Assembly: GCF_002113885.1 (NCBI RefSeq)
Contig: NW_018408898.1
Coordinates: forward strand, 167,290-231,289
Source of the DNA: Mizuhopecten yessoensis
Taxonomy: Eukaryota
Length of the DNA stretch: 64,000 nucleotides
Direction: 5' to 3'
Below are positions 1 through 64,000 of this stretch, piece after piece (position 1 is the first letter of the stretch; each line of letters opens with the position of its first letter). The notes under the pieces were generated by a model, which was not told the origin of the DNA, ran no database searches, and worked only from the letters and a program-made list of their open reading frames with translations. Made by a program: the position numbers and the translations under genes.

Positions 1-2716
1 CTACGTTATCGCAGCTAGATTAAAAATGTCAAAATGACGGACCAGGATGAATAACTGAGGAAGGAGAACCTACTTCTAGTAAATAGGATCGCATAACACT
101 TTTTTTTTAAATCGTAATTTTTCAACAGTTCATGTTTTCATATGATGTTGACTTAGAATGTATGATCATGTAACAACCTTTTCTCTATAAAGAATAAATT
201 TTCGACTTCAGATAGAATCGGAATACGTATTGAAAACAGGGGAAAAAATATTTGATTACGTTATAAAAATGGCGCGTGCTGCCGATAACTACGGCTTCTG
301 TTTCGGACCAAAGGAACTGATTAAAGAAAAGTTGTCTCAGCATAAAAAGGTCCATTTAAAAGTATGCTTTAATCTCTGTAAAGTATTGAAAAAATATAAT
401 TATCAAGTATCTCAACACGTTCCTTATTGACACATATTCTACATGTACACGTAGTGGTTTTGCCATACAGTTTATTGTGTGTGATGGTTAATATGACTTC
501 CTAAATGTTAGCGTTTGGAGACAGTGAAAGTGGGAAAGAGAGTATACATAGATTTATATTCATGGTCTAGAAAAAAAATGGCCAAAGACATTGAGTTGTT
601 TAATGTAATAAATAAATTCACAAACGTTTCCTTTTTATATTCGCGTGTAGTTTGTCATTGCATATATGCACTTTATGTAAACATTTGAAAAGGGATATTC
701 GTCTCGTGAATATTCCTTTTTACAGAAAGGTTTGTCCCATTGTTGAGGGAGTGTTTAGCCCCGTACCACCTGTACCGGTCACGGGAGAAGGCTGTGATAA
801 ATTGTAAAAACTTGTGCCCCATCCTTTGTTTAATTTTATTGGCAACAGATTTATGTTAAAAGCTAAATAAATTTAAATTCTTAATATTGGCAAGTGTGCA
901 ATTAACTTCTGATGATGAATAATTACTGTTCAATAAGTTTGAATACGGAATTAGAAATCATATAACTTGGTTTCATAGTGCGGTAAGAAGTTGCAGTTGC
1001 CTGACGGCCCCTCTCTGAGGGCCCCTTTGTAAACCGTTTCATCTCGCTCGCACCCACTTGTGTTTGCTGCCTAATCAGGTGACGTTATCGGCGCTATTTT
1101 TAGCCGGGCTTTCCCGAACAATTCAAGTGGTCAAACTGGACATTTGGAACGGACTATGAATATGGGGATAGCGAGGTGACATAAGTGGAAGTGCATACAA
1201 TACATACATTCATTAAAAAAAAACCGCCTTTTCACGTGATGTCCCTTTAAGGACCGTGTAGCTTTCGCGTTTTTACACCTATTTTAGATAGATAACTCGA
1301 AATAGTTTTTTATCATCTAAATGTTATCCAAACTTCTTCAGAAAAATACTGCGTGCGCATGCTCCTTGTGTACAACTTCACAGAATGACGCATTTGGTAC
1401 CTTTGCCCACTTACACTATGGTAACAAATAGCAAATTTCAACAGTCTCTAAAATCCTTATTTTTGGACCAATTTCGTTAAACCGGCCATCACAGGCCCAG
1501 GCGGCCGAGGCCTTCCCTGGCCTCTCTCTCCAAAGGCTCACATTCTCGAACCTCGAATCCCGTCTCTCCACTCTTAGACACCATATGCAATTCTCCCCAA
1601 GTGCTTTTAAAAATCTATACAAAATTAACTATTCATGAGTAAGTACCACCTATTGTACATAAGTAATGAGGCACGTGCAGCAATTTAATATAACTTCTAA
1701 TCTAACTCCTATGCTAACTTTTCCCTTCCAAAACAAATACTAGATGCATGTACCATATGGCAATGACAGTTACACCTGTCTGTTTTGGAGAGTTAAAACT
1801 CTCGTTCCTACAAATTGTATCTCTATGTCGGTCCTCACAGCTTTTCCTAGCAAACTTGTAAGTTTCCGCACACAACAAGTTTTGCTGCATCTTAGAAAAC
1901 TGAGCTTCTGAAGTATCGTTAATTTTATTTTCGAATGTATCCAAGTTGTTGGAAATAAGAGCGTCCATTCCGGAAACTATATCATCCACAGCCGCTTTTA
2001 GCTGTATAGGGTTCATGACTAAGAAACAATAACGCTAAAAAATAAGGTGAACCGTGCAGTTCGGCAACACCTGTTTACCCGATACCTGTCAACCACTGTG
2101 ACGTCACAACACGTGCAACACTTGCTACTCGGTGCCGAATGAGACTAATTATTCCCGCTTTACTCGCGAACCGCGGGAATAAACTTACTGTTTAAAGGGA
2201 CGTAACTCGAGTTAACTTCGATGTCATTTCGCGGGAGAGCGCTATTTTAATTGTGGTTTGGTTTGGTTTGGTTTGGTTTGTTTGTGCTCAAATTCTATTT
2301 ACAGCTATGGTCGAGGAGGAAAACACCGGAGTTAAAAAGGAACCTTCTACCAGTTCCGTGGCAAGTTACAACTGCTCTTATACTTACAATGATCCTTATG
2401 TAAGAAACGATGCATAAAAACCAGGTGTTAAATACTATTTTAAATACTGCATGTGTTCCAGATTCTTGGAAGATTGGTGTAATTGAATATATTTTTTTAT
2501 AGAAATAAAACAGATCCCAAAGACTTGGACCATTATAGGGCTGTAAGTCTATCTCCCTGATAGTTTTACTTGTCTATATTCATAATCGTTTGAACAAGCC
2601 GGCCGATAAACTAACCATATTATTGGTACTCAAGCAGGTTACTGATGATAATAGATATCAATTTATTTTTCTATTTGTACAACATCTGCATTGTATCTCT
2701 CATATGTATTTAGGTA

Positions 2717-2850
2717 TTAACTTTCTATTTAGTTTAGGTTATCGGGTTGTAACTACAATGGGACTCGGGTAATTGGAAGCCGATTATGATTAATATATAC
2801 GAGTTCCAGTGTAGTTATCACCCAATAACCTAAACTAAATAGAAAGTTAG
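2717..2850. repeat. Palindrome / MITE-like inverted repeat
   Basis: taactttctatttagtttaggttatcggg near 2718 is the near-perfect reverse complement of cccaataacctaaactaaatagaaagtta near 2821. Confidence 0.8.
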
Positions 2851-3049
2851 TCCTTACATTTGTAGTCTTTTTCTTTAATATTACATAAAACGCGTTCTTT
2901 TAACAATATATTCCGCGGGAGGATTACAAGCATCCCATTCAAACCCGATGTATGATACGGTTACGCTTCGCGCCACGCTTCGGACATCCTTGATATCCAG
3001 GGGTTACGTTCACTGTCGCTCTCTGCACCCTTGGAATTTGTCATAGCAA

Positions 3050-6000
3050 AATTAAAGGCTCGGTGCGCGCCACCTTGTTGATGAGACAAGAAGACTAGTT
3101 TGATCTTGTGATGTACATCAAAAGAATCTCGCGGTCATGTAACGGTAAAAATTGAAAGGCTTCGTTGCATTTTCCGATGTCTGACGTAATCTCTCATATG
3201 CTCGCGATGTGTCCAGACACGATTTGAGTGTGCATGATATAGGGTAATGATCACAGACATGTGGCGGTAGTGAATCATGGCGTATCGTCCTCTGTGGCCA
3301 ATGGGGCAGTCCTTTTGAGTAAAGAACATAATCAATAGTTGAGTTATCCTTCCCTTTCGGATGTATGGAAGTTCCTTGCATCTGTTGCCTCGTAGGAGAG
3401 GTCGTGATCAGTGATGAATCCTTTCAGAGCAGCTGTTCGTATTGACGACAAACCCTTAGTGATAGTAGTGTTACGGTCTCCCGCCACAATGATCTCACAA
3501 CAATATTTGTATATGTCCAAGATTTCGGATAGCTGGTCAGGTGTGTCTTGAAATTCCTCATCACAGTTTGTATTCACTCTACACGGCATGTAGACGTTAA
3601 CGACAATAGATAGGTGAAGCTGTCACTCTAATGACTTGAGTTCTGTTGTAACCATCGTTGTACCAGCTGGTCAATGTTGGAGTTCCATAGGATTGCTACA
3701 CCTCCCTATCCCCGGGGCTTCTGTACTGGTGAAATAGGGTTGCCCTATCGACGGCTTTACCAGCATATCTTCAGTTTGCATCACAATGAGATAGTTTATC
3801 GAGTTCAAAATCAAAAAGTCAGTGTTACTGAATCAACATGATTGTAGAGATTTTAGCTAACTAAGCTATGGTATGTTGGCTTATATTGAGGTTTTTACAG
3901 TTATACGACGTTGTGTATATAGTGCCAGAGTCACATTATTGACGTCTGTTAAATGTGTGTTCGTACAGTCATGGCCTGTGCCAAAAAACGGATATGAGCT
4001 TCCTGGTCACTCGTTTGTTCTAGGGTGTTGTCCAGAACACTAGAGATGTTACGGTGACCATTGCAGCTACTCAAAGTTGTTGGTGTACATTAGGATTTTT
4101 GTTCATCATTAGTATTAATGCTTGGAACATCGCTGTTAAATGCTGTCCGGCATAATAGGCATGCGGATGGTGTAAATGTAAGGTATGCTGTTGAGCATAA
4201 CCAAATCCTGTAAATCCTACATGATGACTTGCAGTGTCTAGGTCGTGCGCTATATCAACTATCTATGTTGGAATGTCTTGGCACATTGCTAGTCATCTGT
4301 GAGCCAGTATTATCAGGTCGGCTAAGTCCTTGTGTGTAGGGTACTTGGTAAAGAGTGGATACGGCATGGGGGTGGCGAGCCAAACAGTCCTCGCTAACTG
4401 ATAATTCCTGTGTATTTTTATGTGCTTGTGTTGAGCTCGTTGGGTGCTCTGGTGCTGCTACAACATTGTCCATAACGGCCGAAATGAGTTTTTGTTCTAA
4501 TGTTGATAGTCTATATTGCATGGTAGTAATTTCAAGGGCCATAACTTGATCCCGTAAATTGTTTAGAATATCTCTGCTGTTATTCAGGGGTGATTGGACA
4601 CCGTTAGACAGTTGTTCATAGAGAGCATGGTGATGGTTGAGATTGTAGGTTACATAGATGCTTTGTTTTCGGCCTCTGATATGTCACCTTCCATCATGGC
4701 AGTTTGTCTCCTCAGTATGTTTATAGTGTTGTTCTGCTTCTTATGTTTTGTTTCCAGACGAAATATCATAGGTTCAGCCTTCGCAAGCTCTTTCGTTTTA
4801 TCCATCAGACTGGCTTCCCTAAGCTTAATATCGTCCTCCCATTTCCTTAGTTTCAATTCCTTTTGTTTGAGCTCTTTGTTGGTTATTGACTTATTATCGT
4901 TAGATCCCATTTTTCCATCAGTTCGGCTGGTGTGTGATCATGTTAGTATCTTTTCCTGCGCTGTCAACGTTGTGGTTCGTAACGTAGTCTCAAAAGGGTT
5001 ACATGTATATTTAGCCCCCACTTGATCTGATATTAGGCACCGGGTATGGCATCTAGTCAAGCAGCTGTCACTGTCACAGACGTTTCCCTCATTACCAGTC
5101 AATATGTCCCCACAATAACAAGCATCCTGCGGACGATATTGTTCAATATGATTTTGGTTCGAATTTAATTGCTGAAGTGCAAGTGTGGTCGCTTGGGTTT
5201 TGGGCGATGAAACATGAATAGTATCATTGATAGCTGGGGCGATTTGTGAAGTGCCTAATTTAGCTGGTGATTCCATATTAATGTTCGAGCTTGATTTTGT
5301 ACCCTGCGTATTTTTCCAATATAACTGTTCAGTTCATTCAAGTTGGGTATAGCATCCACTTTCTTTAGAATACCCCTTAGGTTATTGCTGACAAAGTCCA
5401 TATTTTTAGACCCATTGATACCAACAGTAGATGTTGAGTGGAACATGTTGGTAGGGTTAAGCTGTCTCCCATATGGAGCTCCGTTTGATAAATGGAGAGT
5501 GTTTGGTCCTTAGCCTTCGATTTCTCCTTTTTATCTGTAGCCTGATAATATTTGCCCGAATTTTCCAAGAATTCATATAATGCGACTTTGAATATCGCGT
5601 ATGCTGCAGCTTAAAACTTGATTACAAGTGTCCCGCTTTTGTTTACAATCTCAATATGATGCTGTCTCATTGTCGCCTCAATGGGGTTTTTCAGTAACTT
5701 TTGTCCATCGAGGGAGAAAGGGGCTTCGATTGTTTTAGATGGTGCCACTGCTGTTGATTTATTTGTCAAGCTGTTTGTAGGAGTGAAGATATTAGTTGGT
5801 TTTCTCAGCCTTGTAGATCTGACTATGGAGGCTGCCATTTTCTAAAATGGCGGCAAGACTTCTTCCGCTCGATCCAACAACGAGGAAACAAAATGGCGAT
5901 ACGCTTTAGATTGAAACACTCATGCAGGATTGTGTGGAACAGCCGCTTCAATTTTTATGAATTACAATAAGTTCAATATGATAGTTCAGCAAAATAATAG

Positions 6001-6070
6001 AATATATACACAGCTACACACAAAAATCAAATTAAAAGTTAATACCTGTAGATTGCATTTAGCCGTGACG
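3050..6070 (-). mobile_element. Degraded, 3'-truncated non-LTR retrotransposon (CR1/L2-group-like): ORF1 plus APE endonuclease
   Basis: ORF1 pieces 5838-4255 contain a PHD-like Cys/His cluster (CYC..C..C..CH..C..C) and a coiled coil. Endonuclease motifs VNVYMPCR, IIVAGD, STIDYVL and CDHYPI are spread over broken frames. No RT domain. Confidence 0.75.
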
Positions 6071-8511
6071 TCACCAGGCCGGTCAAAACCACGCTATGGT
6101 GACAATTTTACTGATAAAAAGTACTTCTTATGATTTTTGCTGGTAATTAGAAAACACCGTTCTATCAAAGGTATCGGATGTTTAAGTTTACTATGATGAA
6201 TTATTGTTGGAGATTCTCTAACCCTAGTGAGAGAGTATTCAAACTGTTGTCCAGCGAAAACCAGCGAATTCTAACAATTTTTAGCTGTAGCTATAGCAGC
6301 ACGTGAAGATACTCCAAATGCATGCGTTTCAGTGTAAATTATGGGAATTTTAGGGCATTTTCGTGGGACGTATATTGGATTTATGTAGGTGCTATTCTGA
6401 CGTTTAGGAAAGGGATTGATATATAGAATTTGTCAATGATTACTTATTTGTACTTTATTATTGCCAGTTCTACATTGGAAGATTATGACTTCTCTACCAT
6501 TTAGATTCTTCTACAAGTGAAAACTGTGTTGAGTAAGCTGATATTATTATGTCATTCGTCTGACCCTGTGGTCAGTTGCCCTATTCCATCTGGATCTATT
6601 TGGAAAGGATATTTCTTTATTATAAGTCGACATTCGTTCGACAGACGATAACCATGATGTTTATTTCAATCAGTCAAATCCACCAATCGATCGACATCGC
6701 TCGTTCACACATGAAATCAGTATTTGACATATTTACAAACACTATTGCAATTCACTTTTGCGGTAAATTCAGCGGAGCATTCTAACCACGAGTTTGACAG
6801 GTTGTAAGTAGATTTAAAGGTTAAATAGTTTTTTAATCCGCTAGCATATCTTCAACTACATATAAAATAAAATACGGGTACCCTCATTCGACAAATGAAA
6901 CCAGTCCCGTGACTCGCTTGTGCGATGAAGCTTTTTGGAAGAGCTATAGTCTGTTGGAAAATAATACACGCTCGCCCATGGTATATCGTCCAATAATCCA
7001 AGGAGGTTACCCAATGGAAAGTGTCGTTACATCGCAGACGTGGTAGGATTTGAAATATAGCAAATAACCTCAAAATTCACTTCACGAGTCTTTAAACGTA
7101 TGATTTTGATAGTATATCTTTACAAACGATATCCTCGCAATTATTATTAATGAAATGTTTCGGGGTTAATTTTTCATAATTTTTCATGATTTTGTTAGAT
7201 ATGCAAATGAGACCAATGATTCAAATCTGTAATTAGAAATCGGAGCCATGAAACTATTTAGAGTCTGTAATTAGAGATCAGCACCTCAAAACTTTTTGGA
7301 TTAAAACCTGTACTCACAGATTGGGACTATGGAAGCGAAAAATTAGGTTCTTCAGTTGTATATGAAATGAGATGTAAAACAATGAGTGTACAGGTACATA
7401 TGACACATACAAACGATTTATACAATGTTCAGAATGTGTTAAACGAAAACTCGACTTCTTGTAACAAAACAGACAAATAATTGAAACTGCTAATTGAATA
7501 ATTGCACTTGGGTAATTGATTAATTGAAATCATTTATGACAGTTTAACAGTTACACTTGGATAATTGATCAATGAAAACCATTCATGATGCGCTGAAGGC
7601 CAGTCTGAACTGGGGGTGTTTGATAATGGAAATCTAAAGTGATGTTCATAGGAAAGTCGTGGATACATTTGCTACGTCGCTGTACTAAGTACAATTGTAA
7701 ATAGTCTCATAAGCTGCAAGTCGTTTGGGTTATGAAATTCTGAGAAAAAGCACAACCCCGTTTCGGAATTACAAACATTATTGTTTGGAAACCGTGTTGT
7801 CTTCGTCTTATTAACTCACTAACGTATGGTGATACAGTCTCTCGATATCGCGAGTTCGTTGTTACGGGTCTTTTCCAGGCTTCAGTAACTCGATATTGCA
7901 TGTTCATTGATACGGGTCATTTTCATACCATAGCAGACGAGTTATGAGGTCACGTGTCATCGATACAAGGTACAACTTAATCATAAAATTCAGTTTAACA
8001 AAATTAGGATAGCAACTATATACGTACCGAACTTATATATACAAACATGGTCATTAGTCTCCCAGGCTTTAATCAAATATGTTATGTATTCATTATAAGA
8101 TAATTCAATAATTAACCTTATAACGTTCTGTAAACATGAGTTTATAATCTCTGGCTTGATACACCACCCGATGTAACAAAAAAATGCATTATAAATATAA
8201 ACATGTATCGAAATAATAAACAAGATTATATTCTATATATATATTTATATTTATAATATTTTGATATAGTTATCTGCATGGCATTCCTGACTGCATTACT
8301 AACTAATTGGAGATTCTGAATCATTATAAATTTATCGTTGAGTTTTCTTATGATCTAGGATTTCACAGATTTATACATCCTGCTATTCCTTCTGGAACCA
8401 AGATTTTATACCTATCAAAATAAATATTACAGAGGCCGATATGTGACCAACCGTTGTAGAATAAGACCGGAAAGTAATAATTTGATATTTAAAACGTCCT
8501 TTTCCCATAAG

Positions 8512-10563
8512 TCAATTACAGGAACAAAGGTATGGTGGACAGAAACTAGGGTCATGATTACAGTTAGTATTGCACCATTTATCTTCCGCGTTAACAGCAA
8601 TAGATACACAGGAACGTTTAGTTTTTGGGTGCGCGGTTGTTGTTGTAGTTGTATCTGTCGTTGATTCTGTTGGCACGGTTGTTGTTGTAGTTGTACCTGT
8701 CGTTGATTCTGTTGGCACGGTTGTTGTTTTATTTGAATCTGTAGTTGAATCTGTTGGCGCGGTTGTTGTTTTATTTGAATTTGTAGTTGATTCTGTTGGC
8801 GCGGCTGTTGTTTTAGTTGTAGATGCTGTAGAAGATGTTGTCAACAAAGTAGATGTCTTTGGAGTCGATGCCTCATTAGTTACCCCTGAACTTGAGATAG
8901 CGATATCTGAACAACCGTAGAACTCCTCCTGTGGCCCACATCCTAAACAGGATCCTTGATCGTCTGTTCCCCAACTATTTCCTGAAATACAATATATATA
9001 TTTATGATTAAATTACTATTTTATAATGACACTGTGGCAGAACTGGACAGGATCTTTCTCCGGCGACCAGGTACTAGCATTGAGAGTACGCTCAGAAAAG
9101 GGATACCCGAACCTGGGTTGTAAATAGTGTTGTGCGAAGACCTAGAAAAAGGAGGGAGGAATGTAGCTGAACTAGACAGGGTCGTTTTCCAGCGACCAGG
9201 TAGCTCAGTTGGTAGAAAGTCCATCTCGAGTTCGGAGGGTCATGGGTTCGAATCCCAGTCTTGCAGTGCATTTTTCTTCTATTACAACACTTTTTAAATA
9301 AAAATTAAAGTATCAATTCATTTATAATCTAATTACAGAACAATATGTTTAGACAACTCAAGCATATGGATGCGGATCATCGTTTCTTTTGCGAATATCT
9401 ATGATATATGTCCTTACCTGTCTTATATCTCCACTGTAACACACATTGGGAACATGTGACATTTTTTGGGAGTTTAACTCTGGTGACAATGTCACCCGTC
9501 CTATCGCCAAAATAACGTTTCGTCTCCCCTGTCTCTGGATTTACAAGTAGGTGCTTCAGACATTTCTTTGTAATCGTTTTTGTGACGTCGTTATTTTCGC
9601 AGAGACGGAATTCGAAAAAGCCAAGGTGGTTCATTGTTATTCGGACGGTGATGTCAATGGTAGAACCAGCGGTGTAATATTTTGAGATGGTCCCCGTTGC
9701 GTATTTTCCTCCAGCCTCGTTATCCCTTGGCGCTGGCTGATCATACGGATCCCCACACATACCGCACTTCCCACCTAAATACTTCTGGTGCTTAAATAGG
9801 AAAAAGAGATTCATAACAAATACACAGGTGATTGTACCTTTAACATTCGGTATTAAATACAGTATGCCAAAAATGAACTACACTGCATCATACAGCTGAA
9901 AAACTATATACATAAGACTTTTTACAGATTCTGTATATCATGTGTTTGTTTGATTAAAACTTTGTACACTAGATTCCTTCTCATATATTGATAGCCTAAT
10001 GACATACAGTGTACCTAATGACATACAGTGTAATATGGCATTTATAAAGAACCAGAAGCATTTAAGTGTAACACGAATAATGACAGAAATGACAATTTAA
10101 TTTCGTTATCACTTTAGACCTCCCTATGTTTATGCCGGGTTCATTTAATCCACACAGAAGCGTCAAAATTGAATATACAATATGTCAAACGTCATAGACA
10201 TACTTACATATATATTATTAGCTGTTATTAAAGCATATAAGTGTTTTGTAATGCTGACTCAAAACATAGCGTCTATGATGCAATAACGGATTTTAATTAA
10301 AATCCATAAATACGGGTCTTTAAATGCTAAAGAATAAATCATTAATGAATTAATGAAAAAATGAATAAAATTGAAAAGATAAGATTACTTACCAGGAATC
10401 CACCACAATTTTGGTCGTTGTCACTGTAATTTATCATTGCATTGAAGCCGAATCTCCACATGCTGTTTCTGCCAGGGGGGTCTGTAAGGTAGGCGTGCCC
10501 ATGAACGGCGCCGAGTAGTGTGTTTAGTATGTACAACACGACAGACATATGAAGCAAATGCAT
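8512..10563 (-). CDS. AA15-family lytic polysaccharide monooxygenase (chitin-binding type-4 / LPMO domain) with Thr-rich linker and C-terminal six-Cys module; 3 exons, 337 aa
   Basis: Exons 10563-10393, 9790-9418 and 8981-8512 with GT-AG boundaries. Signal peptide ends AVHG, then His1 (HAYLTDPPGRNSMWR). Also NCGGF, GKCGMCGDP, second His in TMNHLGFFEFRLC, CSQCVLQWRY, GNSWG and GCGPQEEFYGCSDI. Confidence 0.92.
9194..9280 (+). mobile_element. tRNA-derived SINE / tRNA-like element in LPMO intron 2
   Basis: A box TAGCTCAGTTGG, B box GGTTCGAATCC and a T-run downstream. Related heads (ccaggtagctca.ttg) on the - strand at about 36769-36788 and 62667-62738. Confidence 0.6.
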
Positions 10564-10595
10564 CCTTAATAGTCTCCTGGGAAACCTACCACTGG

Positions 10596-10603
10596 TATTT
10601 ATA
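10596..10603 (-). promoter_or_regulatory. Candidate TATA box of the LPMO gene
   Basis: TATAAATA on the - strand, about 33 bp upstream of the ATG. Confidence 0.35.
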
Positions 10604-11712
10604 TGATGAGTTGAGGAATTGGTATCACTCCGTTATGACGTACGTGATATTGTTCCGACCATAGCTATACCAGGGAAAAGGTCAATGAAACTGTCCTGGC
10701 TTGAGAACTGTCGTCAGTTGTGATGTGTATGGATACACGTGAAGGGGAACTGAACACCAGGCGAATATCTTGAACTCCTGTTTACTTTACGATGCCTGGG
10801 CGTATTTAAATATATATATATAAACTAGATACCTTTTATTTGCATAATCTATTTTACATGGTTTTCAAACAATACCAATTCGGTAGACGTTTTGAATATC
10901 ACTAAACAAATGTGTTTTTCTTGCACCCTACACAATGCTTTTGACATTAGATTTACCATTTTAAACTTTGCAAATTGATATTTGCTGTGCAAGTTTTACT
11001 GTTCAACATGGTGACAATAGTATGTGACAAAGAGGGAAATTGTACAATATTGGTATTTCATGAATTATTTTGGTCACTAGCTGGAGCACTTTTGATTTTT
11101 GACCTTGTAAAAGGCGACACAAAAAATAATAAAAACAAAAACAGAAGCACTCGGACCGGCCATGGTTGGTTGTTTAAGGAGGAGAAACGCATATGATATA
11201 CATTGGACCTACAATGAGGAAATTATATCACCCTGTACAAGATTTGTGAAAACCAAGCTAGACTGAAAGTACTTTTGTAAAAGCATCATCCTTCATTATG
11301 TTTATTGATATAAGATAGCATGTGAATGTATCTATGACTAACAGGAATGTGAGTTCAATACAACATGAGTATAACACCATACACTTAGAATCACGATTTT
11401 GTCTATGAATCCCTAGGTCAGGTCTCTACTTCAAACCAGTGTTAGTTATGCTTAATGTAAGAATTTGTGTCTCTCTTTTAACTCTGTGACACTAAGGACT
11501 TGTTATTTTATTAAAATAATATCTTAATTAACTACGATTAAATATAAAAACAATTAAACGAGATTATTGAATTAACCTCGGAATTTTAGGAGTGTCTATC
11601 CATCCAAAACCCTCCTTTATTTCCTTTATAAAGTTGAAGCTGGTTTCTTAAATCAATAAATAACTTGTTTGAGTCGCGCTTATATAATGAACTTATTGCT
11701 TAATAAAGCAAT

Positions 11713-12863
11713 ACGGCTACTGGCAACAGATCGTTACGGTGACGTCAGTCAATGACGGAGGTCCGTACACGTTTAAGATATCTGGATCCGGAGAATATTA
11801 CCTAGACCTGGGGAACACAAACCATTTCCTGAAAGTCAAGTTGGTAAAGAAAGCCGACGGTGTCGCCCTAGAGGAAGATTCGAACGTAGCTCCGACGAAT
11901 GTATTCTTACATTCGCTGTTCAATAACGTGAGCGTCAGTCTAAACGAAAGGCTGGTGTCTCCGCCCGACAATGCCTATCCGTACAGAGCGTACATCGAAA
12001 CCCTGTTAAGTCAATGGCCCGCAGCTAAAGACTTTCAACTAACAGGCGCCATGTGGTACAAAAACACCGCAGGTGAAATGGACACTCAGGGCGACGAAAA
12101 CTTGGGATACGTCGCGAGGAAAGCGATGATGGCAAGAAGTCGCACCGTCGATTTGATGGGAGAAATCCATTCGGACGTGTTTGCACAGAAACGGTAATTA
12201 GTCAACAACGTCGACGTGGAAATAAACATGTCACGCAGTAAGGACGCGTTCTGTAGCAGGCGACACGTTTAAAGCGGTCGTGCAAGATACCTGTGCCATG
12301 GAAAAAATCCCGCCAAGTATCCAGTACGGAGAATAGAAATGAAAGTGAAGTCCGTGCCTCGAGATAACACGGACTTTACCAAGGACAACCTGTTCATAGG
12401 ACAGATGCCCAAGAGGATCGTCCTGGGCATTGTCGACACGGACGCGTTTAACGGTACCGCCACTTAAAATTCTTTCAATTTCAAACACCACAAGGTCGAT
12501 TACGTGTGTCTGAATGTGGACGGGAAACAAATTCCCGCAAAGCCATTACAGCCTGACTTCACGAACGGTCAGTACCTAGACAGCTACATGAATCTCTATA
12601 CGAGCACGGGCAAAATTTACCACGACGAGGAAAACAACGTGTCTCGAGAGGAATTCGGGAAAGGATACCCCTGTTCGCATTCGACCTCACGCCCGACCTG
12701 TCGGAGATGGGCACATTTCATCTCATAAAAAGCGGAAACATGAGTCTACACCTTCATTTCAACGAGATTTTAACATCGACGGTCAACGTCATAGCGTAGG
12801 CAGTATGACAACATCATAGAAATCGACCGTAACAGACAGATTTTATTCGATTACAGCGCATGA
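11713..12863 (+). pseudogene. Decayed Polinton/Maverick major capsid protein (double jelly-roll) gene
   Basis: GPYTFKISGSGEYYLDL..NVFLHSLFNNVSVSLN..NAYPYRAYIETLLS; LFIGQMPKRIVLGIVDTDAFNG; LNVDGKQIPAKPLQPDF; NIIEIDRNRQILFDYSA* match the recalled Polinton MCP (F54H12.2-like) pattern. Interrupted by stops and frameshifts and missing the N-terminus. GC content is higher than in the flanks. Confidence 0.85.
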
Positions 12864-13127
12864 TGAATACCATTCAAATAGATTCCATCTTGAAATAAAA
12901 AGAAGAAAAAAAACCCCAAAAAATCACCTTAAGATAACAAAAAACAAACACAAAAAAACACAAAAAAACTTTAAAAACCAAACCATTAAAAAAAAAAAAA
13001 TGGGCAACAATGAGTCAGTTGGTCGCTGATGATACCCCCGAATATGATCGGGGACCCTTAGCCATGATCTTGATTGATTTGTTGAATGCCTTAGCTCGAT
13101 TAGCAAGATATTGTCAAACTGGAGACT

Positions 13128-13632
13128 GAGGACAAATAGTTGACAAATGTGAACAAATAGTGGACAAATGTGGACAAATAGTGGACAAATTGTGGACAAA
13201 TATGGACAAATAGTGGACAAATAGTGGACAAATAGTGGACAAATAGCGGACAAATAGTGGACAAAGGTGGACAAAGGTGGACAAATAGTGGACAAATATG
13301 GACAAAAGGTAAACAAATAGTGGCAAATAGTGGACAAATATCGGAGACTGGAGACTTATGACGAATGAGGACAAATAGTTGACAAATGTGAACAAATAGT
13401 GGACAAATAGTGGACAAATAGTGGACAAATAGTTGACAAATATGGACAAATAGTGGACAAATAGTGGACAAGGGTGGACAAAGGTGGACCAATATGGACA
13501 AAGGTAAACAAATGGTGGCAAATAGTGGACAAATATCAACAAAGAGGGAGTGGACAAAAAGTGAACAACTAGTGGACAAATATGACAAATATGGACAAAT
13601 GTTGACAAATGATGACAAAATAAGGACAAAAT
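13128..13632. repeat. Minisatellite, about 11-bp unit GTGGACAAATA with a higher-order duplication of about 240 bp
   Basis: Visible tandem array; the block ggagactg..gaggacaaatagttgacaaatgtgaacaaatag recurs at about 13121 and 13343-13400. Confidence 0.95.
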
Positions 13633-16600
13633 ACGATACAGAATCAGCAGTATCTGCATATTTTATTTCAAAAATGACCATTTCGTATTTGTTTTTATAT
13701 TTATAATACGTTTAGTCTCAAAATATATTTTTTTCATATTGATTCATTTATCTATGTATCTATTAATAATATAACCTTAGTTTCACACTTCTTAAAAAAT
13801 CAAGTTTCAAATACAACCCTTGAAAATAAAAAATAAAGTGTATAGAAAACATTCCGATCATAGTATTAAGGATTCTATACAAAAAAATAATATTAAACAA
13901 ATATATAAAAAAATGACGCCGACGCGCATCGAACCCGCGACCACACACCCCGTACGCTAACGTTCTTACCTCTGCGACATACGGGCCTGAGTTCAGAGCG
14001 TATATCAATTGATGATAGTGACGTCACGTTCGACGACCGTGACGTCATCTAAAGCTTCCCGTACGACTCTGACAAGCTCAGACATTGACGACACACTCTT
14101 CATCACCGAATCACAAGACAAGCTTATACTGTCTATCCAACTTCCTCCACCAACACCAATACAATAGCAAGCAGACATGTACAGGAAAGAACGACAAAAC
14201 ATATAAACAAGGAGCGCATTAGGAAACAACATCGCCAAAGAATGTATAGACAACGACGTGCAAGCGGCCAGTATTATTACACACTTTCCTGTAATTATAG
14301 TGTCCAAATAGAATCACCTACTTTAACTCATTTATTATACCGTTAGCTAATGTATTATTGGGAATTGTCTACGTGTTAACTATTATTTTTAGTTCAAACA
14401 AGGACGCAACACCACCTGCTACAACACCTTCAAGAGCAACGACACACTCACTTCCTACACGAAAAAAAAGGTCATCATAATCTAATACCACACTCGAAAA
14501 CATTGTAAATATGCCGTGAATTTTATATTGTAAATAACTCATGTTGTCACTATTTATTGTTCGTAAATATGATTTATGCATAAGACTATTAAGAAAAATG
14601 AAAATACATGATTAAAAAAGAGCAGAAAAAGAGGAGAAAAGAAAAGACACCCCAACGAAACAGCGGCGGTGATTCCTGGAGAGAATACCTGAAATCAGAA
14701 GCAAAATGCTGAAACAGGGGAGTTAATTCCGTCATTACCACAAAATTGATGACGTCACACGCAATACACGTACCCTATTAAAAAACAAGGGGAGATATTT
14801 CCGGCGGTAACGCGAAAATTAATGACGCCAAAGTAATACACAACCCATGATGATGCAGGGGAGAAGGGGTCGGTAGGTTTAGGTGGTTGCTAAGGCGCCA
14901 TCTTGGATCCAAAATGGCGGATTTCCTTAGTAACTATCCCCCCGTCCCCCCGAACTCATCAGGCACTAAAAGAAAGAAAAATAAATAAATTCATTAAAAC
15001 CACACAAATAGATTTCACCAGATAAAAATGGTCAAAAGATCATCTTCAATACATAAGCCAAATCAATAGCATCATCTTAGTCCCATAGTCGTTAAAAACA
15101 ATCAACCGATCATGTAAGCTCTCTTGAATGTTCTAGACAGCTAATATTTGGAACATATAACTAAATAAGTATGTGTGTAAATTAAATATTGTTTTCCTAC
15201 CCGTCGTTTATCGTTCATAGCCATGTTATGTCATGTCTTAATTTAATTAAATCGTGAATCGGTGAAGAACCTAATTTGTTATTAACGCAAGTGCATACAC
15301 GTACATTTTAGACGAGTTTCATATTGTCTATACTCTGTGTCTTATAAGTAACGACTCGGTTAAAGATTGTGTCAGGATAGGGCACCTTAGGTCAGTTTCA
15401 GGCCTACACGCCACTTAGGTTAATGGGTTTTGGTTCTGAACTGGGGCTTAGAGATGAAAATTAGAACTTCGGCTGTGTTTTGACAGAAAAGTCATGCAAA
15501 GCTAGTTAATGAAAGTTTACTTGAAAGCTTTAGGCCTTCAAGAAAGGCCTACAACAACACCGATGAACTTGCTGACAAGAGGTCGAATGGCTGGGAGCAC
15601 TCATAATTACCTATAAATATTTCAGTAATTGATTATTATCAAGTCTTACGAACACATGCTGTCCGACTGAAGGCATGGATTCCACAAATGTAGTACATAA
15701 TATTTTGAAACCTTTCTTATATTTTGATATAACAACAATTAAAAGATTGATCCTTTCCCGTCGAGAGAGTCAACGCCACTAACAGATTATATCTATCCAC
15801 ATTTCTAATTGTAAAACTCAACTGCCTCTAGCTTCTCGTTAAATACTGGTTCTGATCCACATGACAAAATTAAAAGAATCTGCATACACTCTGAATACCT
15901 TTTCACTCATTCAAAAGTGTAACCGTACTTACCTTTTGCACATATGTATAGTCGAATCCTGTCAAATCCCAGTTGAGGGTTAATGTAGTCTCTGTACCCA
16001 GTCAAAGACAATGTCCTTCCGTCTGGCAGCCGATTGGCTAAGCTCCCATCACAGTAAAGAAGTACGAAATCAGATGTTTAATGCTTTTTACGAAACCATC
16101 GGTTTAGTTCGCTTACAAGTGTTTTGCTTACTAGCGGTAATATGCATTCGTGTAGTTGTAATGTTATTGTTTTGCATTGACTTAGGTATTTACAAACAAG
16201 TTTTCTATAGCATCATCAAACCGTTTTATTGGAAAAAAACATTTTCGTCACGCATTAAGCCATTAGGGCTTATCTTTTTTATTGAAACATGAGATCATGT
16301 GATTTAAAATGTGTGACGTAGTTTGATTATACTAGTTAATGTTTTTTCTTAATTATAATTACAAGAAGAACGAAGGACTAAACTTTAGATACAATGCGAT
16401 TATGTACATTTATCTTGAGCTGACTCATTTTGTTATTTATGATCGTCTCTTTTTCGTAAATATTGCCTGTTTTCGTATTTTATACCTAATTTCACAGACT
16501 TGATTCCGGTTTTGATTCTGATTTTATATCAGTATGATCTCATGTGAAAATAATTGATTATGAAATACAAAAGAAATGAAATAGTACACAGAAATAATTT

Positions 16601-17689
16601 TGTTCGTTTCTTTTTTAAACACTGATTTAAAAAGCTTATGTGTGTTATTTAATCATTATACTTAAGCACATTTAAGCACATGCAGACATATATTTGAATC
16701 ATGTGTGCTACTTTTTGTAAATAAGGCAAATTTGTCAAATACGAATAGACTGCAAATTCTGTTTAGAAAAAAACAATAACCTGACACATGTGTAACATAG
16801 GAACCAATCCAGCCAGAGCCCAACACTGAGCCATACATTGTTGACAGACATGCCCGTCCGACTGATGCTGCGGAACCAAGTGAAGAGAGGTATTATAAAC
16901 CTTACTGACAGTGAAATTAATTCACACAATTTAAAAATTGTCTCAAGTCATAGGGTCAATTAACTGGCATAGTATCTAACATCGCCAGGTACATATGAAA
17001 GTACCATCATTGTCAGGATGGGGATCATACAATCGTTGATCAGACCTTTTTTTCGTTTCAAACACGTACGTTACTACTGTCACAGTTATTTGCCAAAACA
17101 TGTAAAAATAGCTCTTGTGTATCATTGGTGGCATTGCTTCATTTTTCCAGGACCCGTTCCGAGGACATACCTCCGGTGATTGTTGCAGACGACAACCGTC
17201 CGATCCCTTGGAAGTACGCATCAAATGCCAATATTTCCACTGATATTTTAGTAAGTGTACTTGCAATAAGGTATGTTTCACGCATTAGCACAAGCAGTAT
17301 TTACTTTGCAGTTCTTGTAATCAATCTATAATACGATATTCATAAACAAAACATATTAAACATATTACATAGTTGTTTCCATAAACTCTACTTCCCAGAA
17401 CTCCCATTTCCTTATATTTTTCACAACTAGAATTTATTTGAAAAGAAAGCCTGAATGTAACATAACCAAATTGATACCTGAGGTAATATCATTGCCTAAA
17501 TGCTATGAATTCTAATCTATATCATCCATATTCAATATAAACACTTGTATAATAATAACAACATGTATGGCTGGTATACCTTCATAAGTGATGCTACCAC
17601 AACTTATGAAATTTCAACTGGTACCATATTTATATAGCCAACGACGCCAATCTAAGACGACTACATACTAAGTTTAGACTCTGCGAGCA

Positions 17690-17960
17690 TGATCTAGAAC
17701 TGTCCCGTGTCGAATAAATAACAAGACACTTAAAGAGTCTGAAATGTTGGTAATGTTATTGAAAACGAAATCCACTTTTTCTATAAATGTCCTTTGTATG
17801 ATCAAGTTAGAGAGATGTATCTCGATAAAGTGAAATTAGATATGTCAAAAGATGAAGATCTTATTTCCATTTGGTCAGCTAATAACTCTGAGAGTATATG
17901 AAGAACTTGTCTATTCATAAAACAGTCATTAGAACTGAGGAGAGTGAGCTTGTATCCAAT
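17690..17960 (+). mobile_element. 3' remnant of a LINE (C-terminal Cys/His knuckle)
   Basis: IENEIHFFYKCPLYDQVREMYL-type C-terminal motif, degraded. Confidence 0.45.
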
Positions 17961-19099
17961 ACAATACTCTACTTATATTGTTGAACTGTTATGTACTGTT
18001 TATTTGTATATGTATTGCCATCAAATTACTAAATAAATGTAATTAGAATTGTGCTATAAACATTTTAATTGGTGATGAATATCATAACATGTTTGGACAA
18101 TGTAAAAGTATGCTTCTTTAATTTAATGTAAATAGTTTGAATAAATCGCAATATTCATTTAACTAGTCATCGTTATGTTATCGAGTCATGGTCACACGGA
18201 ACCTACATCGATCTTGCGGGAATACAGAAAAAGATTCCTATAAGGGAGGAACTTAGATTTAAATTCCGAGATGCAAACAATTGAGGGCGCGACTTCGACA
18301 CTCTTCATCAGTAGGAGAGAACTGTTGATGGGCGCCGTGGAAGAGCTTGAGATGGTGGAAAATTCCACGGAGAAGGGGCCCACGACCTCGGGGGACCAAG
18401 GAGGGAATTACTGTCTTTAGCTGTCCATGCCATTAATGAGACGTTTTTGGAGTGTAATGACGACAAAATAACACTTGTAAAGTCACCAGAGTTTCTGGCA
18501 AGGCATCGCTACTATTATGCTGGACTATTGATTGGTGAGTTATCTAGTCAAATGTTTAAGGTACAATTCACTTTCAACCACAAACCACTGCTCTGATATG
18601 GACACAAACTTTCAACTGTTCAAATTATAATATTTTTATCCGTTTTCCTTTTACCCAAAATATCTTCGTGAGCTGCTGATGGGCAGTGAGCGATATATTA
18701 AGAATCATTAAGTAATTATAAGTTATGACTTATGTAGCCATTCCTTCAAATCTAAAGGTTTGAGCGCACTTGAGGATGGATTTCCTGATTGAACTGCTTG
18801 ACAATTAGAATACTTCCGAAGCAATGAAGCAACTTCTTGCCGATTAAGAGCGTGTTGGGCTGCTGCAGGTAACCATCTTAAACATGTTTAAGTTTTGAAA
18901 TTGAAAAGAACTTCATATGTTAGAGGTGCGTCAACCTTCAGCACTGCATCACTAACGTAACATGCTTGGATCTGTATTCAAATGTTAGCGTTTTACATGT
19001 GCCAGTATAATAAGTATGTCAACACTCGATCAACGTCATTATAACAGATGATTTGTTATATTTGATGTTTTGTTAACAAACGAAGAGACTAGCGGCATA

Positions 19100-21085
19100 C
19101 TAAAAAACATGGTCTGGCCTGGTCTGGTCTGGTCTGGTCTGTTCTCATTGGTCTGGTCCCTAAATTTTGGCCTGGTCTGGTCTCATTGGTCTGGTCTCAA
19201 ATTTTGGTCTGGTCTGGTCTCATTGGTCTGATACCTAATTTTAGTCTTGTCTGGTCTCAAGATTTGAATTTCTTTTTTTTTTTGTCACTGGATATCATAT
19301 TGATCAGTGAATATCAATACATCAATATCCTGTTTAAGTTATCAATGGATTTCTGGACACTGCACATACCTGGTAACCGAAAAGTATCCAATACGTATGT
19401 CCATGCAGCCATTTTCCAAATATAAATGCCGGCACCTTTGTGAATTGGAGAGGGTAATAGCAACAGCAACAATCAGTCAGTGTTTAAACAAACCACAAAA
19501 CTAACTAATCATGATACATTTATCGTTCATACTACACAGTAAAACAACACAAAGGCAAAAACAAATGAGCGTGTCGAAGAGTCGAATCGGTCGAGCATAC
19601 AGAATCTGTCGGGGCATTACCATTGGAGAAGGAGGAGACTGGTGTGGTATCGACACAGAGTCAAACGTCACAGATAAAGAATGCAACATGGCGGTATCTG
19701 GTATGGTGAAACATTTTTATATCAAAGCTAGTCTTATTGTCTCTCATCGTCACACAATTCTGCATTGATTTTAATTGGCTCAATCATCAGAAACCTATTT
19801 CCCTCCGAACCTTTTTTTTTTTTTTTAGCTCGCCGGGATTGTAGTGCCAGCGGGCTATTGCTGCCATTTGAGTTAGTATGGTAGTTTAAAAGTTTGTAAA
19901 CACGGTTTAAGTAGAAGGTGTGCAGAGTTGAAAGTTTGCACACATATATGGTTCAATATGAAGATGTGCAAGTTAAAATTGGATGTGCTGTAATGAATTA
20001 TTACCGAAGATATTGAGCAATAATAATAAAGATTATGCCTCATGCTGTATCTATATTATATATATTTGTTTTTTCTCTGTGTTCTATATCATTTTGACGA
20101 CCGTAGCGTACTAATGCGTAATGGTTCAATTGACCATCGGTAGTCCCATTGATACCTGAAAGGGATAGATCTGAAAATGGGCTTTTGTTTTCCACTTGAG
20201 TATATGGTATTTGGGTATATGGGTTGCTAATGTATGATAGGTTATAGATCATTGATGGATTATTAAGTATTTATTGATTATCGATCGGGTATTGATTATT
20301 GATCGGGTAAAGATGATTGATCAGATATTGATTATTGACCGTTTTTGTTATTATTGATCGATCATCGATTGATTGTTTGGTGACTGATTATTGATATGTT
20401 ATTGATTGGTTATGGACCGGTTATTGACTAAAGATTGGTAATCGGTTATTGATTGGTTATTGATTATTGATCGGTTATCGATTGTTGATTGATTATTGAT
20501 CGGTTCAATAATGGAAACAGACACACGAGTACTCACAGAATCAACCGAACCTCATTTCACTATAAACCAGAGAGCATTATGGCCATATTTCAATTTTCCT
20601 AAAAAGGGTTTGTAACTTTTTATACTGTATCATTTTACTGTGAAAGGTGAAAGACAAATGTGTCAGGATTGATTAGTTTTATGGTTTGTATAAACACTGA
20701 CTGCTTGTTGCTGTAACCCACTCCTCAGCACAAAGGTGCTGGCATTTACATTCACCATAGCTAGATCTTGGGTTACGTATTTTTTAGAAAATGGCTGCAT
20801 GGACATACGGATTGGATACTTTTGCTGATAGATTTTCGGTTATGTGCAGTGTCCAGCAATCCATTGATAACTTAAACAGGATATAGAAGTATTGATATTC
20901 ACTTATCAATATGATATCCAGTGGCAAAAAAAAAAGAGAAATGTCAATTTTAAGACCAGACCAGACCAAAATTTGCGACCAGTCCAATGAGACCAGACCA
21001 GGCCAAAATTTAGGACCAGACCAAAATTGGGTACAGACCGATGAGACCAACCAAGCCAGATCAGACCAGACCAGATCATGATTTA
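19100..21085. repeat. Long imperfect inverted repeat pair (about 19100-19550 and 20630-21085) with outer (GGTCT)n arrays; foldback/MITE-like
   Basis: Opposite-strand ORFs 19186..19425(+) and 20784..21116(-) give nearly the same pseudo-peptide; ggtctggtct arrays on the left and agaccagacc arrays on the right. Confidence 0.8.
20265..20510. repeat. Degenerate ATTGATT/ATTGATCGG low-complexity tandem repeat
   Basis: Directly visible, in the spacer of the inverted repeat. Confidence 0.7.
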
Positions 21086-22017
21086 TAGTATGCAGAGATA
21101 AGCACACTCTTTTCAAAATTAAATTTCTAGCATTTACATCAGCTCTATGAGCATAGGAACATCAATACATGTTCAAGCATGTTTTGAAGTTTCACGCGTA
21201 TTAACCGTTTTATGAATAAATTAACTCATGTTTGGTCATTCCTGTGATAGATGAAGACGAGTACGGTACTAAATTATAAAATAACGCCTCTTCTGTCTAT
21301 GGATAAGCAGCAAGAGACGCTATCAATGTCAGTCAAAAGGTCTAAGGCCTGACAGTCTTTTTTAAAATTATAAAATTCATCCGACATAATAATGGGACAA
21401 TGGAGAAGAACATCAATAATTACTTGCATTGATTTGAAAGATATAAAAACAGATTCTATCTATCATTTTTCATTTCTATGGCGATTGATCCAGATCGTGA
21501 ATTGCATATGGATATGTATTTGAGACCTTCGGGACACTGCACATTTGTATCTGTGGTTAAATTGACAGCCTGTTAGACAAAACAAGCAATACCAATTAAT
21601 CCGTGGTTTCTTTTACGGGGATAGCGCAATGAGGCAGGTCATGTTCTGTCTTAATACCTAGATTTAGAAAACAGAAAGCGTTGTTATGAAAAAAAAAAAG
21701 GTAAATCTACATGAACATCTGGACTAAAGGTGGGAGAACTAAGCCAACAAAACAGCGACATGGTCATTAATTTCAATAATGTGTACATTATTACCACGCC
21801 ATTGTTCTCAGGTTCTCATTTCCCATTCTCTGTTTAGCAGTGACCTCATGTCAACATCCACAACTACACTGACCCACTAAGCACAAAGCTATAGCAGACA
21901 CATCTTTATAAAAACAAACACCAGATACAGTATGACACGGGTTGGTTTACTAATCCAACAATGTCTCATTTTTTTTTTTATCTTGTAACGATTCTCTTTC
22001 AACTACATGTAACTAGT

Positions 22018-22165
22018 TTTAACGAGAACATCAACGGGTTATAACGAGATAACTAAAGCGTTTCAACGAGATAAAATTATCGCTTTAACCAGATAACTAA
22101 CGCGTCTTAACGAGATAAAATTCTCGCTTTAACCAGATAACTAACGCGTCTTAACGAGATAAATA
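22018..22165. repeat. 22-bp-period tandem repeat (AACGAGATAA core)
   Basis: aacgagataa/aaccagataa recurs about every 22 bp. Confidence 0.8.
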
Positions 22166-23850
22166 TTCTTATATTACCTTTCAAATTGATCATAACATTT
22201 TTTTGTACATTTACAATAGACATTAAAAGTATAAACACAGATCTGTGTCCTCCTATTTAGATTTATACAATCAAAATATGTAGCCTGGTTGTGGATGTTT
22301 TGGTTGGCTTTTGTAGACCTCGCACGCTAGTGAGGATAGTGATAATATATATCATACATGTATATCCAATCTTTTTTTGTCGCACAGTCTCCATAAGCTA
22401 ATGCTGGGTGATTCCATAAATCTTTTTAGTATGCCAAATTTAAAATCAAACATAGTTTGTCACTTAAAGTTTTAGGAACTATCCGTTATTTGAATTATTA
22501 TGTACAATTTACAGCTCATCGATAAGACGGAAACTGTCAAGTTTCTTTTCATGCCATCCGCGTCCAGACGGTTGGTTGTTAACCGATTTTGACGAATGTT
22601 CCACATTAAGTTTTGTGAGGAGGATTCCAACACTGGACAAAAAGAGGAAAAATATTGGAAAAATCTCGTAGTATACGTGCGGGAAGTATATGGTAAGAGA
22701 AATCTCTGATACTTTTTCTTTTCAAATCCCTTTCTTCAGTCAGGTCAGGTTGCTTCCGTATTAGGCCAATCATATTTAGATAACCCTCGCTGATAACGCT
22801 TCCATGTATTAGTCCCATTTATGGAGCTTATGAAATATACTTCAAGTCATACTTGTTGGTCAAATGATTTCAAGTCGTTTATCAAATTCGTGTAGTCATC
22901 AATATTACTTGCCTTTTTAAAAAGTTATTGCTCATTTAAATAGCAGCACTAGTTTTATAGTACCTTACCTGATATTACGAGTAGACCTGTGTAAATGTTG
23001 TCTCCGAGAGTTAATTGGAATTAAACAAAAAAACTCAATTACACCAGTCCCTGCATTTTTTCTATGGACTGTGACCGCACTGTATATAAACAAGCCTGTT
23101 GCCAGTGTAAGCTAATACCAGATGTGGTGATTTTAAAATGTAACCCCGTGCAGTAGTCTTAACTCGAGCAGACTCCTTTGATCAGTATGTTGAGACTATG
23201 AGAATACATTAAGATATATAACGAGATTTTTATTTTGCTTGATATTCAATATACAGAAAATCTTTAGACCTACAGTTAATTACTAATGCCATTGGTCTCA
23301 CAATAATACAAAAACACGAATTTTAGAAATGTTTCAATGATTCAAGAAAACGTAATTAAAACGCCTGTGAAGCCAGGAACGTGTTATTATTTAATATGCT
23401 AGTTGAATTTGTGTAGATGTACTATACAGATGCATTCGAACTATTCTTTTGTTTTTTCTCGTTACAGCTGGCAGACGAGGAGATGTCACACTACACCTAA
23501 GACTATGAAGTTTGTGACAGGGGCTGAGGACGGACCCGTTTTAGGATTCAGTATACTGCCGTCTATCGCTTTCGGTGATGGAACTCTACCATGGCATTCA
23601 TGAATGAGTATTTTGGATATGAGTAATGTCAATGCTCATTTAATTCTTACTCGAAAATTATCTATGGATTGAATTGATGAGCGATTTTGTTGTGGATTTT
23701 CACATTCTCTGAGTATCTAGGAAGTTAAAATAATGACCAGGAAAGGATTTTTCAAATTCACGCACGTTCTTCAAATTCTTATTCATTTTGAATACCTTCA
23801 CGTAGTAATAAGGAATTATAAGATCATAATTTTCGCTTTGAGCGTCCGTC

Positions 23851-24580
23851 CGTGAATGTGTGCATGCGTTCGTTTGCGCGTCCGAATAAATCTCGTATAT
23901 CAGACTCAATAATCCCTATTCCTTTTCTGTGTTATATAAATTTTGATTTTCCGATAGAGTGGTCACTACCATAATGGGTTTACGTTTGTTTTAAATGGTC
24001 TGAATTTGACATCAAATTAGACAAGTAAGCTTCACTGCATCAGTCTGTCTAAGTAACGTGAAATCTGTCCGCAGCCTCAGCAGCCAGCGCCAGAGTATGT
24101 CAGTAGTCAATGGCCGTCACTGAAAATCATTACGTGGGAGGTTAATTAAGGCTAAAACGGGAGACACGACTGTGAAGGGCGGGAGAAATATGGGTCAACA
24201 CTCGCTCGGCACTTCCCGACTAATTGTGTTTTTTTACGAATGCCAAAATAACTGAAATGGAAAAAAAACTTAGGGACCGTGCGTGAATGTGTGCATGCGT
24301 TCGTTTGCGCGTCCGAATAAATCTCGTATATCAGACTCATTAATCCCTATTCCTTTGCTGTGTTATATAAATTTTGATTTTCCGATAGAGTGGGCACTAC
24401 CATAATGGGTTTACGTTTGTTTTAAATGGTTTGAATTTGACATCAAAGTAGACAAGTAAGCTTCACTGCATCAGTCTGTCTAAGTAACGTGAAATCTGTC
24501 CGCAGCCAGCGGCAGAGTACATGTATGTCAGTAGTCAATGGCCGCCACTGCAAATCATTACGTGGGAGGTTAATTAAGGC
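23851..24580. repeat. Direct repeat of about 300 bp (23851-24152 and 24282-24580) with a spacer of about 130 bp
   Basis: Near-identical copies from cgtgaatgtgtgcatgcg to gggaggttaattaaggc; duplicated ORF starts MSLIYEIYSDAQ. Confidence 0.9.
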
Positions 24581-25440
24581 CAAGGACGGCAAATAGCAAG
24601 TTAACACACGTGGTTAGATATGAATACGCTCATTACACGTCTTTTGAGATACATGCTGATATGAAGTTAACTTACTTTGCTAAATAGGTCTGAAAATGAC
24701 TTTTCAAACAATGGAGTGCTATTAACTACTGTACATGTAAGTCAAACACAATCCTCCTAATTCTTTTAAAACAATTTGCCCTATAGGTAAGGTTCAGTGC
24801 AGCGTTCACGTTTCCCCTTTCGCTGACCTCCATGTCATTGGAATGTTTTTTTCTAACTTTTTATGACAATTTAGTTGCAACAGGAAAGACAGAATTTTAT
24901 TTTATTAACATATCGTTGTATTTTTAAGTTTGCATTATGATACAGGACTAATCTGTGTAGATTAAAACACAAGTTGTTCTCCTTTAATAAAGGAGATCAA
25001 TTTTGGGCGTACTAAATTTTATTGGAATTTGCACAATAAATAGAGAGTAACAACATCTGAAACTTATGTATACAAACTCCGGTAAGTCAATGTCTTGATG
25101 AGTGCTTAACTTTTCGAAATGTTTCTTTTAAGTTACTTGGGTTAGCTTTTGTTAGATTTGTGTTATTGTTAGAAATGTCGTCTACTATTAAAACTCGCAC
25201 CTTAGCTTAGAGATTCATATTACATGAGCGACCTATTGTTATACATTTCCGATTACACACACTTGTTAATTTATGCGTAGTGTTTCTGGTTTTTACCGTT
25301 GTTTTTATATCCGTATGGGTTATACACACTTTATAAAGAAAACGTGTTTTACAAGTCGTTTGTATTAATGGTGGGTACATATCCATTTATATTTACATTT
25401 GCCCCCGCGCCGTCCCATTACAACAGTGTTAGAGGGCAAG

Positions 25441-25552
25441 TGTCCGAAGGGTTCTGACAATCTACCCGCGATTTCTTACTTGGTCGCGGTTGATATCGAC
25501 CGCGAAAAGATCAAAAATAAAATCTCGGATAAATAGTCAGAATCCCTCAGAC
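25441..25552. repeat. Palindrome / MITE-like hairpin
   Basis: Centre tcgcggttgatatcgaccgcga; arms ttctgacaatctacccgcgattt and aaatctcggataaatagtcagaa. Confidence 0.65.
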
Positions 25553-25689
25553 TAAGTGGTGGCTAGATCTGATTTAGAAAATCTTTTTTAATGTTAGCCA
25601 AAAATATGAAAATTGGAGTTTCACTCAGCCTATATTTGTGTCATTTTTACCGACAAATACATATGAAATTAACTCAAACAAATAGTAAT

Positions 25690-26390
25690 AATAATAAAAA
25701 TATACAATATTTATATAGCGCCCTATATAATTTGTAAAATTACTCTACGGCGCTTTACAACATATGGATAATAGTAATGGTTATAATTGTGAAAACAAAC
25801 AACAATCACTTTCATACATTTAACAAGCAATGTGCACATAATTGAACAAATAAAAGGGTGGTATTTACATGACGTCTTTGCAAAGATTCTAAAATGCAGA
25901 CGTGAAGAGGTGAGTTTTTATGTCCCTCTTGAACTTGGCCAGGGTATTTGACTTCCTAACGTAGTCGAAACCCTCCCAAAGTATATCTGTTTCCGTAGGT
26001 CACAGTACGAGATTTTGGGACACACAACAAAGATTCTGACTCCGACCGCAGTGATCTTGACGGCTGACACAGGGTAACAAGCTCCTGTAGGTACTGAGGA
26101 GCTGTTCCATTCAGTGCCTTGTATGTGTATACCAGAATTTTGTACAGCGACCTGTATCGTACAGGTAACCAGTGCAACGAATAAAGTAAAGGTGTGATGT
26201 GCTCTCTCTTTCGAGTACGAGTAACTAGCCGTGCTGCAGTGTTTTGGACCCTCTGCAGACGACTAGTTAGTTTGTCAGATATACCACAGAGCAGGGCGTT
26301 ACCATAATCCAACCGAGAGGTAACAAGTGAATGCACCAAAATCTTGCATGCATCTGCAGTTAGAAACAGCCGAATACAGCCATGTTCCTG
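25690..26390 (-). mobile_element. 5'-truncated L2-clade LINE, ORF2 C-terminus and 3' tail
   Basis: LVHSLVTSRLDYGNALL..LQRVQNTAARLV..HITPLLYSLHWLPV is the typical L2 C-terminus. The 3' end has an L2-like stem-loop (gtaaagcgcc...gggcgctatataaat) and a TAT/ATT-rich tail. Confidence 0.85.
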
Positions 26391-26562
26391 ATCTAAAACA
26401 GGAGACACACATTTGAAGGATGCATTAGCTAATCCCAATTCAATTCTATGTAAATAGATTTTCATTACTAAGAACCATACAGTTTTACACTTCTGTACTT
26501 TTCATTACAGACAAGACAAAGTATGATTTCAGCCAAAATATAAAAAAAAAACTTTTCACTTT

Positions 26563-26675
26563 CTGATCTTTCCCGTCATAAACGGGAGACACATGTACAC
26601 CTGTGAAGGATGGGAGAAAAGGTTTTCTCCCATCCTTCACAGGTGTGTCTCCCGTTTTAGCCGGGAAAGATCAGC
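26563..26675. repeat. Near-perfect palindrome of about 110 bp
   Basis: ctgatctttccc..aaacgggagacac..acacctgtgaaggatgggagaaaa GG ttttctcccatccttcacaggtgtgtctcccgtttt..gggaaagatcag. Confidence 0.9.
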
Positions 26676-26849
26676 TTGTCACCCCCTAGGGGGAGATAGC
26701 CTCGTGCCGATTAGCACGTGTTCAATTGTGACGTGATTAAAATGCGCCATCGGTAATTGTGACGTCATGAAAAGTGAATGACGATATGCATACCCCACAT
26801 GTGTTTTTGTTTACAAATATGGCAGACTACTGTCGGTGTAGCTGATTTA

Positions 26850-29800
26850 AACATTTTTTATTTGTCATTTAACAAAAAGGATTAAGCACAAGTTAACTCA
26901 ACTTAGAAACGCCCTCTCCAATACATTTCATTATATTGATTACATGACAACAACAACAAATATATTTATAATATATATGAACAAAGAAGAAAGGAAGGGA
27001 AAAGGGAAGAAAAAGAAATTTAGAAGAATAAGAAAGAGAGATGATAGGATAATACTACTGACCTTAAAATCTGTTACTATTTTTAATGTAGGTTTGGACT
27101 ATATGGAAGATATTTTCATTGTCTTCATCTGACAAATTTGGAGAACCGTACATAATAACATTTAGAGAAATATTACAATAACGTGAGATATCATCAATCA
27201 AAATTTGTCTTTGTCTGATATACAGCATACAATCAAAAAAGTAATGGACTGCATTTTCACACTCATTTCCACATGCACACATTGGATCACCTACAATATT
27301 AACTCTATACAAATCATAATTTAAACTACTACATGAATGACGCAATCGTGTATGTAAAATATTTAGTTTTCGATTTCCTACATGAAAAAAAAAAGGCAAC
27401 AAGTAACCTTGGTTACGCTTAATCGATGATTTAAAAATGTTAACGGATGGCTGCTCTCTGACAGTATTTGGTAAATCGTTCCATAGTCTTATAGAAGAAG
27501 GAATAAAGGATTGGAATGAACTAGACAGACGGAAATTGGGAACAGTGTAGTTTTCAGTATTTCTCAAGTTGTAGCTATTGCGTTCGCATACTTTAGGAGG
27601 AAGAATGTTAGTTAAATAAGAAGGTGTTTGTTTATTATGGAGTTTGTACATTAGGGAAAGTTTCTTAAGTTTTCTTCTTTCAGATAGAGGTTCAAGTTGG
27701 GATTCTTGATAAAGTGATTGTTTACTAGAAAAAGAGGGTAGGCCAGTAATAATTCTTGCTGCTTCAAGCTGAACTTGTTCAAGTTTAGTTAGATCTGCCA
27801 GAGAACAACCGTCCCAAACTTCACAGGCATATTCCAACACAGGCAACACAAATACTTTATATATTCTTAACAAAGTTTTCCTACTCAACAGTAATTTAAA
27901 CTTTCGTAGTACTGATACCTTTTTCATGCATGTTTTTTGAATTTCGGAAATATGTAAAGACCATTTTGCATCTGCACTAAATATTACGCCTAAATGTTTA
28001 TGACTTTCAACACAATTCAGAGTCTCAGTACCAAAACAAATCTGTAAAGGAAGTATATTTCGCGAATTAGATATAAATAACACATCAGTTTTCTGTTGAT
28101 TAAATTTAGTAAGCCAGTCCCGTGACCATTTGTCAAGTTTTTCCAAATCTCTGTTTACACACATTTCAATATCAGCATGAGAAGACGAAGAATACATCAA
28201 AGAGGTATCATCAGCAAATAAGCGTGAAATACAATTTAAATTATCAACAATATCATTAATATAAACCAAAAATAACAGAGGACCTAACACACTTCCTTGT
28301 GGTACACCAGCATTTGTGTAACCTATATTAGAATACACACCTTTAACAAGAACCTGTTGTTGTCTGTTTGAAATGTAATTTTTAAACCAATGTAGTAAAC
28401 CATCTCTAATACCATAAGCATGTAATTTATGTAAAAGACCCCTATGCCAAACTCGGTCAAAAGCCTTCGATATATCACAAAAAATTAGACAAGTATGTTT
28501 TTTTTCTTCTAATGAACAACATATCTTATGGTAAATTTCTATTAGCTGATGGACAGTGGAATGATGAATCGTAAAACCAGATTGTTTTTCGTAAAATAAA
28601 GAATGATCAAGCGGTAATTTGACACCAAGTGTCTATCCCCCTTTTTGAACAGAGGTAAAATAATACCCTGTTTCCATATTTCAGGGAATATTTTAGAATT
28701 TAGTGACATATTAAAAAGAATTGACAATGGCTTACACATAGAATTATCATTAAGATTATCTATAATATCACCAACACTATTATAAAACATTTCTCTTGCA
28801 TATTTTTTCATATTATTAACCTTATTTCTTTGTCTTTAAAATTTATCTAAGTTGGATATGGACTTAACACGTTTAACGGCGTTATGTAACCGGTCTCGTA
28901 ACTGAAAAGCTTTTCTTAATTGGGAATTCATCCACAATTTATCACGAGGTCTTATATAAACTGTTTTTTTAGGTATACATTTTTTAGCAAGTTTCAAAAA
29001 TTGTTCAGTAAATTCAACACATGCTACATTAACAGAAATAAAGTTTTGAAAAAATGTAGGCCACTCAAAAGTATCTATTAAAAAATTTTAACCTATTAAA
29101 ATCAGCATGTCTATAGGCCCAAATTTCTCGAGTGTAGGTATACGTACAAGAGAGATTAACAAGTATAGACAAAAATGCAATACATGCATCATGATCACTT
29201 ATATTACGATCAATCGGAATTACATACGAATCAGTACATTTGGTAGGGTCAGTTAATAAAATAGGATCAAGTAAACTATTTCTGGTTGTTCCACGCCTAG
29301 TCGGCTCATTAATAACGTTAGTTAAGTCCATTTCCAACATGACTTGGTGTAAAATATGATTACGTGATAACGTTAGCATATCTACATTTATATCACCAAC
29401 AATAATAACATTCGAAGTAATTTCTAAAGCTTTTTCAATCGAATACTTAAAATTCTCCCAAAAAGGGTGACGTGAATTTTCTGGTCTATAAACGGTACAT
29501 ATTAATACACTATTGTGACCTAATTCTACCTGTATCCAAATTATTTCTCCATCCAGAAATTCGAGATCATTCCTCCGGACACATTTTAAGGAAACAGAAT
29601 AATATACTAAGATACCACCACCGGAGAAATTTCTGTCTTTTCTAAATGGTTCCACAAAACCCGGTAGAACTAGTTCAGAAGTAGGTACATACTCATCCAA
29701 ATGTGTTTCAGTCATACATAAAATATTGAATTCATTTGTAATATTTTCAATATATTCTAATTTATTCCTTATACTTCTAACATTCAAATGAAAAAGAGAT

Positions 29801-31530
29801 AATTTATTTACTGATGGACCTGGATTAGTTTCTACATCCATGTCCAATATAAGTAATAACAACAAAATATGGCAAAAAAATATGTTTTGAAACTGTGACT
29901 GTAAGCACATCAACATGAAAGATGCTACGCTTGCTTTAACACTAGATATAAAAAGAGTTTTGTAAAATATGTGATCACATTCGATATATAATCAGTATTT
30001 ATGTGTATTACACTACGTATTTTTTTTAAAACATGATCCTCCATAAGCTATATTATAGAAGCAACCGATTGAAATCCTGTGCGATATTGCTGACATATCA
30101 CCGATTAACCATTATCAAAAACAACATATTGCACAGGATTCCCCCCGGGAGCGTCTAAAGAAAACATATACATGTAACACCTGTCAAAGAAAAGAACTTC
30201 TTTGTATGTACGCATGAATGACTGCACGTGCCAAGTAGTCGATCTAAGGTCAAGATAGGGTAAACAGAGAGAAAGTTGACAGGGGAGATAACAGAGAAGT
30301 AGTAGAAAGAAGAATTTAAAGAGTAAACATGGCTGATGATTCAGCAGCGGTTTCATGGTTTTAGCAATACAAAAATACGAAAAAAATGGGATTTATCAAT
30401 GACGATATGTATTATTGTACAATATTCACATTACCAGTGTCGATGTGTTCATTATTCGCATGCAACTTATCAACTAGAACAAACATGAAACACACACATA
30501 CATGTATATATAACAACGTATTTACAACCCCTAATATTGAAAGGCTCATGCATGAATGTGAAGAAACACCAATAATTCATTTTACAAATACACACGCACG
30601 TACACCTATTTATACATACACTGTATAAGTTATTTATTTTCAAGTCTGATTTGCCTTTAAGTAAGGAGTAAGTACATGGACATACACGAATATACACATA
30701 CATATATATATATATACAAACATGCTTGCATACATACATACATACATAGATACATACATATATATACACGCCCATACATACATACATACATAAGCAGCAT
30801 GCATGTAATATTTAATTTGCTATGCATACAAGTAAACGTTCACATATATTATATTATATATAGTATTTAAATACTCGTGCATGTATATGAAATTAAATGA
30901 AATTAAATATCTCACCCTAACATACACAGAGTATATACACATACACTTATGGTTATACACAGGCTTATATATGTATGTAATCCACACATAAACACACGTA
31001 CAAAATATACTCACACGCGTGTACCTATTTATACATATTTAAATACATACATTAGTAGCATGCATGTAATATTTATTATGCCAACCATGGATGGACATGT
31101 TTTTTTGTATGATATATGTATAACTATTTTAATGAACTGACATTATGTACAGAATGTCAAGTCATTTTTGGCTGTGTTTACTGTGTAAATATGACAGTCA
31201 CTCAATGGCCCTCTGGTACAAGGTCCGATATGTCATTGTGTGTCTTGACGAGTATTTTGGGCGAGTCTTGTGCAACTTTATAGAAGACACGTCCATCGTT
31301 TGTCCAGTAAGAGTATTTTTTTTGCTTTTCTGGCCTTGCCTAGACTTTTGATTAATGTCTGACGATTAGCTGTTAAGTCCTCTGATATAAAAATGTTTTG
31401 CCTGGATTCTTTCAATTTACTTTTTGCCTGAAAAATTAAATTTTTGACCTTCCAGTTCCGCAGGCGACAAATGATCTGAGCTTTACCATTCCTCACTTTA
31501 CCTATAACATGTGACCTATTAATGTCTTTC
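26850..31530 (-). mobile_element. CR1-clade LINE, internally deleted and frameshifted (ORF1 C-terminal part, ORF2 endonuclease plus RT)
   Basis: RT GVPQGSVLGPLLFLVYIND..LFADD (27064-28338); endonuclease DVETNPGP, HLNVRSI, CMTETHL, IVGDIN, SDHDA (29065-29916); ORF1 IFISEDLT (31278-31496); fusion/deletion near 28745. Confidence 0.92.
30670..31070. repeat. TA/TACA microsatellite-rich tract between CR1 ORF1 and ORF2
   Basis: catacatacata and tatata arrays with a duplicated sub-block (agcatgcatgtaatattt). Confidence 0.75.
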
Positions 31531-31564
31531 GATCCATGTGCGAGTGACGAGTTGTTTCTAAAAT

Positions 31565-31940
31565 ATCAGTTTGAAGTGCGCTCCGGGCGCTATTTCCCGC
31601 ATATTATAGAGGGCCGGAGTTCTGACGTTACTCGACGACAGATCTAGACCGATATGAAAAAAGTTGATAAAACGTCAGAATAATTCGGACTACTCCCATC
31701 TTAGCTTTATTATAATTCAAACTTATTATTTATTTCCCTGATACTTATATATTATTGTAAAACATTTGGTTTCTTTAAGCTCCTAATCAATCAAATTATT
31801 ATTATTATTTCAAGCACGGACTTATATATAATTAGATCTTATCTAATTCCGTGTTTCATGCAAGTCTGGTAAGATATTGTGTGATTCCGGTTCGGTTGCC
31901 GCATCAAATTTTATAAGTAATGTGCAGTTTCCGGCTGTCA
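31565..31940 (+). promoter_or_regulatory. Candidate TERT promoter / first non-coding exon
   Basis: CpG-containing patch with TTTGAA (31570), E2F-like TTTCCCGC (31593-31600), two TTCCGG ETS-like cores (about 31885 and 31929) and a donor-like ctg|gtaaga near 31868. The coding exon 1 region has an acceptor at 33551, implying an upstream exon. Confidence 0.3.
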
Positions 31941-32142
31941 TCGACATCGGATTTTGAGAGTGGGTCTAGGTGTTCATCATTAACATGTTAACATACAAAC
32001 ATTTAAGTGGCAAAGTTAGTCATTTAATATATCTTAAGATTAATGCAATTGAGTTAAGAAACTGTCACAGGGTTAATAGCACAGAGTCAAAAATTTGGTC
32101 ACAGCACACTTGTAACATACACAGATAAACAAACCGTCAAAC

Positions 32143-32293
32143 GTTCGTTACAAATGTCTGAAATACTCATATGCAGCAATGATGCTATACTGATATGGGT
32201 CACATCACACATAAACAGTTGTTTGTTTATTTGTGCTGTAACCCATTTCAGTGCATAGCATATATATGTGTATTTCAGACAATTGTAACGAAC
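32143..32293. repeat. Imperfect palindrome (MITE remnant)
   Basis: gttcgttacaaatgtctgaaatac ... gtatttcagacaattgtaacgaac. Confidence 0.7.
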
Positions 32294-33667
32294 CCCTGTG
32301 CTCTAGCCTAACATTGTTGGAACTTCGAGTGCCGAGAGCGTATGATATGAATATGAAAGTTTTATTTTAATTCGGTATAGTTACAAACTACAAACATAAG
32401 CTCTAATGAGCTTTTAACCGAATAGAATAACAAGACAACACCCAGCTCATCCCTATTTAGAGAGAGATATTTTAAATCAAATCTCCGGGAAAAAACTTGT
32501 TTTGCATTTCTGTTATAAAGCTCTTATATATAAGTACTGGACCGAAATATGTTATTAACTATAAAAACTTGTCACCAACAAATATGTGCATACCATAAAG
32601 TATCGATGACAACAAAATTTAGGACAGTCTCACAAGTGGAAGGAAGAACAGTGCGATTATATACTTGTTGTGTTTCGTTATTTCCCTTATACTGATACAA
32701 AAGCAATCAGGGGCCAATAAAATTGAATAAATGCACACAAGTTCATGTTCACGAATTGATTCTAGTAGGTGTTTGTTGCCAGAAATTAAACATACAGTAA
32801 TTTAGATAATCATTTATTGCAATTAGTATTGTGTAAGTCATCTCAAGTTGTAAACACAAAGTTTGGTAAACCAGGGGGAGTGCATAGGTATCCTAGTGGA
32901 AAAATATGTCGCATCTTCTGCCATTTAATTGTGGCCACAAAATTACCTATAGACATGGAAGAAATTGCTTAAGAGTGATATGTAGTATGTGAAAATTATA
33001 CAAGAGACACCCATTTACGTACCAACATTTTTATTTTTGAACCACACTCATTCAAATCACAATGTTACTGTAATATAATTACTTATTGATGAACATCTGT
33101 TCTCTATATATGGAACTGTGCAGCTATCTGTAATGGACTCGCAAAAAATACTCAGAAATCATGTTATTAATATGTTTAACCAACTATATGTACTATTGTA
33201 ACTTTTATAATTGAGCTGACAGCAGAGGAAATTGTACAATTTCCTACAGTCAGAGTAAATCTGTGTGTGTGTAAAGTTAAATTTTGTGTGTATGTAAACA
33301 TACATGTTACCATGATGCCATTCTCTGCTAAACACACACCTGCTGTCTCATATGTAACTCATATCCTGTGGATGAATGTTACATTCTTTTTCCATCAACA
33401 AAAAATAACGACATTTATCTTACAGATTAAAATTCCAATAATTTCACAATTTTATTTCAAGAATTTTACACTTGATAGTTGTTTGTTGACTGGCACTGTT
33501 GTAACATAATCAAAACAATACTATTCATGTACATAATCATTCTTTATGCAGGCACCTGTCCTTACCATGAAGAAATGTTCTCATGGATGGCATGAGGGTT
33601 TGATGAAATAATTCAACCACAGACTGCAGTCGAAAGAAAGTGAAATATTCTCCATATAAACTGAAGA

Positions 33668-36600
33668 ATGAACATAATAAAGACCCTTTACCATGAAGTC
33701 TACACTCTCCGAGACTGGTTTGATAATTATCTTATCGAGTCCTTTAATGCCAACATCTGGCAGGCTGGTGACTCGGACAGGTAAGTTGCCAGGGGGATTG
33801 AACATCTTCTAATAGTCTGATTGAACCTTTGATAAATGTATATTTGGAGAAAAAAGAGAACTTCATAATTATTGCAGTCATTGGTTTTTTTCGTTATTAT
33901 TTTTCGTTATTAACAAAATGAAATCCTTATTTGCATAAATAAAATAAACCCCTTTTGCTATATTTGCGAAAGCCTTTTGCCCTGGATAAATCACTAGGCC
34001 TAAATATTATGCATCTGCGTTGTCTTATAACATCAATATCGACAGAAAATGAACAAAAGTAGCATATCAACCAGAATGTGACTTTTGATTCAGTCAGCAA
34101 AACGCTTGAGTTACTAGTACGAATAACCCTTTCCGATGCAAACATATGTGACCGAGACAATCGAAGCGCTTAAAACCGAAAGTGGAAGTTGAATGGTTTC
34201 ATCCGTCATTCCAAAGGAACAACTTTATTTAAATGATATTTTATCTCATATTTGCACTGTAGACAAGACACGTGATGAAATGACCACTTATAAACAAGTT
34301 ATTGAGTTGTTGCAATTTAGGACTATCATGATTATACTTGTCCCGATCTTAATCGTATTAAAACAACATTATGAATGTTCCTGATTGTAACGTCCGGACG
34401 AATATAAAATATAAATATTGTGTCATGCACCATCCGCTGGAGCTCCTCTTGTCACATGAATTAAAAGATCATAATATATTGACATTGGCGATTTTTAAAA
34501 GAAGACCATTCTCAACTCATTTCAACCTGTTCCATCAATAATTAGATACTATTTCATTTATTGGAAATGGCAATTATTTACTCCTGTTACAGTGAAAAAT
34601 ATGTGTTTGTTAAATAGTTCTACTAGCCAAATAATTTGTTTCCTTCATTGTACTAACGACTAAAGATAAAAAAAAAAAAAGGAACACTGTCAAGGAGAAC
34701 GTAAAGTTTGTGGTGAAAAAGAGGATTTTATTTATTTTTATTTTTACTTGTCAGTTTTTATTTCATTTTTTGATGAAAATTAAAAATATATAATCATGTG
34801 CATTAATACATAATTTTATTTGACCATTGATTTTGGTTAACTCGGACATAATTAAAACACTTAGAGAAGGTATGAAAATTTGAGAATTGGAATTTGAAAC
34901 TGTTTTCATTGAATACAATATTCATGTGACATTTTGCTCACTTCCTTATGTCTGATTCTTATATACATGTAGCTGTACACTACGATACATTGACTGACTG
35001 TCCTTAATTTAGTCAGAATTTAGTCAAAAGCCATTACATAGAGGTGTCCAGTTTCACTATTTATTTATTTTATTTACTAATGCTGAAAATAGAATGACAT
35101 TCCTTTAAAACATTTTAATTCAACATTTTGACTATCATGTAAAAGACAACTTAATTTAAATATCAAACTGCTATTGTAACGTCTATTTTGGACATCCAAA
35201 CCAATAAGTAAAAGTTGCTAAAACCAATCACTATTTGCTAAAATAAAAAAGGTGCAATATTTTTTGGTCTAGAGTGAGCACAGGATCACTTGATTTGTTT
35301 TGTGTAACATCAGTTGTAATAAAATAATGTTATCAGCTTGTATTTGAGCACTATCATAGTCTTTCTAGTGGTTTCACAATTTATAACTCAAGTGGATAGA
35401 ATTAGCGCACCTGTGAAAAACAACAGACACAAATTGATTTGCTTTCTACAACACTGGCTTTAATAGAATTGTTATCAGCTATATAAAGCTGGATGATTTG
35501 AGAAATACTTCAATCTGTAGTGGCATCACAATCTATAACTCTAGTGAAGAGAACTAAAACACATGTGAAAAACAATAAATTCAAATTTAGCAATCATAGT
35601 AAATTGCATCAGGCAGTGATGTAAGGGAGATAATCCTTAATTATATGTGTAAATGTTTCCAATCAAAACATGACCTGTGCTATTTATTACAGTTTTACAA
35701 GATTCCTTGACACAACAATGGTGGCAATACCTCGGGGAGCCAAGCGTTTATCAGTCACACCAACCCTCAGTCAGAACTCTCACCAAAGGGAGATAATCAT
35801 GAGAGTCATAGAGGTATGTCTTTTACTGAATATACTGTCTTCTGATAAAAAGTACATGTGTGCAATGAATTTGAGCAAAGATCGCGAATAGAAACAAACA
35901 TACACATGAGTGGTAAAAATGTTTCATGGTGTGAATCTTGGATGATGTCATTTTGGACATTATGGACCTATTGTAAACTTTTCCTAGATTTTTGTGGGTA
36001 TACTGCCCTCATAAACCGTAGATCAGCCATTACAGCTTCAAAAGTTCTATCCAACCTAGTCTTTTATCTGAAACAAAGCCAGAATACTATTATTAGAGTA
36101 GGCCATTCATTGTACAAATCAGATTTCCCATATATCACTAGTACTGCTTGTATGTGTATTCAGAGACTCAACAGGAGGGAAGGAAGTGGCCAGAATGTCC
36201 TTTCACTGGGTTTTGGACAGGTAAGTATTTCATTCCTTTTCTAATTGATGTAGCTCTACATGGCTAGAATTTGCATATGCTATTCAGTTCAGCTTGATAT
36301 AAAATTAAGTGTATGGTGTTCATGCCCATGCATATTATTACTATGTATCTGTCAAAATTTTATAATCAAATTAAGAGAAGGAACCCTTATGTCAATGAAA
36401 CTCTTATATTGCATAATCAGCTCTTCAAAGCGTTTGAATTGCATAAATTCTAGTGTTTATATTGAAAACAGAGCTCAAACATATATAGATATAAATGTAC
36501 ATGTAAGTGGTGAGCATAGAGACTGATAGCTGGACAAGTTACTGTACATACACAAAGTCTAGCTGTGATGCATTAAGGATCCCTGTACCGCTACCAAAAA

Positions 36601-38862
36601 CTGTAACTTGGTGTTGGAAACTGTTTTCCTGGCATGATTATAGCTTTGATAAGTCATTTATGAAAGAAAAACCATACCTTGCGGGACTTTTATGAGAAAT
36701 AATAAAGATGGAAAAAAATAAAAATATAATGAACATTATTGTTATGAGTGGAAAAATGATCACTCTGACCAATTGAGCTACCTGGTCAACAGAAGTGTTC
36801 TTGCCCAACTGTGCTACAGTTATATCCAAACGAAAATTAACGGGAGGTTACTGTTTACTTTACACATTGCAGTGGGACAGGGACCCTTAAGGAGGAAAAC
36901 ACACACTTTATTGTTCAGATAAACTATCTATTCGCCACTGTATTGTCGACAGTTATTTACCTCAGATTCATAAGATATTTAATTTGCTTATACATAATGA
37001 AGTATTTAAGGTTTTTTTATCCACTATATTTTCCTTGTGCCCACTATAAAAACAATTTAATGATTCTTCAATACCCAATCACCCTTAGGGGGTTTCACAG
37101 ATCCCAAACCCCATATACATTCTGCATAGACTTGTGATACATAATACATATATACAGATCGTGGAGTTGGGGATATGTGACACACTAGTACTCCTGTGCC
37201 ATCACCCATATCATCATAATTGTAAGTGCATCTCTGATGCATCTCTGATGCATCTCTGAACCCCATATATTTTTATCTGGAATTGCCTAAAGTTAAATGA
37301 TACTTTTGTCTACATTGTAATGTAGTGTTTCTTGTTAACAGGTGTCTGATGACCCAGATGCGTACATGTCCAATGTTGCTAGAGTGGAGTATCGCCATCC
37401 AAACAGTGCAGTCAACAGACTTCACTTCCCCGAGTGGAAGAAAGTCTTGTCAAGGTAGGCTGTCATACCTGGGTATAAGAAAATCATGGGATTGCTTTGA
37501 GACAAAGATCATCTTATAGTATTACAATCATTCTGCAGCTGTTTGTGCTTTTACATTTAATGTAGGAATGTTGATGTAGATAACATTAAGAGGAACATAC
37601 ACAACAAAGTCATTGATGTCAAATATATACAAATCCTCAGATGGTTTTTTTAATAACTGAGATGCTGAGGATCTTGATATTTTTCCAGTATCATGCTCAA
37701 GTGAATATCTTCACATTCCTCTAACAGAACAGCATGCCTTAAAGTATGCTGTCGTTAGTATGAAGGCCTGCAACTCCACTTTCAAGATCATAAGGATCAA
37801 ATGAATCATTTTGGACGAGTTGATAAGTGCTGTCACATCAGTTGTATTTAATATTTGCTGACAACATGTTTGGTATACCCTGCAGCATCTGTTCATTAAC
37901 TTTTCCTTCTTGTCACTCTCGCTTAACAAATATTTGTTTAAAATATATCTCGAAAGAATTTCTGTCACTTAGTTTTAGAAAAATTATGGAGCTTTAATTT
38001 TTTATACCAAAGTTTGTATACAGTTTAAATTCCTTGTTATTTTAACTGTATTCACCATCCTTTCTATGTTTATGTATGTTAGGGAGGCAGAGTATAACAT
38101 ACATAATTCAGGTTTTTGTCCAGAAGGAAGAGTTATTCCCCTTATGTGCAGAGTTATCGCCCTTCCTTTTTAATTCCCTGTTATTCCCCCACTCTTTTTT
38201 TTGTTGCTGCATGGTTCTATTCATGTTTACACGCATCATGGCACGTTCAGGGCCTTCAATTTTTATCAGGGCATATTCCAGGAGTGTAGACAAGAAATGT
38301 GTATTGAAAGCGGAACATCTGGATTTTGAAGATGATATTTTTCAGACATTCACAAAACTTATTGTCCTTACTTAGTTTGGGAATGCACAAAGTCACATTC
38401 TCAGATCAGGTCTTGTGTCCACTGTGTGCAAAATTGTGGCTCTGTGTTTATTACTTCATATGGGTCTTATTTTATTCAAACACAAGTTTTCAAATAGTCC
38501 GTTGATTTAATTACATATGTCAACATATTCATTTTAAAACAATTCTTTATGAAATGTTTTGGTAGCTGTGTGTTGGCAAACTCAGATTGATTCTTGATGT
38601 TTTCATTTAGTTCAAAGTTCAAGTAAGCATGCTAATTTTTTATGAATTTAGGAAATAACCATGTCTTTTGTGGATATTCATTGGATGCCACTGGGATAGA
38701 AACATACAGCTTTAGTAAGATTCACTTTGATTAATTATAATGGAAGTAAAAATTGATAAGAAATGTGTCCTTACAGGATTGGGGATACAATGATGGAATA
38801 TCTTTTGGAGACTACTTCTATCTTCACGTTTGTACCACCATCTAACTATGTCCAGTTAACAG
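33668..38862 (+). CDS. TERT: TERT exons 1-5: TEN (GQ) domain
   Basis: Spliced translation MNIIKTLYHEVYTLRDW..GDSDSFTRFLDTTMVAIP..QREIIMRVIERL..QNVLSLGFGQ..PNSAVNRLHFPEWKKVLSRIGDTMMEYLLETTSIFTFVPPSNYVQLTG parallels the known TERT N-terminus. Confidence 0.9.
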
Positions 38863-41800
38863 GTAATTACTTGATGAAACAGGTTTCGATATTAATAACA
38901 ATCCAGGATGTACATTATTTGGGACAGGGGCAATTTATATCAGTCAGCATCCTCAAAATCCAAGGCTTGCATTTGCAATTAATGCACATACATGTATCAT
39001 CTCTGCCTCCTTGGAAAATGACATAACAAAATCAAAGGCGTTCTGAAAGCTATTTGATTGGTTTCAGGTAACAAGCTGACCAATTGCTAGCTAGGCTGAT
39101 ACCTGTAGGTAACAAACTGACCAATTGCTAGCTAGGCTGATACCTGTCATGTGAAGGTAAAGGATCCCAGAGGAGCTACAGCCAACTTCAGAGCCTGTCA
39201 AGTTAACTGTTACACGGCTGCTGATCCCTTTGTTCTTCATCAAAGACATCAGATCAAGTCAGCTTTTATTATCCTCACATAGAGCCTTTAATTTTGTGGT
39301 GAAATATTTGAAGGATGTAGAGAAGATAATGTATATTGAAAGCAAAACCTTCAGAGTTTGAATGATCAATTGGGGCTGTTTCTAGAATTTCTCTGTTATG
39401 TATGTGTACAGTATTACCTATCGGTCATTTTCATTAATATTAACTTGTGTATTCAATATATTAGAAAATTCACTATGACAGACAGGAAGTTGAACAGGAA
39501 AACTAGAGGTGGGCAGTGTGTTTATTTACGCTAAATTGAGCTGACATGGCCAAAAATGTCATCTGGCAAACAATATTTTGGAATGATATTTTAAAAACTC
39601 TCTTGATTTCCTGAATATTTTTTTCTTAAAATCCACAAGGTGTAGAGTCATGGTAATGTTTTAATGGTAAAATGCTTGGGTTAAGACTATACCAAGTTTC
39701 ATCAGATAAATGATCACCACAACCAATTTTCAAGGTAAAGAGTCAAATATGTTAAAAATATCAAAGGACTTCTTTTGGTGAACTACGAGACTAAGATTCA
39801 ATATATTTGGTATTTGCTTATTTGTTGAAGACAGTGGTACCATTGCTATTCCCTTGAGATAAAAGCCAATCAATTTTCTTGCCTCCAGTAAATTTGTGTC
39901 ATTCACAAGATGGTGTGTATAGAGGGACTTTGATTCTATCACGAGAAAGTCCATGGATGCAGAAAAAAAAATGTATATCTTAGCGAACAACGACTGAAGT
40001 CATGACTATAGTAAAAAAAAAGGTGTAGCTTTTAACATATTTTAGTTGAATATTTTTAATACACTTTTACTTCCTGGCCTTTAATGATCACTTAGAGACA
40101 TTTGTTTCAGGTAGACCTGTTTTTGAGCTGTGGAAACCTAGCCTCTCGGTCAAGTGTCCTCAAAAAGTTCTCTCTGTAAAAAGATCCAAGAGAAAACACT
40201 GTGCACCTTTAGTCAAACATTTGAGTATGGAAACCGATTCCACTCAAACACTCAAATCCTGCATTGCAAAGGACTTGGAGGATCTGAAAGCCAAGGCAAA
40301 GACCTATGCCAGGGATCAAGGGTTCCCAAAAGATTTTCCCCGAAGAAAGAAGCAGAATCACCAGAAAAATGAGGCCATGGATTCAACCAGTGATGTAAAA
40401 GATAGAGAGGAGAAATGTTTGGAGGAGAATAAAATAGAACGGGGAGCAAATGCTACAAGTCAAGTGTTCAAACAAGATGATTTTGATATGAAGCAGGAGG
40501 GTTATGGAAATTGGGATGGTGATTTTGATGGAAAGCAGGTGGTTGATTTTGATGTCAATGAAGAAGATGATGGAAACCAGGAGGAAGATTTTAATGAAAA
40601 CAAAGAGTGTGATAATGAAAGATGGCTCAGGCCTAAAGTCAGCAAGAAAGATAAAAGAAAAAGACAACGGCAGCAGAGTAGGGAAAAAAAGGCTTATGCT
40701 TGGATGCAGAAGATTCAAAGTGGAGAACAGGAAGCTGGTGGCAGTCAGGGTCAAATAAGGAATTCATTTGGCGGCTCAAAAAAAGAACGGCGGAAGATGC
40801 AGAGGTTTGAAAGGAGACTGGCAAAAAGTACCGGTTTGGCGGAGGATTATGCTACACGTTGGGGTATCAGTGACAGCAGCTACAGTCAGCAGGACAATGA
40901 GGGCCAACATGACGGTGAAGCTTCTAGTTCTAGATGGAAGAGGCAGAAACAAACAGCAACAAACGAAGAATATAAAACTTCATCCAGTTTACCCACTGTC
41001 CAGCCATCATTTGAAGGAAGGCCTCGGTGGAGACACCCTTACACTGCAGAACCGTCACAACAGTTTGCTTCATCTAGGCCTCAATCGCATCAGTTTAGTT
41101 CGTCTAGGTTTCAGTGGAGAAATCCTAATGCTTCAGAACCATCACAACAGTTTGGTTCCCCTAGGCCTCAATTGGGAAATCCAAATGCTTCAGAACCACC
41201 CCAACAGTTTCACTCATCTGGGCCTCAATGGAGAAATCCAAATGCTTCAGAACCACCCCAACAGTTTCACTCGCCTAGGCCTCAATGGAGAAATCCAAAT
41301 GCTTCAGAACCACCCCAACAGTTTGGTTCATCAAAGTCTCAGGTTTCATTTGAAGGAGTATCTCACTGGAGACAACCTACCACATTAGAATCATCACAGC
41401 AAAGAGATCATACTAGAGGTAAATTTTATAAACAAATTACTGTATAATTGGATTTTTTTTGTCACAATTTAACTTTGCCTTTCTTGTTTTTTATAATGGG
41501 GTGAATTAATTCTGACAGCAGTTATAAGTATACATACAGATGTACATACACAGTTGTCCTGTATAGCAATCTACTAAAGTTCATGTGAAGGGCTTAACAA
41601 TTAACATGGGACAAATATGGATTTTACAGGTGATGGGTAGAAACAACAGAATCTTTCCTTACTGTGAGGTTGTGCAGAGAAATTTCTAACACAGGGGGGG
41701 GGGGGGGAGAATTTTTAATATTGTTACTTTCCCATTTTTTGTAACAGATATACGAACATGTGAAGATATTACTTTTAGTATCGACCAATCAGAACAGTTC

Positions 41801-44800
41801 TTTCTATCCAATTCCTTCAAAGCTGTAGATTTTCAGTTCAAGATTTGCTAATCACACTTGTGAAAATATTTAGTATTATGCCAAACTTGTATTTATATAT
41901 TTATATGGTATTTAACAGGATCCATTAAATATCTCTAACTAGTGCTTGCATTTTTATGGTGGTATCCCAGATATTACAGTGTGCAACAGACATATTGATT
42001 GAATCTGTAACTAAAAACTTAGTAAGAATTTAGTTATAACTGTGTTGATATTTTTTCCGATGTAGAAAACAAAAAAATGCAGAGGAAAATGAAACTTGAC
42101 AGGAGGCGTCAGCGTAGAAATGAAATACAGGACAATCCAGTAAGTGTAAGTGGAACTGGGGACAATGTTGGTGAAGTAGAGCCGGTGAGTGGCAGTGAGT
42201 CTGGTCCAGGTGACATCACCACAGAAGGACCGAGTAGGTAAGTTGATCATGATACTGGGCTTATCTATCTAAATATCTGTTTTGATGGAACATAATTATA
42301 ATGGAAACGCAAAGATTGTATTACCCATATCGGTAGTGTTTTTCAGCATGAAAGCTTTTATCAGCACTTGAACCTGAGCGATTTGTTTTATGTAATTGAG
42401 GAGCAGTTTTGACCACTAGTATTAAAAGCTTTATCTCCTGAAATAATAGACTCAGTGTTATAATGTTCATCTGTGTATTACCTTTGATTTAAATTTAGTT
42501 TATATTGTGAAGGGTTTTGGGTTATTTCCTTGTATTTCATACGGTTGACCAGTTAGCTGTTACTGCTTGGATTAAAATAACCTGTCCATTGAAATTTGTT
42601 TTATCATTTTATTTTGCATGCCTTTAGTATTGTTGATGATATCAGTAACTTTACAGTCTGATGTTCTGTTGTGTTTTAGCTTTCAGTACCGGTGTTTTCC
42701 AAGGAAGAGAATGTTCTGTTCCCGAGGACTCTTGGAGCAAATTCCAAAATCCTGTAATTATTTATTTAGAATTTAGAATTTCGACACACTGTTCATTTCC
42801 TGTTTATTAAATGCTGTAGGTTACTGGAGATCTGATTATGGTTCAAAACTGGTATGTTGCATACATTTTATTACATTTGTGATTAAATCATTTCAAAATG
42901 ATAACAGTAGTAATTAAGATGCATAATAAAACTGTAAAATCAAAAATTGAATTCTGTATACAGGGTAATCTTTGGGGAAGTAACTTCAGCAATATTTAGT
43001 CAACCAGTTAAAACTTCAATCGTATGTATATATACCCAGCAATGCTAAAGTCACAAATTCAGCTCTTTTCAAATTACTTTTTTTTCCACATAAATAAAAA
43101 GAATAGAAAAGCTTGGTACTGTGTGAAACTATGTTGCATTTCACTGGTACAGATTATAGATAGTTCAATATACAATATTGTGAGAACTAGTCTCTTTATT
43201 GGTACTGATTTCAGCTTTATCCAAGCTTCAAATGAGTCACTAGAAATGAACATGCACATTTTTAGGTCAAAAGTCTCAAGTGACCTATTGCGATCGCCTT
43301 TTGTCTAGCGTCATCCGGCATGCGCCATCCATCGTGCGTCCGTAAACAATTTACATTTTCGACTTCTTCTCAAAAAACCCTGAACCAATTTCAATGAAAT
43401 TTTGCAGAAACTTTTCATTCCATACAATTCAAACTTGGTTAGCATTATCAGTATTGGATAGCAGTTTGATGATTTGCACAAAATCAGCTCTGACTGACCC
43501 CCCGGGGTTGAAGGGTGGGGCCAAAAAGGGTTGAATTGACTGAAATTTCAAAAATTTTCTTCTCAAGACCAAGATATGGTAGAATCAAATACTCTTCATA
43601 GATGTAAGCTAGGGTCTTAAGGTGCTTAACCAAAATTGTGAATTTCATGACCCTGGGGTCTCATGTTTCCCCCTGGGGAGGGGTAAACTTTACTATAGTT
43701 TAATTGTGAATTATATGGTCCCCAGCCCCGTGGAGCCTGAGGGGCGTGGCCAAAAAGGGTCAAATTGACTAAAATTTCAAATATCTTCTCCTCAAGATCC
43801 AGATATATGGTAGAATCAAATACTCTTCATAGATGGAAGGGTCTTAAGGTGCTTTACCATAATTCAGCTGACTGACAGAACCACTATTTGTACATAGTAC
43901 ATCTTTCACACTACTTTTGCATTACATGTATAGTTCAAGTTACCTACAAAATGATTTATTGTTCATTTGGCAATATCGATAACATCAGTTTTTACATAAC
44001 TCAGGTGACCGTTAAGGCCCATGGGCCTCTTGTTTCTTTACCTTGCTCCATCTGGCAGAAAACAATAAATACTTTATTAGAATCTGATAAGTGGTAGATC
44101 ATTACCAGTAAGTTTAAGTGTTTTTATTATTTTTGTGCAGTAAGTTTAAGTGTTTTTATTATTTTTTGTGCATTTGCAGACATTTTGAATAGGCTGGCAC
44201 AAGATGAAAACGGTGCTGGGGAGCTCTTTCAGGAAATATTCAAGGTAATTTAAAGGAGTAGGCCCTGAAAATATGTAAAATTTTAAACATGAATTAGTTA
44301 TTTTTATTCTTTTTAAGCTTTTTAAAGGACAATAACTTAATATTTGTTGGTATTCCTATTGAACTACAATACATGGTATTAAAGTGGGTGTGCTTGCATC
44401 AGTTTTGAACATTTAACCTGTTTAATTACTTCTGCCGAATGAAAAAACAAATTCTAATTGAAAATTGCAATTAACATTATGTATTTCCAATGTTTGATAT
44501 TGGCCACAGGAAGTCCAGGTAGACCAACAGACAGTTTTGTATAGGACCAAGGTGCTACCTACCCTGGAGAAAATGCTCAAGTTGCACAAGTAAGAATATA
44601 AGAGTACATGTATAATATATCAAAGAATTTTAATTGATGACTGATCATGCAATGCATTTTTCCCAGTGTTATACTGACAAAATATGTATCACATGTACTA
44701 CAAAATGAACAATGCAAATACCTGAGGTTCAATACGTTGATCAAATATATATCTCAAGACTTGTGTAATATCAAACATATTGAAACAATACAATTGTTGG

Positions 44801-47800
44801 AAAAAAATTGTGTATGCCCATATTTTCTAATCAAGTCAATTATTTTTAATTATGGAAATGTTCGTTTATATATATATATGTATAAGCCTTCATATAGTTA
44901 ATACAGGCTATAAAAAACTCCAGAAAATTGGAAGAGAACTTTGATAATCTTATAAACTTATATGTGTGTAAAAATGAGTCACATGTTGTTAATTATTTTC
45001 CAGGAGTTGTTCCTACCTGAGACAATTAAACTACAGTTGTAGTGGACGATACCAACAGTGTAAAATGGGAATACAGGGAAAAGGAGTGATAATTGCAGCA
45101 AGAGAGAGGATAAGGAAACAGTCTTACGGTATTCATAGTGTTTGTTGATTTATCAAGAATAGAGGCCAATTGGTGTATACAGTTAATGTGCAGCATTACA
45201 TGAAGTTCAGTTTACTTTAAAAATTAAATGCTTTGGGGTTGAACTTGTTCATGTATCATATTAAACACAAACAGGAGAAGTGGACGGTGCCTTACTAAAG
45301 TGCATTTGACTAGGTGATCTCTATACCTTCAGGTTTGTGAGGATGTGTATGTTTGTGTGTGTTAGAATTTGTATAGATCTTGTATAGATGTCTTGCTAGT
45401 TTTGGATTTGTATTTCCAACAGCTCATTTGCAGTACCTTACTACTTGAATAAGGTAAAATTAAAGTCAAAGTTGCTGAAAATAATTGGTGGGCATCAAAG
45501 GTTCAATTTGTAATGCTTAATGGATGAATGTTATTTGTGTAAGAGAACTTATTTAGGGGGTATTTTTTATGTCATAAAGACCTATCATATATAGTTGCAA
45601 GCTGGCCTTAGTTCTGGAGTTTTGGTGACTATGTTATCACAGGAAAACAGGGGCCTATCTGGATGAATCAAAGAAAAGTAGGAAAAAGATGCTCACAGAA
45701 AGTTTCTACCAAAAGGATCCTGAGTCAACACCTTGGAATAAATGAGGTACATAGCGTACGTATATCTCATCCAGTGTTATCAATAGATTTTATTATTATA
45801 AATGATTTAAAAAAATCATGATACTTGAGCTGCTGCCCAATTTATGCAACTAGGCAGTGTTATTATTAAGTAGTACTGTTTGGAAACAATGGCCACAATT
45901 CCCTGCAAGGATTCAGTATAGGATGATCACTTGTTGGAATTATGGCTATTAATAGGTAAAAGGTACCTCTTCATGTGCACAAGCTGTAATATTGAAAAAA
46001 AATCTTCAATTCATCTGGGAGTATTCTAGATTAGAGTTACTTCCCTTGGTGAGGTATTCTACAATACCTGGATAATAACATTGATTGGTAAACGGTAGTG
46101 GATACATGTAAGTCCTTGCAATTGGTTCCTTCCCAGAATTTGTTGTTTTGTTTTTCTTTAGTTTCCTGAACAGATTGATTTTAGAACAATTCTCATTCTG
46201 TGAAATGCATCACAAGATGTTTTAGATATGAAATATATTTGTTGAAATATGAATTAATAATTAATATGTTTCAATAGTGGCAATATAATCCGAATGATAT
46301 ATTTTGAATGGGATGCTGCTGTGTACCTCTATAAATGTGTATTGCCTCTGTTCCAGATATACATGTTTCTGAGACGTGTGTTTTTCCATGTTATACCAAA
46401 TGAGCTGCTTGGAAAAGCCAACAAGAAGATGCTTCACAAGTGTATCCTTAGACATCTGACATAGAACTGGGTTACTCATTGATCAACCACATTAATCAGT
46501 TAATTGTACATCTACATCAAGCATGCAGTATATTTTATACTACATGACTGTGTAGTTCAAATTTTGGAACCCAACAAGGAAAGTTACTGTTGATATAAAA
46601 CTGTTTTATAATTGATGTCAAATATTCAACCATTTTATGCCCAGCGATTTTATTGGGGGAGAGAGGGGTGCATAGTTTGTCCCATGGCTGTCCCATCTTG
46701 TCCTGTCCTGTCTATTTACCAATTCAGTAGCATCACTCTAGTGACTTCTATTGGTTAAAAGATTATTCATACAAAGGTCAAGTATAAGAAGACCTCAAAA
46801 GAGATCCTGTTCAGGGTTCTAAGGTCAAGGCTAAGGTCGTTGTTACTATTCATAGAATTTGTCAACCAATGACACTTATTTGCTGTAGAGCTGGAGCATT
46901 TATGTCTTAGGGACAATTGATCAACTGTTTGGCCCTGTGTGACATCATTCTTTTGATGCGAGGCTGACACCTTCTGTTACCCATTATTCCACCGCCATAT
47001 GCTGACATTATTTTTTGATGCGAGGCTAACACCTACATGTACTAATACCCATTATTCTGTGATGGTTCGTTACATCATACTTAACAAACCCTTCTGTACC
47101 TACTTGTACATCTTGAACTAAGCCATCTTGTTTGTCAGAGAATATGCAGATTGACAATTATAACATGTTCTTAAAAATGATATCCAAAAAGTGACTTTGC
47201 CACATATATAATTGAATTACAGATTGCTGAGGGCTAACTGAATTGACATTTATCAGAAACATTCTGATTTTACATTGTATAAAAGGAAACATATACTTTG
47301 ACATGTTTTTAGACATAAATTAGGTTTCATGTATATTTATAAAATTATCAGTAGCTGTACATTGCACCATAATGATGTAGCTGACACAGTTTTAATTTGA
47401 ATGATTTGACCTTGACATACTTCAGGTTTGAAACTGTTCCTAAAACTTGGCAAATATGACAAATTTTCCATGGCAGAGCTGAATGTGGAGAAGATGAAGG
47501 TAGGTTTTTAATATGGATGGAAAAACTTATTTCTTAGACACTAGTCAGAGAAAAATATATTTCAAGACTTTTAAATTTTATTCAGGATACATTAATTCAA
47601 TGCAGAAAAAAGAGTATAAAGGAAGAATTTTACTCCCCGAAGGGCTGAGGTTCAGATAAGGAAAGTGACCTATACGAGGCATGCTGCTATATCACTGGGC
47701 CTCTTGTTTAATATTTTAGTAAACTTGTAAAATTGTATTGATTCCACATAGTCTAAAGACATGTTTCATTCCCAGGTGGAGAGAGTTCCATGGCTGGCTG

Positions 47801-50800
47801 ATATTGTGTCCAGACCTGAGCAGATTCACCTTCTATCACAGGTTGTCTACTGGATTTTCAAGGACTACATCATGGTGCTGCTTAAGGTACATACCTATGT
47901 TGAACATTGTCTTATAAAACATGGTGTTGTGGTAAATGATGAGACTTTTGACTAAACGAAAAAATACTGAAATTCAATTTTGAAATGAAGAAATGAAGAA
48001 AAAAAATTGGTTGCAAAACTCAAATTGTTTTTAGTTAGAAAGTGAATATTGAAGCAAAGGTAGCAGTAGATCCAACCTAAGGGTTTTACTGGCGTCATGT
48101 GTCAATAGTCGTACTCTTGAAAGATTTGACATACTTTATTTGACATACTTTATTTGTCCTTATTTTCCTCTCCATTTAAGGAAATGGAAACATACATACA
48201 CTCGCACTGTATGTATTGTAGTAGAACAGGCTCATCTAATATATGGTCAGGGTAGAAACGTCTGTTGCTGTTTACATTTTGTGGGATTCTCATTAATTAC
48301 ACACCAAAAAAGTCCCAGATATTTTTATAATCTTTTGCATTGTTGCTTTAAAAGATAATTATGTTCCATTAATTTTTGAAGGTCTAATATTGGTCCAGCT
48401 TTATGGGATTTTATTCAGTGAATATTTAGGTTATGTTAAGTATCTTGAAACCCTTGTTTAAATTTCAGTCATTCCTATATATAACCGAGACGGCACATCA
48501 CCGCAACCAGTTACTTTACTTCAGAAAGAGAGACTGGTTACGACTCCACATGCGAGGCCTGAACAGTACAGTAATCTTTTTATTACACATATTATGACAC
48601 TATAACAATGAGCTTGTGAAAATTATTGCATATAAACACTATAATTATGTCCCCCAAACGAAGTGGGGGGACATATTGTGTTTACTCCATTTCTTATGTA
48701 GTTGTGCATTCAAGTCTTTATTTTCAGATTGTTTCCATAGCAACCACACGGCCCGGAGGCTTCTGATTGGTCGAAATTTAGATATTGTTCGATATTTATG
48801 AAAATTGCTATGATGGGGTATTTGGGGACTGCGTATTCAACCGCATAGGTTACGTTGACAAAAGCAACCACATAAAAACGACACGGAGGCCTCTGTTTGG
48901 TCAAAATTTAGATATTGTTTCGATTTTTAGGAACATTGATATATAGGGGTATTAGGGGACTGCGAATTCAACCGTATATGTATTTGTTGTCATAGCAACC
49001 ATATAGCGCAACCATGTGCACATTGAGGCTTCTGATTGGTGGAAATTAAGATATTGTTTGATTTAAATGAAAATTGCTATGTAGGGGTATTAGGGAACTG
49101 CAAATTCAACAGCATAGGTTTCATTACCATAGCAACCACACGGAGGCTTCTGATTGGTCGAAATTTATAAATTGTTCGATTTCACTCAAATTTAGTATGT
49201 ATATTGTAAGTGTATTAGTATGTAGGTGTTTTATGGCATTGCGGTCCTTTTATGGTGCATCTTTGTGACTATGGGGGCAGTTTGGGGAACCTATGTAATG
49301 GTCCCCCATTGCAATAACTTCTTGTTTAATGTTGACTTGAATAATTAATTGACAGTCAAACCACACTGTAAAACCTTTTTTATTTTTTTATTTTTCTTTA
49401 TCTTTTGAGATCAGATATAAGGTATTATGATCATTTGATTTGAAACTCGAACATCAGTATTGAAACTTTTAAATTTAAATCACAAATAGAACAAGTAGAG
49501 TAACTGATTTGTTGTATTGTACCGACTTTTTGTAATTTATTCTTTTCATTTAATGTTTTAAATGATGAAATTTTAGTGATATTTGTGTTAACTTTGATTC
49601 CAATATATAGAAGAAAGGACATTTCATTTGAAATAGAATCATATCTGAAATAATAATCTTGAAGTTAAGTTGAAGTTATAACATCAAGAAATAATTATTT
49701 ACAAAGTATGTTTTTCAGCATTGTTGAACAAGAAGATGATGCTGCCGGTGCCTAAGGTAAGATCAGTTATATACGAGTAATGACATTCTTATTTGCCTGC
49801 ATACTTCTCAACTGACTCGGATAGTCCAATCTGTTACTCCCAGATTTTGTACATTCAAACCCAACGGATAAAATACAGTTATTGAACAGAGATCCAGGGC
49901 TTGATGCAATGGTCTCTGGTCACTATTTAACCCTGAGGGTCTTAATGACCTAATCTATACTTCACTGTAGGGTTGGATTCTGTTACTTATGATTTACCCC
50001 CTAAAACTATCAAAGTCAGCTGTTTTAATTTACTGTAGTCAGTGTGTAAGATGTAGTGTGGATGAATTTGTTTTAAAAAGGGAAAACAACACTTGTGTGA
50101 CGTACATAAGACAAATGATAAAATTGCCCTTGAAAAAAGCAAAAGTAATCACCAATAATGTTTTCCTTTTTCTCCACTATTGTCTGTTAAAAACGTCTAT
50201 TTCAAATTGTACATTCACCTCAGAAAGCAGGAGAGGTGTTAACAAAACACAAATAACACCCCTCGACTAAAAAGTAGTTCTGTGCTTATCGTTAAACCAG
50301 GCAGGTGAATCAGGTAAGGTTTTACAAGCACTGTCAGAAATACATAAATCCCTGTCTGGTTTACATGTAATATTTATCTACACTCAAGAACAGGGTAAGA
50401 GGAACAGAATTTAATTAGATGCCACATGAAGATCTGATCATGAGGCCTAGGGACATGTTTGCTTTTATATGGACTGTTAATAAACATACAACATTAAACG
50501 CAATTTCTTTTTGTGTTATGACCAGACAGAGGCTTTGAAGCAGTTGGCAGAGGGTGACACCCTTGGTGTTTCAAACCTGCGTTTCCTCCCGAAGATGAAA
50601 TCTCTTAGACCTATTGTCAACCTAGGGAGAAGACCTCCGCCTGGCTGTAAACAGGTCAGTTCTGTAAATATCAGTTAAAATGTTAACTCTCCTCTAAATC
50701 CTATTTGGGTTGTACTTATTTTTGTCTGAAGCATCAATTGCAAAATAAAGACTGATTAAAGGAAACTCAAATAAATGATGTCCTCGTAAAAAGTAAGGAT

Positions 50801-53800
50801 AGGTGAGCTTGGGAAGTTAATTTTAAGCTTGTAGGAAATAAAAGTACTCTACAGAATGTATAAGAAACTTGAAGATTGAACATTAATTCTTTTTCTTCTT
50901 CTTTAAATTACAGACTATCCCGATCAACAAACAGCTGCTGAACTTGTTAAACATACTGAGCTATCACAAGGTAAAGGCTGAACTTGTTAAACATACTGAG
51001 CTATCACAAGCTTAAGGTAAAGGCTGAACTTGTTAAACATACTGAGCTATCACAAGGTAAAGTGCCAAAGTTTGTTGCCAAGTAAATGTTTGGATTCATT
51101 TTGTTTCATTTTTGATTTTAATGCATTTCAAATCTTTTCGAAAAGGTGCTTGATTGAGAGGCATATACAAATATAAACATTATTTACTACACAACAATCA
51201 CAAAACAGGTTTATTCACCTTATATTGATATTTTTTGTTGGCCTGGATGGAAATTAGAAAGTCTTCAGGTGTAAAGAAATTTGAGTACTACCTGGAGAAA
51301 TCCAAGTGGTCGAGTAAGTGACCCAATACCTCTTAATAAATATTGAGGTATCACTTTCCACTGCCCCACCTGAACACCCCAAAATTAGGAGAAATATTGA
51401 ATTAACACAACTCTTAATACAACCTGCACTATCCAAAGAAAATTCTGTTGGAAAGAACATTCTGAAACTAAATTATAAGCATTAGAATATTTTGCTATGG
51501 TTGCAAAAAGTCAGGATCAAAATCACGGAATGCTCTTGTTGATACAATGTACCTTGGTTTGTCCAGATGTACTGTAGGGGAGGATGGATTGCCCTCAATG
51601 TTTTCCCTTATTGGAAGAATGTTTCCAGCTTGTTTTTTCCACTTTACAGGAGAAGGACCCTGTGTTGGTAGGGTCTGCCATATTTGGACTGGACAAAGTC
51701 TACCCCCTATGGAAACAGTTTGTCTCACCATATCAACAACGAGGACAGGAAAGGTCAATGTAATTCAATTCCTGTTTATCACCGTACATTAGATACATCA
51801 TAAAGTGTATGGTTGTGTCCTGATTTTCTTTAACCAAAAAATTGGAAATAATTATAAGAGCTTATTTTGTATCTATCGTACGATCATCAGAATGTTTCAG
51901 CTAGACGTTTGTGGATTACAAGTATTCAGATGATCAGGCACTGTGATGCAGCTATGACTCAATCATCAGGATGTTTGAGATGATTGTGTTTTTGGTTAAC
52001 AAGTGACAAGGATTCAGATGATCAGGCATTGTGATGCAGCTATTTATGATCCTTTTACCTTACGCTAAGCATACTCTCTTTTTAAACTGTTTTCATGTTG
52101 TTTTTTCCAGATCAGATATTAAGCAACTGTACTTTGTCAAAGTGGACATTGCAACCTGCTTTGAAGACATAGACCAAGAGAAGCTATTCTCTATAATAAA
52201 AAACATCATTCAAAAGGTATATTTTGAAAATATTAGTCAATACATCAAGTATATATACCTGAAGTATTAGAAAGTTCTGTAATTAATTACGTGGTACAAT
52301 GTATCATATGGTGATAGACATATACACAGTTATATTCCGAGGTTTAAAGCAAAAAAAAAGATATAGTTGATTACCTTAGGTAGGTATGAATGTGGTTCTT
52401 GCATATTAGGATGATTAAGTTACCGGTAGTATCGTTATATTCCTGTTCAGGACATGGAATTCTGCTTCATGTTGTAGGATGATGACTACCAGATCAGGAA
52501 ATATGTGACCATGCATGTTGCTGGGGGACAAGTGAAAAGGACCTTCAAGAGAAAAGCATCATCATTGCTGGAATTCAATCCCAACTTCACAAACTTTGTT
52601 AAGGAAAGGGTGGAGAAGGACGGCTTTACAAACATCATGTTTGTGGACCAGGTATGTAGACTTGTTGATTACGTGACACAAGGCGTGACTAAATGAGACT
52701 AGTGTTTGTGTGTAGTGTTGATTCTACTGTAGAATATATATAAGGTATGTAGACTTGTTGATTACGTGACACAAGGCTTGACTAATTAAATGAGACTAGT
52801 ATTTGTGTGTAGTGTTGATTCTACTGTAGAATATAAGGTATGTAGACTTGTTGATTACGTGACACAAGGCTTGACTAATTAAATGAGACTAGTGTTTGCG
52901 TGTAGTGTTGATTCTACTGTAGAATATAAGGTATGTAGACTTGTTGATTACATGACACAAGGCTTGACTAATTAAATGAGACCAGTATTTGTGTGTAGTG
53001 TTGATTACGTGACACAAGGCGTGACTAAATGAGACTAGTATATGTGTGTAGTGTTGATTACGTGACACAAGGCTTAACTAAATGAGACCAGTATTTGTGT
53101 GTAGTGTTGATTACATGACACAATGCGTGACTAAATGAGACCAGTATTTGTGTGTAGTGTTGATTACGTGACACAAGGCGTGACTAAATGAGACCAGTAT
53201 CTGTGTGTAGTGTTGATTACATAACACAACGCGTGACTAAATGAGACTAGTATTTGTGTGTAGTGTTGATTACGTGACACAAGGCGTGACTAAATGAGAC
53301 CAGTATATGTGTGTAGTGTTGATTCTACTGTAAAATATAAGTAATCCTACCTTGCTTATATTTGATATACATGAAAGTTAAATTTTTCATACGTGCACAT
53401 TAAAGAGACGTTCACATTAAAGAGTAGATATTGTGTCTTAAATGATTGAACCATTGAATGAAATACAGTGTCTTTAGTGTAACAATTTTACCACACCTGA
53501 AGTTGTTGCACCCCTTGTGGGACATTTGGAATAGAATTTGTGAAAGATTTATGATATAAACAGAGAAATATTAACCCAGGGTTAAGATTTTGGTATTCCA
53601 GAACAAGGCTTCAATGAGTTATAAAGACAACACTAGTCTTACCAGAATGGCTGTTATAGTTATATCGCTGTTGATCTCATTCCGAATCGCTGTCTACATT
53701 ATACCTAGGTGTTAGCTATAGGTGATTGATTATTTTTCTCTCTTACTAGTCATTTTGTCATGAACTGAACTGAACGCAAGATATTAGATATCAACCCCAG

Positions 53801-56800
53801 TAACAGGGCTAGAAGTTAATTATAAGAACCACTAGTGAGTGGAGCTAGTACATCGTTCCCAATTTTACTAGTTACTGTACAAGTTCCACTAACCCAATAG
53901 TATTCAACATACCAGAAAGATTTAGTAATATCAAATTTTGATTTGTCAGTATAATTGGGTTAGCAGTTTTTAAAACCACATAGTTCATCTTGAGATTTCA
54001 CCTGTTTCAGATTTGTGAATTGCCCTTATTGTCTGGCCCAGCTGGTTAGGTAGTACATTTCATGATACCTTTATTGATTCTGTCTTTCACACATATAAAT
54101 TAAAGTAGAGTGTCACTAATGCAATCAGTAACTCAGGATCATTCTTTTCGCAGTATTTATTTTAGTTTTTAAGAGATTATAACAACAGTCATTATTATTC
54201 AATCCATATTTTTAATGTGGTTCTTGTGGAAACTTAATAGTGTATCATATTTGGTAGTAAATGGCAGTACCTTGAATGTGTTAGCTGTATGTGAGGGGGT
54301 TTGTATTGAATGTGTTAGTGTATGTGAGGGGGTTTGTATTGAATGTGTTAGTGTATGTGAGGGGGTTTGTATTGAATGTGTTAGTGTATGTGAGGGGGTT
54401 TGTATTGAATGTGTTAGTGTATGTGAGGGGGTTTGTATTGAATGTGTTAGTGTATGTGAGGGGGTTTGTATTGAATGTGTTAGTGTATGTGAGGGGGTTT
54501 GTATTGAATGTGTTAGTGTATGTGAGGGGGTTTGTATTGAATGTGTTAGTGTATGTGAGGGGGTTTGTATTGAATGTGTTAGTGTATGTGAGGGGGTTTG
54601 TATTGAATGTGTTAGTGTATGTGAGGGGGTTTGTATTGAATGTGTTAGTGTATGTGAGGGGGTTTGTATTGAATGTGTTAGTGTATGTGAGGGGGTTTGT
54701 ATTGAATGTGTTAGTGTATGTGAGGGGGTTTGTATTGAATGTGTTAGTGTATGTGAGGGGGTTTGTATTGAATGTGTTAGTGTATGTGAGGGGGTTTGTA
54801 TTGAATGTGTTAGTGTATGTGAGGGGGTTTGTATTGAATGTGTTAGTGTATGTGAGGGGGTTTGTATTGAATGTGTTAGTGTATGTGAGGGGGTTTGTAT
54901 TGAATGTGTTAGTGTATGTGAGGGGGTTTGTATTGAATGTGTTAGTGTATGTGAGGGGGTTTGTATTGAATGTGTTAGTGTATGTGAGGGGGTTTGTATT
55001 GAATGTGTTAGTGTATGTGAGGGGGTTTGTATTGAATGTGTTAGTGTATGTGAGGGGGTTTGTATTGAATGTGTTAGTGTATGTGAGGGGGTTTGTATTG
55101 AATGTGTTAGTGTATGTGAGGGGGTTTGTATTGAATGTGTTAGTGTATGTGAGTGGGTTTGTATTAAATGGGTTAGTGTATGTGAGGGGGTTTGTATTGA
55201 TTTCAATGTTTTGGTTGTAGGTGGTAACCCAGTCTGAGAGCTCTGTTCACCTGTTACAGCAGCTGAAATCTCATTTGTCCAACAATCTTGTCAAGGTAAT
55301 GTTTCCAACTGGATTTCTATGTAAGGAAATAAGTTTTCATATCAAATTAACTTTTGCACTGGTCATACAAATGGAGATCAGTAAAATCTCTAGACCTTTT
55401 GACCTTCAATATGCTTTAATCACAACCTTTTGATCTTCAATATGTTTTAACCGACAAGCTTTTGATCTTCAATGTTTTAATCTACAACCTTTTGATCTTC
55501 AATATGTTTTAATTTATAACCTTTTTGACAGTACGTAATTTTGTTGGAAGTAAAATGAAGATTGGATGTATTTTCACTTATATTTTCCGATGGGAACATT
55601 ATTCACAGAAAGATAACTGTTTACATCAGTTACTTGTTTATGATTTATTTATGGAATTTTCTGTCAGACTAAAAAATGTATAATATACAATTTTCTTTTT
55701 AATTCTGAGAAATACTTGTTAAATCTATGTTTCTTTCAGTGGCGACAGTAATAAGTAGTTGTTGAGAAAATATAGTGCAGGGCATTTCTTACAGTAGGGA
55801 GAATTTGCAAATTTTAAATTCTTATATATGTTGACTATAGTCATGCTTATGACAACTTGCACATCATGACATAATCCTGCATTAACCTCTGTCTTTGTAT
55901 TATACTTCTCACTATGAATTTAGCCGTGTATACTGGATTTGTCTGCCTATCCGTAGAAAAATATTGTTTGGACAATTCCTTCTAAACACCAAATCAGTTT
56001 TGGTTCGTTCTGTAGATAAACTTTGGGATAGTCATCATTTTAACCATGTTATATTTACAGTCCCACAAATCTTGGATTACAGGACTAAATAAGTTAAAAA
56101 ACTGGTTTCTATCTGACAGCTTTTGTGATTGTTAAGGACACAATGACTTAATCTTTTGTGCATGCACTATGGGGCTTACAGTTCTAGGTTATAGGTTAGG
56201 TTTCTTAAATAGCCGGTATCCAATGAAACTGCTCTATTAATATTGTACGAGAAACTAGTAATATTGGACTGTTACATTCATAGAGCATAGGTGTATAGAG
56301 TCTTAAGTTGTACATTTGTGTCAACAGGTAGGAAAAAGGTATTATCTCCAGGCATCAGGAATCAGCCAGGGTTCTGTTCTGTCTACCATCCTTTGTAACA
56401 TGTACTATGGACACATGGAAAAGGAGTTGTTTCCCCTGTTGGAGGGAGAAGAGCTTCTGATGAGAATCGTTGATGATTCACTGTTTGTAACACCACACAA
56501 GAATCGGGCTGTGGACTTCCTCAATCTCATGTTTAAAGGTCAATATCTTTCCTTCTATACCTACATGTATATGTTATCTAAAAATGTTTAGATCTGCAAT
56601 ATCCTCCAAATAGTAATTTTGTATTGTTAAAAGGGATAGAGCAGTTTAAAGGCTGCTTCAATCATATAATATTTTTTGAAAATATGAATAGCTGAAGTCA
56701 TAAGATAAGACTGTCAGGTGTGACATTGTTTATACAACTACATTTGTACATGTACTACAGGTAGCTGCAGGGAATCAGACATACTGAGTGATGAATGTGG

Positions 56801-59800
56801 TCAGCACAACAGTCACCATAATTAACAGTCACCATAACAGCCATTTTATAAAATTATAACGACTGCTGCAGTTTGTGACATCACACAACAGCTTCAGAGT
56901 CAGTTGAGTGATAATCTGAAGAAATGTAAATAATATTTTTATTTCCAGGAATACCAGATTACAATCTCCGTGTAAACACTGACAAAGTTCTGCTTAACTT
57001 TCCTCTGTCGCTGGATGACAGAGTTACCTTTCCTGTGACTCAAACAGGTAAGGATTTCACCCTGAACTGATCATTATATGATGCAAGCATTTTTGTGATT
57101 GAACTTTTAATTAATAAAAAGTAAAGAAATAATAATCAATAATAACTAACTCTTTCCTCACTTGAACTTGATATTCTGGACAGTGTTTTTGTCTGGTTGA
57201 TACTTGGCAAGGTTTTAGTGACATCTCCTTCCCCTTTACTTTGTATACTGGACAACGTTTGAGAGTCACTCTTCCGACTGGTTAAATGATATAAGAGGCA
57301 CATTTTCAATACACTTTTTCTCATAACCTTGAATACTAGAGGCACTGTTTGAAACACTCTTCGTAATCACCTAGCTCATGTAGCTTTTACACTTTACAAA
57401 ATATCTTGTTATACCCCCCGCAACGAAGTTAGGGGGTATACTTGAATCAGGTCGTCCGTCCGTCCGTCTGTGGATGCAATGTAGTACCATGTACTCCTCC
57501 TAAACTACTGGATGGATTTCAATGATAAGAATCCTTGCAGCTTCATTGAAGATGTGCGTAAAGTACTTTGAATTGGGCTATTTCCTCTTTTCACGAAGTT
57601 ATGGCCCTTTGTTCAATAAAAGCTTTTTTAGACCATGACATTGCACAGAAAATGCAAGAACCTTTTTATTTTTTATTCAATTCCTTCCAAATTTGGTATG
57701 GTAATACTAGAAGCAATAATATTTAACATACATGTATGTAACGTTTTTTTTGTGTTCAGGTTTCAACTTTCCGCGTTTTTGAAAGGTCAAAGGTCATGAA
57801 TGAATTACATTACTGAAATGGCTAAATATCTCGGAAACGGAGGGTATTTTGTATACACATTCTGAGGTCGTGAGGTCAGAGGTCAAATGTCACGAATGAA
57901 TTACATTACCAAAATGGCTAAATATCTTGGAAATAGTAGGTATTTGGTATACAAAGAGTATCGTAGCCAATTATGCAGGCTATATTATGACAAACTTCCA
58001 AGGTCATGAGGTCAAAGGTTAAAGGTCATAGATGCATTTTATTACTGAAATGTCTAATTATGGCAGAAACGGTAGGTATTTTGTATACACATACCTTGGA
58101 GTAAATGTAGCATTGATGCAAGCTACATTGTGACAAAATTCCAACATCATTGAGTCAAAGGTCACAGTAGTGGTGTTTGCCTTTTCCATCGGTCTGTCGA
58201 TACAACCTCTGAGGTTAGACTTTTTCATGACCCTTGATCTTTCTATATATTTTTTCCGTTGTATATTAAGCTCCTACAGGGGCAACAAACACCTGGAATG
58301 CGGGGGGGGGGGGTATTAGTTAGCCCATAGGCGACAGTTCTAGTTTTTGACTGATGATAATATTAGGTGGTGCAGTGGAAAGCACATTTGCCTTTCACCA
58401 AGGCAGTGAATCATTCCCCAATCCGACTTGGAAGGTAAAGGGTCACCTGGCCGACCACATGGGTTTTCTCTCACTGGATTTTCTCCAAAATTATACCCCC
58501 AGCACCCTTACATCCACGCCAGCAAGATTGATTAATATAAGTTGAAATAACTTGTTTCATAATTTTTGTAAAATAGATAAAGTTAAATTTATATAAAATG
58601 CTGAATATATCCTTAATGGAAAGAACATTAAATTATAAGCAAGACCATGGAAAACACGTCGATCTTCAGTAAAAATATTTAGAATTTGATATTAAAAGAC
58701 ATCATTCTGAATATAAATCTGTGGAGTCCTATTTTATATATGAAAAATAGTTGACAAAGTTCATTCCTAGATTGTAAATTTATTCCATTAAGAAAAAATA
58801 CAGAGCTATGAAATATTGCAATGCCAATAAGCTTAAAGTAACATGGTTGTAGATTGGTTTCCCTGGTGTGGGATGCTGTTTAATACTAAGACTCTCCAGG
58901 CCAGTATGGACTTCTCCAGATATGCTGGCATATGTGAGTCTTTTTTGTTTAATGAACCATGGCCATTGAAATGTAGATATCTCTCAAACTGCTTTTTGTT
59001 AACTGTTTTATTTCATATCCAAATGTATAAAACTAAATCTAAATGCTTTCAAAAGATTGTTATTCAAAATCTGACACCTGTTTCTATCAGTACATTTGGG
59101 TTTAATTGTGGTCAAATAGACCTCACAGCCAACAGGCACTTATAAATTTAGAGGTATATAGAGTATTTGACAGTCTTTAAAACACACATCTACTGTATTT
59201 AGGCATGCATACCTAGGTTTCAATCCCAGTATCAGGGGATTACAAAAATAGGATGAGTCTTTAGATAGTTATACAAGTACTACTGAACTTTAAATGAAAA
59301 CAATGGATAAAAACTTTCACCAGTTTAAAAATAGAAATGTTCATGATCTTGAAATATAAATATTCACAATATATATATCCCATATATAATAGAGCTGTCA
59401 TTTGAGAGAAGAAACGTCAGGAGAATATATTACTCTCCACAATGAGTATTTTGTTTGACCTATATGTGAACATTTTTAATTTGTAAAACACGTGATACCA
59501 CATAGACAACCAGGAATTTGATGTTGCAATAAAAATAATAATGAAGTGTGTTTTTAAAAATATATGTTAAATGTAATTTTTTATTCCTGGCCCATGTAGG
59601 TGTTGCTGATACAATGAGTTTTGACCTTTCTCGTGATCCACTGATGACCTTGAAACACAAGCTCCTGAAGTATGTGTCCGTTTGACCTATGGCTCCAGCA
59701 ATGAAAATACACAGAGAATATTATTTTTTGTAAAATACCATTATATTATATATTTCATAAGAGATGTAGGATATCAATAGTTTACAGGTATCATGCTCAA

Positions 59801-62800
59801 CTTCTGTCATCTGAAGATAAACAATTTGATCTTATAATCACCCTGAGTACTTCATAGCAATTGATCAGGACACTATACTGTAAGTAATGTTATAACCCTC
59901 TTAGAGTCTGGAGACAGATTGATTGCTGACTGGTTTGTTAATAGTAGATAATTGCTTTTAATCTCTTGCAGTGCATTGAAGCCTAAGAGCCATGTTATCT
60001 ACATGGATACTGAAGTAAGTATATATTTATATCAGTAATTATGACGGTTACACTCCACTTAAACAAATATTTAGTGTGAATTAATATGTTCTAAGTGAGT
60101 GATACTCTTTTCTGTGTGACCTACTCTTTTCTGTGTGACACACATCTTGGTATACACAGTTTGTTTGTGTTTTACGTCCTATGGTCATGTAAGGACGTGC
60201 CAGGTTTGTGGTGGAGGAAAGACGGCGTTCCCAGAGAAAAACCACCGACCTGCGGTCAGTACCTAGCAACTGCCCCACGTAGGCCTCGAACCCACAACAC
60301 AGTGATGGAGGGCTAGTGGTAGCAGAGTTAGACACCTAAATAATAACCACTTGGCCACCGCGGCCCCTGGTACACGCAGAATAAAATCTGTATGATACTA
60401 CCATATTTTGTTGATGATTTTGTGACCAGTGTCAACAAAAGGAAACAAAGTCACATTTAGATTTGGAAAGAAGAACTAATAGATACAATTATGAATATGT
60501 TTTAATACCGTTTCATGTAATATTTCAAAATCTATCTAAACCTTAGTGAAATACTTCATTGGAGTCAATGTTAATACTAGCAAGTCATACTAAGCTGTCT
60601 TACTTTTGTTGATTGTAAATTGGTATATTTTGTGATACAAATTTTGTAATTGTGTTTAAAACGACGTAATAAAAAGGGAGTTAAATTATGAGAAAAACAA
60701 TCATAGTAGTTTATCCTTTGTTCGATTGAAAATTTGTATTCTGTTAAAAACAATGCAGTTAAAAGTAATTACACTAAAAGCTTGCTTATCTATACAAAAT
60801 AGACATTGAAATCGTGTTAAACTGCTTACAGTTTCTCATTTTCTGAAATTTTAGTGATACATGTATTATGAATTAGGCAGATATATGAAGATATTTCTAA
60901 GAAAAAGGAAATGCTTCAAAATGGACAGTGAAACATGTTCGGTAAAACGCGATATGACCAGGAATTAGTAATTTAGTGTATTTAAATGTTTCTATAACCA
61001 TGCACAATTATGTATCTTCTAAGATACAACTTGATGAACAAAATGCCTAGTAATTGTTGCTAATTGTTTCATGAAATAACACAAACTATGCTACAAAAGT
61101 AACATAGCCCTTCAAATGAACTGAATTTCACTTTCCAGCTGAACACGACAGAAATAGTTGTGACCAATATCTTCAAGATTTTCGTTCTGAATGCGATGAA
61201 ATTCCACAGCTACCAGAGACGTCTTCCTCATAAGCTGCACCTCACATATCAGAAGAAATTCTTCATAGGTACAGAATCACTCTCATCTTAATATTACATA
61301 CACATCCCATTCTTGTTTTAGGTGACAGCTCTGCCTTCTCTGAAGGAGTGTTTATGACAAAGTCTTGTCAGCATAAAGACACTGTTCATGTCGGATCGTC
61401 CTGAAGACATTTATTTTATCATACATTTAATATTATTATTGACAAGGAGTGTGAGTTGAGAGCCAATTGATTACCAGAGCAGTAATATAATGTAGTAAAA
61501 GGACGGCTATCTTAGATTGTAGTGATCTTCAAAATGGTGGGGACTGTTTTGTCAAAAAGTAAATTGATCAATAATATTTGTGCCCTGTTTGCAAAAGTTC
61601 ATGTTGATAATATTTTTAAATGATTGAACTAATGTGGTTTGCAGTGTACTATAAAATAAGATTTGAAACTGTACTGTTCCTCACCACAAATAATGATAAA
61701 GCTTCAACATCTGTTTTATGTTAAATGTTTTTCAGTTATTGTAGATTATTTATTTTCGTAAAAGTTTAATTCACAAACCAATTTCTTTTGCAAGAGCTTC
61801 TATTTGTGTGTTTCACTCAGTGTGTGTACATGTATGTATACAATTGTTTGTATGATACTCTCATTTGCTATCAACAGTTAATGAGAGCTTTCTTTAAAAT
61901 GACCATCAAACAAAGTATAAGCTTTCTTAGATTTGTATATGTTCATGGTTAACTGCTGCAGTAAAGTGAAACCTTTGTATATGATCATACACAGCCAGTG
62001 TAACTGTAGTTTACTATATAACCCTGCTTGTGAATTAGACACTTTTAAAATTTAATTTATTGGTTGATCATATTTTTTTTAAAGGTTTTGAAGACAACTA
62101 AAACAAATTAATTTATTTTTTCTTGATTATTACAGAGTTACTCATAGATCTTGGGAGCTATTTCTATCATCAGACTCGCACCTGTCTCACCAAGAAGGTA
62201 ATAAGATATACAGACAATTAATAACACATCTGTCTAACTGAGAAGTTAAAGACAATGACACATCAAAAATATGCACTATAGACATATAACACCTATATCA
62301 TCCTATATATACAAATTGTGGTTTTTGACAAAAAAATTAACTATATACTCAGATTGCCACATATCTCAGAAAAAAACAAACATCTACTCGAATACACACG
62401 TGTTACGTCAAAATGTTTAATTTAATGTTTCTAACAGAATAGGCTTCCTCACTATAATAACTCATCGTACAACCATCAGCTGCCTCTGTCAAGCATTTCC
62501 GTGCAATTAAGGATCATGATGCCACTACCAAAAATTGTAACCAAGTATTTTATACTGTTTTTAGATCATATCTGAAAAGAAAGCCTTGTTGGACTTTCAT
62601 GAAAAACAAAACACATAAAGTGACAACATATAATCAACTCCAGTGCTCTGATTGTAAAAATTCAGTGGGCTAGACCAGGATTCGAATCTTGGACTTCAGA
62701 CTGTTATACTATCGCTCAAATCAATTGAGCTACCTGGAATTCTGATCTAAATGTACTACATGTGCAGTTATGTGCAAATAGAAGTGAAGGGGGATTACTC

Positions 62801-63563
62801 TATATAGGACTAACCACAGTGCAGTGTGACAGGGATCCTATAGTGTGTTACCTTACCCAAACTTAGATGAGAAGCCTCCCTGATGTTGTGAGTAGTATGA
62901 CTGAGGACTGTTTTTATTGTGTTCTTATAGGGTTCATTACCTGGTGTTTTCAACATACACAAGGATGTGGTACTGTGGTATGTAAATGATCTTACCTTCT
63001 GCTTATAAATTCATTAAAAACTAATGCTTGTACAATTGTTTCTCTTTAGTTGTAAGTTAAGTGTTAATTAAATAGGTCAATTTAAACTTCAAATATCTTG
63101 TAAATATTTGTCCTGACACCTTTTGAGATGAATTGTTCCTTATGCACTTTCAACTCGTCTGAAATCTGAAACTTAATTGCTGAATAAAATGTTTGTGCAA
63201 TTAAGTACGTGGGTTTTTTTAATGGATAGTCCAACATAATGTCTCAAAATAAAATTATTGGTGTTCTGTTATTGGATTTTCTCGACTGTCTTTGACTATT
63301 TTAAGTTCCTTGGAAAAAAGTATCAGTTGTTAGATATGTACTTTAAAATTCAGCTCTCCTGTACGTGTGAAAATCGGTGGAAAAACAAGGTGTCTTGAAA
63401 ATGTAATCTTTTAAGTCAAAGGGATCACTGACTTTTTTTCAGGTTATGTTTTAAGGGCTTTTCTGTCGTTCTGCAAAAGAATGGAAATGGATGGCAATAC
63501 AAGGACTTCAGGAGAGCACTCAATCAGGAGCATAGGATCATCAATTCCAGACTTGAATTACAG
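33668..63563 (+). CDS. TERT: Telomerase reverse transcriptase, 32 coding exons in window, 3' end incomplete
   Basis: Exons, all GT-AG and phase-compatible: 33668-33780, 35693-35813, 36164-36220, 37342-37454, 38777-38862, 40111-41418, 42066-42237, 42680-42753, 44180-44244, 44510-44589, 45004-45128, 45643-45746, 46357-46441, 47426-47499, 47776-47886, 48469-48565, 49719-49756, 50526-50654, 50914-50970, 51650-51753, 52111-52216, 52478-52651, 55221-55295, 56328-56538, 56949-57047, 58853-58933, 59600-59669, 59972-60014, 61139-61268, 62136-62197, 62931-62977, 63443-63563. Motifs in the correct order: QNVLSLGF, RIGDTMMEYLL..YVQLTG (GQ), FLYITE (T), LRFLPK/LRPIVN (1/2), YFVKVDIATCF (A), GISQGSVLS (B'), LMRIVDD (C), GIPDYN..NTDK (D), FPWCG (E). 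No internal stop. Confidence 0.96.
40111..42237 (+). CDS. TERT: TERT exons 6-7: long low-complexity TEN-TRBD linker (contains ORF 40221..41447)
   Basis: Acceptor tttgtttcag at 40110 continues the GQ motif in frame (G-RPVFELW) and is in frame with the 408-aa ORF. Donor after 41418. Exon 42066-42237 is phase-compatible with both neighbours. Confidence 0.85.
41000..41400 (+). repeat. Coding 57-bp (19-aa) tandem repeat in the TERT linker
   Basis: QWRNPNASEPPQQFHSPRP-type units: four close copies plus two or three diverged ones. Confidence 0.9.
42680..49756 (+). CDS. TERT: TERT exons 8-17: RNA-binding domain (TFLY-like, VSR, CP, QFP, T motifs)
   Basis: RKRMFCSRGLLEQIPKSYILNRL..GAGELFQEIF; LHKSCSYLRQLNYSC; ILSQHLGINEIYMFLRRVFFHVIPNELLG; FLKLGKYDKFSMAEL; YWIFKDYIMVLLKSFLYITETAHHRNQLLYFRKRDW. 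Confidence 0.9.
43260..44036 (+). mobile_element. Non-autonomous Helentron/HINE-like (pearl-type) element in TERT intron 8
   Basis: T-rich insertion site, ttaggtca..tgacct subterminal hairpin, internal duplicated block, and a 3' caggtgacc followed by the short palindrome aggcccatgggcct then cttgttt. Confidence 0.7.
46442..47425 (+). other. Putative U12-type (minor spliceosome) GT-AG intron in TERT
   Basis: 5' end GTATCCTTAG; branch-site-like CCTTGAC at 47410-47416 followed only by ATACTTCAG; no polypyrimidine tract; phase 1. Confidence 0.75.
48645..49327 (+). mobile_element. Non-autonomous Helentron/HINE-like element with internal repeats of about 150 bp in TERT intron 16
   Basis: 5' hairpin atgtccccc..gggggacat; repeated ggaggcttctgattggtcgaaattta blocks; ends cttgttt. 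Confidence 0.65.
50526..58933 (+). CDS. TERT: TERT exons 18-26: reverse transcriptase domain
   Basis: Motifs 1, 2, 3, A, IFD, B', C, D and E are in order. The catalytic Asp in motif A (KVDI) and the DD in motif C are intact. Confidence 0.96.
50937..51062 (+). repeat. Triplication of the 3' end of TERT exon 19 plus its donor
   Basis: gctgaacttgttaaacatactgagctatcacaag x3, each followed directly or after cttaag by gtaaag. Confidence 0.95.
52650..53340 (+). repeat. Minisatellite (93-bp then about 53-bp units) starting at the TERT exon 22 donor
   Basis: aggtatgtagacttgttgattac recurs with GT at 52652, 52745, 52838 and 52931, followed by about 7 shorter units. Confidence 0.95.
54273..55200 (+). 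repeat. Homogeneous 33-bp VNTR (about 28 copies, GTATGTGAGGGGGTTTGTATTGAATGTGTTAGT) abutting the TERT exon 23 acceptor
   Basis: Directly visible, almost all copies identical, ending about 20 nt before the AG at 55219-55220. Confidence 0.98.
55394..55527. repeat. Tandem repeat of about 31 bp (x4) in TERT intron 23
   Basis: cttttgatcttcaatatgttttaa units. Confidence 0.8.
57410..58347 (+). mobile_element. Non-autonomous Helentron/HINE-like element in TERT intron 25
   Basis: 5' tatacccccc..gggggtata hairpin, (GTCC)n microsatellite, internal aaggtcaaaggtca repeats, 3' gcgggggggtat..ctagttt. Confidence 0.7.
59600..63563 (+). CDS. TERT: TERT exons 27-32: C-terminal extension (thumb); terminal exon not seen
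   Basis: ADTMSFD..LKHKLLNALKPKSHVIYMDTELNTTEIVVTNIFKIFVLNAMKFHSY..VLWLCFKGFSVVLQK resembles the TERT CTE. Exon 32 ends at a cag|gtaag donor. Confidence 0.88.
60160..60367 (-). mobile_element. tRNA-derived SINE in TERT intron 28
   Basis: The - strand begins ggggccgcggtggccaagtggtta (A box) with a gggttcgagg B box and ends in an A/C-rich tail. A related fragment lies at about 2255-2370. Confidence 0.7.
62667..62738 (-). mobile_element. Degenerate tRNA-derived SINE head (same family as 9194)
   Basis: Reverse complement reads ccaggtagctcaattg...gattcgaatcctggtctagccc. Confidence 0.5.
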
Positions 63564-64000
63564 GTAAGGCTGATACTGAGAGCCTCTCTTTGGTTTTCAG
63601 TGATCTACACTTTCATATTTGTGTGTCCAAGTTGGTCAGATGCCATTCTATACCCTACCAACATGGGATTGGCCAGCCATTTTCAAATCACAGAACAAGT
63701 GAAGGGAGGAAATTATGTTATTGTCTTCTTTGAATATGAAGAATATGCAATACACAGTTTATTTTTGGGACTTAACAAATGTGTTAATAATATATATTTC
63801 AAACTGTCTTAACATTGAATGAGATTTTGACCATTTCCAACTCTGTCGGTACATTGTTCTTAAGTTTTATATTCTGGTTATATGTTGGGCATGATTGGAA
63901 GTTTTTCAATTGTGTGATTAACTGTCAGAATCAGAAGTTATGGATCAGTAATCAAGTAAACTTATATGGGCCATATTGTAGATTGGATTGGATGACATAG

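Follow-up and report, generated by a model that had tools for sequence, protein, structure and literature searches.

The TERT gene carried by the window, by which we mean the whole 64,000-nt stretch of scallop DNA analysed here, very probably contains a genuine U12-type intron (GT-AG subtype) of bilaterian age. In our reading of the sequences, the weight of the case lies in two minor-class motifs that stand exactly at a junction fixed by homology, together with the conservation of both.

The host gene and the intron junction

All profile and homology searches were run exon by exon, with no joined coding sequence used as a query. Matches to scallop TERTs obtained with tblastn are ordered, open and on the plus strand, and they start at ~35.7 kb in the TEN domain and continue to the C-terminal extension at 63.6 kb. 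When a 70-residue exon (56328-56537) was compared with 1.84 billion representatives, TERTs were the best hits, and the named TERTs among them came from Ylistrum balloti (83% identity), Pecten maximus, Argopecten irradians, Saccostrea, Mytilus, Mya, Lingula, and Sepia; the host is accordingly a pectinid bivalve. Single exons matched the Pfam profiles Telomerase_RBD (30.9 bits against a cut-off of 25, with further exons at 18.7 and 14.7) and TERT_C (33.3 bits against a cut-off of 27), and RVT_1 reached 19.7, which is under its own cut-off. Telomerase_RBD, the reverse-transcriptase motifs, and the TERT C-terminal extension follow one another in order on one strand. The exon immediately upstream of the intron (46357-46441) matches Telomerase_RBD positions 2-28 of 133 (E 0.035), and exons further 3' match positions 77-130, so that the intron lies within the RNA-binding domain of TERT, where an earlier note on this DNA had placed it.

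Two other stretches of the gene are repetitive. A very long open TERT linker exon at 40111-41418 contains repeated Trp/Arg/Pro/Gln-rich units, and linker exons of comparable length occur in the 1704-aa TERT model of Mytilus (L010:18416-19429 and 21823-23307). At 54173-55234, a unit of 33 bp (11 codons) is repeated in a long tandem array that reads open in two frames and stops ~1 bp before the TERT exon starting at 55221.

The features at and around the junction are listed here by window position:

46357-46441, plus strand: TERT exon 5' of the intron, 85 nt; acceptor ...gttccag/ATATAC; encodes IYMFLRRVFFHVIPNELLGKANKKMLHK plus T
46440-46441, plus strand: GT, a possible weak cryptic U2-type donor (CAA/GTGTAT), 2 bases 5' of the U12 donor
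46442-47425, plus strand: intron of very probable U12-type (GT-AG subtype), 984 nt, phase 1, assigned from the junction as read and from orthologous U12-type introns
46442-46450, plus strand: 5' splice site GTATCCTTA, 8/8 to the minor-class RTATCCTT consensus
46462-46464, plus strand: in-frame TAG reached on intron retention; the frame-0 open stretch 46261-46461 stops there
47409-47416, plus strand: branch-site box ACCTTGAC, 7/8 to TCCTTRAC
47423-47425, plus strand: 3' splice site CAG, the only AG in frame with the downstream open stretch
47426-47499, plus strand: TERT exon 3' of the intron, 74 nt; GT completes a Cys codon, followed by LKLFLKLGKYDKFSMAELNVEKMK

The upstream exon begins in phase 0 and closes with one base of the split codon, its last bases being ...CTTCACAAGT (...CACAAGT) at 46441. 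The intron opens with GTATCCTTAG at 46442 and ends with GACCTTGACATACTTCAG, its tail ...TTTGACCTTGACATACTTCAG reaching 47425 and the next exon opening with GTTTGAAA at 47426; the termini are therefore GT (46442-46443) and AG (47424-47425). The split codon is TGT, composed of T 46441 and GT 47426-47427, which makes the intron phase 1, and the downstream exon is followed by a U2-type donor (AAG/GTAGGT). We enumerated the GT-AG, GC-AG, and AT-AC pairs that would join both open stretches in frame. There are two frame-keeping GT-AG pairs, and only 46441/47426 leaves the conserved residues intact; the second was ruled out because 22 conserved residues would go. Several AT-AC alternatives near the junction are also in frame, and they were rejected because none has an ATATCC donor. 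Between the peptides of the two flanking exons, the annotated TERTs of Ylistrum, Pecten, and Argopecten have exactly 1 residue, that of the split codon, and exon 46357-46441 aligns to all three proteins without gaps. Direct reading of the coordinates thus gave the same two ends and the same phase that the earlier note had reported. The note had also numbered this intron 13, and its orthologue is indeed the 13th in the annotated Argopecten model; the exons that precede this intron in the window fit the number, although the numbering within the window was only partly rebuilt.

The junction or the gene would be unreal if the exon pair were mis-modelled or the locus were a TERT pseudogene, and this has to be considered given that the gene was followed exon by exon and that its last exon lies beyond the window. 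From the TEN domain through to the C-terminal extension, the TERT exons are nevertheless ordered, open, on one strand, and bounded by plausible splice sites, the lengths of the flanking exons (85 nt and 74 nt) are identical in two other scallops, Ylistrum and Argopecten, and no other frame-keeping junction spares the conserved residues. We regard an unreal junction or gene as highly unlikely.

Minor-class signals and the snRNAs that would recognise them

The donor of the intron satisfies [AG]TATCCTT at positions +1 to +8 (GTATCCTT at 46442-46449), and it has an A at +9, where T is preferred. The branch-site box has two mismatched bases on its 5' side and includes CCTTGAC at 47410-47416, the presumed branch A being 47415, 10 nt ahead of the intron's final base. 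An RTATCCTT-type donor and a branch A about 10 nt from the 3' end are what the earlier note had described. It had also claimed that there is no pyrimidine tract, and this is only weakly true. The longest pyrimidine run near the acceptor is 4, against a median of 6 in 196 U2-type TERT introns of relatives, and the pyrimidine fraction at -25 to -4 is 0.59, against 0.64 +/- 0.10 in those 196 introns, which is not clearly lower. In these AT-rich introns, the pyrimidine tract does not separate intron 46442-47425 from the U2-type ones.

The donor octamer alone is no evidence for the minor class, because RTATCCTT is not enriched in the window (4 seen against 5.7 expected). One such site, ATATCCTT at 58607 on the plus strand, was considered as a donor and rejected, as it lies inside another TERT intron, away from exon edges. 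The donor at 46442 is a very poor U1 site, as the last base of the upstream exon (-1) is T instead of G and position +5 is C. Based on the donor composition of the 196 other TERT introns in the relatives, the chance of GTATCCTT is ~1e-4 and, with a 7/8 branch box rightly placed, it falls to ~2e-6 per intron. Among those 196 introns, none starts with [AG]TATCC and only 4 have a correctly positioned box that matches at 7/8.

The scallop genome also encodes the snRNAs of the minor spliceosome. We searched the genome assembly (988 Mb in 82,659 contigs) at Rfam gathering scores and found full-length copies above those scores of U12 (two, at 109 bits each), U6atac (two, at 94 and 91 bits), U11 (one, at 96 bits), and U4atac (one, at 70 bits). 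Their recognition sequences are canonical, with GAGUAAGGAAAA in U12, AAAAAGGGC at the 5' end of U11, and AAGGAGAGA in U6atac. When these sequences are read against the established model of minor splicing, the GUAAGG of U12 (AUGCCUUAAACUAAUGAGUAAGGAAAAUAA) can pair with CCUUGAC, leaving A47415 bulged, and donor positions +4 to +8 (UCCUU) can pair both with the U11 5' end and with the AAGGAGA box of U6atac. The two U12 snRNA genes (G000:C2733:426222-426372 and 446029-446179) share a strand, are separated by 20 kb, and have near-equal scores, and the two U6atac copies sit on different contigs.

If the established biochemistry of minor splicing is applied to these sequences, removal of the intron would proceed as follows. 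The U11/U12 di-snRNP would bind both intron ends together, the U11 5' end pairing with TCCTT of the donor and U12 (GUAAGGAA) pairing with CCTTGAC so as to bulge A47415. U4atac/U6atac.U5 would join, with the AAGGAGA box of U6atac displacing U11 from the donor. A47415 would attack G46442 to give the lariat, and the exons would be ligated at 46441 and 47426, an event that would restore the TGT codon and the Telomerase_RBD frame.

Orthologous introns and their history

For comparison, we used seven annotated TERT loci, those of Ylistrum, Argopecten, Saccostrea, Mytilus, Lingula, Haliotis, and Anneissia. Introns were mapped where the codons flanking a candidate reproduce the annotated protein, which gave 26-32 resolved introns per locus and 203 in total, on exon maps that depend on automatic gene models. 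A phase-1 intron was present at the same alignment column in 7/7 relatives. In six of them, at the same codon and in the same phase, this intron has GTATCCTT and a TCCTTRAC-like branch box at -10 to -15, so that both minor-class signals were recovered when the orthologous intron was checked across molluscs, a brachiopod, and a crinoid:

Ylistrum (scallop): donor GTATCCTTT, branch box ACCCTAAC, branch A at -15
Argopecten (scallop): donor GTATCCTTA, branch box TCCTTAAC, branch A at -12
Mytilus (mussel): donor GTATCCTTC, branch box TCCTTAAT, branch A at -11
Haliotis (gastropod): donor GTATCCTTA, branch box GCCTTGAC, branch A at -12
Lingula (brachiopod): donor GTATCCTTT, branch box ACCTTGAC, branch A at -13
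Anneissia (crinoid, deuterostome): donor GTATCCTTT, branch box CACTTAAC, branch A at -10

These six orthologues range from 209 to 1165 nt in length. Their interiors cannot be aligned even among scallops and yet both ends are kept, which indicates that the ends are held by selection rather than by recent common descent. As codon, phase, and type are the same in molluscs, in Lingula, and in the crinoid Anneissia, the U12-type intron very probably predates the protostome-deuterostome split. That an ordinary U2-type intron came to resemble the minor class by chance would agree with how common RTATCCTT is in the window, with the U2-like pyrimidine content by the acceptor, and with the GT-AG termini, but it is strongly disfavoured, and to our minds extremely improbable, given the very poor U1 site, a donor found in 0/196 other TERT introns, the joint chance per intron estimated above, and the presence of both motifs at one codon in seven species whose intron interiors are unrelated. 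The U12-type identity proposed in the earlier note is thus upheld by the signals, the full set of minor snRNAs, and the conservation at the same codon across four phyla.

The exception among the relatives is the oyster Saccostrea echinata, in which the same codon is interrupted, also in phase 1, by a U2-type intron of 176 nt (L009:15981-16156) with the donor GTAATATC (GTAATA), a pyrimidine tract, and the tail TTTTCTTGTATATTTACAG. This is likely a minor-to-major (U12 to U2) conversion, a direction that we infer from the outgroups (mussel, scallops, gastropod, brachiopod, and crinoid) with one oyster sampled. Such conversion is reported in the pan-eukaryotic survey of Larue and Roy (2023), who found minor introns to be comparatively numerous in molluscs and Lingula and attributed much of the retention of minor introns to neutral processes; TERT is unmentioned there (PMC10639083). 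The oyster intron would be a case of the kind they describe, being U2-type where its relatives, at that very codon and in that phase, keep the U12 signals (PMC10639083).

Across the alignment of the seven TERTs, 34 of the 54 intron sites are common to at least two species and 11 are common to all seven. Since ten other TERT positions are likewise common to all seven, the kept position of the U12-type intron is not special, and it is the kept type that is informative. The human residues matching the intron region presumably sit in the large exon 2, and vertebrates are probably without this intron, the region being contained within that exon. Human TERT has 16 exons, of which exon 2 is unusually large, at 1.3 kb (PMC3480478, PMC5405514). 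The extent of sharing among the seven relatives (34/54 sites, 11 of them by all) suggests that the large exon 2 of vertebrates is a derived state, produced by the loss of many introns. In the comparison of animal TERT genes by Lai et al. (2017), human TERT was the only reference for intron positions, and the remaining ones were called species-specific; their account describes oyster TERT as intron-rich, with 27 introns, and makes no mention of intron type or of "U12" (PMC5405514). Our results have an intron-rich ancestral TERT in common with what has been published on metazoan TERT structure (PMC5405514, PMC3480478). They differ from those of Lai et al. in that many extra positions, the U12 site included, are common from the crinoid to the molluscs (PMC5405514), and the alignment suggests that many of the TERT introns called species-specific are ancestral.

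Set beside the U12-type GT-AG introns of animals that are catalogued in U12DB, IAOD/intronIC, and MIDB, the scallop TERT intron shares the RTATCCTT donor and a TCCTTRAC-like box 10-15 nt from the acceptor. It is also not in phase 0, its position and type are deeply conserved, and it is likewise one minor intron among ~30 major ones, in a genome with the four minor snRNAs; what differs is the host gene, TERT. Our literature search found no paper that describes a U12-type intron in TERT, and to our knowledge TERT is absent from the human minor-intron genes. Because the intron is apparently absent from vertebrates, surveys centred on the orthologues of human minor introns would miss the TERT case.

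We consider the main value of the U12-type TERT intron to be evolutionary. With it, TERT joins the genes that had a minor intron in the bilaterian ancestor. There is also a natural series at one codon, with the U12-type in scallops, mussel, abalone, brachiopod, and crinoid, the U2-type in the oyster, and probably no intron in vertebrates, and this series could be used for studying minor-to-major conversion together with intron loss.

Several other features of the relatives' TERT loci were observed. In Argopecten, an exon-like segment is present in about seven tandem copies (L008:25308-25883), two consecutive exons are duplicated ~3 kb apart (L008:28842-28901/31795-31854 and 29375-29452/32324-32401), and two junctions of the model could not be mapped. 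In Lingula, an acetyltransferase-like gene on the minus strand (L011:17148-18125) lies inside a 7.8-kb TERT intron, and copies of the last two exons are found 5' of those used (L011:24281-24845). The Ylistrum gene model is probably split, as the annotation assigns the TEN domain to a product of its own, of 276 residues (L007:1-999), directly 5' of the 1077-residue TERT model.

An inherited relic or a control point

The intron is most likely a constitutively removed, inherited relic, and any effect of its minor type on the output of TERT mRNA would come at most from the slower kinetics that minor splicing generally has. A different reading is that the U12-type intron is a putative gate, kept because it is removed slowly or conditionally, for instance depending on U6atac abundance, and thereby limits productive TERT mRNA and with it telomerase. 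If the intron were retained, translation would read K-C-I-L-R-H-L-T-stop, that is, 8 codons and then the TAG at 46462-46464, so unspliced RNA would be unproductive and give no active TERT. The minor type is found in 7/8 sampled lineages across four phyla, with both signals under selection, and this also counts for a gate. Human TERT output is influenced by intron retention and alternative splicing. There is precedent for such control in human cells, where minor introns act as switches under unstable U6atac (PMC3728624). The likeness of the scallop intron to these kinetic switches (Younis et al. 2013, PMC3728624) would hold only if the gate is real, with RNA remaining unproductive until the minor intron is removed, and that system comprises other genes in human cells.

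Against a gate, nothing in the sequence points to regulation. In the oyster the site is occupied by a U2-type intron, and vertebrates apparently have no intron there; the replacement in the oyster indicates that the minor type is dispensable for TERT function. Conservation of the position does not single out this intron either, as ten further TERT intron positions are common to all seven relatives. The survey of Larue and Roy explains the retention of minor introns largely by neutral processes and finds molluscs and Lingula generally rich in them (PMC10639083). On balance we consider a regulatory gate unlikely. More doubtful again is the broader proposal that the single minor intron of TERT is a putative conserved control point in non-vertebrate animals, which would couple telomerase to minor-spliceosome activity (U6atac level, or stress or growth signalling) and would have been lost in vertebrates, where the 5' half of the gene became exon 2, and in oysters, by conversion to the U2-type. 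If gating were nonetheless true, the intron would offer a testable way into the regulation of telomerase in bivalves, which are long-lived and grow continuously.

As for the content of the intron, an Rfam scan of the whole window found no RNA family, and hence none is hosted within the U12-type intron, whose interior has only two short direct repeats. At 46951-47057, where the intron has a small internal duplication of ~60 bp (TTTTGATGCGAGGCTRACACCT...CCCATTATTC), neither an RNA family nor an inverted repeat was found. The GT at 46440 might serve as a weak cryptic U2-type donor, and its use with the same acceptor would shift the frame.
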